DNA of 54,139 bases, taken from Sphaerodactylus townsendi (taxonomy: Eukaryota). The position numbers and the translations under genes are program-made. Shown in pieces: positions 1 through 54,139 of this stretch. Position 1 is the stretch's first letter; every line of letters begins with the position of its first letter. The stretch lies in contig NC_059439.1 of assembly GCF_021028975.2 (NCBI RefSeq), forward strand, positions 22,692,001 through 22,746,139, written 5' to 3'. The notes under the pieces were generated by a model. The model saw only the letters and a program-made list of their open reading frames with translations. It did not search any database and was not told the DNA's origin.

Positions 1-80
1 AGAAGATAGAGGAATACAGGAGATTAAAAAGCTACTGTTCTATTTTGATTCTAGAGTTAAGCAAAGAAAACTAAAGTAGA

Positions 81-157
81 GGCACTTTCACAAGTGCAGA
101 ATAATGCTCTTTCGATCTACTTTCACAATTGTTTGCAAGTGGATTTTGCTATTTCAC
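81..157. mobile_element. Truncated older copy of the ~140-bp Harbinger-type MITE
   Basis: tgcagaataatgc...tttcacaattgtttgcaagtggattttgct matches the family core. Confidence 0.6.
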
Positions 158-655
158 TGTGTTGCTTCTCAGCTTGAAAATCCATTCTGCCTCAACTTGA
201 AGTAAATGCCTTCTCAGATCAATCCCTTTAAATAAACTTTCATTATATTTGTATAGGATACAGAACTTTAAATAGCATTTTCTTAATGTTTATTTTCAAT
301 AAAATGTGCCATTAGAGGAGTATGCGTTTGTGCATTCTTTATTTTGGATTTATGTTCTAAAAGCCTAGTTTTTAAAGTTCTCATGGACATTCCCATGAGA
401 CCCTAAAGACATTGTAAAAGGTAAATACACTGTCTAGTTTGACATGTGGTAAAGGGTTCATTTGAATTCTATAAATGGATGTTTAAACTCTTTGAAGTTC
501 ATTGAAAGAGGGCAGGTTGCACAATGCCCGCAACAAAAATCCCCCTTAGTTATGGTCTTCAACATAGAAAAAAAATCTGTTTGCGTTCAAAAGCTAAAGC
601 TGGCTAAATATCCCATATGAAAGGTATCATTTGAGCTCCATTTTTCAGGACAGTT

Positions 656-1609
656 CTAAATTCCACAAGGAAATGATCTAGTACTAATCAGTTTCCTCAT
701 TGCCAATTTCACTTCCTTGTTCCGCAGGCTGTAGATAAGTGGGTTGAGTGTTGGTGTTAAGATACTGTATAGAGCTCCCACAAGCTGGTCTCTCTCTAGT
801 GAGTAGCTGGATGTTGGACGGACATAGGTAAATATGCTGGAGCCATAGAACAAAATCACAACTGTCAAGTGAGATGCACATGTAGAAATAGCTTTGTGAC
901 TCTGTCTTTTCTGTTGGTTGCTCAAAATGGCATGAAGGATGAAAACATAGGAGACTAGGGTAAAGAAAAAAGGGCTAAGCCCTACAAAGACACCCACTGT
1001 AAGAAGGGCAATTTCATTGACTGATGTGTCTGAACATGAGATGCTCAGTAATGGAGGGATGTCACAGAAAAAATGGTTAATCCTATTAGATTGGCAGAAA
1101 GACAGGCGGAATGTGAGTGCTGTGTGGACTGACGCATTGAGAAAGCCACAAGTCCAGGACATCAGAGCCATCTTCAAGCAAATCCCTTTATTCATGAAGT
1201 TGGTATAAGTCAGTGGGCGACATATGGCAAAGTAACGATCCAAAGCCATAGAGGCCAGAAGAAATCCCTCTGTGCCCACTAAGGTGACAAGGAAATACAC
1301 CTGTGCTTCACAGCCCAGAAAAGAGATGCTTGGAGATTCAGTCCAAAGATCTGTTAGAATTTTGGGTACAGTCACAGAAATGTAGCAGATATCTAAGAAA
1401 GAGAGGTTGCCAAGAAAGAAATACATAGGGGTTTGAAGGGTTTGATTTAAGAGAACCACCGTGATGATAAATGAGTTCCCTAAGAAGCAAATAGTATACA
1501 GCATGAGAAAGATAACAAAGAGGAAACCCTTTCCTTGCTTGATATTGTCAAATCCCAGCAGCATGAATTCCGTGAAAGATGTTTTATTCTCAGAGTAAGG
1601 CAAGGTCAT
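656..1609 (-). CDS. Olfactory receptor, class II, OR5V1-like (317 aa)
   Basis: 7TM OR motifs LQTPMYFFLGNLS, MALDRYFAIC, HFFCDIPPLL, STCASHL, LNPLIYSLRNKE; N-glycosylation site NKT. The first ATG is at 1609; the ORF-track start at 1627 is a TTG upstream of a splice acceptor (ttcag|attagacatcATG). Confidence 0.96.
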   Translation of the reverse strand: MTLPYSENKTSFTEFMLLGFDNIKQGKGFLFVIFLMLYTICFLGNSFIITVVLLNQTLQTPMYFFLGNLSFLDICYISVTVPKILTDLWTESPSISFLGCEAQVYFLVTLVGTEGFLLASMALDRYFAICRPLTYTNFMNKGICLKMALMSWTCGFLNASVHTALTFRLSFCQSNRINHFFCDIPPLLSISCSDTSVNEIALLTVGVFVGLSPFFFTLVSYVFILHAILSNQQKRQSHKAISTCASHLTVVILFYGSSIFTYVRPTSSYSLERDQLVGALYSILTPTLNPLIYSLRNKEVKLAMRKLISTRSFPCGI

Positions 1610-3029
1610 GATGTCTAATCTGAACAATGCAAATAAAGAAGAGGATATTTAAGAAATTATTAGCATTGTGAGACTTTTGCAGTCGTTCTGCTATAAGGTT
1701 TTAGTTAAAGGCTTGAATATTACTTTAACAACTAAATATTGATTAACCCCTTTTTTCTGCACTGCAGCTGATTCTACACATCAACCATTTTATTTTGTAC
1801 CAAAACTTTTATTCTTCATTTCCAGCCATCAGCTATTCTCAGGGACCATACATAACATGATGGTCTTTGCTGTCTAATAATAGCACTTTACTATTGTCCT
1901 CATTCTTTGAACTTACTTCCAGACATAGAAATCTTATAAAAAAATCTTCCCTTCATTTTCATTTTAGGAATTACACTTGCATCTCTGGCTTTACATTTGT
2001 TCAGGGACTATAAACCTTGGGATAAAAACAGATGAAATACTAGATCAGATTTTGCATAAGTTTTAATTTACAAGGTACATTAAGCAACCAAGTATCTCTC
2101 ACAGCTCCATGGGTCTCTCTAATTACTTTGAAGAAACTTGCATGTTCTCTTACCAAATGGTACTGTCTTCTATTACACAGGAAGTGATATTTGATTCAGC
2201 ACCCACTTTGTGCTATACCCTAATGAGGATTCCATCTCTCCAGTTTTGCTTCACCATCTCAACACAAATTATATCTTTTATAGATTCACCACAAGCTTAT
2301 GGAGAAGTGCCACTTTAGCCCCTGTGGGAACTAAACCCTATTTTTTGTGACATTGGTGGGATTCCATCCTTTTTCTGACCACCAAATCAAAATTACCAAG
2401 GTTATAATGGAAACCGTGGGAATTTTTCCTTTTGTAGTAACTCAAATACAGGAAGGAGATTTCTTATTTTTTAATTGACCAATTAATCTTAATTTGGTTG
2501 CTGACTACCATAGCTCTAATGCATAAACAAAGCCCTGATAATTGAAGTTCTTGATTGCAGAAAAGGAGAAATGCAGAGCTGAGCAAAAGTGAGTAGCAAA
2601 CATAGGAAAATAAAATGAATAATACTTGCAAGCCAGTCTCCCTAGTTCTAAAGCATACTATTGTACTCCCTAGTTCTAAAGCATACTGATATAAATGTAG
2701 CCAGAATAAACTTTAAGTTACTAAATTTCTGTTCATCGTTTTGTGCCAATTTTCTCTAGACTTTCTCATGAAACGATTGCTTCTTCTTGCCTTTCTTCCA
2801 ACCTTTCATGAAAATTCTTCTTTCCCCCGCCCTCACTTGATACTATCCTTCTCATTTTCATAGAGTTCATGCCATTGAACACGAATATATCACTCCCTTT
2901 CTACATGTAGGCTTTTACTAGCCTACAGGAAACTGTTGTGAGTCACTTGTGTATATATCCTAAGGCTGTATGAGAAAAAAAAAAACCCTGATTGCCCCTG
3001 TTGGCTATCCTGCATTAACGTATGATGTT

Positions 3030-3075
3030 CTCTGATGAAGTGAGCTTTGACTCACAAAAAGTTATACCCTGGAAT
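3030..3075 (+). mobile_element. Decayed Penelope-like terminal repeat fragment with eroded hammerhead motif
   Basis: CTGATGA-AGTGAG-ctttga-CTCAC followed by a mutated GAAA and ataccctgg. Confidence 0.5.
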
Positions 3076-3732
3076 TTAAAAAAAAATATATATAACAGTG
3101 GACTTGAACTTTGTTTGATTGTATGAATTGGTATCCTTGTAGTCTGAATGCTAATTATAAAAATATAGCCTTTTTGCCTACATGAGTTACTATTTAGGTT
3201 CTAATTTGTAGTTTTGGCACAGGAACTTATAGATTAAGGGGTCATTTTGCCATATCCGTATACCCAAATAAAGCATTTCTAGGTCCCAAGTCTATAGAAC
3301 AAGGATGGACACTGATCATTTTTATCTTTCAAATATAAAGGAATAACTTCTTACTTTGGGAAGATGACTGATTTCTGAACTTATATTTTCCGAAAGGTGT
3401 GTTTATCACAGTTTCAAAAGTCAATGCCCATCCAATAGTAATTATACTTTAATATATATGCAAGACATAATTGATCTTGTGCTAAAGTATTTGTTCATAA
3501 TCCCCAAATAGATCATTATTCTAAGGGTACTATTGCCCCTGGAGAAATGTTCATTGTCTTTTGGGATGTAATAGTTGGAATTGTCATACTGTAAAGGGAG
3601 ATTGGACCCCAATTCCTTTGGGATTGTTCAGGTTCATGAGGTACATAAAGGAGGAGGTAAGAAAGTCCTTTTTATATATAAAAATGCACATTGTTTCAAT
3701 GTAAATAACATGATGCTAATTCAGCCCACACA

Positions 3733-3832
3733 GGAGCAAGTAATGGCAAACCATGTCTGGAAGTCTCTTGCCTTGAAACCCTACAGAGTTGTCATAAGGC
3801 AGCTGCGACTTGATAGTACCTTTCATCACCAT
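3733..3832 (+). mobile_element. Sauria-SINE/BovB-type 3' fragment
   Basis: aatggcaaacca...tctcttgccttgaaaccctac...cgacttgat; similar pieces at 30653-30730 (+) and 37960-38200 (-). Confidence 0.55.
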
Positions 3833-4150
3833 TAAATGTAGACTATCCAGTGTTACACACCTGGCTGCTTCATAGATGGTCTTTTCTCCAGAATATTTGC
3901 TGACATGCTCATTGCCAGACTCTTTAGGTTGGGAAATTCTTTTAGGTTGGGAAATTCCTGGACATTTGGGGTGGAGCCTGGGGAGGGCAGAGTTTGGGAA
4001 GGGGAGGGAGTTCACCAGGAATGTGATGCCATGGAGTGACCCTCTGAAGCGGTCATTTTATCCAGGCAAACTGATCTCTGTAGGCTGGAGATCAGTTGAA
4101 ATTCTGGAAGAACTCTGGGATCCACCTGAATGTTGGCAGGCACTCTCTAT

Positions 4151-4291
4151 GGCTCATTCCGCACATGCAGAATAATGCACTTTCAAACTGCTTTCAATGC
4201 TCTTTGAAGCTGTGCGGAATGGCAAAATCCACTTGCAAACAGTTGCGAAAGTGGTTTGAAAACACATTATTTTGTGTGTGCGGAAGGGGCC
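4151..4291. mobile_element. ~140-bp PIF/Harbinger-type MITE
   Basis: GGCTCATTCCGCACATGCAGAATAATGC ... ATTATTTTGTGTGTGCGGAAGGGGCC; long imperfect TIRs. Confidence 0.85.
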
Positions 4292-4594
4292 ATTGTTAAT
4301 AAGAAATCCCATCAAGGCCTTTGTATATTAAAATAGATTCAGTAACCCAGGCCCTGTGACTCAAAAAGTCATCAAGAACCCATCACCCCTATACAATGGC
4401 CTGCCTTATGCTTGATTTTTCTTTCTTTTTTTTAACACAACAGGGGAGAATCAAAAAACAGCAGGCACATTTATCTCTTGGTGGACTTCTTTATGGCTGC
4501 CAGTTCTAAATTGATAAATACAAAAACATTTCAGGTGAAGCCTGAGGAGAGAATGGTTTGGAGAAGGGCAGAATCTCAGTGGGGTATAATACCA

Positions 4595-4730
4595 TAGTGG
4601 TGGCGAACCTTTAGGTTATGGACTACAATTCCCATCAGCCCCTGCCAGCATGGCCAATTGACCATGCTGGCAGGGGCTGATGGGAATTGTAGTCCATAAC
4701 ATCTGGAGTGCCAAAGGTTCGCCACCACGG
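4595..4730. mobile_element. Palindromic hAT (Charlie/Buster-type) MITE
   Basis: Hairpin centred on catggccaattgaccatg; right flank ccatagag, left flank partial ccatag; sits inside an older hAT-like element. Confidence 0.8.
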
Positions 4731-5520
4731 CCATAGAGTTTACCCAGGAAAGCAGCCATTTTTCCCCAAGAGAACTATCCTTGGATATCAGTTCTAATTC
4801 CAGGAGATCTCCAGGTCCCCCAGTTAGCAACTCTAACTTCCATACATGTTTTTCTATGGTTGGAATTTTGGAAGGCTGTGAGGAGATACTCCCGATGCTT
4901 TTAAAATGACAAAAAGGTCATCCAAAATCCTGTTCTAATTAGGACTATTTAGAGAGAGAACAGGACTGTAATTCTAACCTTTCTGTGACGTTAATAATAA
5001 CATGACTAATAATAACATGGGCAGGTTAGTTTTAATTAACTGAACACTCTTCCTGAATAGCTCTTATCTCAGCAGTTTTCCAGCAGATATTCTATTCACA
5101 TTTTCTAATGGAAGAAGGATTCCATCAAGGACATTTAGGTAGATTTATAATTTTACTACAGTGAAGTGTGATTAAGTTTTGTTTCATTTGTCGATGTGTG
5201 CTAAGGGTTTTTCCACAGCCTGCATAAAAATAGTGGGGTTGGCAGAAGGATTCAATTTCTTTCCAGTATTTGCTTTGATGTACTCAAGTTGGCCATGCAT
5301 GCAATAGACCAGTTAAACCACCCACCCCAGGATTCCTCTGTTTGGTTTTGTTTCCCTTTCCTGGTTTATTTATATTTCCCTTGTAATCATTTGCAGTAGT
5401 AATAAATGGACCATTTTTGCAGCATATTTTTTTCTCATGTAACACATCTATTATGCCTTACCTCAAGCTTTGACTTTGGGCTGCTCTCTGCTATTTCTGC
5501 ATTACCCAAGTATAAACATA

Positions 5521-5660
5521 GGCTGATTCCGCATGGGCCAAAAACAGTGGTGTGAAAAGGGTGTGAAAACAGTATAAACACTTTCACACCATTTTAAACC
5601 CTTTTACACCATTTTGACACCATTTTCACACTGCTGTTTTTGGCCCATGTGGAATCAGCC
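5521..5660. mobile_element. GGC-ended palindromic MITE (Harbinger-type, second subfamily)
   Basis: TIRs GGCTGATTCCGCATGGGCCAAAAACAG / CTGTTTTTGGCCCATGTGGAATCAGCC; flanks ata/aca. Confidence 0.8.
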
Positions 5661-6280
5661 ACAGATAATGTAAATGTGTCAGCAATCCTACCACAGGAAC
5701 CTGTTGAGTCACAACACCCAAATAACAGAAGAGGAGCAGTTACTGGAGCAAACAAGGTAAGAAGCTTCAAGTCCACAGTTACCTCTTGACCCCAACAGGA
5801 TGAGTCCATGGACACCAGGACATGATCCGACTGAAGAAATAGGTGCTCCATTCAAAAGTAGGCTGATAGAATGTAGATCCTTGACTTGTGGACACGAGGA
5901 AAAGAGCAGGGAAGGTTGGAGATCATCTCAATTCTCTGGATATCTTTAGACTACTTTTAAGTTGTAGGGGGCAGACATCAAAGCAAGAGACATTGGGAGA
6001 CTGACTTGATTATGCTTCCTGGAGGTTCTGTGCATTCACTTTTTGAAGCTTCCATAAATTCTTCAAAGAGTATCATGAAAAGGACCAGTATGTAGTTAAA
6101 TGCAACACATTTTCTTTTTAATATTTTATCCACAAAATCTCAGGTGTAATTTTCCAAAGCAAAGCTATAGCAAGAAACTACAAATTACAGAAACAAAGCA
6201 TCAGAAATGAGGGGCTAATTCTCAAAAACAGTGAATGATGAAAAATCCTGCTTCACTAACCAATCCTCTTTTTCAAAGGT

Positions 6281-7237
6281 TCACATTGCTGCATTCTGTG
6301 CAGAGATCATTCTTGCAACTGTCTTCTTAAAAGCTCCCTTGACTTCTTTGTTCCTTAAGGTGTATATGATCGGGTTTAGAACTGGAGTAACCACAGTGTA
6401 CATCAGAGCAATCATTTTGTCACTTCCTGGAGAACTGCTAGACTTGGGCCTCAAGTATGTGAATAGGGCTGTCCCATAGAATAACGTGACCACCATGAGG
6501 TGTGAGGAACAAGTAGAGAAGGCCTTCTTTCTCCCTTCTGCTGAAGGAAGCTTAAGGATAGTATACCCAATTCGCATATAGGAAAGGATTATGAGTACGA
6601 ATGGCCCCATGATGAATAGTATTGACACTGTCAAGACTACAATTTCATTTTTAAAGGTATCTGTGCATGCCATTTTCACCAAGGGTGGGATATCACAGAA
6701 AAAGTGTTGGATGAGGTTGGAACCACAAAATGGTAAAGTAAAGATCCAGGTTGTCTGAGTCACTTCCACTGTTATGCCAGTGACCCACGATGCTGCCGCC
6801 AACTGAATACAGACCTGGTGATTCATGATGACTGCATAATGCAAAGGATGGCATATGGCAACATAGTGGTCATATGCCATAGCTGCTAGGAGGCAGCATT
6901 CTGTCAGTCCCAGGATAGCAAAGACATACATTTGGGCAGCACAGCCAGTCTTGGAGATGGTTTTTTGCTCTGTTAACAAATGGATCAGCATCTGTGGGAC
7001 CACGCTGGTAGTGTAACAAATTTCCAAGAATGAGAGGTTCACTAGGAAGAAGTACATGGGAGTTTGAATGGGAGGGTTGAGTTTGATTAGCAGAATAATG
7101 AGCATGTTCCCTATTATGGTGATCAGGTATGTCACCAAGAACAGCAAAAAGAGCACGATTTGGAGCTCAGCCAGGTCTGAAAATCCCACTAAGATGAACT
7201 CATTGAGATTCGTCTCGTTCTCTCCAGGTTCTTCCAT
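6281..7237 (-). CDS. Olfactory receptor, class II, family 10 (OR10A/10C-like), 318 aa
   Basis: TPMYFFLVNLS, TECCLLAAMAYDHY, QTTWIFTLPFCG, KAFSTCSSHL, LNPIIYTLRNKE; NET sequon; upstream acceptor ttcctatttgaagtag. Confidence 0.95.
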   Translation of the reverse strand: MEEPGENETNLNEFILVGFSDLAELQIVLFLLFLVTYLITIIGNMLIILLIKLNPPIQTPMYFFLVNLSFLEICYTTSVVPQMLIHLLTEQKTISKTGCAAQMYVFAILGLTECCLLAAMAYDHYVAICHPLHYAVIMNHQVCIQLAAASWVTGITVEVTQTTWIFTLPFCGSNLIQHFFCDIPPLVKMACTDTFKNEIVVLTVSILFIMGPFVLIILSYMRIGYTILKLPSAEGRKKAFSTCSSHLMVVTLFYGTALFTYLRPKSSSSPGSDKMIALMYTVVTPVLNPIIYTLRNKEVKGAFKKTVARMISAQNAAM

Positions 7238-7646
7238 GAAAGGGGAAGCCTACTTCAAATAGGAAAAAAAGACAGGAATTTGAAACTGATTAAAGCAGTG
7301 ACATATAAGTTCAAAGAGAAGTCTGTTTTTCACTCTATGGCCTTTTCAGCGTGCAAAGTTTACCACTGATTTCCCCAGTGGTTAAATCTTTTAATGGGGA
7401 GCATCGTTTCCATAGTGGTAATCTTCTAGTGGTGCTTAGAAATATATATCGACACTAATTGATAAAGAGGGGTTGAATTAGAATTCACATTTGTGATGGG
7501 GAGCCATGGTCTACACACATGCAGAGTACTTTTCAACATGGAGTTCCAGCATTTTAAGCAGGTTGTCCGTCTTGTACCAAAACAAGGGTCAAAATATACT
7601 GGATGAGGACTCTGTGCCTTCGTTTGAAAGGCTCGTCTGAAACTTT

Positions 7647-7787
7647 GGCCCCTTCCGCACACGCAAAATAATGCATTTTCAAACCACTTTCACAACCGTT
7701 TGAAAGTGGATTTTACCATTCCGCACAGCTTCAAAGAGCACTGAAAGCAGTTTGAAAATGCATTATTCTGCATGTGCGGAATGAGCC
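7647..7787. mobile_element. ~140-bp Harbinger-type MITE
   Basis: Full copy; TSD TTT/TTT. Confidence 0.88.
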
Positions 7788-8665
7788 TTTGAAATATAAT
7801 TTATCAAGGCTTTCTCGGCCATAGGGTGTGAATATTCAGAAGCATCACCACTACCCCTGCAAATCTGGAGAGATTATTCTTAATGGTGAGACAATTTATC
7901 TTGTAAATTGATTTGTTTTTCTTTGGGCAAAAATAGTTTCCAAAGTTTTCATAGACTTATAATTCATAGACTTATAATTGGACAGTTAGCATAGCTGGCT
8001 TGAAAAAATTTTTCAGGGAGTTTAAACAGGGTGTCCCATTAAGAAGGGTCCCTATCCACAACCTGAAGTATTAAAGTCCAACTTAACTGCATTCTGCTAT
8101 ATGTGCAGACAAAGCCTCAGACCTACCAAAGTCCACTGATTTTATGGGTTTGATTCAGAATAAAGGAAAATTCCACCAGTTCCTCCTTCCCATTGCCAAA
8201 ACCACCCCCATGACATTTTTCCATGTACCCCATGTCCACTATCCTCTAAGAACAGATTTGCGGAGATGTGTTACAGTGGGGGAAAGACAGGAAAGTTCTG
8301 CTGATGAAAAATTTAGACTGGATTCAACCCCATATTTAGCAGAAGGAAATAAAAGTGCCACTCAACTTGCTGGCTTGGGACCATTTATATTTTCTACTCA
8401 CCAAGACAGCCACCTGGAGAAATAAATGGAAAAAGGAGTATATTAATAAATAATTACACATTCAAAGCCTTTCTAATAGACTCCAACTATGAGTAAGAAG
8501 TAAATTCCTCTAATTTATAAAAAAAGCAACACATTCATTCAAAAGAATAGCAAATGCTGTTCCTATCAACTATTCATGCACTTTTTTTCCAGTTCAGCAA
8601 AATCATTCAGATCTTCATCTCCATCAAAAATCGGATTGAATTCTTTTGATTTAAAGACACAAGAC

Positions 8666-8840
8666 ACAGCCTTACTTGGAAAAGGTTGAAATGTTATTTC
8701 CTGCTTCAGAGCGGTTCACTGTTCACCAAGTTAACTCAAACAGAGGAGTCTTTTACTTATACCCACCAATGCTCGATGCAGCTTAATTGCACAGAAAAAC
8801 TCATGAGACTATCTTATGTAATAAATCCATTTGGGACTAG
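8666..8840 (-). promoter_or_regulatory. Candidate promoter and 5' non-coding exon of the OR at 6281-7237
   Basis: O/E-like TCCCAAATGGA (8826-8836) and TCTCATGAGT (8799-8808), homeodomain TAATTG (8784-8789), TATAAGTAAAA (8751-8761), then donor CAA|GTAAG at about 8675, all in the correct order on the minus strand. Confidence 0.45.
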
Positions 8841-8936
8841 AAAAAATAGCAAAACATTCATGTAGTTAAGATCCTGGATAGGCATAATATACGAATTTGT
8901 AAGTTTACTAATTCACATTGAATTGTCATACCTATT

Positions 8937-9370
8937 TATAGAATAGAATAGAACTTTAATTTATATACTGCCCTCCCCCGAAAGGTTCGGGCTGGTTCAC
9001 AACAAAAAATATATATATCAATAACATAACATATAACAGCAGTATCAAACAGTATTTCAAGTAACAATATCAATAATCAAACCATCATCAATATAACATT
9101 ATGACATTACCTAGCAGCAATATAACAATATCAGCAGCAAGCTAATTCACAATGCACATGGCAACAATAAACATAATATCATAATCACAAAACCATGGGT
9201 AGAAGATCATAGCAGCACCATAACATTATACAACAATATTAAACAGAGCAAAACCCACACACAAAAACATAACATTATAAACTACAGTGAATATGGCACT
9301 ATAAAATAGCCAATCCACAATACAACATCATCAACTCTAATTATAAATATTGTAAATATTCCATATCATA
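8937..9370 (-). mobile_element. L2-type LINE 3' end with AC-rich low-complexity UTR
   Basis: (ATAGA)n tail, then ttatatactgccctccccgaaagg...ggctggttcacaac and a long A/C-rich tract. Confidence 0.5.
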
Positions 9371-9405
9371 TTGTTCTCAGTTTACATCAGCCACTTTCAC
9401 TCTCA

Positions 9406-9547
9406 GGCTCATTCCGCACATGCAGAATAATGCACTTTCAAACTGCTTTCAGTGCTCTTTGAAGCTGTGCGGTTGCAAACAGTTGTGGTTGCAAACAGTT
9501 GTGAAAGTGGTTTGAAAATGCATTATTTTGTGTGTGTGGAAGGTGCC
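9406..9547. mobile_element. ~140-bp Harbinger-type MITE with internal 19-bp duplication
   Basis: Family TIRs; ggttgcaaacagttgt occurs twice internally. Confidence 0.85.
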
Positions 9548-10289
9548 TTCAGTCAGGACAGACTGACTCTCTCCCTCTTACAAACAAACAAACCTTCACC
9601 ACCTTTCTTAAGTGCCAGCCAGTCACATCACTCTCTCATCCCCCTATCACCCTCTTCCTTCTACAACTTACTTCTCATTTAAGGAAACACACACAACCTT
9701 TTAAATTGTTACAGTAAGCATTATGAAAATGTACATGACCACATTATTCCTACTCTCAGGGAAACTTTCTCCTTCCTGCTTTTTCTCCACACACAATTTA
9801 TCCAATCTCTCTATCTCTCACTAAGATGTGTATAGCCCCACTGTCCATCTAGTTAGTTAGATCAGAATACATTTTCTTCTGTTCTGAGCACACATGCAGG
9901 CCCAATTGAGCTTTTCTGTGTTCTGACAGTATGCACTCTGCTGTAATGCCAAGAAACAAAGTGGTCATTAGGTGCAGAGGGGATGGAATCGTCTGAATTG
10001 CTTCAAATTCCAGGTGGGAAAGTTACTTTTTTTTCAAAGTTCCCTTACAGTAATTATTTGCTGCCTATATAGAAAGCTAGAACAACATGAAAAGATTATA
10101 AACTCTTTTTAATGGTATTTTTTAATATGAAGAAAGTTTTTACATGAGAGGAGTAGAAAGAAGGTGACACTCACCTCCACAATCTCGAGCAGTGAAGCCT
10201 AGCTTACCATTTCATAATTCCTCTGCATTATTCTACTATGAAACATTGGCGTATAATGTACATGTGTAAAACAGGCCTTTCAGATTCTA

Positions 10290-11165
10290 TCTATATATAT
10301 AAAAAGCAAACCGTGTATTTGTTAGTGATGGTATAACTCAGGCCGTTTCCGCACGGGCCAAAAACAGCGGCCTGGGGACGGTAAAAACGCTGCCCCCAGG
10401 CCGCCGTTCGCACAGCCGGCGCTGCTGAAATGCAGCAGCGCCGACCTGGCTCCCCTTCCCCTCCCTCAGGGCGGCGTCAGGCCGTCCTCAAAAACACCCC
10501 TTTAAAGGGGTGTTTTTGAGAAAACAGCGTGTTCCCTGCGGCGCTGTGCGAACGGCACCACCGGGAACACGCTGTTTTCCCTCTTTAGCTTCTATATTTT
10601 CAGCTTCACTTCCCCGTGGCCAGCCCTGCTGTCTTTACAAGCCCCTTACTTGCGGCTGTGCCCTCCGACCCTGGAGTGTCGGAGAGCAGCATGGGCGTGG
10701 GCTTAGGAAGACAGCAGTGGGCTTAATTTTACGGGCACAAGGCAGCAGTAAGAGGGGACAGGGAAGCAGAACTGCAGCTCCATTGCGGAGCCGCCTTCAT
10801 TCCTGCGCGCCCGGCCTCTGCTGGGGCCGCTCGCACACTTGCGTGCGAACAGCCTCCACCCCCACGCCGGCAGAATTCTTGCCAGCGTGAGGGTGCCCGG
10901 AGGCCTGTGCGGAAAGGGCCTCAGTAACTGCTGCGCCAATTCCTCTGAAAATTCCCATCCACTGTAGTCAGCCAGGCAAGAGTGTTTTTAGAAGAGAAGG
11001 GAAGAGGGAAGAGAAGTGAGGGAGGGGAGACAGTGAGGGGTGACATGAAAGGGAGGGGAGGGAGGGGCCCCAGCATCTGGATATGACCCACCCACCATAG
11101 TGGAGGGAGTGTCCGTACCATTTCACCACAAAAACCCACAGCAACGCATGGCCGAGTACCGCTAG
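10290..11165 (+). mobile_element. Non-autonomous Helitron carrying a nested MITE
   Basis: A|TCTATATATATAAAAAGC 5' end; subterminal hairpin ccacagcaacgcatgg; CTAG|T 3' end; no TSD. Confidence 0.75.
10341..10920. mobile_element. 580-bp GC/CpG-rich Harbinger-type non-autonomous element
   Basis: TIRs GGCCGTTTCCGCACGGGCC / GGCCTGTGCGGAAAGGGCC; TSD TCA/TCA. Confidence 0.88.
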
Positions 11166-11384
11166 TTTTAGAATGTAGACACTGAGTGCAACTTTGATTC
11201 ATTTATTTACTGCATTGCATTTCATCTTTCAAAACAAAGGTGGCTTACAAAAACAGATGCTTATACATTCAAGTTTTAAAACACAACATATAATTTTACA
11301 AACATTACAATTAGCTACCTAGCAACATAAGTTCAAAAAGCCTGGATAATCATTAAAAATAAAACGAAACCCCTCATCAGATGT

Positions 11385-12341
11385 TCAGCGCACTAAACTA
11401 GGAACATAATGAAATGTCATCAACCTTCTCATTCCCAATTTCACTTCCTTATTCCGCAGACTGTAAATAAGGGGGTTGAGTGTTGGGGTTAAAATATTGT
11501 ATAGAACCCCAACAAGCTGGTCTCTTTCAAGAGAGTAACTGGAGGTAGGACGGAAATAAGTGAAGATGCCTGAGCCATAGAACAGAATCACAACTGCCAA
11601 GTGGGAAACACAAGTGGAAATAGCTTTGTGACCCTGCCGTTTTTGTTGGTTACTCAGAATGGCATGAAGAATGAAAGCATAGGAGACTAGAGTGAAGCAA
11701 AAAGGGCTAAGTCCAACAAACACGCCTGCAGTGAAAAGAGCGACTTCATTGACTGATGTGTCTGAACAAGAAATACTCAGCAGTGGAGGGATGTCACAGA
11801 AAAAATGGCTGATCCCATTAGTTCGGCAGTAAGACAGATGGAACGTGAGTGTTGTGTGGAGGGAAGCATTGAGTAAACCACAAATCCAGGATATGGTAGC
11901 CATCTGGAGGCATGTCCATTTATTCATGAACTGGGTATAGCTCAATGGGCGACAGATAGCGAAGAAACGGTCCAGAGCCATAGATGCCAGAAGGAATCCC
12001 TCTGTGCCCACTAAAGTGACAAGGAAGTACATTTGTGCTGCACATCCCATGAAGGAAATGCTTGGGGATTCAACACAAATGTCTGCCAACATTTTTGGTA
12101 CAGTCACGGAGATGTAACAGACATCTAGGAAAGAGAGGTTGCCGAGAAAGAAATACATGGGGGTATGGAGTGCCTGATTTAAGAGAACCACAGCAATTAT
12201 GAGTAAATTTCCTAACAAGCAGATGGTATACATGGTTAGAAAGAGGATGAAAAGGAAACTCTTTTCTTGCTTGATATTTTCAAATCCCAGTAGTATGAAT
12301 TCCTTGATGGACGTTTGATTCTCAGAGCAGGACAGGTTCAT
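11385..12341 (-). CDS. Olfactory receptor, class II, OR5V1-like (318 aa)
   Basis: Close paralogue of 656-1609; LHTPMYFFLGNLS, MALDRFFAIC, STCVSHL, LNPLIYSLRNKE. Confidence 0.96.
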   Translation of the reverse strand: MNLSCSENQTSIKEFILLGFENIKQEKSFLFILFLTMYTICLLGNLLIIAVVLLNQALHTPMYFFLGNLSFLDVCYISVTVPKMLADICVESPSISFMGCAAQMYFLVTLVGTEGFLLASMALDRFFAICRPLSYTQFMNKWTCLQMATISWICGLLNASLHTTLTFHLSYCRTNGISHFFCDIPPLLSISCSDTSVNEVALFTAGVFVGLSPFCFTLVSYAFILHAILSNQQKRQGHKAISTCVSHLAVVILFYGSGIFTYFRPTSSYSLERDQLVGVLYNILTPTLNPLIYSLRNKEVKLGMRRLMTFHYVPSLVR

Positions 12342-12835
12342 GATTTTTAATCAAAACACTATAAACACAAAAACAGACATAACCATGTGATAGAAGTACT
12401 TCTGCAGATCTCAGAAAATCATATTTAGTCGTAATGAAATGCTATGAGCTTCATAACACTCACAGATATCCCTTGAACATCGATTTTTGTTACATAGTTG
12501 TAGCTGTTCCGTCAGCCACTACTTACAGCAACAGGAAATTATGACTTGTCTTGACTTAACAGAAAATTATGACATGTCTTGACATAAAATGACATGTTGG
12601 TTTAGAAAGATTTCACCCCCTCTCTCAAATTTTCCTCATTTTTTAGTCCCTAGAGGGTGACTTTCCAAATTCTCTCCATTGTGGAATAAATGTAATCATT
12701 TCCTCTCTTGTATTGTCAAAGGCTTTCACGGCTGGAATCACTTGGGTGCTGTGTGGTTTCCAGGCTGTATGGCCGTGTTCCAGCAGCATTCTCTCCTGAC
12801 GTTTCACCTGCATCTGTGGCTGGCATCTTCAGAGA

Positions 12836-12876
12836 TCTCTGAAGATGCCAGCCACAGATGCAGGCGAAACGTCAGG
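12836..12876 (+). ncRNA. Minimal type I hammerhead ribozyme motif (Penelope-type); a mirror copy lies on the minus strand at 12795-12835
   Basis: tct-CTGAAGA-t-gccagc(cacagat)gcaggc-GAAAC-GTC-agg: catalytic core, stem II, palindromic ACGT stem III, predicted cleavage after C12873. Confidence 0.65.
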
Positions 12877-12893
12877 AGAGAATGCTGCTAGAA

Positions 12894-13041
12894 CAGGGGT
12901 AGGGAACCTGCGGCTCTCCAGATGTTCAGGAACTACAATTCCCATCAGCCTCTGTCAGCATGGCCAATTGGCCATGCTGGTAGGGGCTGATGGGAATTGT
13001 AGTTCCTGAACATCTGGAGAGCCGCAGGTTCCCTACCCCTG
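12894..13041. mobile_element. 148-bp palindromic hAT MITE nested in the Penelope remnant
   Basis: CAGGGGTAGGGAACCTGCGGC...GCCGCAGGTTCCCTACCCCTG; perfect 8-bp TSD TGCTAGAA. Confidence 0.92.
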
Positions 13042-13362
13042 TGCTAGAACACGGCCATACAGCCCGGAAACCACACAGCACCCAAATTTCCTCTCTTGTT
13101 TTAAGAATTATGTCTCAGAAGGACTTTGACTTTAACCCCATTAAGAAGACTCCAATGGTGGAAAGACAAGTGAACCTGCCAAGTCCATGGTTCAAAGTTG
13201 CATCCTCCATAAAGTTGTTTGGTGGCCTTAGGTAGCCAACATCTATCTGGCTTTTATCAACACTCGAAACATTATGGCTTGGATCTTCTCCATTCTCTCC
13301 CCCAAATCAGAAGAAATGCTAGTGGAGTTCAATCCCCCCCCCCCACGCACACACCTCCACAC

Positions 13363-13498
13363 CAGTGGTGGGATTCAAATAATTTAACAACCGGTTCCGG
13401 TGGTGGGATTCAAATAATTTAACAACTGGTTGTTTACAAGCACTATTTTAACAACCAGTTCTGCTGAAGTGATGTGAACCTGCTGAATCCCACCATTA
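13363..13498. mobile_element. hAT MITE
   Basis: TIR CAGTGGTGGGATTCA / TGAATCCCACCATTA; 8-bp TSD CTCCACAC; internal duplication of the left end. Confidence 0.85.
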
Positions 13499-14914
13499 CT
13501 CCACACAGAGGTTAACAGAAATATAAGTAATGTTATTTGTTTGGTATATTTATTATGCAAACTAGAGCAGAGATATAAGTCCATGTAACCTTGTTATACT
13601 TGAGCAAAGTCCATCCAGCTTCATCCAACTAAGATCCATTAATTTAGATCCCTATCCTGTATATTTTTTGTTCTGAAAACATTCCCATACCTTTGTGATT
13701 AAATATACATTTTGCATCACATAGACCTTATTGTACAATCCTCTGGGTGGCATAAGTCAATTGCAGATGTCCATGAAATGTGATGTAAAACTCAAGCTCC
13801 TGCCATTGTTTATTTTGTGCATCTTATTGTTTTGTCTTCTTTGGCAGTCCAACATTCATCTATGGAACCTTTTCAGACAAATTAAAAAACAACCCTTTTC
13901 AGTATGTTTGGATATAGACATACCTGATCTGCATTCCCCAGCTTGTTTCCTTCTTAGGTCCAGGTTGAGCAACAGTTGGTTGACAGGACATTTTAGAGAA
14001 TGGCTTCTTCAAAAATCCATCCATGGTACCAATTAAACCAAACCAATGTATAGAAACCTGAGAATGTACAGGAGATTGCCCTTTGAATCAAGTTATGGAT
14101 ATATCTATACCTATTATCATCTATATCTATATTTTAACCCTTGCTCCCCTATTCATGAAAATTCCTCCTGCTTTATGATATGGTTCCAGAGTGCCAGTGA
14201 CTGTTTCATACTGCTGTAATCTAGTTAGCTCTTCGAAGTGGTGCCTACTAACTCTACACCTGGCCTATTTTACTATTTTTATTTCATTCCAATGCAAAAT
14301 GATTCAGACTCTCTCAAACTAAAATATCAGACTGATAGTGCAATCATATATATAGGCACATCGAGTTTCATGTGAAAGGGAGACTAGAAATAATCCTATC
14401 TAAACCTATTCATTTGGAGCAACTACACAAAACTGCACAAGTGAGTGTCTTTGATTTAATGACAGTTAGCATACTGTCTCACATGATTTCTTTCTTCACT
14501 GAAATAACACAATACCTCTGGGTCCAAAATGAGGCATGAAAGCACAAGAAAAAGCATCCCTATTTATATCTACTGTCGTTTGATGCAATTTAATTCTTGC
14601 GGTATGCTGTTGGGTATATCCCAGTAATGAATCAGTGGGGATAAAACAAGAGCATAATGCATGATAGAATAAAGTTTCCTCTAGAGATGCCAGAAACTAT
14701 TGATTACATCAGAATACCCTCAACCTGAAGTTTAGTCATTTAAAAAAGGGATCCCAAAGCAAACATTTATCCATTTTGGAGAGTTGGGAGAGAATACTCA
14801 ATATTAAATAGCCATCATGGTAACTTTATTGGACTAATTTAACGGAACAGAGAAAATAGTACCTTCTGGTACTTTCTCTTACTACCAATGGTTAGATAAA
14901 GTGATTTTATCTAA

Positions 14915-15207
14915 CAATGGTGTAGTGTCTAGCAGGTACACTCTGATATGGAGGAACTGGGTTTGATTCCCAGCTCTGCTGCTTGAGTTATGGAGGCTTA
15001 TCTGGGAAATTCAGATTAGCCTGTGCACTCCCACACATGCCAGCTGGGTGACCTTGGGCTACTCATAGCTTTCCAGAGCTCTCTCAGCCCCACCTACCTC
15101 ACAGGGTGTTTGTTGTGATGGGGGAAGGGCAAGGAGATTGAAAGTCCCTTTCAGTATCCTACAGGAGAGAAGGGGCGGGATATAAATCCAAACTCTTCTT
15201 CTTCTTA
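14915..15207 (+). mobile_element. tRNA-derived SINE with L2-type tail (Squam2-like)
   Basis: A-box tggtgtagtg, B-box-like ggtttgattccc, core gggtgaccttgggc...ctcagccccacctacctcacaggg, (CTT)n tail. Confidence 0.8.
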
Positions 15208-15699
15208 ATAAAGGGATCAGGACTTGTGTTTTGCGGCAGTGTTGTGTAGTGGTTAAGGGCAGTGGACTCCAATCTGGAGAACCAGATTTGATTCTCCAAT
15301 CCTCCACATGAGCAGCTGCCATCCTCCAAGCAGGGGCTGGAGATCCCCAGAATCACACCATAAAGAGTAGTCCTCTTGGAGAATATGCTTGTGGCAGAGC
15401 GTAAACGCGATGGCATTATAATCCAGTGAGGTCCCTCATCTACCCAAATCCCACTCTTCCCAGCTTCCACCTCCAAATCTCCAGGGCAAAGACTACATTT
15501 TGTTCAGATGTTCAACTGCTTCTTTGAAGTCAGAAAACATTTGAGTCATCTAAGAAACATTTTCCGGTGGGGAGGGGGAGGAATTGTGTGATCTCTGATC
15601 ATTCATTCATTTAACTTACCAGTGGAAACAGCTAATTGGATCCAACTCATAACTTCATCAGTATTTGAATCCACTTGCCTAAATAAAACTTGCTAATGA

Positions 15700-15828
15700 C
15701 CTTATTCGTGATGAGATTTTCACACAAGGCCAGGGACTATACTCATGATCCAGCCTAACCCTAACCCTAACCCTTATTCGTGATGAGATTTTCACACAAG
15801 GCCAGGGAATATACTCATGATCCAGCCT
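15700..15828. repeat. 57-bp direct duplication flanking an interstitial telomeric repeat
   Basis: 15700-15756 and 15772-15828 differ by 1 mismatch; CCTAACCCTAACCCTAACCCT at 15754-15774. Confidence 0.92.
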
Positions 15829-16209
15829 TAATAATGATTTTTTCAGAATCTTGATTAAAAGCTATTCTGAGGAACAATAAGAAGAGTCAAACACAAATAA
15901 TCAACATGGTGCATAAAATCTCTGGAGAGCACAGTGCACAGCAAGTGTGAAGTAATTCTGTCCTACTGACCCTTCCTTCTTCTTTTCTCAGTGTTGCTTT
16001 TCCTCAACCCCCGCACCACCACCACCATCACCTTTTCAAGATTTTCAGAAGACAAGTTTCCACACATGGTCCTGAAACTGAATCTCTAGGGATGAAATAG
16101 GCTGTACAATTTAGAAAGGAATCTTTATTGCTTTATGCTGATTCCTTGACAATAGTGTTTTCCGTTCAAAATTCAGCATCCTTATATATGTCACTCTAAG
16201 AGAATCAAG

Positions 16210-16642
16210 GGCCGTTTCCGCACGGCCAAAAGCAGCGACGCGATGACGTTGCAAATTGCGACGCATCCCAAAAAAAGCGTTCACACAGACAGGCGGAGCT
16301 GCGGGCGTCCGCAGCCCCGCAGAAATGTGACGGTTCGCACGGAAGCGCTGCGGAAGCGGCGTCTCGCGATGTTGCGCCTGCGCACTTGCGAAGCCGTGCA
16401 GGCCCGACGCCATTTTTTGACGACAGCTCCGTGGCGGCTGTTCGCACGAGTGCGGCGTCGATGCGTCACATGGGGAAAAAGAGTGGTTTTAAGCGTTTTC
16501 TGAATACACCGTCTTCGCGCCGGTTTAGCGTTTTCACGACGGCGCGACTGCGCACCTCCGCCGCTGCGCGTGCGAACGCTCTCGCTCTGACGCTTCTTTT
16601 TCCGTTGCGACGACGTCATATTTTGCCCGTGCGGAAACGGCC
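16210..16642. mobile_element. 433-bp CpG-rich Harbinger-type non-autonomous element
   Basis: TIRs GGCCGTTTCCGCACGG / CCGTGCGGAAACGGCC; TSD AAG/AAG. Confidence 0.9.
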
Positions 16643-16972
16643 AAGCATAGCTGCCTAAAGCTATGAGATGCCTTCAGAAACACATTTACAGGCATCTCAT
16701 AAAGCAAAATGGAAGAATGTAAAGAAATACACATTTTTCCCCTGTACGTTTTAAACATTCTTAGACATACAATTTGTTGCCTTCAAACCATTCCCATATT
16801 ATTCTGCTTTATACATACTCATAAGTCATTGTTCAACTACTAGTATTTGTTCATGTACTGCATAACATCACATCACAAAATACTTGAGTTTTCCTTGTAA
16901 AGCCAGAAGTTGTGTTAAAAAAAACCCATGCTCCAGTTTTAAACCATAATTCGATGTTCGTAGTTAAACTTA

Positions 16973-17113
16973 GGCCCCTTCTGCACATGCAAAATAATGC
17001 ATTTTCAAACCACTTTCACAACTGTTTGCAAGTGGATTTTGCCATTCCGCACAGCTTCAAAGAGCATTGAAAGCAGTTTGAAAGTGCATTATTCTGCATG
17101 TGCGGAATGAGCC
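16973..17113. mobile_element. ~140-bp Harbinger-type MITE
   Basis: Full copy; TSD TTA/TTA; 43 nt downstream of an OR stop codon. Confidence 0.9.
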
Positions 17114-17156
17114 TTAGTTATTGTAGAAGACCTTACAGACCCAAGGCAGAATGTTT

Positions 17157-18083
17157 TCACATCAGCAACTTTTTCATTGCCAATTTCACTTCCTTGTTCC
17201 GTAGGCTGTAGATGAGAGGGTTGAGTGTTGGTGTTAAGATGTTGTATAAAACCCCAGCAAGCTGGTCTTTTTCCAAAGAGTAGCTGGAAGTAGGACGGGC
17301 ATAGGTGAAGATGCCAGTGCAAAAGAACATAATCACGACTGTCAGGTGAGATGCACAAGTGGAAATGGCTTTCTGGCGCTGCCCTTTCTGTCGGCTACTC
17401 AAAACGACATGAAGGATAAAAATGTAAGAAACCAGAGTGAAGAGAAAAGGACTGAAGCCTACAAACACACCCGTTGTAAAAAGAGCTACTTCATTGGCTG
17501 ATGTGTCAGAACATGAGATGCTCAATAATGGAGGAATGTCACAGAAAAAATGGTTAATCTGATTTGATTGGCAGAAAGAGAGATGGAAGGTGAGTACTGT
17601 GTGGAGGGAAGCATTCAGGAAGCCACACATCCAGGACATTGCAGACAGCTGAATGCAGAGCCATGTATTCATGAGTCTGGTGTAGATCAGTGGGCGGCAT
17701 ATTGCAAAGTAGCGGTCAAGTGCCATAGAAGCCAGGAGGAATCCTTCAGTGCCTGCCAATGTGAGAAGGCAACACATTTGTACAGCACATTCCATGAAGG
17801 AAATGCTTGGAGGTGTGGCCCAAACATCGACTAGCATTTTGGGTACAGTCACAGAGATGTAACAGATATCTATGAAAGAGAGGTTGGTGAGGAAGAAATA
17901 CATAGGAGTGTGGAGAGATGGACTGAGCACGGCCACAGTGATTATGACAGCATTCCCTAAAAAGCAGATGACATACATGGTGAGGAAGAGGAAGAAGAGG
18001 AAATTCTTTTCCTGTTTGATATTTATAAATCCCAGCAGAATGAATTCCATAGGAGTTGTCTGATTCTTGTAGTTTGAGCTCAT
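17157..18083 (-). CDS. Olfactory receptor, class II, OR5V1-like (308 aa)
   Basis: Third paralogue; ATG at 18083 (MSSNYKNQT), since the ORF-track start 18092 is TTG; all OR motifs present; acceptor ttcag|attggacataATG. Confidence 0.96.
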   Translation of the reverse strand: MSSNYKNQTTPMEFILLGFINIKQEKNFLFFLFLTMYVICFLGNAVIITVAVLSPSLHTPMYFFLTNLSFIDICYISVTVPKMLVDVWATPPSISFMECAVQMCCLLTLAGTEGFLLASMALDRYFAICRPLIYTRLMNTWLCIQLSAMSWMCGFLNASLHTVLTFHLSFCQSNQINHFFCDIPPLLSISCSDTSANEVALFTTGVFVGFSPFLFTLVSYIFILHVVLSSRQKGQRQKAISTCASHLTVVIMFFCTGIFTYARPTSSYSLEKDQLAGVLYNILTPTLNPLIYSLRNKEVKLAMKKLLM

Positions 18084-18244
18084 TATGTCCAATCTGAATA
18101 TTATAAAAACAAAAATGATATTTAAGACAATACAACATTATACAATGTATTATCTAAAGATTATAAAATAATGGTGAAATTTTAAACAGAGTGGGATCCT
18201 TCTGAGCCTATTGACTTGAACACATTTAGAATGTTATAAACTGA

Positions 18245-18386
18245 GGCCCCCTTCCGCACACGCAAAATAATGCGTTTTCAAATCACTTTCACAATTGTTT
18301 GCAAGTGGATTTTGCCATTCCGCACAGCTTCAAAGAGCACTGAAAGCAGTTTGAAAGTGCATTATTCTGCATGTGCAGAATGAGCC
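18245..18386. mobile_element. ~140-bp Harbinger-type MITE
   Basis: Full copy; flanks tga/aga. Confidence 0.88.
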
Positions 18387-18774
18387 AGAGTTCAGAACTG
18401 CTCTGTCAAAAATAAAGACGAGAAATTTGGTTGTATTACACCCATAGTGTGCCTTTGAGCAATGATTTTCTATATATTTTATTCTCTGAATAATAAACAC
18501 TACCACCAGTAACTTACCATGCTAAGTTACCATGCTATATTATTGACATATTTCAAACTAGTTCCACAATCATCAGAACTCTGGGCTGCCTACCTTCAAA
18601 TCCAAACTTTCACATTACAATACCCGATCTCTTGAAAAAATTTAATCTTAAAGACAGATGTTTTCCAGTGGTCTGCCAGCAGAATGTGCTACACATTCTA
18701 ACACCTTGCCACAGAGAGGGGTGGGAAAGAAAGAGGGAGAGACAGGGAGAGAAGCATTCAAGAACAGTGGCTCT

Positions 18775-18940
18775 TTAGAAGGTTCCAGATTCAATTCCTG
18801 GGAGCTACAGTTAAAAAGGACCAAGTGATAGATGATGTAAAAGTCTCTTCTGGAGACCTGAAGAACTGCAGCCAGTCTGAGTAGACAATACTGATTTTAA
18901 TGGCCAATGGTCTAATTCAATATCAGGCAGCTCCATGTGT
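18775..18940 (+). mobile_element. tRNA-SINE with CR1-type tail (Squam3-like), decayed
   Basis: gattcaattcctgg...gccagtctgagtagacaatactga...atggtctaattcaatatcaggcagct. Confidence 0.55.
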
Positions 18941-20137
18941 GGCTATAACATGAAAAACTGCAAGAGTTCCTATGTGACCATGAAGAGCTGTTGTACTTAT
19001 ATTTGCAATGGAGCTGATAACATTCAGCTTTCATTCATATCACAAACCCCATACAAATGTATATTCCATAGATACAAGAACACAGATATGCTAAAGTTCT
19101 TTCTCTGTATGAGATAATTCATTTCTTTCACTCTGATACTGTGAAATGTTTTGACTGATTGGAAGCAAACATACCATTTCAAACAATGTCTTCGTTTGCT
19201 GAAGGAACAAATTCTCATTCTTGCTTCATGGCAGTACACAGAGGTGCAGCTAATAAACAACTTGCCAACTATGTCTTTGAGCTTAATGCAGTTGAGTTCC
19301 TAAGGGATATCAGTAGTTTTATTTTGATAATGAATCCGTCGGGCCTAGAATAATAACAATACATATTTGTCTCCAAGGCTTCCTCCATTTTTCCATTGCT
19401 TGAACAGGCACTTACCTGGGTAATGGATGAAGTAATTCAAAAACATTCATAGTTTTAATTTTAGAGAATATCTATCCTGATGAATAGTTTTGGGTAAGTC
19501 TTATTCTAGTTATATTGGCTGCTTATGTAAAAAAATGATTTTCCCAAAATGGAATTAAAACAAAAGCCCCGGATGCAGCAGCAAAGCATTGAACTAGAAC
19601 AATATTTTTGTTATTTTTTAACATTTTATTTTATTCAATTTATATCCTGCATTTATGCAATTTATATCCACTGAATTGATATTTTTGAGGTATATACTTG
19701 AATCCCACAATCTCTTTTAATACCACCCATTCTGAACATGTCTGTTTTAGAATTTAATTAGATGTATATAAAAATGCTGATTGAGAGATTAGCAGCTCTC
19801 AACATCTTCCTTCCGTTTGTTCAACTTGGATTCACAATTAGATCCATGCATGCAGGAATATATATATATGTATGTAAGAGCTCGTAAGAGCAACAGTTGG
19901 GGTTCTAAGCCCAAATGGAAGACAAAACATATTCGGGAATTTATTCGATTTCTATTTTAAAAGTTCATTCAAGATTATTTCAGATGAGTTTTCCCTGAGA
20001 TTCCATACTCTATTTTTCCTTATCCTTTGCAAGAATTGTGATTCTTTATGTTGTGTTTCCATACATCATTTTTCGTATAACACACTCATTTTACATTATC
20101 ATTTTAACATTATACTTTATACAAGCACATTGCATAT

Positions 20138-20195
20138 AAAACTGTACATTATGTGCATATGATACAAACTGTACATTATGTGCATATGATACAAA
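20138..20195. repeat. 27-bp tandem duplication
   Basis: aaactgtacattatgtgcatatgatac x2. Confidence 0.85.
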
Positions 20196-21798
20196 TTTAT
20201 GAATTCAAAGGTGAAAAGGAAACCCAAAGATTCCTTGTTTACCAAAAGGGAATCCCTGGTTCCATCCCACAATAAGCAGCTCAACATCTGTGTTAGGTTA
20301 TTGAATATAAACACTGGAAACCAAGAACTGAGGAAGGGTAGTAGTAATCATGGCAATCAGAAACGTGATGGGAACCATATCAAAATATTTGTAAAGAAAC
20401 AAATTTACATTTGTTAATTGAAGATTCTTTCTTTTAAACCCAAAAGACTCAATCATAGCTTTTACGTCAGCTGAATGATATGTCAACCTCCTAATTATTT
20501 TGACTACCTATACTGCAGCTTCTCTGATCTATGATATCCTTTTTCACTGTGGGGAGAGCAGAACTATACACAGTATCCCAAATGCCAAATGCATTATAGA
20601 TTTGTAGAAAGATATGAGAATAGTCTTATAAGATACAGCTGGCCTATCAGTAAATATTTTAGAATTTGGATACCTGAAAAAAAAGATTTCTTACTAAGAA
20701 AATTACTTACTTACAAAGAAAAAAAGAGGAATGAAAGATAAATCCCTCTTTTAAAAGAACAGGAAAATGAGAGGAATCAATGGTTCTAAGAAAGTTATTT
20801 TAAAAAAATACCTCACTCCCCACAACAGAACTAGTACAGAGAATATTTCCCCCCAATATAGAGAAACACCTACTTCCTTAATATGAGTGGAATCCAGCCA
20901 GATTTTTTTTTTGCTTTGTCTAATACTCCTCCTTACTACCATATTTGCCACACATGGCTTTTGTCCATACAGGGCCCAAGGTCCCCACCTTTTTGACGTT
21001 AGTCAAAGGGAAACGTCCTCTCTTTTTTATGAGCAGATAAGCTGTTAGACAGATGAAGCTTAAGTCTGCAGTCATGCATTTCTGAGAAGAGGTGCTTAAC
21101 ATAGCTCTTTAAAATAATTTACAAATGCTGTTCTAAAACTTTACACACTGGTTATGGAAACGAGGAGAAGGTCATCAACAATACTAGAAATAGCAAGTTC
21201 CAAACAAACACAACGCTGCATATCAGTACTGCAATGGCATCGTGTATTATCCAATATCCCAATGATTTGTTATCACCATAACATGCAAAATTCTATGATG
21301 ATCTAAATAATCTCAATAGGCTTATCTATTGTATTATCTAAATAAAAATTGATAGCATATATGTAATGTCTCATTTCAATAGCATATTCACAACGATATA
21401 GTTCAGTTCTGTCAAGAAATGGTCTCTTAGTTTTCCTTCCAATCACATAAATCAGTATTGCAGAAGTAAAGTTTTGCATGTAGTCAACATACAACTTGTT
21501 TCACAGGTCTCCACAGTTAATAGAATGCTTCCAGCTCCAACAGTTGCAGATGTAATTAGCCGCCCCTGGGCATTGGGATCCATGTAAGATACTCCACAAG
21601 TCATAGTTACAGAGCTTAAAGGGCCTCACAGTCATAACAGGACTTGTTTGACATTCGCTATTTCTTGATTGTTTCCATTGCATATGTTCAGATGCTAGTG
21701 ATTATGTTGTCAAGAACTATGTCAGCCACTAAATGTGATTGTCCAAAATAAAGCACGAGATGCATTGTGAAATCTGAATTATTTCAGTAACCTTTATT

Positions 21799-22308
21799 GG
21801 CCCTTTCCACACGCCAATTCAACCGGGATAAACCTGGTAAAAAACCAGGGTTGGGGGAGAACTTCACATAGATCCCGATCCTGATGCGGATCCACTCCAC
21901 ATCCCCCCCCCCTGGGTTTTTTGACAATCGCATTATGTGAGATTCTTTTGTTTCAATGCTGCTTGCAGCCAGGCCAGAGCAAACGGCTGCCATTGTGAGC
22001 TGCGTCAAAACAAGAGAATCGCGCATAACATGATTCTCAACAACCCCTTCCCCAATTTCCATCTGCAGGAGCCATGCAGGGGAAACAGGCCAGGGGGTTG
22101 GGGAGCCATTCAGGGGAAACAGGCCAGAGGACTTTGCAGGCAGGCAGGCAAACAAAAAAACCCAGGCAGGGAAGAAAAAAGTGCCTTCATGCAAGACATG
22201 CACCCTGTCCAATGTGCTGGACAGCAGCAGTGTGAAGAGGCTGGGGCGAGGGCAGGTTCATGTAAGCTGCCTTCCCCCCCGCTTTTATTGACCTGTGTGG
22301 AAAGGGCC
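21799..22308. mobile_element. ~510-bp GGCC-ended non-autonomous DNA transposon
   Basis: TIRs GGCCCTTTCCACAC / GTGTGGAAAGGGCC; TSD not preserved; ends 32 nt from an OR stop codon. Confidence 0.75.
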
Positions 22309-22340
22309 TACAGGAAGTTATCTCTTTCATATGGCTCATT

Positions 22341-23294
22341 TTAGCCTTCCATAGAAGTCCTGTTCAGCATCTTTGTCAAGAGAAATTTCTTAAGGGCTGT
22401 TCTCACCTCCTTGTTCCTGAGGCTGTATATGATTGGATTTAAGACTGGGGTAACTAAGCAGTAGAACACAGCCACTAACTGGTCCATGTTGAAGGAAAGA
22501 TTTCGGGTGGGCCTGACATATATGAACATCATTGTCCCATAGAAGATACCAACTACTGTCAAGTGGGAGGTAAAAGTGGAGAAGGCCTTTTTGCGTCCAA
22601 CTGAAGAAGGTATTCTTAAAACAGTAATGATAATGGCCACATAAGAAACTGTAGTTATTGTGAAAGAGCCAACAAGGATAAATGAACATATGAAAAAACT
22701 CAGCATCTCATTCAACTGGGTCCTATTACAGACTAGCCTCAACAAAGGCAAGATGTCACAAAAGAAGTGATCCACCACGTTGCTGCTACAGTAGTTTAGC
22801 TGAGAGATAAGGATCACTGGTATTAACGGCAGGACTAATCCAATCATCCAAGACCAAGTAGCAAGTTGAATATAAACAGTACTATTCATAATGGTGTTGT
22901 ATCTCAGAGGAGATCGTATTGCCACATACCTATCAAATGCCATAGCAGCTAAAAGTAGGCACTCAACGCCACCAAGACCATGAAAAAAATATATCTGGGC
23001 AAGGCAGTTGTTGAAGGATACTGTGTTCTTTTCCTTCAAGAGGTCCATCAGCATTGTCGGGACTGTGACTGAGGTAAAACAGATCTCCAAAAAGGAAAAA
23101 TTGCCCAGAAAGAAGTACATGGGTGTATGGAGAGCTGGTTCATATTTGATGATGAAAAGTATGACCAGATTCCCTATCAGTGATAATGTGTACATTATAA
23201 AGACCAGTACAAACACTATTACTCTTATATTTTGCAGGCTGGGGAACCCTCTGATAATAAATTCATTCATTCTTGTATGGTTTGAAAGATCCAT
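22341..23294 (-). CDS. Olfactory receptor, class II, family 6/11-like (317 aa)
   Basis: LHTPMYFFLGNFSFLEI, MAFDRYVAI, HFFCDILPLL, LNPIIYSLRNKE; NHT sequon; acceptor ccattacag| about 19 nt upstream of the ATG. Confidence 0.94.
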   Translation of the reverse strand: MDLSNHTRMNEFIIRGFPSLQNIRVIVFVLVFIMYTLSLIGNLVILFIIKYEPALHTPMYFFLGNFSFLEICFTSVTVPTMLMDLLKEKNTVSFNNCLAQIYFFHGLGGVECLLLAAMAFDRYVAIRSPLRYNTIMNSTVYIQLATWSWMIGLVLPLIPVILISQLNYCSSNVVDHFFCDILPLLRLVCNRTQLNEMLSFFICSFILVGSFTITTVSYVAIIITVLRIPSSVGRKKAFSTFTSHLTVVGIFYGTMMFIYVRPTRNLSFNMDQLVAVFYCLVTPVLNPIIYSLRNKEVRTALKKFLLTKMLNRTSMEG

Positions 23295-23822
23295 CTTGCA
23301 ATTGTTTCTTTACCTGTAATGGTAAAAGGAATTATTTCAATGTCATAAAAATGTGATTGGCCCCTTGTGAATACATTTTGAGTAATTATTATTTTGGTTG
23401 ATTTCACAGCTGCAAGTTCTTTAGCTGGTTGTTGGCCTTTCATTACAATTCGAGCCTCAACCAGAGGCCTAGGAAGTTGTAATGAATCGGCGTAGTATTA
23501 TTATTTTGTGGTAGGAACAGTTTGGCAGAGTAACCTAAACTGAGCAGTGATTGCCAATAAATGAAATGCATTGCACACTACATGATGTGTTTTAAAACAC
23601 AGGAATAAAGGGTTTTTAAGCAACAGAGAAAAATAAATGAAATTTTCACACTGCTGAAGAATTGTAATGGTGCAAGTAAAGAAAAAGAAGCCTCAGTAAT
23701 CGTGGTAGCATTGCTATGCAAGTCCACTGCAAGATGGGAAGGGAGCATTTTTACAAAAATGAGCCCTACCAGTTGTCTCTTTTAGTGACTTAGATGGTTG
23801 CCAATTCTTAATTCTAGACTTC

Positions 23823-23962
23823 GGCCCCTTCCGCACACGCAAAATAATGTGTTTTCAAACCACTTTCACAACTGTTTGCAAGTGGATTTTGCCATTCCGC
23901 ACAGCTTCAAAGAGCACTGAAAGCAGTTTGAAAGTGCATTATTCTGCAGTGCGGAACGAGCC
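23823..23962. mobile_element. ~140-bp Harbinger-type MITE
   Basis: Full copy; TSD TTC/TTC. Confidence 0.88.
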
Positions 23963-24313
23963 TTCAATACTAAAAGATGGGCCTTGCTTGCCATATGCTT
24001 CCCCACTCCCCAGTCAAGCAGCAAACAACACCTTTCCTGAAGCCTCTGCCCTCTCAATCTAGATAACAAAGCCACAGTCTTGATAATGACACAACTGTCC
24101 TCAACATCACAAAGAATATGCAGATGCTCCACATCCTGGCTAATTTGGGTAATAGTAGGAACTCCTTCCACTAGGCAGCTCAATGTAGTTTACTTGAAAT
24201 TCTCCATGGTAGAGTCCCATCTTGGTTACAGACTAGTTTAGCTTTGACTAGGTTCCTTCATCAAGAATCTTCTAACCATTTCTTTTTTTGAGGAGAGAAA
24301 AATAGCACTGACA

Positions 24314-24530
24314 AACATAAGAACGTAAGAACTAGCCTGCTGGATCAGACCAGAGTCCATCTAGTCCAGCACTCTGCTACTCAAGGGGCCCACCAGGTGC
24401 CTTTGGGAGCTCACATGCAGGATGTGAAAGCAGTGGCTTTCTGCTGCTGCAGCCGCTCCCGAGCACCTGGTCTGCTAAGGCATTTGCAATCTCAGATCAA
24501 GGAGGATCAAGATTGGTAGCCATAGATAGA
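24314..24530 (-). mobile_element. CR1 LINE 3' end
   Basis: (AACATAAG)n tail followed by gcctgctggatcagaccagagtccatctagtccagc. Confidence 0.75.
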
Positions 24531-25935
24531 TTTTGGCCAGTGGCATTCTATTTCTCTGGTCATGCAGACTGCAAGTCTCAACACTGTTAGTGTATCAGGC
24601 CTATTCAATAGCTATTTAAGTTCATGTAACTGCACATAGTATACCAAGATGGATATCATTTGTACACTTATATGTAGGTCCAAATGCACTTAGTGGGATT
24701 TCCTCCCAAGTAAATATGTGCAGAACTTCACTGCCTATCCTTTAAGAAGCCTTTTTCACATTCCGCACAAACAGCTATAGTTTTGTTCTAGTAAATACCT
24801 TAAAATCTTTCCACCTTACAAATTAAATTCTCAGATAGGTACTATTCCCAAGTTTCATTTTTGTGCCCATAAGGAAAAGATATGAAAGTATAAGTATATG
24901 CCTTTGATATCAGTTATTCCATAAATACATCCTCCTCACAAATTTATTAGAAATACTTACAAAATATCCTGGGGGTGGGGTTTGCACTAAAGAAATAATA
25001 GAATGTATAATCCACATGGAGATATATTTCCTCCTGTTATACTGAATTGTAAAGAAAATGTCCTCCTTCATCACATATACCAGCATAAAGAACATACACT
25101 TAAAGAAAACCTGTAAGCTTATCTCTGCTAACTTAATAGAACATAACATATAACATAAATCAGGCAATTGTTTGAAATATTTTGCATTTTCTGGACTTGT
25201 TAAAAATGAATATACTTAAACAACTTCTATTATAGTACTAAATAGTGGTCAAATGGCATGTCCGTACTCACATTAATGGGAACCACACATCTTGACACTA
25301 TTTTTTTCACTCTAAACCTGTCCTGGGGAAGAGGTAGGAATGTAGTCCTTTCTAGAATATTGTGAGAAGATATATGCAATAGTTTATGTCAAAGTAGGGA
25401 GAAAGAAAGAGAGGAACTTTAGAAAGTTAAAAGCAAGAGTAGAATGTGGATGTTTCAACATCTTCTCAAGCACTACCTGGAAGATAATTTTTTTTCATCC
25501 TGTTTACATATGAAGATTTTCACCAGCATATAAGCACATTCTAAGTTGAAGTCATGTCATCATCTTCAAACTCAGGGGAACCTGATCTCCAAAGGATTGA
25601 ACACTGGAGTTTAAAGTTAAGAAGTATAGATCCACTTTTCTGACGGCATTATTAACTTATTTAACTTGATAAACAATACTTGATAAACAAAGTGATGGAA
25701 AATATCCACTATCTTTAGTTACTCTGCACAGTCCTTGTGGAAGTAGTGTTGGAACATTACCAATAAAGAGTTGGCCACTATCTAACTGGATATTTAAACT
25801 TTAAAAGGGTTAGCTTCTATCAGCATTTTCACTGCGGGAAGAGGCAAAATGGCCTCCTTGTGACCTCCTCTGATATTATGCCAGGGCCTGTGGTTGGTTT
25901 CCACAAAGGACAGACTACTACAAAGATGATACAGT

Positions 25936-26101
25936 NNNNNNNNNNNNNNNNNNNNNNNNNNNNNNNNNNNNNNNNNNNNNNNNNNNNNNNNNNNNNNNNN
26001 NNNNNNNNNNNNNNNNNNNNNNNNNNNNNNNNNNNNNNNNNNNNNNNNNNNNNNNNNNNNNNNNNNNNNNNNNNNNNNNNNNNNNNNNNNNNNNNNNNNN
26101 N
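25936..26101. other. Assembly gap (166 N)
   Basis: N run. Confidence 1.
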
Positions 26102-27554
26102 ACCGCCCTATCCCCAAGGGGCTCCTTTTTATGTTATGATTTACCTTCAAAAAGAGAACAGAACAGATTACAATTTATCTCCTCAGTGTTCAAGAGAAGC
26201 CACCACTAAAAGAATAGATTTGCAGGATCCAACACATTATCGATGTAATTATACATTATGTCATGACATCAAGCTTTCCTTTTTGGGATTAGGAAGAAGA
26301 TGAAAAATGGAAAGTATCTAAAAATGAATAGTTTTGGTAAACTTCACATATGATACAGTCATCTGTAAAGTCTGTGTAAAAATGAAATAAAAATAATTTG
26401 GACAATGCTGTGTGCCTGGAGATAATACAGAAAGATTATTTCAGAAGTATTCCTAATAAACAAAGATCTGATTTGAACAATCTTCTCCTTTGAAGGTAAA
26501 GAGTAACAAAAAGGCATAACATTAAAAAAGATTGCTCAAAACACTACAAGGTAACTCAATTGGTCTTGTTCCAGGAAATTTTAAGTGTCCAAACTGATCC
26601 TGATTTGGTTGACCTTTGGACTGGCAAAGATAGCTGCAAATATACTTGTGGACTTATGGGTTCTATTCCATCCCCAAGAACCAATCCCTGGACTCACCTA
26701 AGCACAATCATGTTTCTACTTTCATTTTTGAAATGTCACAGGGTACAGGAATTCACAATTCAAATGCCACTGATTTCAGTGGAAGAGTTCTGCATGTGCC
26801 TAACTCCCTCCCATCAAAATTAATGGAAACTGCATGGGCTTAACTATGTGATGTACTTGTGTTGATCCCTGATACATGGATTACATTCACATTACTCTTT
26901 TGCCCAGCAGAGTCTTTGGGGTGAATAAAGGGGACTTATCCTCTGGTTTTCATCAACAAAAAGAAAATATAATTAGATGAAATCCTGAATATATTTTGTG
27001 TATAATTTTAAGATACTGTGGCACAGCTGATAGTCATAATTTGAGTACTTCAAAGCATGCACTGAAGTTTTGTGCCCCCCCCCCAAAAGATCAGTACATA
27101 ACAAGCAATTAGAGGTACAGAATGGCAAGAGGGACTTCATCCATCTAATCATGCTCAAGAGAAAGAGTCAAATGAGGCATTACATATTTCCATAAACAAA
27201 ACCTGTTGGCAATTCTAAAATTCTTTGCATCATTCCTCATCATTGCTACTTGGTCAGAGATGCCCTTTCAATGACCCTGCAAGAAGAAACTAATTAGACT
27301 CTGTGTTTCTCACTAGCTAACCATACACTTGGGTCCTCTTCTACTTATTTAATTATTTGGTGTCTAGTGTTCAATAAGGTTCAATGGACTTAATGGACTC
27401 AAATGAAAATCAGATTCTTTATAGAAAAACTGTGACCTGATCAGTCACCATGAGGTCCAAAAGTCACAGTGGGCCCTCCACTGGCCACACAGACATATGT
27501 AGATCAAGAAGAATTCTTACTGTAAGCCTACTACTATAATGAAAAACTTAAACT

Positions 27555-27645
27555 GCTAATAAATTCCCAAGGTAATAATTTATCATCCTTGCTGTGTCAA
27601 AGTTGCTATCTTCCCCCAGGGAATAAACAGGTTCCCTTCATTAAA
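27555..27645. promoter_or_regulatory. Cluster of O/E (Ebf)-like and homeodomain (Lhx2)-like sites
   Basis: TTCCCAAGGTAA 27564-27575 next to TAATT; TTCCCCCAGGGA 27611-27622; TCATTA 27638-27643. Confidence 0.35.
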
Positions 27646-28099
27646 ATTGTAATAAATGTAATGGTAAAATCTTCATTTTCATTGTGCTTTTCTTGAGACA
27701 TCTGGTAAACTTAACAAAAAAGATATGGTATAATCAGAGAGCAATAATTATCTTCATGAAGGCTTTTACTTATAATGACTAATCAAAAGGACAAACTCTT
27801 CATCAGGTTTAACTATCTTTTAGCCAAAGTGAGCAAACAAGAAAAAAAATGGCAGAGTACCCCACCCCCTTCTAATTTACAATTTGCCAATTGCCAGTGC
27901 TTGGGCACACAATTTTCCTTTGTCTATGATGTCCCAGTTCTTATTTAGGGCCCTACTAGAGTGCATGTCCAGTTCTGTGCCTAATGATATCTCCCCAAGC
28001 TGTACTTGGTCCAAAAGATGAGGAGACTCTTTTGTGCCATTAGGCTCACTTTCTAGAGCAAAATTAAGCCTCCAGAATATCATCAGGGGACTATAGCAA

Positions 28100-28954
28100 G
28101 CCCTTCTGCACATGTAGAATAATGCACTTTCAATTCACTTTCAATGCACTTTGCAGCTGGAGTTTACTGTGCAGAATAGCAAAATCCACTTGCAAATGAT
28201 GGCCGATTTCCCACTGAAAATTAAAAGTAGATTAATCCAAGTTTCAAAGTAAACCGGACCTTTAATCACGGTTTCATAGTCCTCACAGCACCATGTTTCA
28301 ATTGAAGACATCTGGGCTTGCCTCGGATTCCAGCAATGCAACAATCCCCACTGCCACGCGATCTGCTTGCCAGGACTCTCCCGATTGGCTGTCATTCCAT
28401 GTTGGGGTGGGAACTTTTCATCACATCATCATTTCATAACATCGTCTCATGTAGATGTTATCTCAGTCAGACGTTTGAAACAAAGAACTAGTGAGTCTTA
28501 TTACCGAACGTTCCTGTTCTCATTTCCTCATGAAAGCGGTTAAGCATGAGACCAAATCAGAAGAACATAAGAAACTGAGTGAAAGGAAGATGAAACCTAA
28601 AAAAAACCTGTGTGTGCATCATGCATTGGCCGCCGCACTCTGATTGGCTAGAAGCATTTGTGTCACTGTGTATGGGAGGAAATTGAAAAGCAAATCGGAC
28701 ACCTCCCCATGAATCTGGATTGGTAACGTGCTCTGCAAAAAAGTTGCACAAGCAACCAGGTTCTGGGGGAATGTGGGATAAGGAGGGAAGGAGTGACAGA
28801 GCAGGGATTGATCTCTGTTCCAAGGTTTGGCAGTGAGGAGGTTGTGAGGAAACCTCAATATTTCGGGGGACTATCCTGGGATAAATCACCAGTGAGGAAA
28901 TGGCCAATGATGAAAGTGGATTAAAAGTGCATTATTCTGCAAGGGGAAGGGGCC
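28100..28954. mobile_element. Older ~140-bp-family MITE split by a nested insertion
   Basis: Left part 28100-28200; right part 28906-28954 ending in GAAGGGGCC|tta. Confidence 0.8.
28201..28905. mobile_element. 705-bp GGCC-ended non-autonomous DNA transposon
   Basis: Imperfect TIRs GGCCGATTTCCCACTG / CAGTGAGGAAATGGCC; flanks gat/aat; removing it restores the host MITE. Confidence 0.8.
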
Positions 28955-29169
28955 TTAGGTTTACCAGTCTGGACTTGCTATAGTCCCCTGATGAAATTCT
29001 GGAGGCTTAATTTTGCTCTAGAAAGACTGGTGCAAGTGGGGTTGGGTTTATGGGACACTGGTTAGTCAGACTTCATCTAGGCAGATTTGGGCTGTCTGAA
29101 AGTGGTGAAAGACCATGTAATTTCACTTTGCAGTTAGAACTAACTTCATGGGTTACAGATAGTATCACA

Positions 29170-29310
29170 GCCTTCTTCGGCACACGCAAAATAATGCGTT
29201 TTCAAACCACTTTCACAATTGTTTGCAAGTGGATTTTGCCATTCCGCACAGCTTCGAAGAGCACTGAAAGCACTTTGAAAGTGCATTATTCTGCATGTGC
29301 GGAATGAGCC
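29170..29310. mobile_element. ~140-bp Harbinger-type MITE
   Basis: Family sequence; left TIR mutated; right flank tta. Confidence 0.85.
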
Positions 29311-31781
29311 TTAGATTGCCTTTTGCTCCCAAGGAGGCTGTTCTTCAAGAGATCTAGTCTCCCTATGATTCCCGTTTGCTCCTGCTCGGGGAGAGCCAGA
29401 AAGGGGTCTCTGAGATTGTCTTCTAGAATAGCACTGCCTAAGAACAGATCAGTGCAGGCATTGAAGTTCCATCTGGGTTATGTCCTTGAGGTGACTTTTC
29501 TTTGAAGCATCTTCTTTGTTAGTCTTATTCTCTGAGTCATCCATAGATAAGAATGGGATAGAGGGCTTTGGGAGCAACAGATTTTTAAATACACACGTTG
29601 GAAGAATTCCTCTTGAACCAAGGAACCCTTTAGAACCAAACAGAGTTGACAGAATGAGTGCTGAATTAAATGGTAAAATTACCTTCTGGTTCTGCTTTGT
29701 ACTCTTTAAAGATTCCACCGCACACCAGGTCAATATGTGCGGTCTCTCTCTTTAATAGAGTTTTTTTAAAACAGCCTTGAACTCAAGCCTTACATACCAG
29801 TCTCTTGTAGATCTTCAAAACTCTGACTGGTGGACCTTAGTGGAACAAAAAAAATTAACATTTGGAATTTATACCACAGTCACGAGCTATTCTGTCTGCC
29901 TTTGAAAATCTCCAGGCCCCACCTGAAATTTGAAAACCCTACTTTTTGTGTGGTCACATGGGACTCTTTCTCCTTCTTTCATTGGTCAGACAGAATTCAG
30001 TGCATGTTCAGGGACCTCCTCACGCATCCATACTTTCATGGGATCCTCATGTAAGGAATTCCTTGTTTCTTTTTTGACCAGAAAAAAAATCACAAGTGGA
30101 ATCTGCACAATTAAAAAGTTATATCTCAGAATATCTTGCCCAAACTTCTGCAAACGTTCTGCCTACCTAATCATCTTTGTCAGGGAGGATCTCATTACAG
30201 CATCAGTCCTCTGTGGAAACCAAAGTCCCCTGTGAAAACTGAGATAAGTAGTCGAAGAGATTATATTCCCCACTGTTCTATCATTCAGTAACAGTACAGA
30301 ATGATCCATCAGGTGCTTCATGCCATCTTTTGAAACATCACCTTGAATCATAGCTCTCAGTAATACAGTTCTATATCCACATAGCCTGCTTTTATGTCTT
30401 GAAATCGTCATATTGTCCAAACATTTTTTGTTTTAGTCTTGAGTTTCTAGTAATATGTGAAAGGAAGAAAGGAAGCACAGCAGTGAAATTTTCAGTCTTT
30501 CAAAGTTGAACAAAGGTAAGCAACCTATTGCCATGACCTGGATACTCCAGGCTAGACCAATCTCAGCAGGCTTTAGTAAATAAGCAGTGTCAGCCATGGT
30601 TAGTATTTGAATGGAAGAACCTTGTGAGGAATTCAAGGTTCATGACACAAAAGCAGGCAATGGAAAATGACTTCTAAAAATCTCTTGCCTTGAAAACTCG
30701 ACATGGCCGTCTTAGTTAACTGTGACTAGAAGGGGGGGAAAGAGTATGATATTGAAGTGTTTCATTACATTTTGTTCGAGGTAGCCATTCCCTGTTACTG
30801 TGTTACAAATTCTATTCTCAGTATTATTGCTACTTGGTGAAAGGAATTTGATTTTTTTTCTATCAGTGGAAGAAAGGAAATAATGCCCAAAATTTAAAAT
30901 CCTGTCAAGCACAGTCTCTTTCACTGAGGGCTCTTTCTGATGACTAATCAGCAGATGTCTAGAAAAAGGAAAACAAATCAAACATTGGTAGAGCACAGTA
31001 AAAAAGAGTGGGGGAGATGAAACAAGCCACAGCTTCAAATCTTCCCTTAGATTTCAGTCTAATATTGGTCTAGCTGTTAGTTCCCAGCCTCGCTCCCAAT
31101 GTCAATCTGCAATTTGTGGAAACATGTCTAATTTAAAAATGTATTGTAAAACATTTAGAGAGAGAATTTCTGGTCTTTCTTAGAATATGGTAGTACCACA
31201 TCGATGCTTATTGTAACATTGTGATTAGATTTACCTTCCTAATAATCCTAGTTGACTACATGATTATGTACTTCATATCTTTTGTATTTTCTTCTACCTG
31301 TCTTTTCCCCTTAGTTTAGTTGTCTGAAGTCATGAACCCCAGAGATGTATTTGAAAGTGACAGCCCCACATGGTGCAGTGGTTAGTGCTTTGGGCATGGC
31401 TCAACTCCCCGTTATCCCTTGAAGCTCACTTACCATACATACGTATCAACATATACAACAGTCTTATCCTATCAAATTTGTCAGTGAGGATCAATATTAT
31501 CTCTCACCAGCAGCAGTTCTTCAGTATCAGGAAGTAGTGGCTTTATTCAAACACCTGAGGATGAACTTGAAAAAAAGAAGGAGGAAAAAGAAGGGAAAAA
31601 AGCAGTTCTCCTGCCATACCCCTGGAAACTTTTAGCTAGTTACTCTCACTCAGCTAAATCTACTTCATAATAAGTTGTGCTGAACCATCTAAGCATATTT
31701 TATTTGCCACAATCGCAAATGCTTTAATTGTTATAAAAGGTCTGAAATATTTCTTTCCCATAGAGTACAAACTATATCAGC

Positions 31782-32765
31782 ATGATCATGGGGAACATAA
31801 CTACAGTAACACACTTCATCATCTTGGGTTTCCCAACTCTGAAGAAACTTCAACTTCTCCTCTTTGTTGTGGGGTTGACTGTCTATATCTTGACCTTGTG
31901 TGGACATCTCATCATCATCACCATCGTACGCACTGACCAACGTCTCCACACTCCCATGTATTTTTTCCTTAGCAACTTCTCCTTCCTAGAGATATGGTAT
32001 ACCTCAAACATTGTTCCCAAGATGTTAGAAGTCTTCCTAGATAAAGACAAAACTATCACATACACTGGATGCATTACACAACTCTATTTTCTTATCACAT
32101 TTGGCACAGCAGAATGTTTCATTCTTGCAATCATGGCATATGATCGCTACTTAGCCATATGCAACCCCCTGCGCTATCCAACTCTCATGAATAACAAGGT
32201 TTGCCTCCAGTTGGCTGTGTGCGCTTGGGTTGGTGCTTTTATTATCAATATTCCACCACTGGTCTCACTCTGCCAGCTACCATTTTGTGGACCAAATGAA
32301 ATTAACCATTTTTTTTGTGATGCACCCCCTTTACTGAAACTTTCTTGTATTAAACCCCATGCAGCCGAACTGTCTAATTTCATTGTGGCTACCAGCGTCA
32401 TTGTCAGCTCCTTCCTCCTCATACTGGTATCTTACATCTTCATCATCATCACAGTTTTGAAAATCCCCTCTTCTTCTGGGCGACAGAAAGCCTTCTCAAC
32501 CTGTGGGTCTCATCTGGCTGTCGTGATGATTTTCTATGGCACCCTGATGTTCATGTATGTGCGTCCAACATCCAACTTTTCCGTGGATTCTGTGAACTTC
32601 AACAAAGTCGTATCCATGTTCTACACTGTGATCACCCCCTTGCTAAACCCAATCATTTACTGCTTGAGGAACAAGGAGGTCAAAGAAGCCCTGCAGAAAG
32701 CACTCAGGGGGAACTGTCAGCTGCCATCAAAGTCAAGCAGCATTTCAGGTGGGATAATGAAATAG
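31782..32765 (+). CDS. Olfactory receptor, class II, family 6-like (327 aa)
   Basis: LHTPMYFFLSNFSFLEIWYT, MAYDRYLAIC, KAFSTCGSHL, LNPIIYCLRNKE; acceptor ttctttcccatag ending at 31763. The true start may be the second ATG at 31788. Confidence 0.96.
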   Translation: MIMGNITTVTHFIILGFPTLKKLQLLLFVVGLTVYILTLCGHLIIITIVRTDQRLHTPMYFFLSNFSFLEIWYTSNIVPKMLEVFLDKDKTITYTGCITQLYFLITFGTAECFILAIMAYDRYLAICNPLRYPTLMNNKVCLQLAVCAWVGAFIINIPPLVSLCQLPFCGPNEINHFFCDAPPLLKLSCIKPHAAELSNFIVATSVIVSSFLLILVSYIFIIITVLKIPSSSGRQKAFSTCGSHLAVVMIFYGTLMFMYVRPTSNFSVDSVNFNKVVSMFYTVITPLLNPIIYCLRNKEVKEALQKALRGNCQLPSKSSSISGGIMK

Positions 32766-32880
32766 AGATGCCAGTTATAATAGAGCAAAGGTACTAAAAT
32801 TCTGGAGAAGCTCAAAAACCCCTCTACATCACTGCTTCCTTGGAAGTCCAGCTTGATCTGATGCAAAGTTACTCACGTAG

Positions 32881-33179
32881 GGTCCCCTTCGCATGCAAAA
32901 GTCATCACGTTTCGTGCTTTCCACAACAACGGTGCAATGTGAACTTTCCGGGCTGTAGCGCATTCTGCCAGCATTCTCTCCTGACGTTTAGCCTGCATCT
33001 GTGGCTGGCATCTTCAGAGGAGATCCTCTGAAGATGCCGTCTCTATCTACCCATGCTCCGGCCGTAAGCCGCCCGACAATATACTTTCACAGCGGTTTGC
33101 AATTAGTTTTGTTCGCACAACTTCAAAGTATTGAAGCTTATTTTGAGAGGTACATTATTCTGTATGTGCGGAATGAGCC
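32881..33179. mobile_element. Garbled ~140-bp MITE containing a Penelope-like fragment (about 32940-33062)
   Basis: Ends ggtccccttcgca... and ...gcggaatgagcc; interior ccagcattctctcctgacgttt...gatcctctgaagatgcc. Confidence 0.65.
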
Positions 33180-33226
33180 AAGGTTAAGTGCAAGCAAAGA
33201 ACTCAGGCATAGATAGGAACAGTTTA

Positions 33227-33388
33227 ACTAGTCCCTCCCCAACCCTGAACATCTCTATGTAGACTTTCCTGTATGTATCTCCATCAGATCTGCACAGATA
33301 GTTTTCTGACTAGTCCCTTCCCACCCCTGAACATCTCTATGTAGACTTCCCTGTATGTATCTCCATCAGATCTGCACAGATAGTTCTC
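33227..33388. repeat. 82-bp tandem duplication
   Basis: actagtccct...ctgaacatctctatgtagact...cagatctgcacagatagtt x2 with a few mismatches. Confidence 0.9.
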
Positions 33389-34224
33389 TCTGCCTGTCAC
33401 TCTCTATTTTTGTATGCACTTGTAAGCATTGTAACACTTCTGAAGTCACAATTAAAATCATATTGGAATTTTCCTCAAATTTCTACTTCGTTTTGAGATT
33501 CCATAGCACAGGTTTTCAAAGCACATCCTGCTATAGTTTTTTTATCATTGCATATTCACACAAAATAAGCTTTAGATTTAACAGATACTTGTTGATATGG
33601 AATGGCATGGCATGGCAATGTATAGAATGCTACAGGAAAAGGGAAATTCATCCTGCTAGCAGACACACAATCCTAAGGTATTTGTTTAGTACTTTGTTTA
33701 GTACTGCTATATTGGGATGGCTCCATGGTCTGTTCTGCACAGCCTAAATAAGACATCATAGGGATGCTGGAAAGGACTACACATGGCTTTCTTCCCAAGG
33801 CTTCCTCAGGATGCCTTATTAAAGCTCAGGGAACCTTTTTTGGAGAATGTTTCAAAGTGCACCTAAGCTGCCTACAAGACACCTCCTGCCTGGCTATGTG
33901 GAATGTAGTGCTCAGGAGTCATCTTATTTTTCCTGCCCAATCACTTTGCTCTCAGGTGAGTTTCTTTGGGTGTCTGCTGAAAAAAGTTTAGACCCTGAAA
34001 AACTCATTGGTCTTAAAGTGCTTCTGAGTTCAAATTTAGCTGTTTTACTACAGCCCAACATGACCAACTACTGAAATTGTAAAATCTCTGTACATCTAGA
34101 CATATTTATTTATTTAAAATATTTTATTCTGCTTTATTTCTGCTGAAAATACAAAAAAAAGCAACACAGATCTTTTTGAAACATCTGCAGGACGTTTTAT
34201 TTCTGTTTTGCAGAAAGGATCAAA

Positions 34225-34365
34225 GGATCATTCCGCACATGCAGAATAATGCACTTTGAAACTGCTTTCAGTGCTCTTTGAAGCTGTGCGGAATGGCAAA
34301 ATCCACTTGCAAACAGTTGTGAAAGTGGTTTGAAAACGCATTGTTTTGCATGTGCGGAAGGGGCC
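34225..34365. mobile_element. ~140-bp Harbinger-type MITE
   Basis: Full copy; TSD AAA/AAA. Confidence 0.88.
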
Positions 34366-34369
34366 AAAG

Positions 34370-34566
34370 TGATTTATGATTGCTTTCTCTTCCCCTCCCC
34401 ACACAGAAATCTTGTGAGATAGGTGAGGCAGAGAGAGTTCAGAGAGAACTGTCGCTGGTCCAAGGTCACCCAGCAAACCTCATGTGTAGCATTGGGGAAA
34501 CAAATCCGGTTCACCAGATAAGGGTCTGCCACTCGGGTACAGGAGTGGGGAATCAGACCTGGTTCT
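34370..34566 (-). mobile_element. tRNA-SINE (Squam2-like), head truncated at the junction with the OR pseudogene
   Basis: Reverse-complement similarity to 14915-15207 (ccaaggtcacccagc; ggggaatcagacctggttctc). Confidence 0.75.
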
Positions 34567-35124
34567 CTGCGCTATCCAACTCTCATGAATAACAAAGTGT
34601 GTCTTCAATTGGCTGTGTGTTCTTGGGCTGGTGCTGTTATTATCAACATTCCACCACTTGTCTCAATTTGTAGGCTACCATTTTGTGGGCCCAATGAAAT
34701 CAACCATTTCTTTTGTGATGTACCTCCTTTACTGAAACTTTCATGCTTAAACCCACATGAAGCTGAACTGTCCAGTTTCATGGTAGCCACCAGTGTCATC
34801 GTTACTTCATTCTTCTTCATTTCGGTATCTTATATCATCATAATCACAGTTTTGAAAATCCCCTCTTCTTCTGGGCGACAAAAAGTCTTCTCAACCTGTG
34901 GGTCTCATCTGGCTGTCGTGATGATTTTCTATGGCACCCTGATGTTCATGTATGTGCGTCCAACATCCAACTTTTCCGTGGATTCTGTGAACAAAGACAT
35001 ATCCGTGTTCTACACTGTGATCACCCCCATGCTAAACCCAATCATTTACTGCTTGAGGAACAAGGAAGTCAAAGATGCCTTGAGAAAAGCAGTCAGGGAA
35101 GTGTATGCTTGCAGAAAAATTTAG
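34567..35124 (+). pseudogene. 5'-truncated OR6-like pseudogene, paralogue of 31782-32765
   Basis: Homology begins abruptly at ctgcgctatccaact (codon 130 of the paralogue), fused to a SINE. It lacks the N-terminus and TM1-TM3 including MAYDRY, and has in-frame 3-nt and 6-nt deletions. Confidence 0.92.
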
Positions 35125-35349
35125 TAGTCCATAATGAGGGATAGTGAACCAGAGATTCAGATTAAAGTTGCATATGTGGAAGAGACTTGAATGGAAAGGT
35201 AAAAAAAATCAGGCAGCCCAATATAAAACAGAGGGGGCAGGCTGCAGCGCTAATGCAGCACTAACCCACTGTTCCCATAGTGGCTTCCTAGCTGTATGGG
35301 TAGGGTTGCAAAGAAAAAAAGCCTCCCTGCCTTCACAAAGCCTCTATGG

Positions 35350-35485
35350 CCATGGTGGCGAACCTTTGGCACTCCACATGTTATGGTCTACAATTCCCAT
35401 CAGCCCCTGCCAGCATGGCCAATTGTAGGGGCTGATGGGAATTGTAGTCCATAACATCTGGAGTGCCAAAGGTTCGCCACCACTG
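35350..35485. mobile_element. Palindromic hAT MITE
   Basis: CCATGGTGGCGAACCTTTGGCAC...GTGCCAAAGGTTCGCCACCACTG; 8-bp TSD CTCTATGG. Confidence 0.9.
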
Positions 35486-37266
35486 CTCTATGGGCTTCAA
35501 TAGAATTATACCACCCTGGTACCAGTTTCCCTGGTCGCCAGTGTAATGCCAGCAAAAGCTTGGAAGAAGCCGACTAATGTCAGCTCCTTCCCTGGCCTTG
35601 CCCCCAACCAACCCCTGCTACACTGCCACCAGCATCTTGGGACCAGAGAAACTGGTACAGCATCCAGCACACCATCCCAATGCCAGGGGGCTACAGCAGT
35701 CATACACTGATGAAATCATCCCTCTGCTGTAGCAAGTGCCCTTGGAGGGCTAATCTGCCAGTTCTCCAATGAGCAGGTCCCCCCCTTCTTTAGATGGGGC
35801 TCTTTGAATCTGAGGGCACACGGCAGGATACAAATGTTAGAAGGCAAATAAATAAATGTGAATTTAGATTATATAATTGTTTTCTTTTAACCCCCTTGCT
35901 TTAAATTATGTGTCTTTTCTAAAGCCATTCCAATTGTACCAACTGTTTTATGGTATTTTTATGCGTGATTGCTGCTATTCACACATTTGCTGTTTCCCGT
36001 TTCTGCTTACATCTGGACGTATGTACCAAAAAAATCATACTTTGGTATCTGGAGTTTAGAGGGAGGATTCCACACACCCCTTAACGTGTGTTTGTACAGG
36101 ACATTGCTGATTCTGGATTCAAATTTGGGTAGGTTTTTTGGGGGGGCGGGTGTGGTTTCAGTGCTTCAGGACCACTACTTACAATGGTGAATGTATCAGA
36201 AAACCTGACAACATTGTCTGTGAAGATAATGACACAAACTGTGCCCTTTATCCAAGGACTCTTCAAGTTTCAGTGAATTAGATCATGGAGTTTGATTTTT
36301 GGAATGTCTGAATTTGTTTCATTATCCTACCCTTAGAGTAACTAACAATAAAAACTACCTTTCCACTGAAAGCTGCATTTGTTATTCTTCCTTGTTGTTT
36401 GTTATATGTTACACAAAGTGAGGGAGGAAAATGGTAGGTCTTCTATTATGGGGAATTTTTGAAGGGTGTGAGAGTAGCTGTTTTTGAACCAGATGGCAAA
36501 AAAAAATCCCAGGAGAAGGAGTTCCACCTGTCCACTAAAGATCGACCAAGTTTCAAAACATTTGGACCAAGGGTTTCAATTCTTTGTGCTCTTGAACAAG
36601 GTGCCTTCATGCTTTCTACTTCCAGAGAAGAAAAGAATCTTCCTCCACACAGAAGGGAGTAAAAGAAAAAAAATCAATTTCTTATAGCTCGTCTTCAAGG
36701 CAGATTGTTTGGGAGAATTCTGTGTGTCTCCCCTGCAAGGATCCAATTAGAAGGGAAATCCAATTAGAAAAAAAAACCCCAAGAAATCAGTAGAATCAAA
36801 GAAAAGTATTAGCATGCGATTTTTAATAACCATTTTCAAGGTTCACAAACAATGATTCATGACAATATGTGCCAGCTTGTAAAGGCCACAGTGGCTACAG
36901 GTGGTGTTTGTGACCCTCACAAATTCAGGATAAGTACTCAGCAGTTTTATAAAGGATACGAGTACACATGTAGAATTTTGCAGAACATTTTCCATTACAT
37001 CATTACTGTTATTTGGGCTTTTTTGGAAATTTGACCACCAAACTCTTCACAGTAAATAAATATCATTGGACGAATTCTTCCTGAGCAAGCAGTTGTCTGA
37101 GGAAACCATTGTTGCAGTCATTTGGGGGGCGGGATTTACCAATGACTGTGCAAATAAAATGATTAGGTAATTCCCATTTTTTTTTGTGGTCAACAGAAAT
37201 ACTTCCTCCCTTTTTACCAGCTGAAAAGCTGACTGGAACTAATCCCCAAACCCTATTTTTATTTCC

Positions 37267-37994
37267 ACTTATCTATTTGTTAAGTTGGTGTTTTTTGCTA
37301 TCAAGACACAGCTGACTTATGGCAATAAGTCACAGCTGACTTATTTCCACCCAACTTAGCATCCTCAAGTGTTAACAAATCTTAGGCCCCTTCCACACAG
37401 GCAAAATAATGAGTTTTCAAACCACTTTCACAACTGTTTGCAAGTGGATTTTGCTATTCCGCACAGCTTCAAAGAGCACTGAAAGCAGTTTGAAAGTGCA
37501 TTATTCTGCATGTGCGGAATGAGCCTTATTGAATAAAAACTAGCTAAGAAAAAAATCTCAAGCAAAATCCAGGGTCAATAAAGTTTTAGGTCAGAAAGTG
37601 AAGGAAGAAGTGTGAAATTGTTGGGAAGCTGGAATGTCAAGAGGAAAGGTGAAACGGGATAGTGGACTCTGAAATAAAAAAGAAGTAGACAAAAGAATCA
37701 GTGGAAGAAAAAGAGCTAAGGGAAATAGGAATGAATGAGTCTGAGATGAAGACAGGTAAAGATTTTCAGAAAGCTATATGCAAAGGAAAAAACCCAATTC
37801 TTTTCTGAAGAACCAGGGAACTAAAGAAGATGTATGATGTTTGCAGGACAGTAGACCATACAAGTATTTACTTATTCATTTATTTTTCCCTTGAATGATT
37901 GTGAGCCAAGAAGGAGAACTGATGCAGAAGTGGAACTTATCTATTTGTTAAGTTGGTGTTTTTTGCTATCAAGTCACAGCTGACTTATGGCAAT
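37267..37994. repeat. 60-bp dispersed direct repeat (37267-37326 and 37935-37994)
   Basis: acttatctatttgttaagttggtg...gacttatggcaat with 1 mismatch; offset 668 bp. Confidence 0.9.
37385..37525. mobile_element. ~140-bp Harbinger-type MITE
   Basis: Full copy; TSD TTA/TTA. Confidence 0.9.
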
Positions 37995-38200
37995 TCCATA
38001 GGGTTTTCAAGGCAAGAGACATTTCACAGTGGTTTGTCATTACCTGTCACTGCATCTCCCCCCCCAGTATTACTTGGATGTTTGCCATCCAAATACTTGC
38101 CAGGGTCCAGGCTGAGAGTGTGGGACTGGCCTAAGGTCACCCAGCATGTTTCCATTCAAACCTAGGGTTCCCAGTTCCTTAACCAAGAACTACACTGGCT
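37960..38200 (-). mobile_element. Sauria-SINE-like element
   Basis: aagtcacagctgacttatggc...agggttttcaaggcaagagac...cctaaggtcacccagc...aactacactggct. Confidence 0.6.
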
Positions 38201-38296
38201 CTCTGTCATCTGATCACTGTGTCTAAATACAGTGAATGAGTTTCGGCAATGATGCTACCATGATGCTAACAATCTAAAATGCATTATGTATAGTAC

Positions 38297-39217
38297 TTAC
38301 TTGTGTCCAAATATTTTTCCAAGAGCCCTTTTCACTTCCTTATTTTTCAGACTATAGATAATTGGGTTCAACATGGGAGTCAAAATACTGTACTGGATAG
38401 AGAATATTTCATCTAGTGCCATGGAAGAGACTTTGGTGGGTTTCATGTACTGGGACATTCCGGTCATGTATAGTAGGCCAACCACAATAAGGTGGGAGCT
38501 ACAGGTAGAGAAAGCTTTGCTTCTACCCTCTGCAGAGCGGATCTTCAGGATGGTGGAGATTATGTGAATATAAGAGACAAGGGTTGGTAGAAAAGATCCA
38601 AGTCCAAAAATTGCAACAGAAGAAAAAAGAATCACATTATTCAGAAAAGTGTCAGAACAAGATAATTTCAGTAGTGGTGGAAGTTCACAGCTAAAGTGGC
38701 TGATTTCATGGGCGCCACAGAAGTGTACATTTAACGTTGTCACCATGTTTAGTATTGCAAAAAAGAAACCCATTATCCATGCACCCATCACCAAGTAAGT
38801 GCATATGGTTTTGTTCATGATCACAACATAGTGCAGTGGGTGACACACAGCAGTATATCTATCATAAGCCATTGCTGAAAGAATAAAAACCTCTGTGACG
38901 CTCAACAGAAGGCTGAAAAACATCTGGGTAAGGCAGCCAACAAAGGATATTGCCTTCTGCTTTGTTATCAGATCCACTAACATTTTAGGGACAATGTCGG
39001 TAGAATAACAGATGTCAACAAAAGACAGGTGAGATAGAAAAAAATACATGGGGGTGTAAAGTGATGGGTCCACTCTTATGACCAGAATGATTGTCAGATT
39101 TCCTGACAAGGTGATTATGTAAATGGTGGAGAATACTAGAAAGAAAAAAAACTGCAGCTGGGGATCCTTAGAAAGTCCCAAGAAAATAAACTCTGAGGCA
39201 CTAGTTCGGTTCTCCAT
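38297..39217 (-). CDS. Olfactory receptor, class II, OR8S1-like (306 aa)
   Basis: TPMYFFLSHLS, MAYDRY, HFSCELPPLL, KAFSTCSSHL, SIQYSILTPMLNPIIYSLKNKE; acceptor ttcttttatag|. Confidence 0.95.
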   Translation of the reverse strand: MENRTSASEFIFLGLSKDPQLQFFFFLVFSTIYIITLSGNLTIILVIRVDPSLYTPMYFFLSHLSFVDICYSTDIVPKMLVDLITKQKAISFVGCLTQMFFSLLLSVTEVFILSAMAYDRYTAVCHPLHYVVIMNKTICTYLVMGAWIMGFFFAILNMVTTLNVHFCGAHEISHFSCELPPLLKLSCSDTFLNNVILFSSVAIFGLGSFLPTLVSYIHIISTILKIRSAEGRSKAFSTCSSHLIVVGLLYMTGMSQYMKPTKVSSMALDEIFSIQYSILTPMLNPIIYSLKNKEVKRALGKIFGHK

Positions 39218-40109
39218 TTGTTTTCAGCTACCTATAAAAGAAATAGGGTGAAATGTAAACAATTTAAACATGATTAAAACCCATTGTTTTCAACTCTTCC
39301 TTTGTCTATGATTAGTTTTTAAAATATATTTAATTTGGAAACACTGTAATTGTATATATTATTAATCCATAGACCAACAGATATACACACTATCTCTAAT
39401 CTATTTTTACTGTATTGACTCAGAGGGGAAAAAAACACTGGAGTTCAGTACATGATGCCACGTTGTCCGTTGAGTCGTATGTATTAAAGTTTACATTAAT
39501 AAAACAGAAATGTAAGACAAGTGCAACTTGGAAGATAGGTGTGCTCCAATCAGCTTTTCAACTGATAGAAAAAAACAAGGGTTTATGCACAAAAAAAGAT
39601 CCATGTGGGATGGTGACTACGTAAGAAGGAAAACTGGTTAAGTTAGAGAGAAAGAGCTTGCTAGATCTCACCCATACTATTTTAGTAGCTTGCAAATGGA
39701 GTTCACAGGATACCTTAGATTCCTTAGAAGATAAACAAGTGATCCCAAATGAGATAAATAATGGTTGGGTACATGTCTGGAAAACTGGCTGACCACCACT
39801 AACTGTCTTCCCTTGTAATGCAATCTGTATAAACTGCGGGTAAGGTCTAGAATTTTCCAAGAATCTGTTTCGATGTGCTGAGATGATGTGTCAGCTGTGT
39901 TAGAGTTCCTCAGTAGGTTAGTCCATGTAGGATGTGGCCTTTGAGATAGAACACAAAGACCACCACTCTATGGTGTGCAGTTAAAATCTTTTAGCTGGAG
40001 ATGTCTCTCATACATACTATACATAAAAAATTATTTCCAACTCAGGCAGTTCGAGAACTGGCCAAAGTGAAAGTGGCCATCAGATTAAGAGCATTTTTAA
40101 AAGATGCAT

Positions 40110-40330
40110 AAACTCACCTGACATGGTCTCCAGCAATGGGATAGAATACTACTTTTTTTACAATTTAAGATAGAAGGACAAAAACCAAACCCTGAACTTC
40201 ATCCAGGCAGAATCCATGAGTTCTCTCATATGACAATGACTTGATGGGATGTATTGTATTTGAACTTTGTTTTATGTACACATTACTCTCCAAGCAAATA
40301 AGAGCAAATTAATTCTCAGGGGGATGCCCA
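40110..40330 (-). promoter_or_regulatory. Candidate promoter and 5' exon of the OR at 38297-39217
   Basis: Overlapping homeodomain/O-E-like TAATTCTCAGGGGGA (40310-40324) and consensus donor CAG|GTGAGT (40113-40121, minus). Confidence 0.45.
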
Positions 40331-40805
40331 CTTCCACCTGGAACTATTAGTTCACATCTCCCTTTAGCAAATAATCAGCACATTACAAGCAGCAGGTGTT
40401 ATTACATCTGTATCACTATTGTGACAATGGAAGGCTAGTTTAATAATGGAAGCAGCTGGGAAGCCCCTACAATAAGACACATTTGCTTGCCCAGTTCTGT
40501 ATCTCCCAACCTGAATTTCAGATTTCTTTTTCAAGCACATATTCAGCGAACTTGGGTCACTGAAAAGAGCAGGACTTTAAGGATTTTGTGGGCATCTTAT
40601 GACTTATGATACCAGTTCATTTCAGATCTCTGTTCATGGCATGAATATTGATCCACCAGTTGGTTATTGGATCCTGATTGTAAACCATAATGTATTTAGC
40701 AGTGAAGCCATGAAGGGATTTTGTCCAAAGCCAGAAAGAACTCTTAACTCTCAGGTCTAACAATGAGCAAATGTGGTGTAGCAGGCAGGTCCAATTCTGG
40801 ATAGC

Positions 40806-40990
40806 TTCAGAGGGCAGTCATATTGATCTGCAGTAGAAGAGCTAGCTTTAAGTCCAGTAGCACCTTGAGAGTAACAAGATTCTGGGGGAGGGGGGGTAGA
40901 AGTTTTGAAGAGTCAAAGTGTCCTCTGGTAAAGGGAGCTTTATACCCCCAAACCTTGTTGATCATTATGGTGCTGCTGAATTGGAGTCCA
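40806..40990. mobile_element. Decayed Penelope-like inverted terminal-repeat remnant
   Basis: gatctgcagtagaagagc...agtccagtagcaccttgaga..aacaagatt, mirrored by ccttgttgatcattatggtgctgctg. Confidence 0.5.
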
Positions 40991-41057
40991 CTGGGATGAA
41001 GCAGTAGAAAAAAAATGGGCTGAATTTCCCTCTTCCAAAGAAGCTTTGAAGGATCAG

Positions 41058-41698
41058 CAGATGCGTACCTAGGCAAACTGGAGCCTTGGGCAAATCCTGA
41101 GTTTGATGCCCCCCCATGGGTGGCCACCCTCCTCCACCATGATCAAACAATGATTTCTTCCACCAGGTCGTTCCAAAGTCACCATCACATTATAGAACAC
41201 CCCCCAACTCAGAAATCTGGATTTAAAAACAAAATCTGGGAAAATTTAGGGGGTGCCTGTTGTCAGGGGTGCAATTATTAAGGTAGCAGCACCAAAATTT
41301 CAGAGTATCTTCGTGAGGCCCTACTGATGATACCACCCAGGTTTGGGGAAGTTTGGTTCAGGGGGTCCAAAGTTATGGACCCTCAAAAGTGTAGCCTCCA
41401 TCTCCTATTCGCTCCCATTGGAAACAATGGGGGATGGGGCACTCCCTTTTGGAGTCCATACCCTTGGACTCCCTAAACCAAACCTCACCAAACCAGGTCA
41501 TATCATCAGGAGATTCTCCAAAAAAATCCCTAAAATTTTGGTGCTGCTAGCCTAAAATCTGTGTCCCCTGTAGGCCAAAAATGGAAAAAAACACTGAAAA
41601 TACAAAATCCCACACAAACGAACCTGCAATTTTGTCGCCCATCACAAGGTGGCGCCCTGGGCAGCTGCCCACTTTGCCCAATGGGAGGAACGCCTCTG
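41058..41698. mobile_element. 641-bp hAT (Tip100-like) non-autonomous element
   Basis: TIRs CAGATGCGTACCT / AGGAACGCCTCTG; perfect 8-bp TSD AGGATCAG. Confidence 0.85.
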
Positions 41699-42099
41699 AG
41701 GATCAGTACCCTTTCCTTTCTTTGCACAGGGTCTCCCTATCAGAAATACTAAGCATTTTCCCTTTTTTACTTATCATTTGACTGTAATCCTTACAACAGC
41801 TCTATGAAAGAGGTCAGTCATATTATACCCGCAGTAGAGGAAAAACAGAGTCTGAGATAGTGCAGCTTATCTAAAGCCACCTGCAGTGTTTTGGATGGCA
41901 AGGAGATGTGAATCAGCTGGCTGAATCAAAGGGAGAGATGGGACAATTACATTATCTTCACTCATCTCCCTGGGACCAAAATACCACTTGGCTGCACACA
42001 CACCTCTGCCCACAACCAACTCCTACCATTACTATTCCATGTGGTCATTAAGGAACAGTTATAAAAGGAGAGGATGTTTGAGTGGGTGGGGAAGTGGTC

Positions 42100-42178
42100 A
42101 TGAATTTCCAGCACTGAGCAGCAGGTTGGACTAGGTTGGAAGCCCCTTCCAACTATATGTTTCTAGGATTCTAGGATT
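42100..42178 (+). mobile_element. CR1 LINE 3' tip
   Basis: ggttggactag...ccccttccaact... followed by (TTCTAGGA)n. Confidence 0.6.
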
Positions 42179-42391
42179 GGGAGGCAAAAATCACCATGTG
42201 AAAGGGATGGAGGAACAAGCCACCTGTTTCATGCAGGGTGAGGACCACTCATCTATTGCCAGCATGCATAAGGCAAGTCTCATGTTAGGCCATTGCCCCA
42301 TTGGAACTTTCCCCAGTGACCAGTCTGGCCAGTCTGACCAGTCTGGCTCAAGCTATATATTTGATTTAAGAGATTGTATCTCTTCAATTTG

Positions 42392-42523
42392 NNNNNNNNN
42401 NNNNNNNNNNNNNNNNNNNNNNNNNNNNNNNNNNNNNNNNNNNNNNNNNNNNNNNNNNNNNNNNNNNNNNNNNNNNNNNNNNNNNNNNNNNNNNNNNNNN
42501 NNNNNNNNNNNNNNNNNNNNNNN
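42392..42523. other. Assembly gap (132 N)
   Basis: N run. Confidence 1.
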
Positions 42524-43717
42524 CATAACCCTCTACAAAATGCAATGGCCAAAAGATGCATATCAAATAAAGACCCGGTGTGGTATAGTAGCAAAAAGCA
42601 GCAGACTCTATTCTGGAGAACGAGGTTTGTTTCCCTGCTCCTCCACATGAAGGACTGAGAAGATTCATGACAACCAATAGGAATAATTTTATTGTATCAA
42701 GCTGAAATTATTTTTGAGACATTTGCAGAAGCCTGTTATTATGTGGCTTTTTTGTGTCTCAAAAGCAACTTCTTGGAATATCATAGCTGGTGGTTGTGTT
42801 TTCTGCTTCTGTTTCCTTCTTGGTATTTCATCAGCCTGAAAGAAAAAGAGAATGGGGATGCACATCACCACTGTAAAAGCACCCCATTGTTTCCCCTGTT
42901 TTTATCCTATCTAAATAGCAACCCCATCCAAAAATGACGGGGGCGGGGGGACTGAATCTCCCAAGAATCAGCAGGGGCAAATGTGCTGGTGGGCAGCCAC
43001 CACAGCCCTCACTGGTGATGGAATGTGGTGCTGCGTACTTCACCAGCGTCCCTATTCCCTAAACACCACCACCACCATTCCAGGTGTGGTCTGGGAGTGT
43101 GGCTGGGGAGGAGCTGATGCTAGTTAGCTTCCACCCACACTTTGCTGTTGGAAGAGTGGTCACATGACTAAGGGTAGTCATTGCAATTTTTTTAATGAAT
43201 TCTTTTCAACATAAATTTTGAGAAAGAACTGAAAAAAATATGACCCAAGCATGGGAGAGAATTGCAGTTTGCACATAAGTTTAATAATGTTACTAGAACA
43301 GCTATTGCAAACACAGTGCTGTGTGTTATGAGAATATTCTTTACTAAACACTTCTTTAGTATCTTCTGTCATATCAAACCATTGAAAAGAATAGATCTTT
43401 GTACAAACACAGAGAATGAATACCAAATGTCTATATTATCTTTCAGAGTGCAAAATAAAACAAGAAATTACTAGTTGATCTGAACATTTTTCTATAGGTC
43501 TCAATTTAAACTAGCATGGCCATTTGATTATTTCTGCATGGGCTGTTACATGGGCTGAAGTCTCTGAAGGATGACATCATGTGCTCATGATTTGTTGGCC
43601 ATGAAACAATCAACTTCCCTGTTAATTCAGCTGTCATCAGGAACACAACACCTGAGTTTGCAACTCACCCTAGGTCTTGTCTACCAGCTTTGCCACATTC
43701 CTCAACCTAACATCACT

Positions 43718-44650
43718 TTAGATTTTATTCCTCAGGAATGTTTTCTTCAAAGCCTCTTTTACATCTTTGTTCCTGAGCGTGTATATCATTGGATTCAACA
43801 GCGGAGTTATCACTGAGTAAAAAACAGCCACTACTTTGTTGGCGTTAGATTTGTACCTCACTGCTGGGCGAACGTACATGAAAATGAGGGTTCCAAAATA
43901 GATGGTGACTACCGAGAGGTGTGAGGCACATGTTGAGAATGTTTTCCTTCGGGCTGCAGCAGAAGACATTTTTAATATAGTGACTACAATGTGCATATAA
44001 GACCCTAGAGTGAATAAAAGAGCAGCCATTACAATGATAGAGCTAAAGCTGTAACCCACAACCTGGATGGCATAAGTATCGGTACAAGCAAGACGAAATA
44101 TCTGCCCTGCATCACAGAAAAAATGGTTAATCAGATTGGGACTGCAGAAGGATATTTTAGCTAACATGAAAGATGGAAAAGTAGGGCATATGAATCCTAC
44201 AAACCAACACAGGATAGCCACATTTCTACATGTCTTAGGGTTCATGATGGTGGAATAACGTAGTGGATTACATATTGCTAGGTACCTGTCATAAGCCATG
44301 ACCGTAAGGATGAATAGTTCTATAGCAGCAAAGGCAAAGAAGAAGTAATATTGGGTGATACAACCTGGGATTGAAATGGCTCTCTTGTCTGCCAAGAGAT
44401 TCGCCAACATCTTCGGCACTGTGACAGTGGTATACCAGACCTCAACCATTGACAGATTGCAGATGAAGAAATACATGGCAGTCTGGAGGCGTGAATCTGC
44501 CACCACAATGACAATGATCAGCAGGTTCCCCAACAGCGCCAGGATGTAGATGATTAGGAACAGCACAAACAATGCAGTCTCAAGGCTTGGGATGCTAGTG
44601 AAATGAAGAAAGACAAATTCTGCAACCACAGTTCGGTTTTCCTTCTCCAT
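43718..44650 (-). CDS. Olfactory receptor, class II, family 6/11-like (310 aa)
   Basis: AMYFFICNLSMVEVWYT, MAYDRYLAIC, KTFSTCASHL, LNPMIYTLRNKD; NRT sequon. Confidence 0.95.
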   Translation of the reverse strand: MEKENRTVVAEFVFLHFTSIPSLETALFVLFLIIYILALLGNLLIIVIVVADSRLQTAMYFFICNLSMVEVWYTTVTVPKMLANLLADKRAISIPGCITQYYFFFAFAAIELFILTVMAYDRYLAICNPLRYSTIMNPKTCRNVAILCWFVGFICPTFPSFMLAKISFCSPNLINHFFCDAGQIFRLACTDTYAIQVVGYSFSSIIVMAALLFTLGSYMHIVVTILKMSSAAARRKTFSTCASHLSVVTIYFGTLIFMYVRPAVRYKSNANKVVAVFYSVITPLLNPMIYTLRNKDVKEALKKTFLRNKI

Positions 44651-46532
44651 TATATCAGACAGCTACAGCTACAAGGACATAAACAATAACAGCAATGATA
44701 ACAGTAGTAAATTGGTGAAAGAATCATCATATGACTAAGAACATAAGAGCTGCTATGCTGGATTAGAACAGTGGTCCACCTGGTCTAACACCTAATTTTA
44801 CCCACCTAATTTTACCAACCAGTTGCACTCCAATGAATTCAACATGTGCATATGAAAGCCACTGTGTCTCCAGACTGAACCATGGTTGGTGGGGGAGCTC
44901 TGTTTTTTGGACACAAGTGTTCCAACTCATCCTGCTAACCTTAGGGATGGCTTGGAGATTCAGTGCCATGGTGGGTGTCATTCTCTGCATTGGCTAAGTA
45001 TCACTCACAAGGACAGAAGCCTGTCTGGGTCAACCCTTGTTAATATCAACTGTAATACAAGCCTGCCATGCTTTTTCCTTAAAAGATTAAGGAAAATATA
45101 ATACACCAGCTTGAGAAGATTGTTCCCACTTCCAGCCTCAGCTCACCTACCTCCATGAAACAAAGAGTACACTAATAAGATTTCATCAAGAAGTTCCTGC
45201 CAGACATCCTCCTGAAATACTAATCTCATCTTCTGATTTCTGACTAACCTCTCCCAAGATCACCTTCATTTACGTTAGCTTTGTCCTGAAGTGCTGTGTG
45301 GTTTCCGGGCTGTATGTCCTGAAGCTGTGTTTTGTCCTGAAACTGTGTTTGAGTCAGCTTCCTCTATCTTTGAACAGTCCCTGGCTTAGAACATTAAATC
45401 TAAGTGTCCAACATTAGTTTTAGGTATCCACCACATAACATAAGTGTCCATTTTTGTCTTCCCCAGGAAGACAAGGACCTCCCTTTGTCCAGGAAAGATT
45501 AAGCTCTTTTAGCACACTAGAGGACCCAGTCTTCCCTACAAATTACCTGCACATTCTGCAGATAGTGTTCAACATTTCTGAACTAAATCTCTGGCCTGAC
45601 TCTGTTGCACAAAGTATACTCATAGCTGCCTTGGTTCAGTTACAATGGCTGTCAGCTTCTTACTCTGTCTTGTATCAGAGCTCAGTACAGGTTGCTGGAC
45701 TCTGCTCATCAAACCATTCCACTCCTAGATCAGGTAATTATTCTTTTTATTCCCCCCAAATCCCTTGCTTTTCCAAATCTTTTCCCTCAGTACTACCAAT
45801 ATCCAAGGGCTGTGTGAATTCTCTGCTGCTTTGATTTGTGTGTGTGTACATTGATTATTTTTGCCCTTTTAATAAAAATTGTTAAACTTTTACCCATGTT
45901 TCCTGTTGATTTCTTGTGGAAACCCATCTCAATAAACTTTGGTGAGAAACATCTCGAGCTTATCCAGCTTCTTGCTGCCCTAGGACTGCCCTCACTAATT
46001 TCCCACTTTAAAAAGGTGCAGACCCCATCATTTTGGGTAACAACTGGCTAAATTACATTGTTTATTTCATACACAGTTTATGCACCTGAGCGTCAGTCCA
46101 GTTCCCTTAAGTAAACTAAGTTTTGCTGAAAAGATACACACTCACACACTGTTTTCAAAGTGCTTCACATAATTGATACAATGCATCATAAGCGGTGATA
46201 TCTAAATGGATTTTCTAGGTTCAGAGGCAGTAACACTTTGGGTAAATGTGCTGTAGAAAACCATAGAAGGGGCCTTTAGGCTTTGTAGTCTAGGGTATTT
46301 GGTTTGCCCTGGGTGAAACAGGAAGAATATTCAACAAGATGGACTATTGGTCTGGTCTATAAAATTGAGTGTATGTTCTTAATTCATGATTGCCACCACC
46401 AAAGATCACCCTCCTTCCAAAGAAGTCAGAGTGATGTTCCATCTTGCTCAGGATTGTGTATTGTTCAGTGGGAGTGGCTCTCGAGGTTCTCAGTTCTTTC
46501 TAGATTCCTGTTACCTGAGATTCTTTTAACTG

Positions 46533-46768
46533 AGAGCCAGCATGGTGTCGTGGTTAAGAGTAGTGGCCTCTAATGGAGAACTGGGTTTAACTTCCCACTA
46601 TTCCATATGAAGCCTGTTGAGCCTTGGGCCAGTCACAGTTCTCTTAGAACTCTATTAGTCCCTCCTAACATGCAAGGTGTCTGTTGTGGGGAGGGTAAGG
46701 GAAGGCAAGCTGCTTTGAGACACCTTAAAGGCATAGAAAAGCAAGATATAAAAACCAACTCTTCTTCA
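46533..46768 (+). mobile_element. tRNA-SINE (Squam2-like)
   Basis: agccagcatggtgtcgtggttaagagt head; ccttgggccagtcacagtt core; aaccaactcttcttc tail. Confidence 0.7.
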
Positions 46769-48201
46769 AAAAGCAGCTAGACATCATGAACACAAATGAG
46801 GTCAATACATGAAATAAATAAATACCTTGTGATGCTAAATTCCACAAGTTTATTAATCATGAAGATAAAAAAGGAATGAAATATTACTGAAAGACACTCA
46901 CCTAGAAACTTCTGAAATATTAGGCAGGCTGCTGGAAGTCACTCTGTTCAGTTATAGTGTTAGGAATCAATGAAGATCCCTTTCCTATAAAAAAGGAATG
47001 AATTAATAAAGAAATGTAATGTTTGCTCCAGGCTGCTTGTGAATACTCTTGATTTGCTGTACTTGCTACAACCTACAGATTTAATCACACCTGGTCTGGT
47101 GAGCCGATCACTGATCTTTTAGAAACCCAAATGCATACTTGTTTAGTTAATATTGGGGAAAGGTGAGACTCTGGGGGAGACCCCTATTGCATCTTAAGAT
47201 AGTGATATAGTGTGTAGAGTGACTGCCCATGAGAATACAAAGGAAGTTCAGTACATTTAATTGTGCTCCAGGTGACAGTCCATGTGTATAAACAAATCAC
47301 TTTTCTGTGCAGGGATCATACACTTAGCCAGAATCTATACCCCTAGCAAAGTGCTGAAGTAAAAAAGAACTGTGCCACTTCAGGGTGGGGGTAAAGGGGA
47401 GGATTTTTTCCCAAAAATTTCCCTACATTAATAACAACCAGTTAACAAAACTGTAGCACAGCATGCAAAAAGCTAGGCTTCACCTTATTTGCTGAAGTGC
47501 TATTATTATTATTATTGAATTATTTTCAGGGAGATTTTTTACATGACAACCCCATCCATTACAGATGCTCCACCCTGCTGTTCCCAAAGGGGCTTTCTGG
47601 CAGTGTGGAGAGGCAAAAACACACACAAACCCTCTCTACAATCAGAAAGTCCCCAGTGGGCTCAGACTTATGCCCAGCCAGTGTAATGGAGTGTAATGGA
47701 GGCAATGGCCGGGGTGGAAACCAACTATCACTGACTCCTCCCCTGGTCACATCTTTGGACTACCCCTGCTATGCCAGTGATGGCTACTGGGGCTCAGGGA
47801 CACTGGTCACCCACAGTTGCATCTACCCCTCTGCCAAAGCAAGTGCTCCAGGGAGGGCAGTTCTGTTGCTACTGCTCTGCACTGCTCTCAGGGACAAATT
47901 TGCCCCTTCCTTTGGTTAGAGTTGCCAGTATTAAACATTTGACCTTTCCATCTGCAGCCTAAAGAAGTGTTGACCAATTCTCCCTAACTGACTAATTCTG
48001 AAGCATATTTTTGCTACATACATGTGGACCAGGTCTTATGGGTTTCAATGCTTCTGGATGCTTCTGCAGTTGTGTATCACTCTGTAGCTGGTTACCTTGA
48101 ATCTTCTGTTCTGTTGTTCTCATTGATTTTCTTTAGTGTTTCTCCCTGGAACGTGTTCAATTTTTAACCAAGCCTTGTGGGAGAGCCATCAGCTCAGCTG
48201 A

Positions 48202-48420
48202 TAGGGTTGCCAAATCTAGTACAGGAAATTCCAGGAGACTTTGGGGATAGAGTGTGGAGAACGCATGATTTAGGAAAGAAAGGGGCTACATCGGTGTATA
48301 ATGCTATAAAGCTTATCCTTCAAAGTAACCATTGTCTCAAGTGTGACTGATACCTGTAGTCTGGAGACCAGTTGCCATTCTCAGAGATCTCCAGGCCCCA
48401 TCTGGAGACTGGCAACCCTA
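48202..48420. mobile_element. hAT-like MITE with TAGGGTTGCCA termini
   Basis: Perfect 11-bp TIR TAGGGTTGCCA/TGGCAACCCTA; 5-bp flanking repeat GCTGA; decayed relatives near 3840-4143, 4480-4835 and 15320-15490. Confidence 0.8.
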
Positions 48421-48596
48421 GCTGAACAATTAAAAGCTGCTGCTTTGTACTAGACCTAAATCTGCACAATCAAATTTAATGGCATGTGTTAACAATAGCG
48501 GTGGCTTCTGGTTAGGCCAAATCTACAGAAATAAAATTCATCAAGTTGAAAGCAGTGCATCAGTCCTGTGCTGACAGACAAACACTTTAGCTGTAA

Positions 48597-48848
48597 TGTA
48601 TTGCTGAAGGCTTTCATGGCCGGATTCAACTGGCGCGTGGTGGAGGTTTCTGGGCCGTATGGTGTCTGGTGGACCTTGTTCCTAGCACGCTTCACCTGTA
48701 TTCGTGGGAGCTGGTAACTCTTCAGAGGTGTTACCCAGTGAATAACAGACTTCCCTCTGTGATACACCTCTGAAGATGTCAGGTGAAATGTTAGGAACAA
48801 GATCCACCAGACCACAACCACACAGCCCAGAAAACCCACCACAACCAC
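48597..48848. mobile_element. Penelope-like inverted remnant (second family)
   Basis: tattgctgaaggctttcatggc start as at 12712; cttcagaggtg...cacctctgaag inverted; shortened hammerhead cct-CTGAAGA-tgtcaggt-GAAA-tgtt-agg. Confidence 0.7.
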
Positions 48849-49749
48849 TTTAGCTATACTTCCCAGCACCCAAGCATTATTTGGTTGGGCCTGCTTCAAA
48901 CATACAACACATAGGGTTGGCTCCAACCAGCTCTTTTGCTCACAAAAAGGGGGAAAGGGTCCTCTTTTTGTTAAGTATATAATTGTGCCTGTGGACCTGT
49001 GACCTCATACTCCAGGGCTAATCAGGGCTCTGGGCCCACAGGCTTCATATCAAGCAGTGAACACTTAAAGAGTCCCAGGCAGGCTCCTTTAGTAAATCCT
49101 ATCAGGTAGGCTTTAGTAGGATTCTGTGTAGATCTGCTTAGGATTGTTCTCCACAATAGCAAACTTAATTCTAAAGGATCCTATTCAAGCATGTTCAGAA
49201 TCATTATCAGAGTATCTTAGTATAATTACCAGAGGAGGTTTGGGGACAATGCTTCTGCAGTTGTGTGTCACTCTGTAGCTTTATGCTGCAGCACCATGGT
49301 TATTGACTGGTTAGATAGAAGAACCTGATACCACCAAGTGATGCCATGAGCTGCATTCACAGCAGATACTATTTACTCAAGAGGTGTGTATTTATACACA
49401 GTGCTGCAGCAGTAACCCTGGGGTCTTTGTGTCCACTTTCTGTCTTTATCCTGGATCTGTTTCCAAACACCCTATTAAGGTGCTAGTGGTCTGTATGGAG
49501 TATGATCTGCAGTATGGACTAGATTGAGGACAGTTGGTTCAAGTACTGAACTAGGGGAATATTTCTTCTTTGAGCCAGGTACTCGAACTGGATGGTTTCT
49601 AAGTCCCTTTGCAGCATGTAATTCAGGGTGGATTTTTTTTTTACTTTCCAATGGGAATAGCTAAGTTGAAATCAGTGCATTAAAGCAAGCTTACTAGAAA
49701 CACTTCTAGGTGCTTTGGACGAACTTCAAGGTATCTAAAGCAGGAACGC

Positions 49750-49840
49750 TCGACCAATGGGAATAATTAAGAATCTCAGGCATTTTTGATCTGCAGTCAC
49801 CAGTGATGAATCAAGCTGCCAGAAATCCCTTTATAAAGTC
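49750..49840 (+). promoter_or_regulatory. Candidate promoter of the OR at 51705-52625
   Basis: O/E-like ACCAATGGGA (49753-49762) adjacent to TAATTA (49764-49769); TATAAA at 49832-49837. Confidence 0.4.
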
Positions 49841-50516
49841 TACATTCTAAAGGAACTCATTCTTGTTAGGTTCTACAAAGTACTATTTCTTTACTTGTAG
49901 GGAATAAAACAGAGGCATAGAAATACTCAAATACATGCAAGGAAGAAATATTTTTCTGTTCCTCAGTTTATCCTGCAAAGTTTGGGATCGTACAAGAGCA
50001 ACATATTACATTTCAAGTTTTATAGCCTCACATAAAAAAGGGGCCAGCACATTGGGTGAGTCTGGTTATGTTTACTGTACATGGCTGAAACATATCTAAA
50101 TGATACTGGAAGCTCACTGTGGCTGTAGGACTGGTGATATTCCTGTTCAAATCTCTACTCTACCATGTAGTTCACTGGATACCCTTAAGCTAGTCAGTTC
50201 TTTTACTAACCTACCTCATACGACTGTTTTGGAGAAAACAAACGAGGGGAAGACCTTATACATTGCCCTGAGTTCCTTGGGAAAAGAGATAAAAAATGAG
50301 CATCATTTTAACTGTACAATCAGTTTTAAGAAAGAAAGTAACATACAAAAGTCCAGTCTTCTTTTCTGGTATTCTGGCCAATGCAAGTGATGGAGACAGA
50401 AGGCTGAGAAGGAGAGGACATGGGGAGATTGCTTGCTGGTACAAATTTCCATCAAAAGTGGTAAGGATGGCTTGGGCCCAGTGGTTTTGCTTCTAAAGAT
50501 ATCATTTGATATCATA

Positions 50517-50770
50517 GGCTCATTCCGCACACGCAGAATAATGCACTTTCAAGCTGCTTTCAGGGCTCTTTGAAGTTAAAAGGAATGGCAAAACAGTTGT
50601 GAGCTTATGCATTATTCATGCAGCGGAATGAGCCTTAGTTCTTTCATACCGCGCCCGAAATAATGCGCTTTCAAGCTGCTTTCAGGGCTCTTTGAAGCTG
50701 GTGACGGGGATACTTAAAAAAACAGTTGTGAAAGCAGCGAAAGTGCATTATTCTGGACAATGCCCGGGGC
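50517..50770. mobile_element. Two tandem garbled copies of the ~140-bp MITE
   Basis: ggctcattccgcacacgcagaataatgcac...gcggaatgagcc (to 50634), then a second noisy copy. Confidence 0.65.
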
Positions 50771-51704
50771 TAAACACTGAACTGATGTTGGCTGCAGAAG
50801 AGCTTCATAAAATATTATTTTGTTGAAATTGGATACAATTTGAGCTGGGATCTTGATGAAGACCTGTATACACTGGACGCTCTTTAGGGACATCTGGGCA
50901 CCCCCCCCAAAAAAAAAAATAAATGTCACTAGTCTATTCAGCACTCTTTCCCTTAGGATTCTTTGTAGTAGTTGCCTAAAATGAAGCTCAACATTTACCT
51001 CTGATATTCTGACATGCAAGATTGGGTGGCAATTATAGTTTCTGGTCTCATCATTATTGCTGCCTGTACACCAAGGTTATTTTCTCATCATACATGCATT
51101 TTCCAAAAGATCTCCCTCTAAAGCAACATTATAGCATTAGTTAATACATATCAGTATTTTCTATGGTCATGGCCAGTGGCCCAGAAGATTTTCAGAGCCG
51201 TGTTGCTTGAGACTGTTTGGGAGATGAAAGGGATTATAGCTGTGACCTTCAACACACAAAGCAGATTCTTGACCACTGAGCCACAGCCCTTCAACAAGAT
51301 GAAGGACAAATGGAACACATACAGCCAAGTTATCATATTGATTTCCAACAATCCCAAGGTGAGTTATGAGGAACCTGCCAAGAATAGTTTTATTAAAACT
51401 GTCGCTAACTGCTTCCTACACTCTGGGTATGTCGGTTATGTGCCTTATTGAGAACCCCATATTCATCTCACACCGCGTCCACAATTGGGACAAAGGCGGA
51501 TGTTTGATGACAAATCAGTCACAGAACAACAGCAGTGAGTTGCTCTTCTAATATCCCTGTTGGAAGATCATATTCAGAAACGCCAAGTAACCAATGTAAA
51601 ATAGATGTTTGCTTTTTTTCATATGTCATACATCTTTATATATCGTATATTCATTATATATTCATATATTTCCTTCTTTTTATAGGTGTCACAGATTGTT
51701 AGCC

Positions 51705-52625
51705 ATGCTAGGAAACCAAACCGATAAAGGCTTCTTTTCTCTCCTTGGTCTTACCAACAATCTATGGCTCCAGATTTTCATCTTTGTCCTGTTCTTGATC
51801 ATTTATCTGCTAACTATAGTGGGGAATGTTATGATCATGCTGGCTGTAAAATTCAACCCTAATCTTCAGAACCCCATGTATTTCTTCCTGAGTCACCTCT
51901 CTTTCCTTGATGTTTGTTATTCATCTGTCACACTCCCAAAGATGCTGGAGATTACCATTGTCAAACAGAAGACTATAACTGTCAGTGGCTGCTTCATTCA
52001 GGCATTCTTTATTTTGTTTTCAGCCACTACTGAAGTATTTATGCTCTCATCTATGGCTTATGACAGGTACTGTGCCATATGCAAGCCACTGAATTACATG
52101 AACATCATGAATATGGCCTTCAATTGTAAGCTGGTGGCTACTTCATGGACAATTGGATTCTTGTATGCCCTTGCAAACACTTTGTCACTGTTCAGGCTAG
52201 AATTCTGTGGGTCAAACATCATAAGACACTTTAGTTGTGAGCTTCCTTCTATTCTCTCTTTGTCCTGCAGTGACACATTCATGAATAAAATGTTGTTCCT
52301 CATTTCTGGAGGCACAGTTGGTATAGTGTCCCTTTTTCTCACTGTGATCTCCTACATTCATATTATTTCTACCATCCTGAGGATCACCACCACAGAAGGG
52401 AGACAAAAAGCTTTCTCTACCTGCAGTTCCCATCTCGTTGTAGTGACTCTCTTCTACGGAACAGGTTACTTCCGCTACCTTAGACCAAGCTCAGCATCAT
52501 CAATGGTTTTGGATGAAATACTTTCCATACAATACAGCATCCTCACACCGTTGCTAAACCCTGTAATTTACAGCTTACCAAACAAGGAGATGAAGGCATC
52601 ATTCAAGAAGGTATTTCAACGATGA
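51705..52625 (+). CDS. Olfactory receptor, class II, OR8S1-like (306 aa)
   Basis: ATG at 51705 (gccATG, MLGNQT), downstream of the acceptor tccttctttttatag ending at 51685; PMYFFLSHLS, MAYDRY, HFSCELP, SIQYSILTP; paralogue of 38297-39217. Confidence 0.95.
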   Translation: MLGNQTDKGFFSLLGLTNNLWLQIFIFVLFLIIYLLTIVGNVMIMLAVKFNPNLQNPMYFFLSHLSFLDVCYSSVTLPKMLEITIVKQKTITVSGCFIQAFFILFSATTEVFMLSSMAYDRYCAICKPLNYMNIMNMAFNCKLVATSWTIGFLYALANTLSLFRLEFCGSNIIRHFSCELPSILSLSCSDTFMNKMLFLISGGTVGIVSLFLTVISYIHIISTILRITTTEGRQKAFSTCSSHLVVVTLFYGTGYFRYLRPSSASSMVLDEILSIQYSILTPLLNPVIYSLPNKEMKASFKKVFQR

Positions 52626-53269
52626 AATTTGGTGTCATTTTTAAAAAAAGAAGTATCTGTCCAATGTATTTTTCATCCACACTTCTTGATTATATATATA
52701 TCTCCTTAATGTGCTTTCAAAGAAGAACCAAAATATTGGGGAATCCCCATTGTTTATCCTTCCTGGTTTCTAAGCACTGTACAGGGGTAGGGACAAACAT
52801 CTGGATGTTCGAACTACGTTTATCCCATTTCACCGACGGCGGCCCGGTAGCGGCAACAGGAACATATCGGACATCGTTTGGTGGATAATATGGTTCGTTA
52901 TTGCGACCGGCGTTGATTTCCTGTATATTTCCAGCTCATGAAAGCCAGCATTGGCCAGGGGTTAAACATTTCAGGCTGTGACTTGGAAGACCCCGGTTCA
53001 AATGCCCACACTGCTATGAGAGCTTGCTGGGAAGCTTTAGACCAATCTCACACTCTCAGCTTAATCCATTTCACAGGGTTGTCATCTGGATAAAATGGAG
53101 GAGTGGGGAACTACATAAGCAATCTTTTAAGAAGTTTTTATTAATGTAATTTCTATTTTGTCCTTCTCCTTCCAGGCTCATAGTGGTTTACTAATAACCA
53201 AATGTTACTAATGCATTTGCATGTTACCAATGCATATGAATGTTACCAATGCATATGCATATTACCAAT

Positions 53270-53613
53270 ACATACATACATAAGCCTTTATTGGCATAGT
53301 CAGAAAAAAGTTACATGATTGGGAACAATTGCATGGATACATGATAGATAAAAGGCCCCACGGGGAGCACAACAAATACGTTCTAATGGGAACTCTCAAC
53401 TATCTCCGCAATGAAATTGGTGATCTCTTCACAAAGACCGAGGTCCAAGTTGTTTAACAATAGAGATAACCTAGTCAGATCAGGCAGCCCAGATTGGAAG
53501 AAAAAATGTAGGTTGGTATATTTAGATCTGATGTTATCAAATCTGGTGCAGTGCAAGAGTTGGTGAGTCAGGGTTTCAACCACATTAAGTTTACAACTGC
53601 ATAACCTTGCGGC
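53270..53613 (-). mobile_element. 5'-truncated LINE 3' end (RTEX-like ORF2 C-terminal zinc knuckle)
   Basis: Minus ORF RLCSCKLNVVETLTHQLLHCTRFDNIR (C-x-C...H...C knuckle), AATAAA plus (TATG)n tail, 10-bp TSD TATTACCAAT (53260-53269, 53614-53623). Confidence 0.8.
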
Positions 53614-53907
53614 TATTACCAATGCATATGCTTAAAATGTTACAAACATCTTACCATGAAGTAGACAGATTAAGATTCATGTAGAAGATTAAAATATTTG
53701 GTAGGACTGAATGCAAAGATTCTGCAGTGAACGAATTTTGGTCTTTATATCTGCAGATACTCACAAGAATCTATTAAAATATCTCAAAGACTCTGCATTG
53801 TAAGAGAATCTTTTCATTCCTGTCATTTAAAGCAGCAACAGCAGCAACACAAGTTTCAGATAATTAATTCATATCCGAAAGAATCAGAGAATATGTTCCC
53901 AAGTCTA

Positions 53908-54139
53908 GGCCGTTTCCGCACGGCGGCAGAAACGGCTGGGTCGGCGCTTCTTGCGCTGACCCGAAGACGCTGGGACCGTCCGCACGGACGGTCCCGGGAA
54001 GAGGCGGGCAGCCGGCGCCGCGGAGCGCCAGTGCTCGCACGACCCGGCTTGTCCCTGGGCCTCCGGCGCGTCGCCGAGGCCTGGGGACACGCCCCCTGGC
54101 CCTGCGTGCCTGCTCGAGCGGCGCAGGGCAGGGGGGCGT
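53908..54139. mobile_element. CpG-rich Harbinger-type element, partial (runs off the window)
   Basis: Starts GGCCGTTTCCGCACGG, the same TIR as at 10341 and 16210. Confidence 0.8.

What the first reader, a model, noticed from the sequence alone, without database searches (positions are those of the whole stretch)
15700..15828. Telomerase-like repair scar: telomeric repeats inserted in register inside a 57-bp duplication
Seen: two 57-bp copies (1 mismatch) separated by 15 nt, AACCCTAACCCTAAC. On the minus strand the copy ending ...AATAAGG continues GTTAGGGTTAGGGTT and rejoins at AGGCTGG, so both junctions share AGG in exact TTAGGG phase. Established: short interstitial telomeric sequences in mammals have been attributed to telomerase acting at double-strand breaks, sometimes with target duplication. 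Inference: a staggered break was primed at AGG-3', extended by 2.5-3 repeats and closed by microhomology. I do not know of base-level examples from squamates.
Basis: partly seen in the sequence, partly recalled or inferred. Interest (0 to 1): 0.7.

Follow-up and report, generated by a model that had tools for sequence, protein, structure and literature searches.

The report
Telomere-repeat patch inside a small duplication
A 57-base stretch between two smell-receptor genes is duplicated around 15 bases of chromosome-end repeat that two related organisms lack, likely the scar of a DNA break that telomerase extended before it was rejoined, a kind of scar already described in mammals.

Summary
Two 57-bp copies (one mismatch) enclose 15 nt of telomeric repeat, with three letters in phase at each junction. 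Public contigs of two samples span the spacer letter for letter, so it is no assembly artefact. Two related organisms carry one copy and no repeat, so the spacer is a derived insertion. Contig depths suggest both samples also carry an empty allele. The class recurs in this genome: 8 of 287 other short telomeric tracts sit exactly between two copies of 10-67 bp (control 1 of 6035), all with 3 or more letters in phase on the priming side. G-strand tracts start at AG far more often than chance (44 of 100, 17 expected). This fits telomerase priming at a staggered break, then short-homology closure (inferred, about 0.65). The class is known from primates, rodents and horse (duplications of 5-187 bp); nine searches found no base-level squamate case, and the taxon was not tested. 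The scan noted similar scars on other genomes. One oddity is open: the inferred empty allele carries the derived base of copy 2, which a single clean event does not explain.

The parts
15700..15756 (+). Copy 1 of the 57-bp duplication; carries C at 15737, the base seen in organism D and in at least one contig path of the relatives
15757..15771 (-). Inserted telomeric repeat, 15 nt that neither copy supplies (G-rich strand on minus)
   Evidence: absent from organisms C and D
15754..15774 (-). Whole perfect telomeric tract, 21 nt, 3.5 units, including three in-phase letters from each copy
15772..15774 (-). Inferred priming junction: minus-strand 3' end of copy 2 ending in AGG, in register with the telomerase RNA template
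   Evidence: register shown; priming inferred
15754..15756 (+). Inferred closing junction: 2-3 letters shared between the end of the added repeat and the tip of copy 1
   Evidence: shared letters shown; use as microhomology inferred
15772..15828 (+). Copy 2 of the duplication; carries A at 15809, the derived base, which the inferred empty allele of organism B also seems to carry

Best explanation
This is a short interstitial telomeric sequence inserted with a 57-bp target duplication, absent from two relatives, and likely made in the germ line when telomerase extended one end of a staggered double-strand break before the ends were rejoined. Shown: the ancestral state is one copy with no repeat; both junctions are in telomeric phase; the genome holds a telomerase RNA whose template fits; the same anatomy recurs. 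Inferred steps: (1) nicks on opposite strands about 57 bp apart, or fill-in of such ends, left both ends with the same 57 bp; (2) the minus-strand 3' end, ending in AGG, paired with the template and was extended by 15-21 nt, most simply three rounds ending at the template boundary (TTAG); (3) the new 3' tip paired over 2-3 letters with the CCT tip of the other end, and fill-in and ligation closed the break; (4) later, one base changed and moved between the duplicated and the single-copy allele. It most likely does nothing: it lies 1.3 kb beyond the stop of one olfactory receptor frame and 3.3 kb before the next.
For: Empty orthologues: an X5 contig (organism C) joins 15756 to 15838 with 250 letters on the short side, and a second, more diverged X5 contig continues from 15756 straight into the letters that follow copy 2. 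X6 (organism D) has contigs 15677-15737 and 15780-15976 that overlap by 30 letters in copy coordinates, and its bin depth leaves no cover for 15746-15753. Telomeric 15-mer 2314 matches in G000 against 28 for the reversed pattern. Exact two-copy flanking duplications at 5 of 221 tracts against 1 of 6035 implanted tracts, Fisher p 3e-7, 8 of 287 after more loci, among them 45 bp (L261) and 67 bp (L417). All 8 have 3-6 in-phase letters on the G-strand priming side and 6 of 8 have 2 or more on the closing side. Start phase of 100 tracts of 20 nt or more: AG 44 against 16.8 expected, GGTT 2 against 14.0, chi-square 70, p 1e-13; end phase only p 0.04; the AG peak returns with a second search core, 25 of 57 new loci against 1 for the next longer class. 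Telomerase RNA gene at 131 bits with an 11-nt template. One tract runs 7 letters past the template boundary into telomerase RNA sequence. Published: duplication class and in-register letters (PMC2246262, PMC7215372); telomerase adds repeats at Cas9 breaks (10.1101/2022.10.31.514589); 43-50 bp 3' overhangs give tandem duplications (PMC8355091).
Against: The locus itself is symmetrical (3 letters at each side), so it fits capture of a telomeric fragment or C-strand synthesis equally well; direction comes only from other loci. No telomerase RNA sequence flanks this tract. Contig depths fit an empty allele that carries A, the base of copy 2, while organism D carries C; a single event on one chromosome gives two identical copies, so a further step is needed. 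A model in which every primer ends in AG overshoots (77.5 predicted against 44). With the second core, starts at GGTT are not rare (15 of 80). In-phase letters help short duplications pass the search thresholds, which inflates the register counts; only L261, L417 and L074 are long enough to be free of this. The first background test gave 72 of 5202 and fell to 1 of 6035 only after tandem arrays were filtered from both sides. Some telomeric 15-mers in this genome lie inside a dispersed repeat family.
Confidence: 0.65

Rival explanations
1. A piece of telomeric DNA or telomeric RNA was captured at the staggered break by microhomology at both ends (polymerase theta or a retroelement reverse transcriptase), without telomerase.
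For: Both junctions share exactly three letters with the insert. PMC2246262 and PMC7215372 (passages) name capture of telomeric fragments and retrotranscribed telomeric RNA as alternatives. Short retrocopies of telomerase RNA in G000 show that some reverse transcriptase copies non-coding RNA into this genome.
Against: Capture predicts no preferred phase and equal homology at both ends. G-strand starts are strongly biased (p 1e-13) and ends weakly (p 0.04), and register is longer on the priming side in the sister cases. No poly(A) tail, which marks L1-made insertions (PMC5110952 passages).
Confidence: 0.15
2. Telomerase made the insert, but the duplication came from two separate breaks 57 bp apart on two homologous chromosomes, one with C and one with A, joined end to end.
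For: It explains in one step why copy 1 has the base of the relatives and copy 2 has the base of the inferred empty allele. End joining at nearby meiotic breaks gives tandem duplications in mice (PMC13532658, passage citing Lukaszewicz 2021).
Against: Two other routes fit as well: mutation in copy 2 followed by collapse to one copy, or gene conversion from a single-copy A allele. One mismatch in 57 is also what the 1.4% flank divergence from organism C would give (10 other letters in 723). The allele states rest on contig depth, which the tool warns is no copy number.
Confidence: 0.12
3. An ordinary tandem duplication gained a few letters at its junction, which by chance made one and a half telomeric units and then grew by slippage or local templating.
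For: The unit begins and ends with CCT, and a 6-letter partial template lies 80 bp upstream of the junction. Short tandem duplications are common in the window.
Against: The longest local template is 6 letters. The reversed hexamer is 80 times rarer than the telomeric one, and 0 of 12 reversed-hexamer loci have a flanking duplication (too few to weigh much). Sister cases repeat the same register.
Confidence: 0.05
4. An assembly artefact, an ancestral 72-bp tandem unit, or the tail of a transposable element.
For: X2 may be the source of the assembly, and only contigs, not raw reads, were on hand.
Against: A second sample spans the spacer with 0 differences; relatives have one copy; the 57-bp unit has no other match in G000 or the window.
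Confidence: 0.02

Closest known systems
Short interstitial telomeric sequences of the duplication class (Nergadze 2007, PMC2246262; Santagostino 2020, PMC7215372)
   Same: [quoted passage not shown] The class makes up 6 of 130 rodent, 4 of 25 primate and 3 of 66 horse loci; listed duplications run from 5 to 187 bp, with 43 bp at human 2q31.
   Different: The tract (21 nt) is shorter than any in the supplementary tables read (24 nt or more). The passages read count register at the priming end only; here the closing end is in register too.
TERC-ITS loci (Sola 2021, PMC8537989)
   Same: Same proposed enzyme and break-repair route; L053/L328 in this genome has the type-B layout (repeats followed by sequence from just beyond the template).
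   Different: The finding itself has no telomerase RNA fragment, so it is not a TERC-ITS. In that paper 'reptile' occurs only in a reference title.
Tandem duplications at breaks with complementary 3' overhangs (CST, Pol alpha-primase, end joining; Schimmel 2021, PMC8355091)
   Same: Overhangs of 43-50 bp give duplications; those made by polymerase theta span nearly the whole overhang and use microhomology.
   Different: The section read reports no telomeric spacer.
Telomere addition at Cas9 breaks in human cells (bioRxiv 10.1101/2022.10.31.514589)
   Same: Telomerase extends break ends with short homology; the authors expect end joining to leave an interstitial insert when shelterin does not load.
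   Different: Induced somatic breaks with overexpressed telomerase; no target duplication in the passages read.

Membership tests
Short ITS, duplication class | Short, near-perfect TTAGGG tract at an internal chromosome site | tested here: met
   21 nt perfect; at 22.7 Mb of a 40.2 Mb contig
Short ITS, duplication class | Empty orthologous locus in relatives | tested here: met
   Organisms C and D have one copy and no repeat
Short ITS, duplication class | Direct duplication of the target on both sides of the tract | tested here: met
   57 bp, 56 identical
Short ITS, duplication class | [quoted passage not shown] | tested here: met
   AGG, 3 letters
Short ITS, duplication class | Made by telomerase at a break | not testable with these tools
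   Only indirect: start-phase bias, fitting template
Polymorphic ITS | Filled and empty alleles in one species | tested here: inconclusive
   Depth shared:spacer:flank 43.6:14.4:31.5 (X2) and 127.1:33.9:90.3 (X4) fit mixed alleles, not a homozygote; contig depth only, no raw reads
TERC-ITS | Fragment of telomerase RNA beside the repeats | tested here: not met
   No 13-letter match outside the template within 120 bp of the tract
L1-type templated insertion or retroelement tail | Poly(A) or element body, multi-copy unit | tested here: not met
   Insert is pure telomeric repeat; unit single-copy
Fusion-type or heterochromatic ITS | Long, degenerate or head-to-head arrays | tested here: not met
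   One 21-nt tract in one orientation, no telomeric words in 60 bp either side

The most novel reading that the evidence does not exclude
The scar records telomerase joining two homologous chromosomes in meiosis: breaks 57 bp apart on a C-bearing and an A-bearing homologue were spliced through three freshly made telomeric repeats. With it, the class in this genome would follow a two-sided rule (primer ending in AGG or GGG, closure by microhomology with the added repeat), and the start phase of short tracts would serve as an outgroup-free signature of telomerase in any vertebrate assembly.
Probability: 0.12. Interest if true: 0.6.

Novelty: new member of a known kind. Interest (0 to 1): 0.3.

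Why it matters
It extends telomerase-type break patching, described base by base in mammals and a few other vertebrates, to another lineage, with empty orthologues and a likely living polymorphism. Because a duplication preserves both original ends, such loci show the primer and the closing tip without an outgroup, and here both tend to be in register. The start-phase bias is a cheap test for telomerase authorship of short tracts. The locus itself probably has no effect on the animal.

Tried and rejected
Special structure of the 57-bp unit as the cause of the break: folding z-scores -0.39, -0.31 and 0.15, nothing unusual. Local template for the spacer: 6 letters at most. Telomerase RNA fragment at this locus: none. 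First background tests (23 of 2723 at loose junctions; 72 of 5202) were dominated by tandem arrays and were replaced by a test that drops third copies and low-complexity units on both sides; this also dropped L160 from the observed set. Preference for ending at the template boundary: weak (p 0.04-0.06 for tracts of 20 nt or more) and the first search core itself ends there, so no claim is made. Older, decayed tracts as the source of the AG starts: in-phase identity beyond the first mismatch is 0.20-0.36 on the 5' side, near chance; purine-rich context does not explain it (33 of 79 after dropping such loci). A collapsed paralogue instead of an empty allele: flank depth is close to that of an unrelated contig in the same runs (31.5 against 27.2; 90.3 against 75.4), so alleles fit better. 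Run X1 (organism A) was too thin to read. The reversed-hexamer control gave only 12 loci. A genome-wide search for read-through past the template found one such tract among 9 matches. No RNA run was on record among the 6 holders, so expression was not tested.

Full report
Observation. The sequence shows two 57-bp copies at 15700-15756 and 15772-15828 that differ only at C15737/A15809, with a 15-nt spacer. Perfect telomeric phase covers 15754-15774, so each copy supplies three in-phase letters. The tract is the only telomeric match in the window, and 0 of 100 shuffles reach its count. The window is G000:C15:22692001-22746139; a 401-base query finds this locus and one weak match outside the duplicated unit. 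Nine long frames of the window match the olfactory receptor family PF13853 (9 of 9 tested); the feature lies between those at 11385-12350 and 17157-18137, both on minus.

Real and derived. Six public runs hold the stretch; all are contigs. In X2, X3 and X4 (organism B, two samples) one 95-nt contig covers 15707-15801 without a difference. In X5 (organism C) a 745-nt contig with 10 other letters in 723 joins 15756 to 15838 with 10 letters between, and a second, more diverged contig runs from 15756 into the letters that follow copy 2. In X6 (organism D) contigs 15677-15737 and 15780-15976 overlap by 30 letters in copy coordinates, which I read as neighbours on a single-copy path (inference from the 31-letter word size); its bin depths leave no cover for 15746-15753 (5 records were not shown). 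The diverged contigs in C and D may be alleles or paralogues of this gene cluster; all lack the insert.

Probably polymorphic, with an oddity. The 37 letters shared by both copies, the spacer contig and the flank have depths 43.6, 14.4, 31.5 in X2 and 127.1, 33.9, 90.3 in X4. A homozygote predicts 2:1:1 and fits worst (rms log error 0.32 and 0.41). One filled and one empty allele carrying A predicts 3:1:2 (0.04 and 0.12); an empty allele carrying C fits less well (0.15 and 0.25); one filled haplotype in three fits X4 best (0.05). Organism D has C at this site. So the empty allele of B seems to carry the derived base of copy 2. Three routes fit: mutation in copy 2 and later collapse, conversion from a single-copy A allele, or joining of a C and an A homologue. 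I cannot separate them, and contig depth is a weak measure.

The class in this genome. A telomeric 15-mer matches 2314 times against 28 for its reverse. Five flanked patterns gave 298 matches; I fetched most isolated ones and some, leaving out clustered arrays. Of 279 distinct tracts 235 were isolated and 222 non-redundant. Duplications were sought up to 340 bp. Exact two-copy duplications abutting the tract occurred at 5 of 221 tracts, index excluded, against 1 of 6035 tracts implanted in the same flanks. An earlier background of 72 of 5202 came from tandem arrays, which were then filtered from both sets. A second search core (142 matches, 100 listed) and further stretches brought the set to 288 non-redundant loci: 8 of 287 exact, 12 within 3 letters, 15 within 10. 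This 3-5% is close to the share in rodents and horse. L261 has 45 bp around 8 nt and L417 has 67 identical bp around 13 nt. All eight exact cases end in AGG or GGG on the priming side; six share 2 or more letters on the closing side. Short cases are favoured by such overlap, so the three long ones (L261, L417, and L074 with one off-phase letter) carry the weight: 4, 3, 3 letters on the priming side and 3, 2, 2 on the closing side.

Direction. Among 100 tracts of 20 nt or more the G-strand starts at AG in 44 (16.8 expected from implants passed through the same filter), at GGG in 22 (13.5) and at GGTT in 2 (14.0); p 1e-13. End phases deviate only slightly (p 0.04). With the second core, upstream extension peaks at AG: 15, 21, 32, 6, 1, 3, 2 for 0-6 letters, and 12, 17, 25, 1, 0, 0, 2 for new loci only; here starts at GGTT are not rare. 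A fixed start and a loose end are what synthesis from a 3' end on a fixed template would give (inference). A model with AG-ending primers alone overshoots, so primers ending in G count too.

The enzyme is on hand. RF00024 finds a telomerase RNA gene at C8:96998766-96999162, 131 bits, with an 11-letter template. The primer end at 15772 matches the template over three letters, and over four of five with one mismatch (read). Seventeen added letters ending at the template boundary, the last two shared with copy 1, give the 15-nt spacer exactly; 15 to 21 are possible. L053/L328 continues 7 letters past the boundary into the RNA's own sequence; it is 1 of 101 tracts ending there, with a chance that I estimate by hand near 0.01.

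Mechanism. Shown: derived insertion, target duplication, two-sided register, recurrence, phase bias. Inferred: staggered break, telomerase extension, closure by 2-3 letters of homology, fill-in. I give this 0.65, capture of telomeric DNA or RNA 0.15, telomerase between two homologues 0.12, slippage 0.05, artefact or transposon 0.02.

What is known. PMC2246262 (passages; supplementary files 3 and 5 read whole) lists duplications of 5-187 bp and in-register letters. PMC7215372 (passages) reports staggered-break duplications and heterozygous loci in horse. PMC8537989 (passages) covers 30 vertebrate species and mentions reptiles only in a reference; its species table and supplements were not read. 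The bioRxiv preprint 10.1101/2022.10.31.514589 (passages), PMC8355091 (abstract and one results section), PMC13532658 (passages) and PMC5110952 (passages) bear on single steps. PMC4529230 (passages) maps squamate ITSs by FISH only. Nine searches (listings only for the other papers) showed no base-level squamate case; none was aimed at start-phase counts, and most subscription papers, Nergadze 2004 among them, were not seen. Earlier notes of this scan describe like scars on other genomes.

Verdict. Real, derived, probably polymorphic, and a new member of a known kind. Interest 0.3.

Noticed in passing
window 656-1648, 6281-7249, 11385-12350, 17157-18137, 22341-23309, 38297-39223, 43718-44662 (minus); 31764-32765, 51600-52625 (plus): Cluster of nine uninterrupted single-exon olfactory receptor frames, all over the PF13853 cut-off.
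   Followed up: partly
L322-L326, L329, L330 (G000 C1, C2, C3 twice, C6, C12, C13): Seven short dispersed copies of the telomerase RNA 5' part: template plus 24-30 letters towards the RNA start and a variable stretch on the other side; L326 seems flanked by a target duplication. They look like reverse-transcribed fragments; the enzyme is unknown.
   Followed up: partly
L053/L328, G000:C8:106706208: 26-nt telomeric tract followed by 7 letters matching telomerase RNA just past the template boundary; candidate type-B TERC-ITS. L106 and L047 show 5 and 4 letters.
   Followed up: partly
L261 (C10:62941681), L417 (C1:78601451), L074 (C2:99415912): Sister cases: 45, 67 and 20 bp duplications around telomeric inserts. 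L417 seems to lie in a LINE fragment (recalled resemblance, not tested), so the element consensus could give its empty state.
   Followed up: partly
L335, L340, L341, L344, L354, L391, L399: A dispersed repeat family carries a telomeric 15-mer inside it, after an A-rich run; it inflates counts of short ITSs.
   Followed up: no
L090, L069, L292: Duplications around telomeric tracts with extra letters at the junctions, in L090 partly copies of nearby sequence, as polymerase theta tends to leave (likeness recalled).
   Followed up: no
window about 15668-15684, runs X5 and X6: A diverged contig in organisms C and D has a loose end here that resembles the start of a short interspersed element (likeness recalled): a second allele or paralogue with its own insertion 20-30 bp from the finding.
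   Followed up: no
window 2638-2687, 33227-33389, 20139-20192, 13362-13431: Other short two-copy duplications with spacers of 0-6 non-telomeric letters.
   Followed up: no
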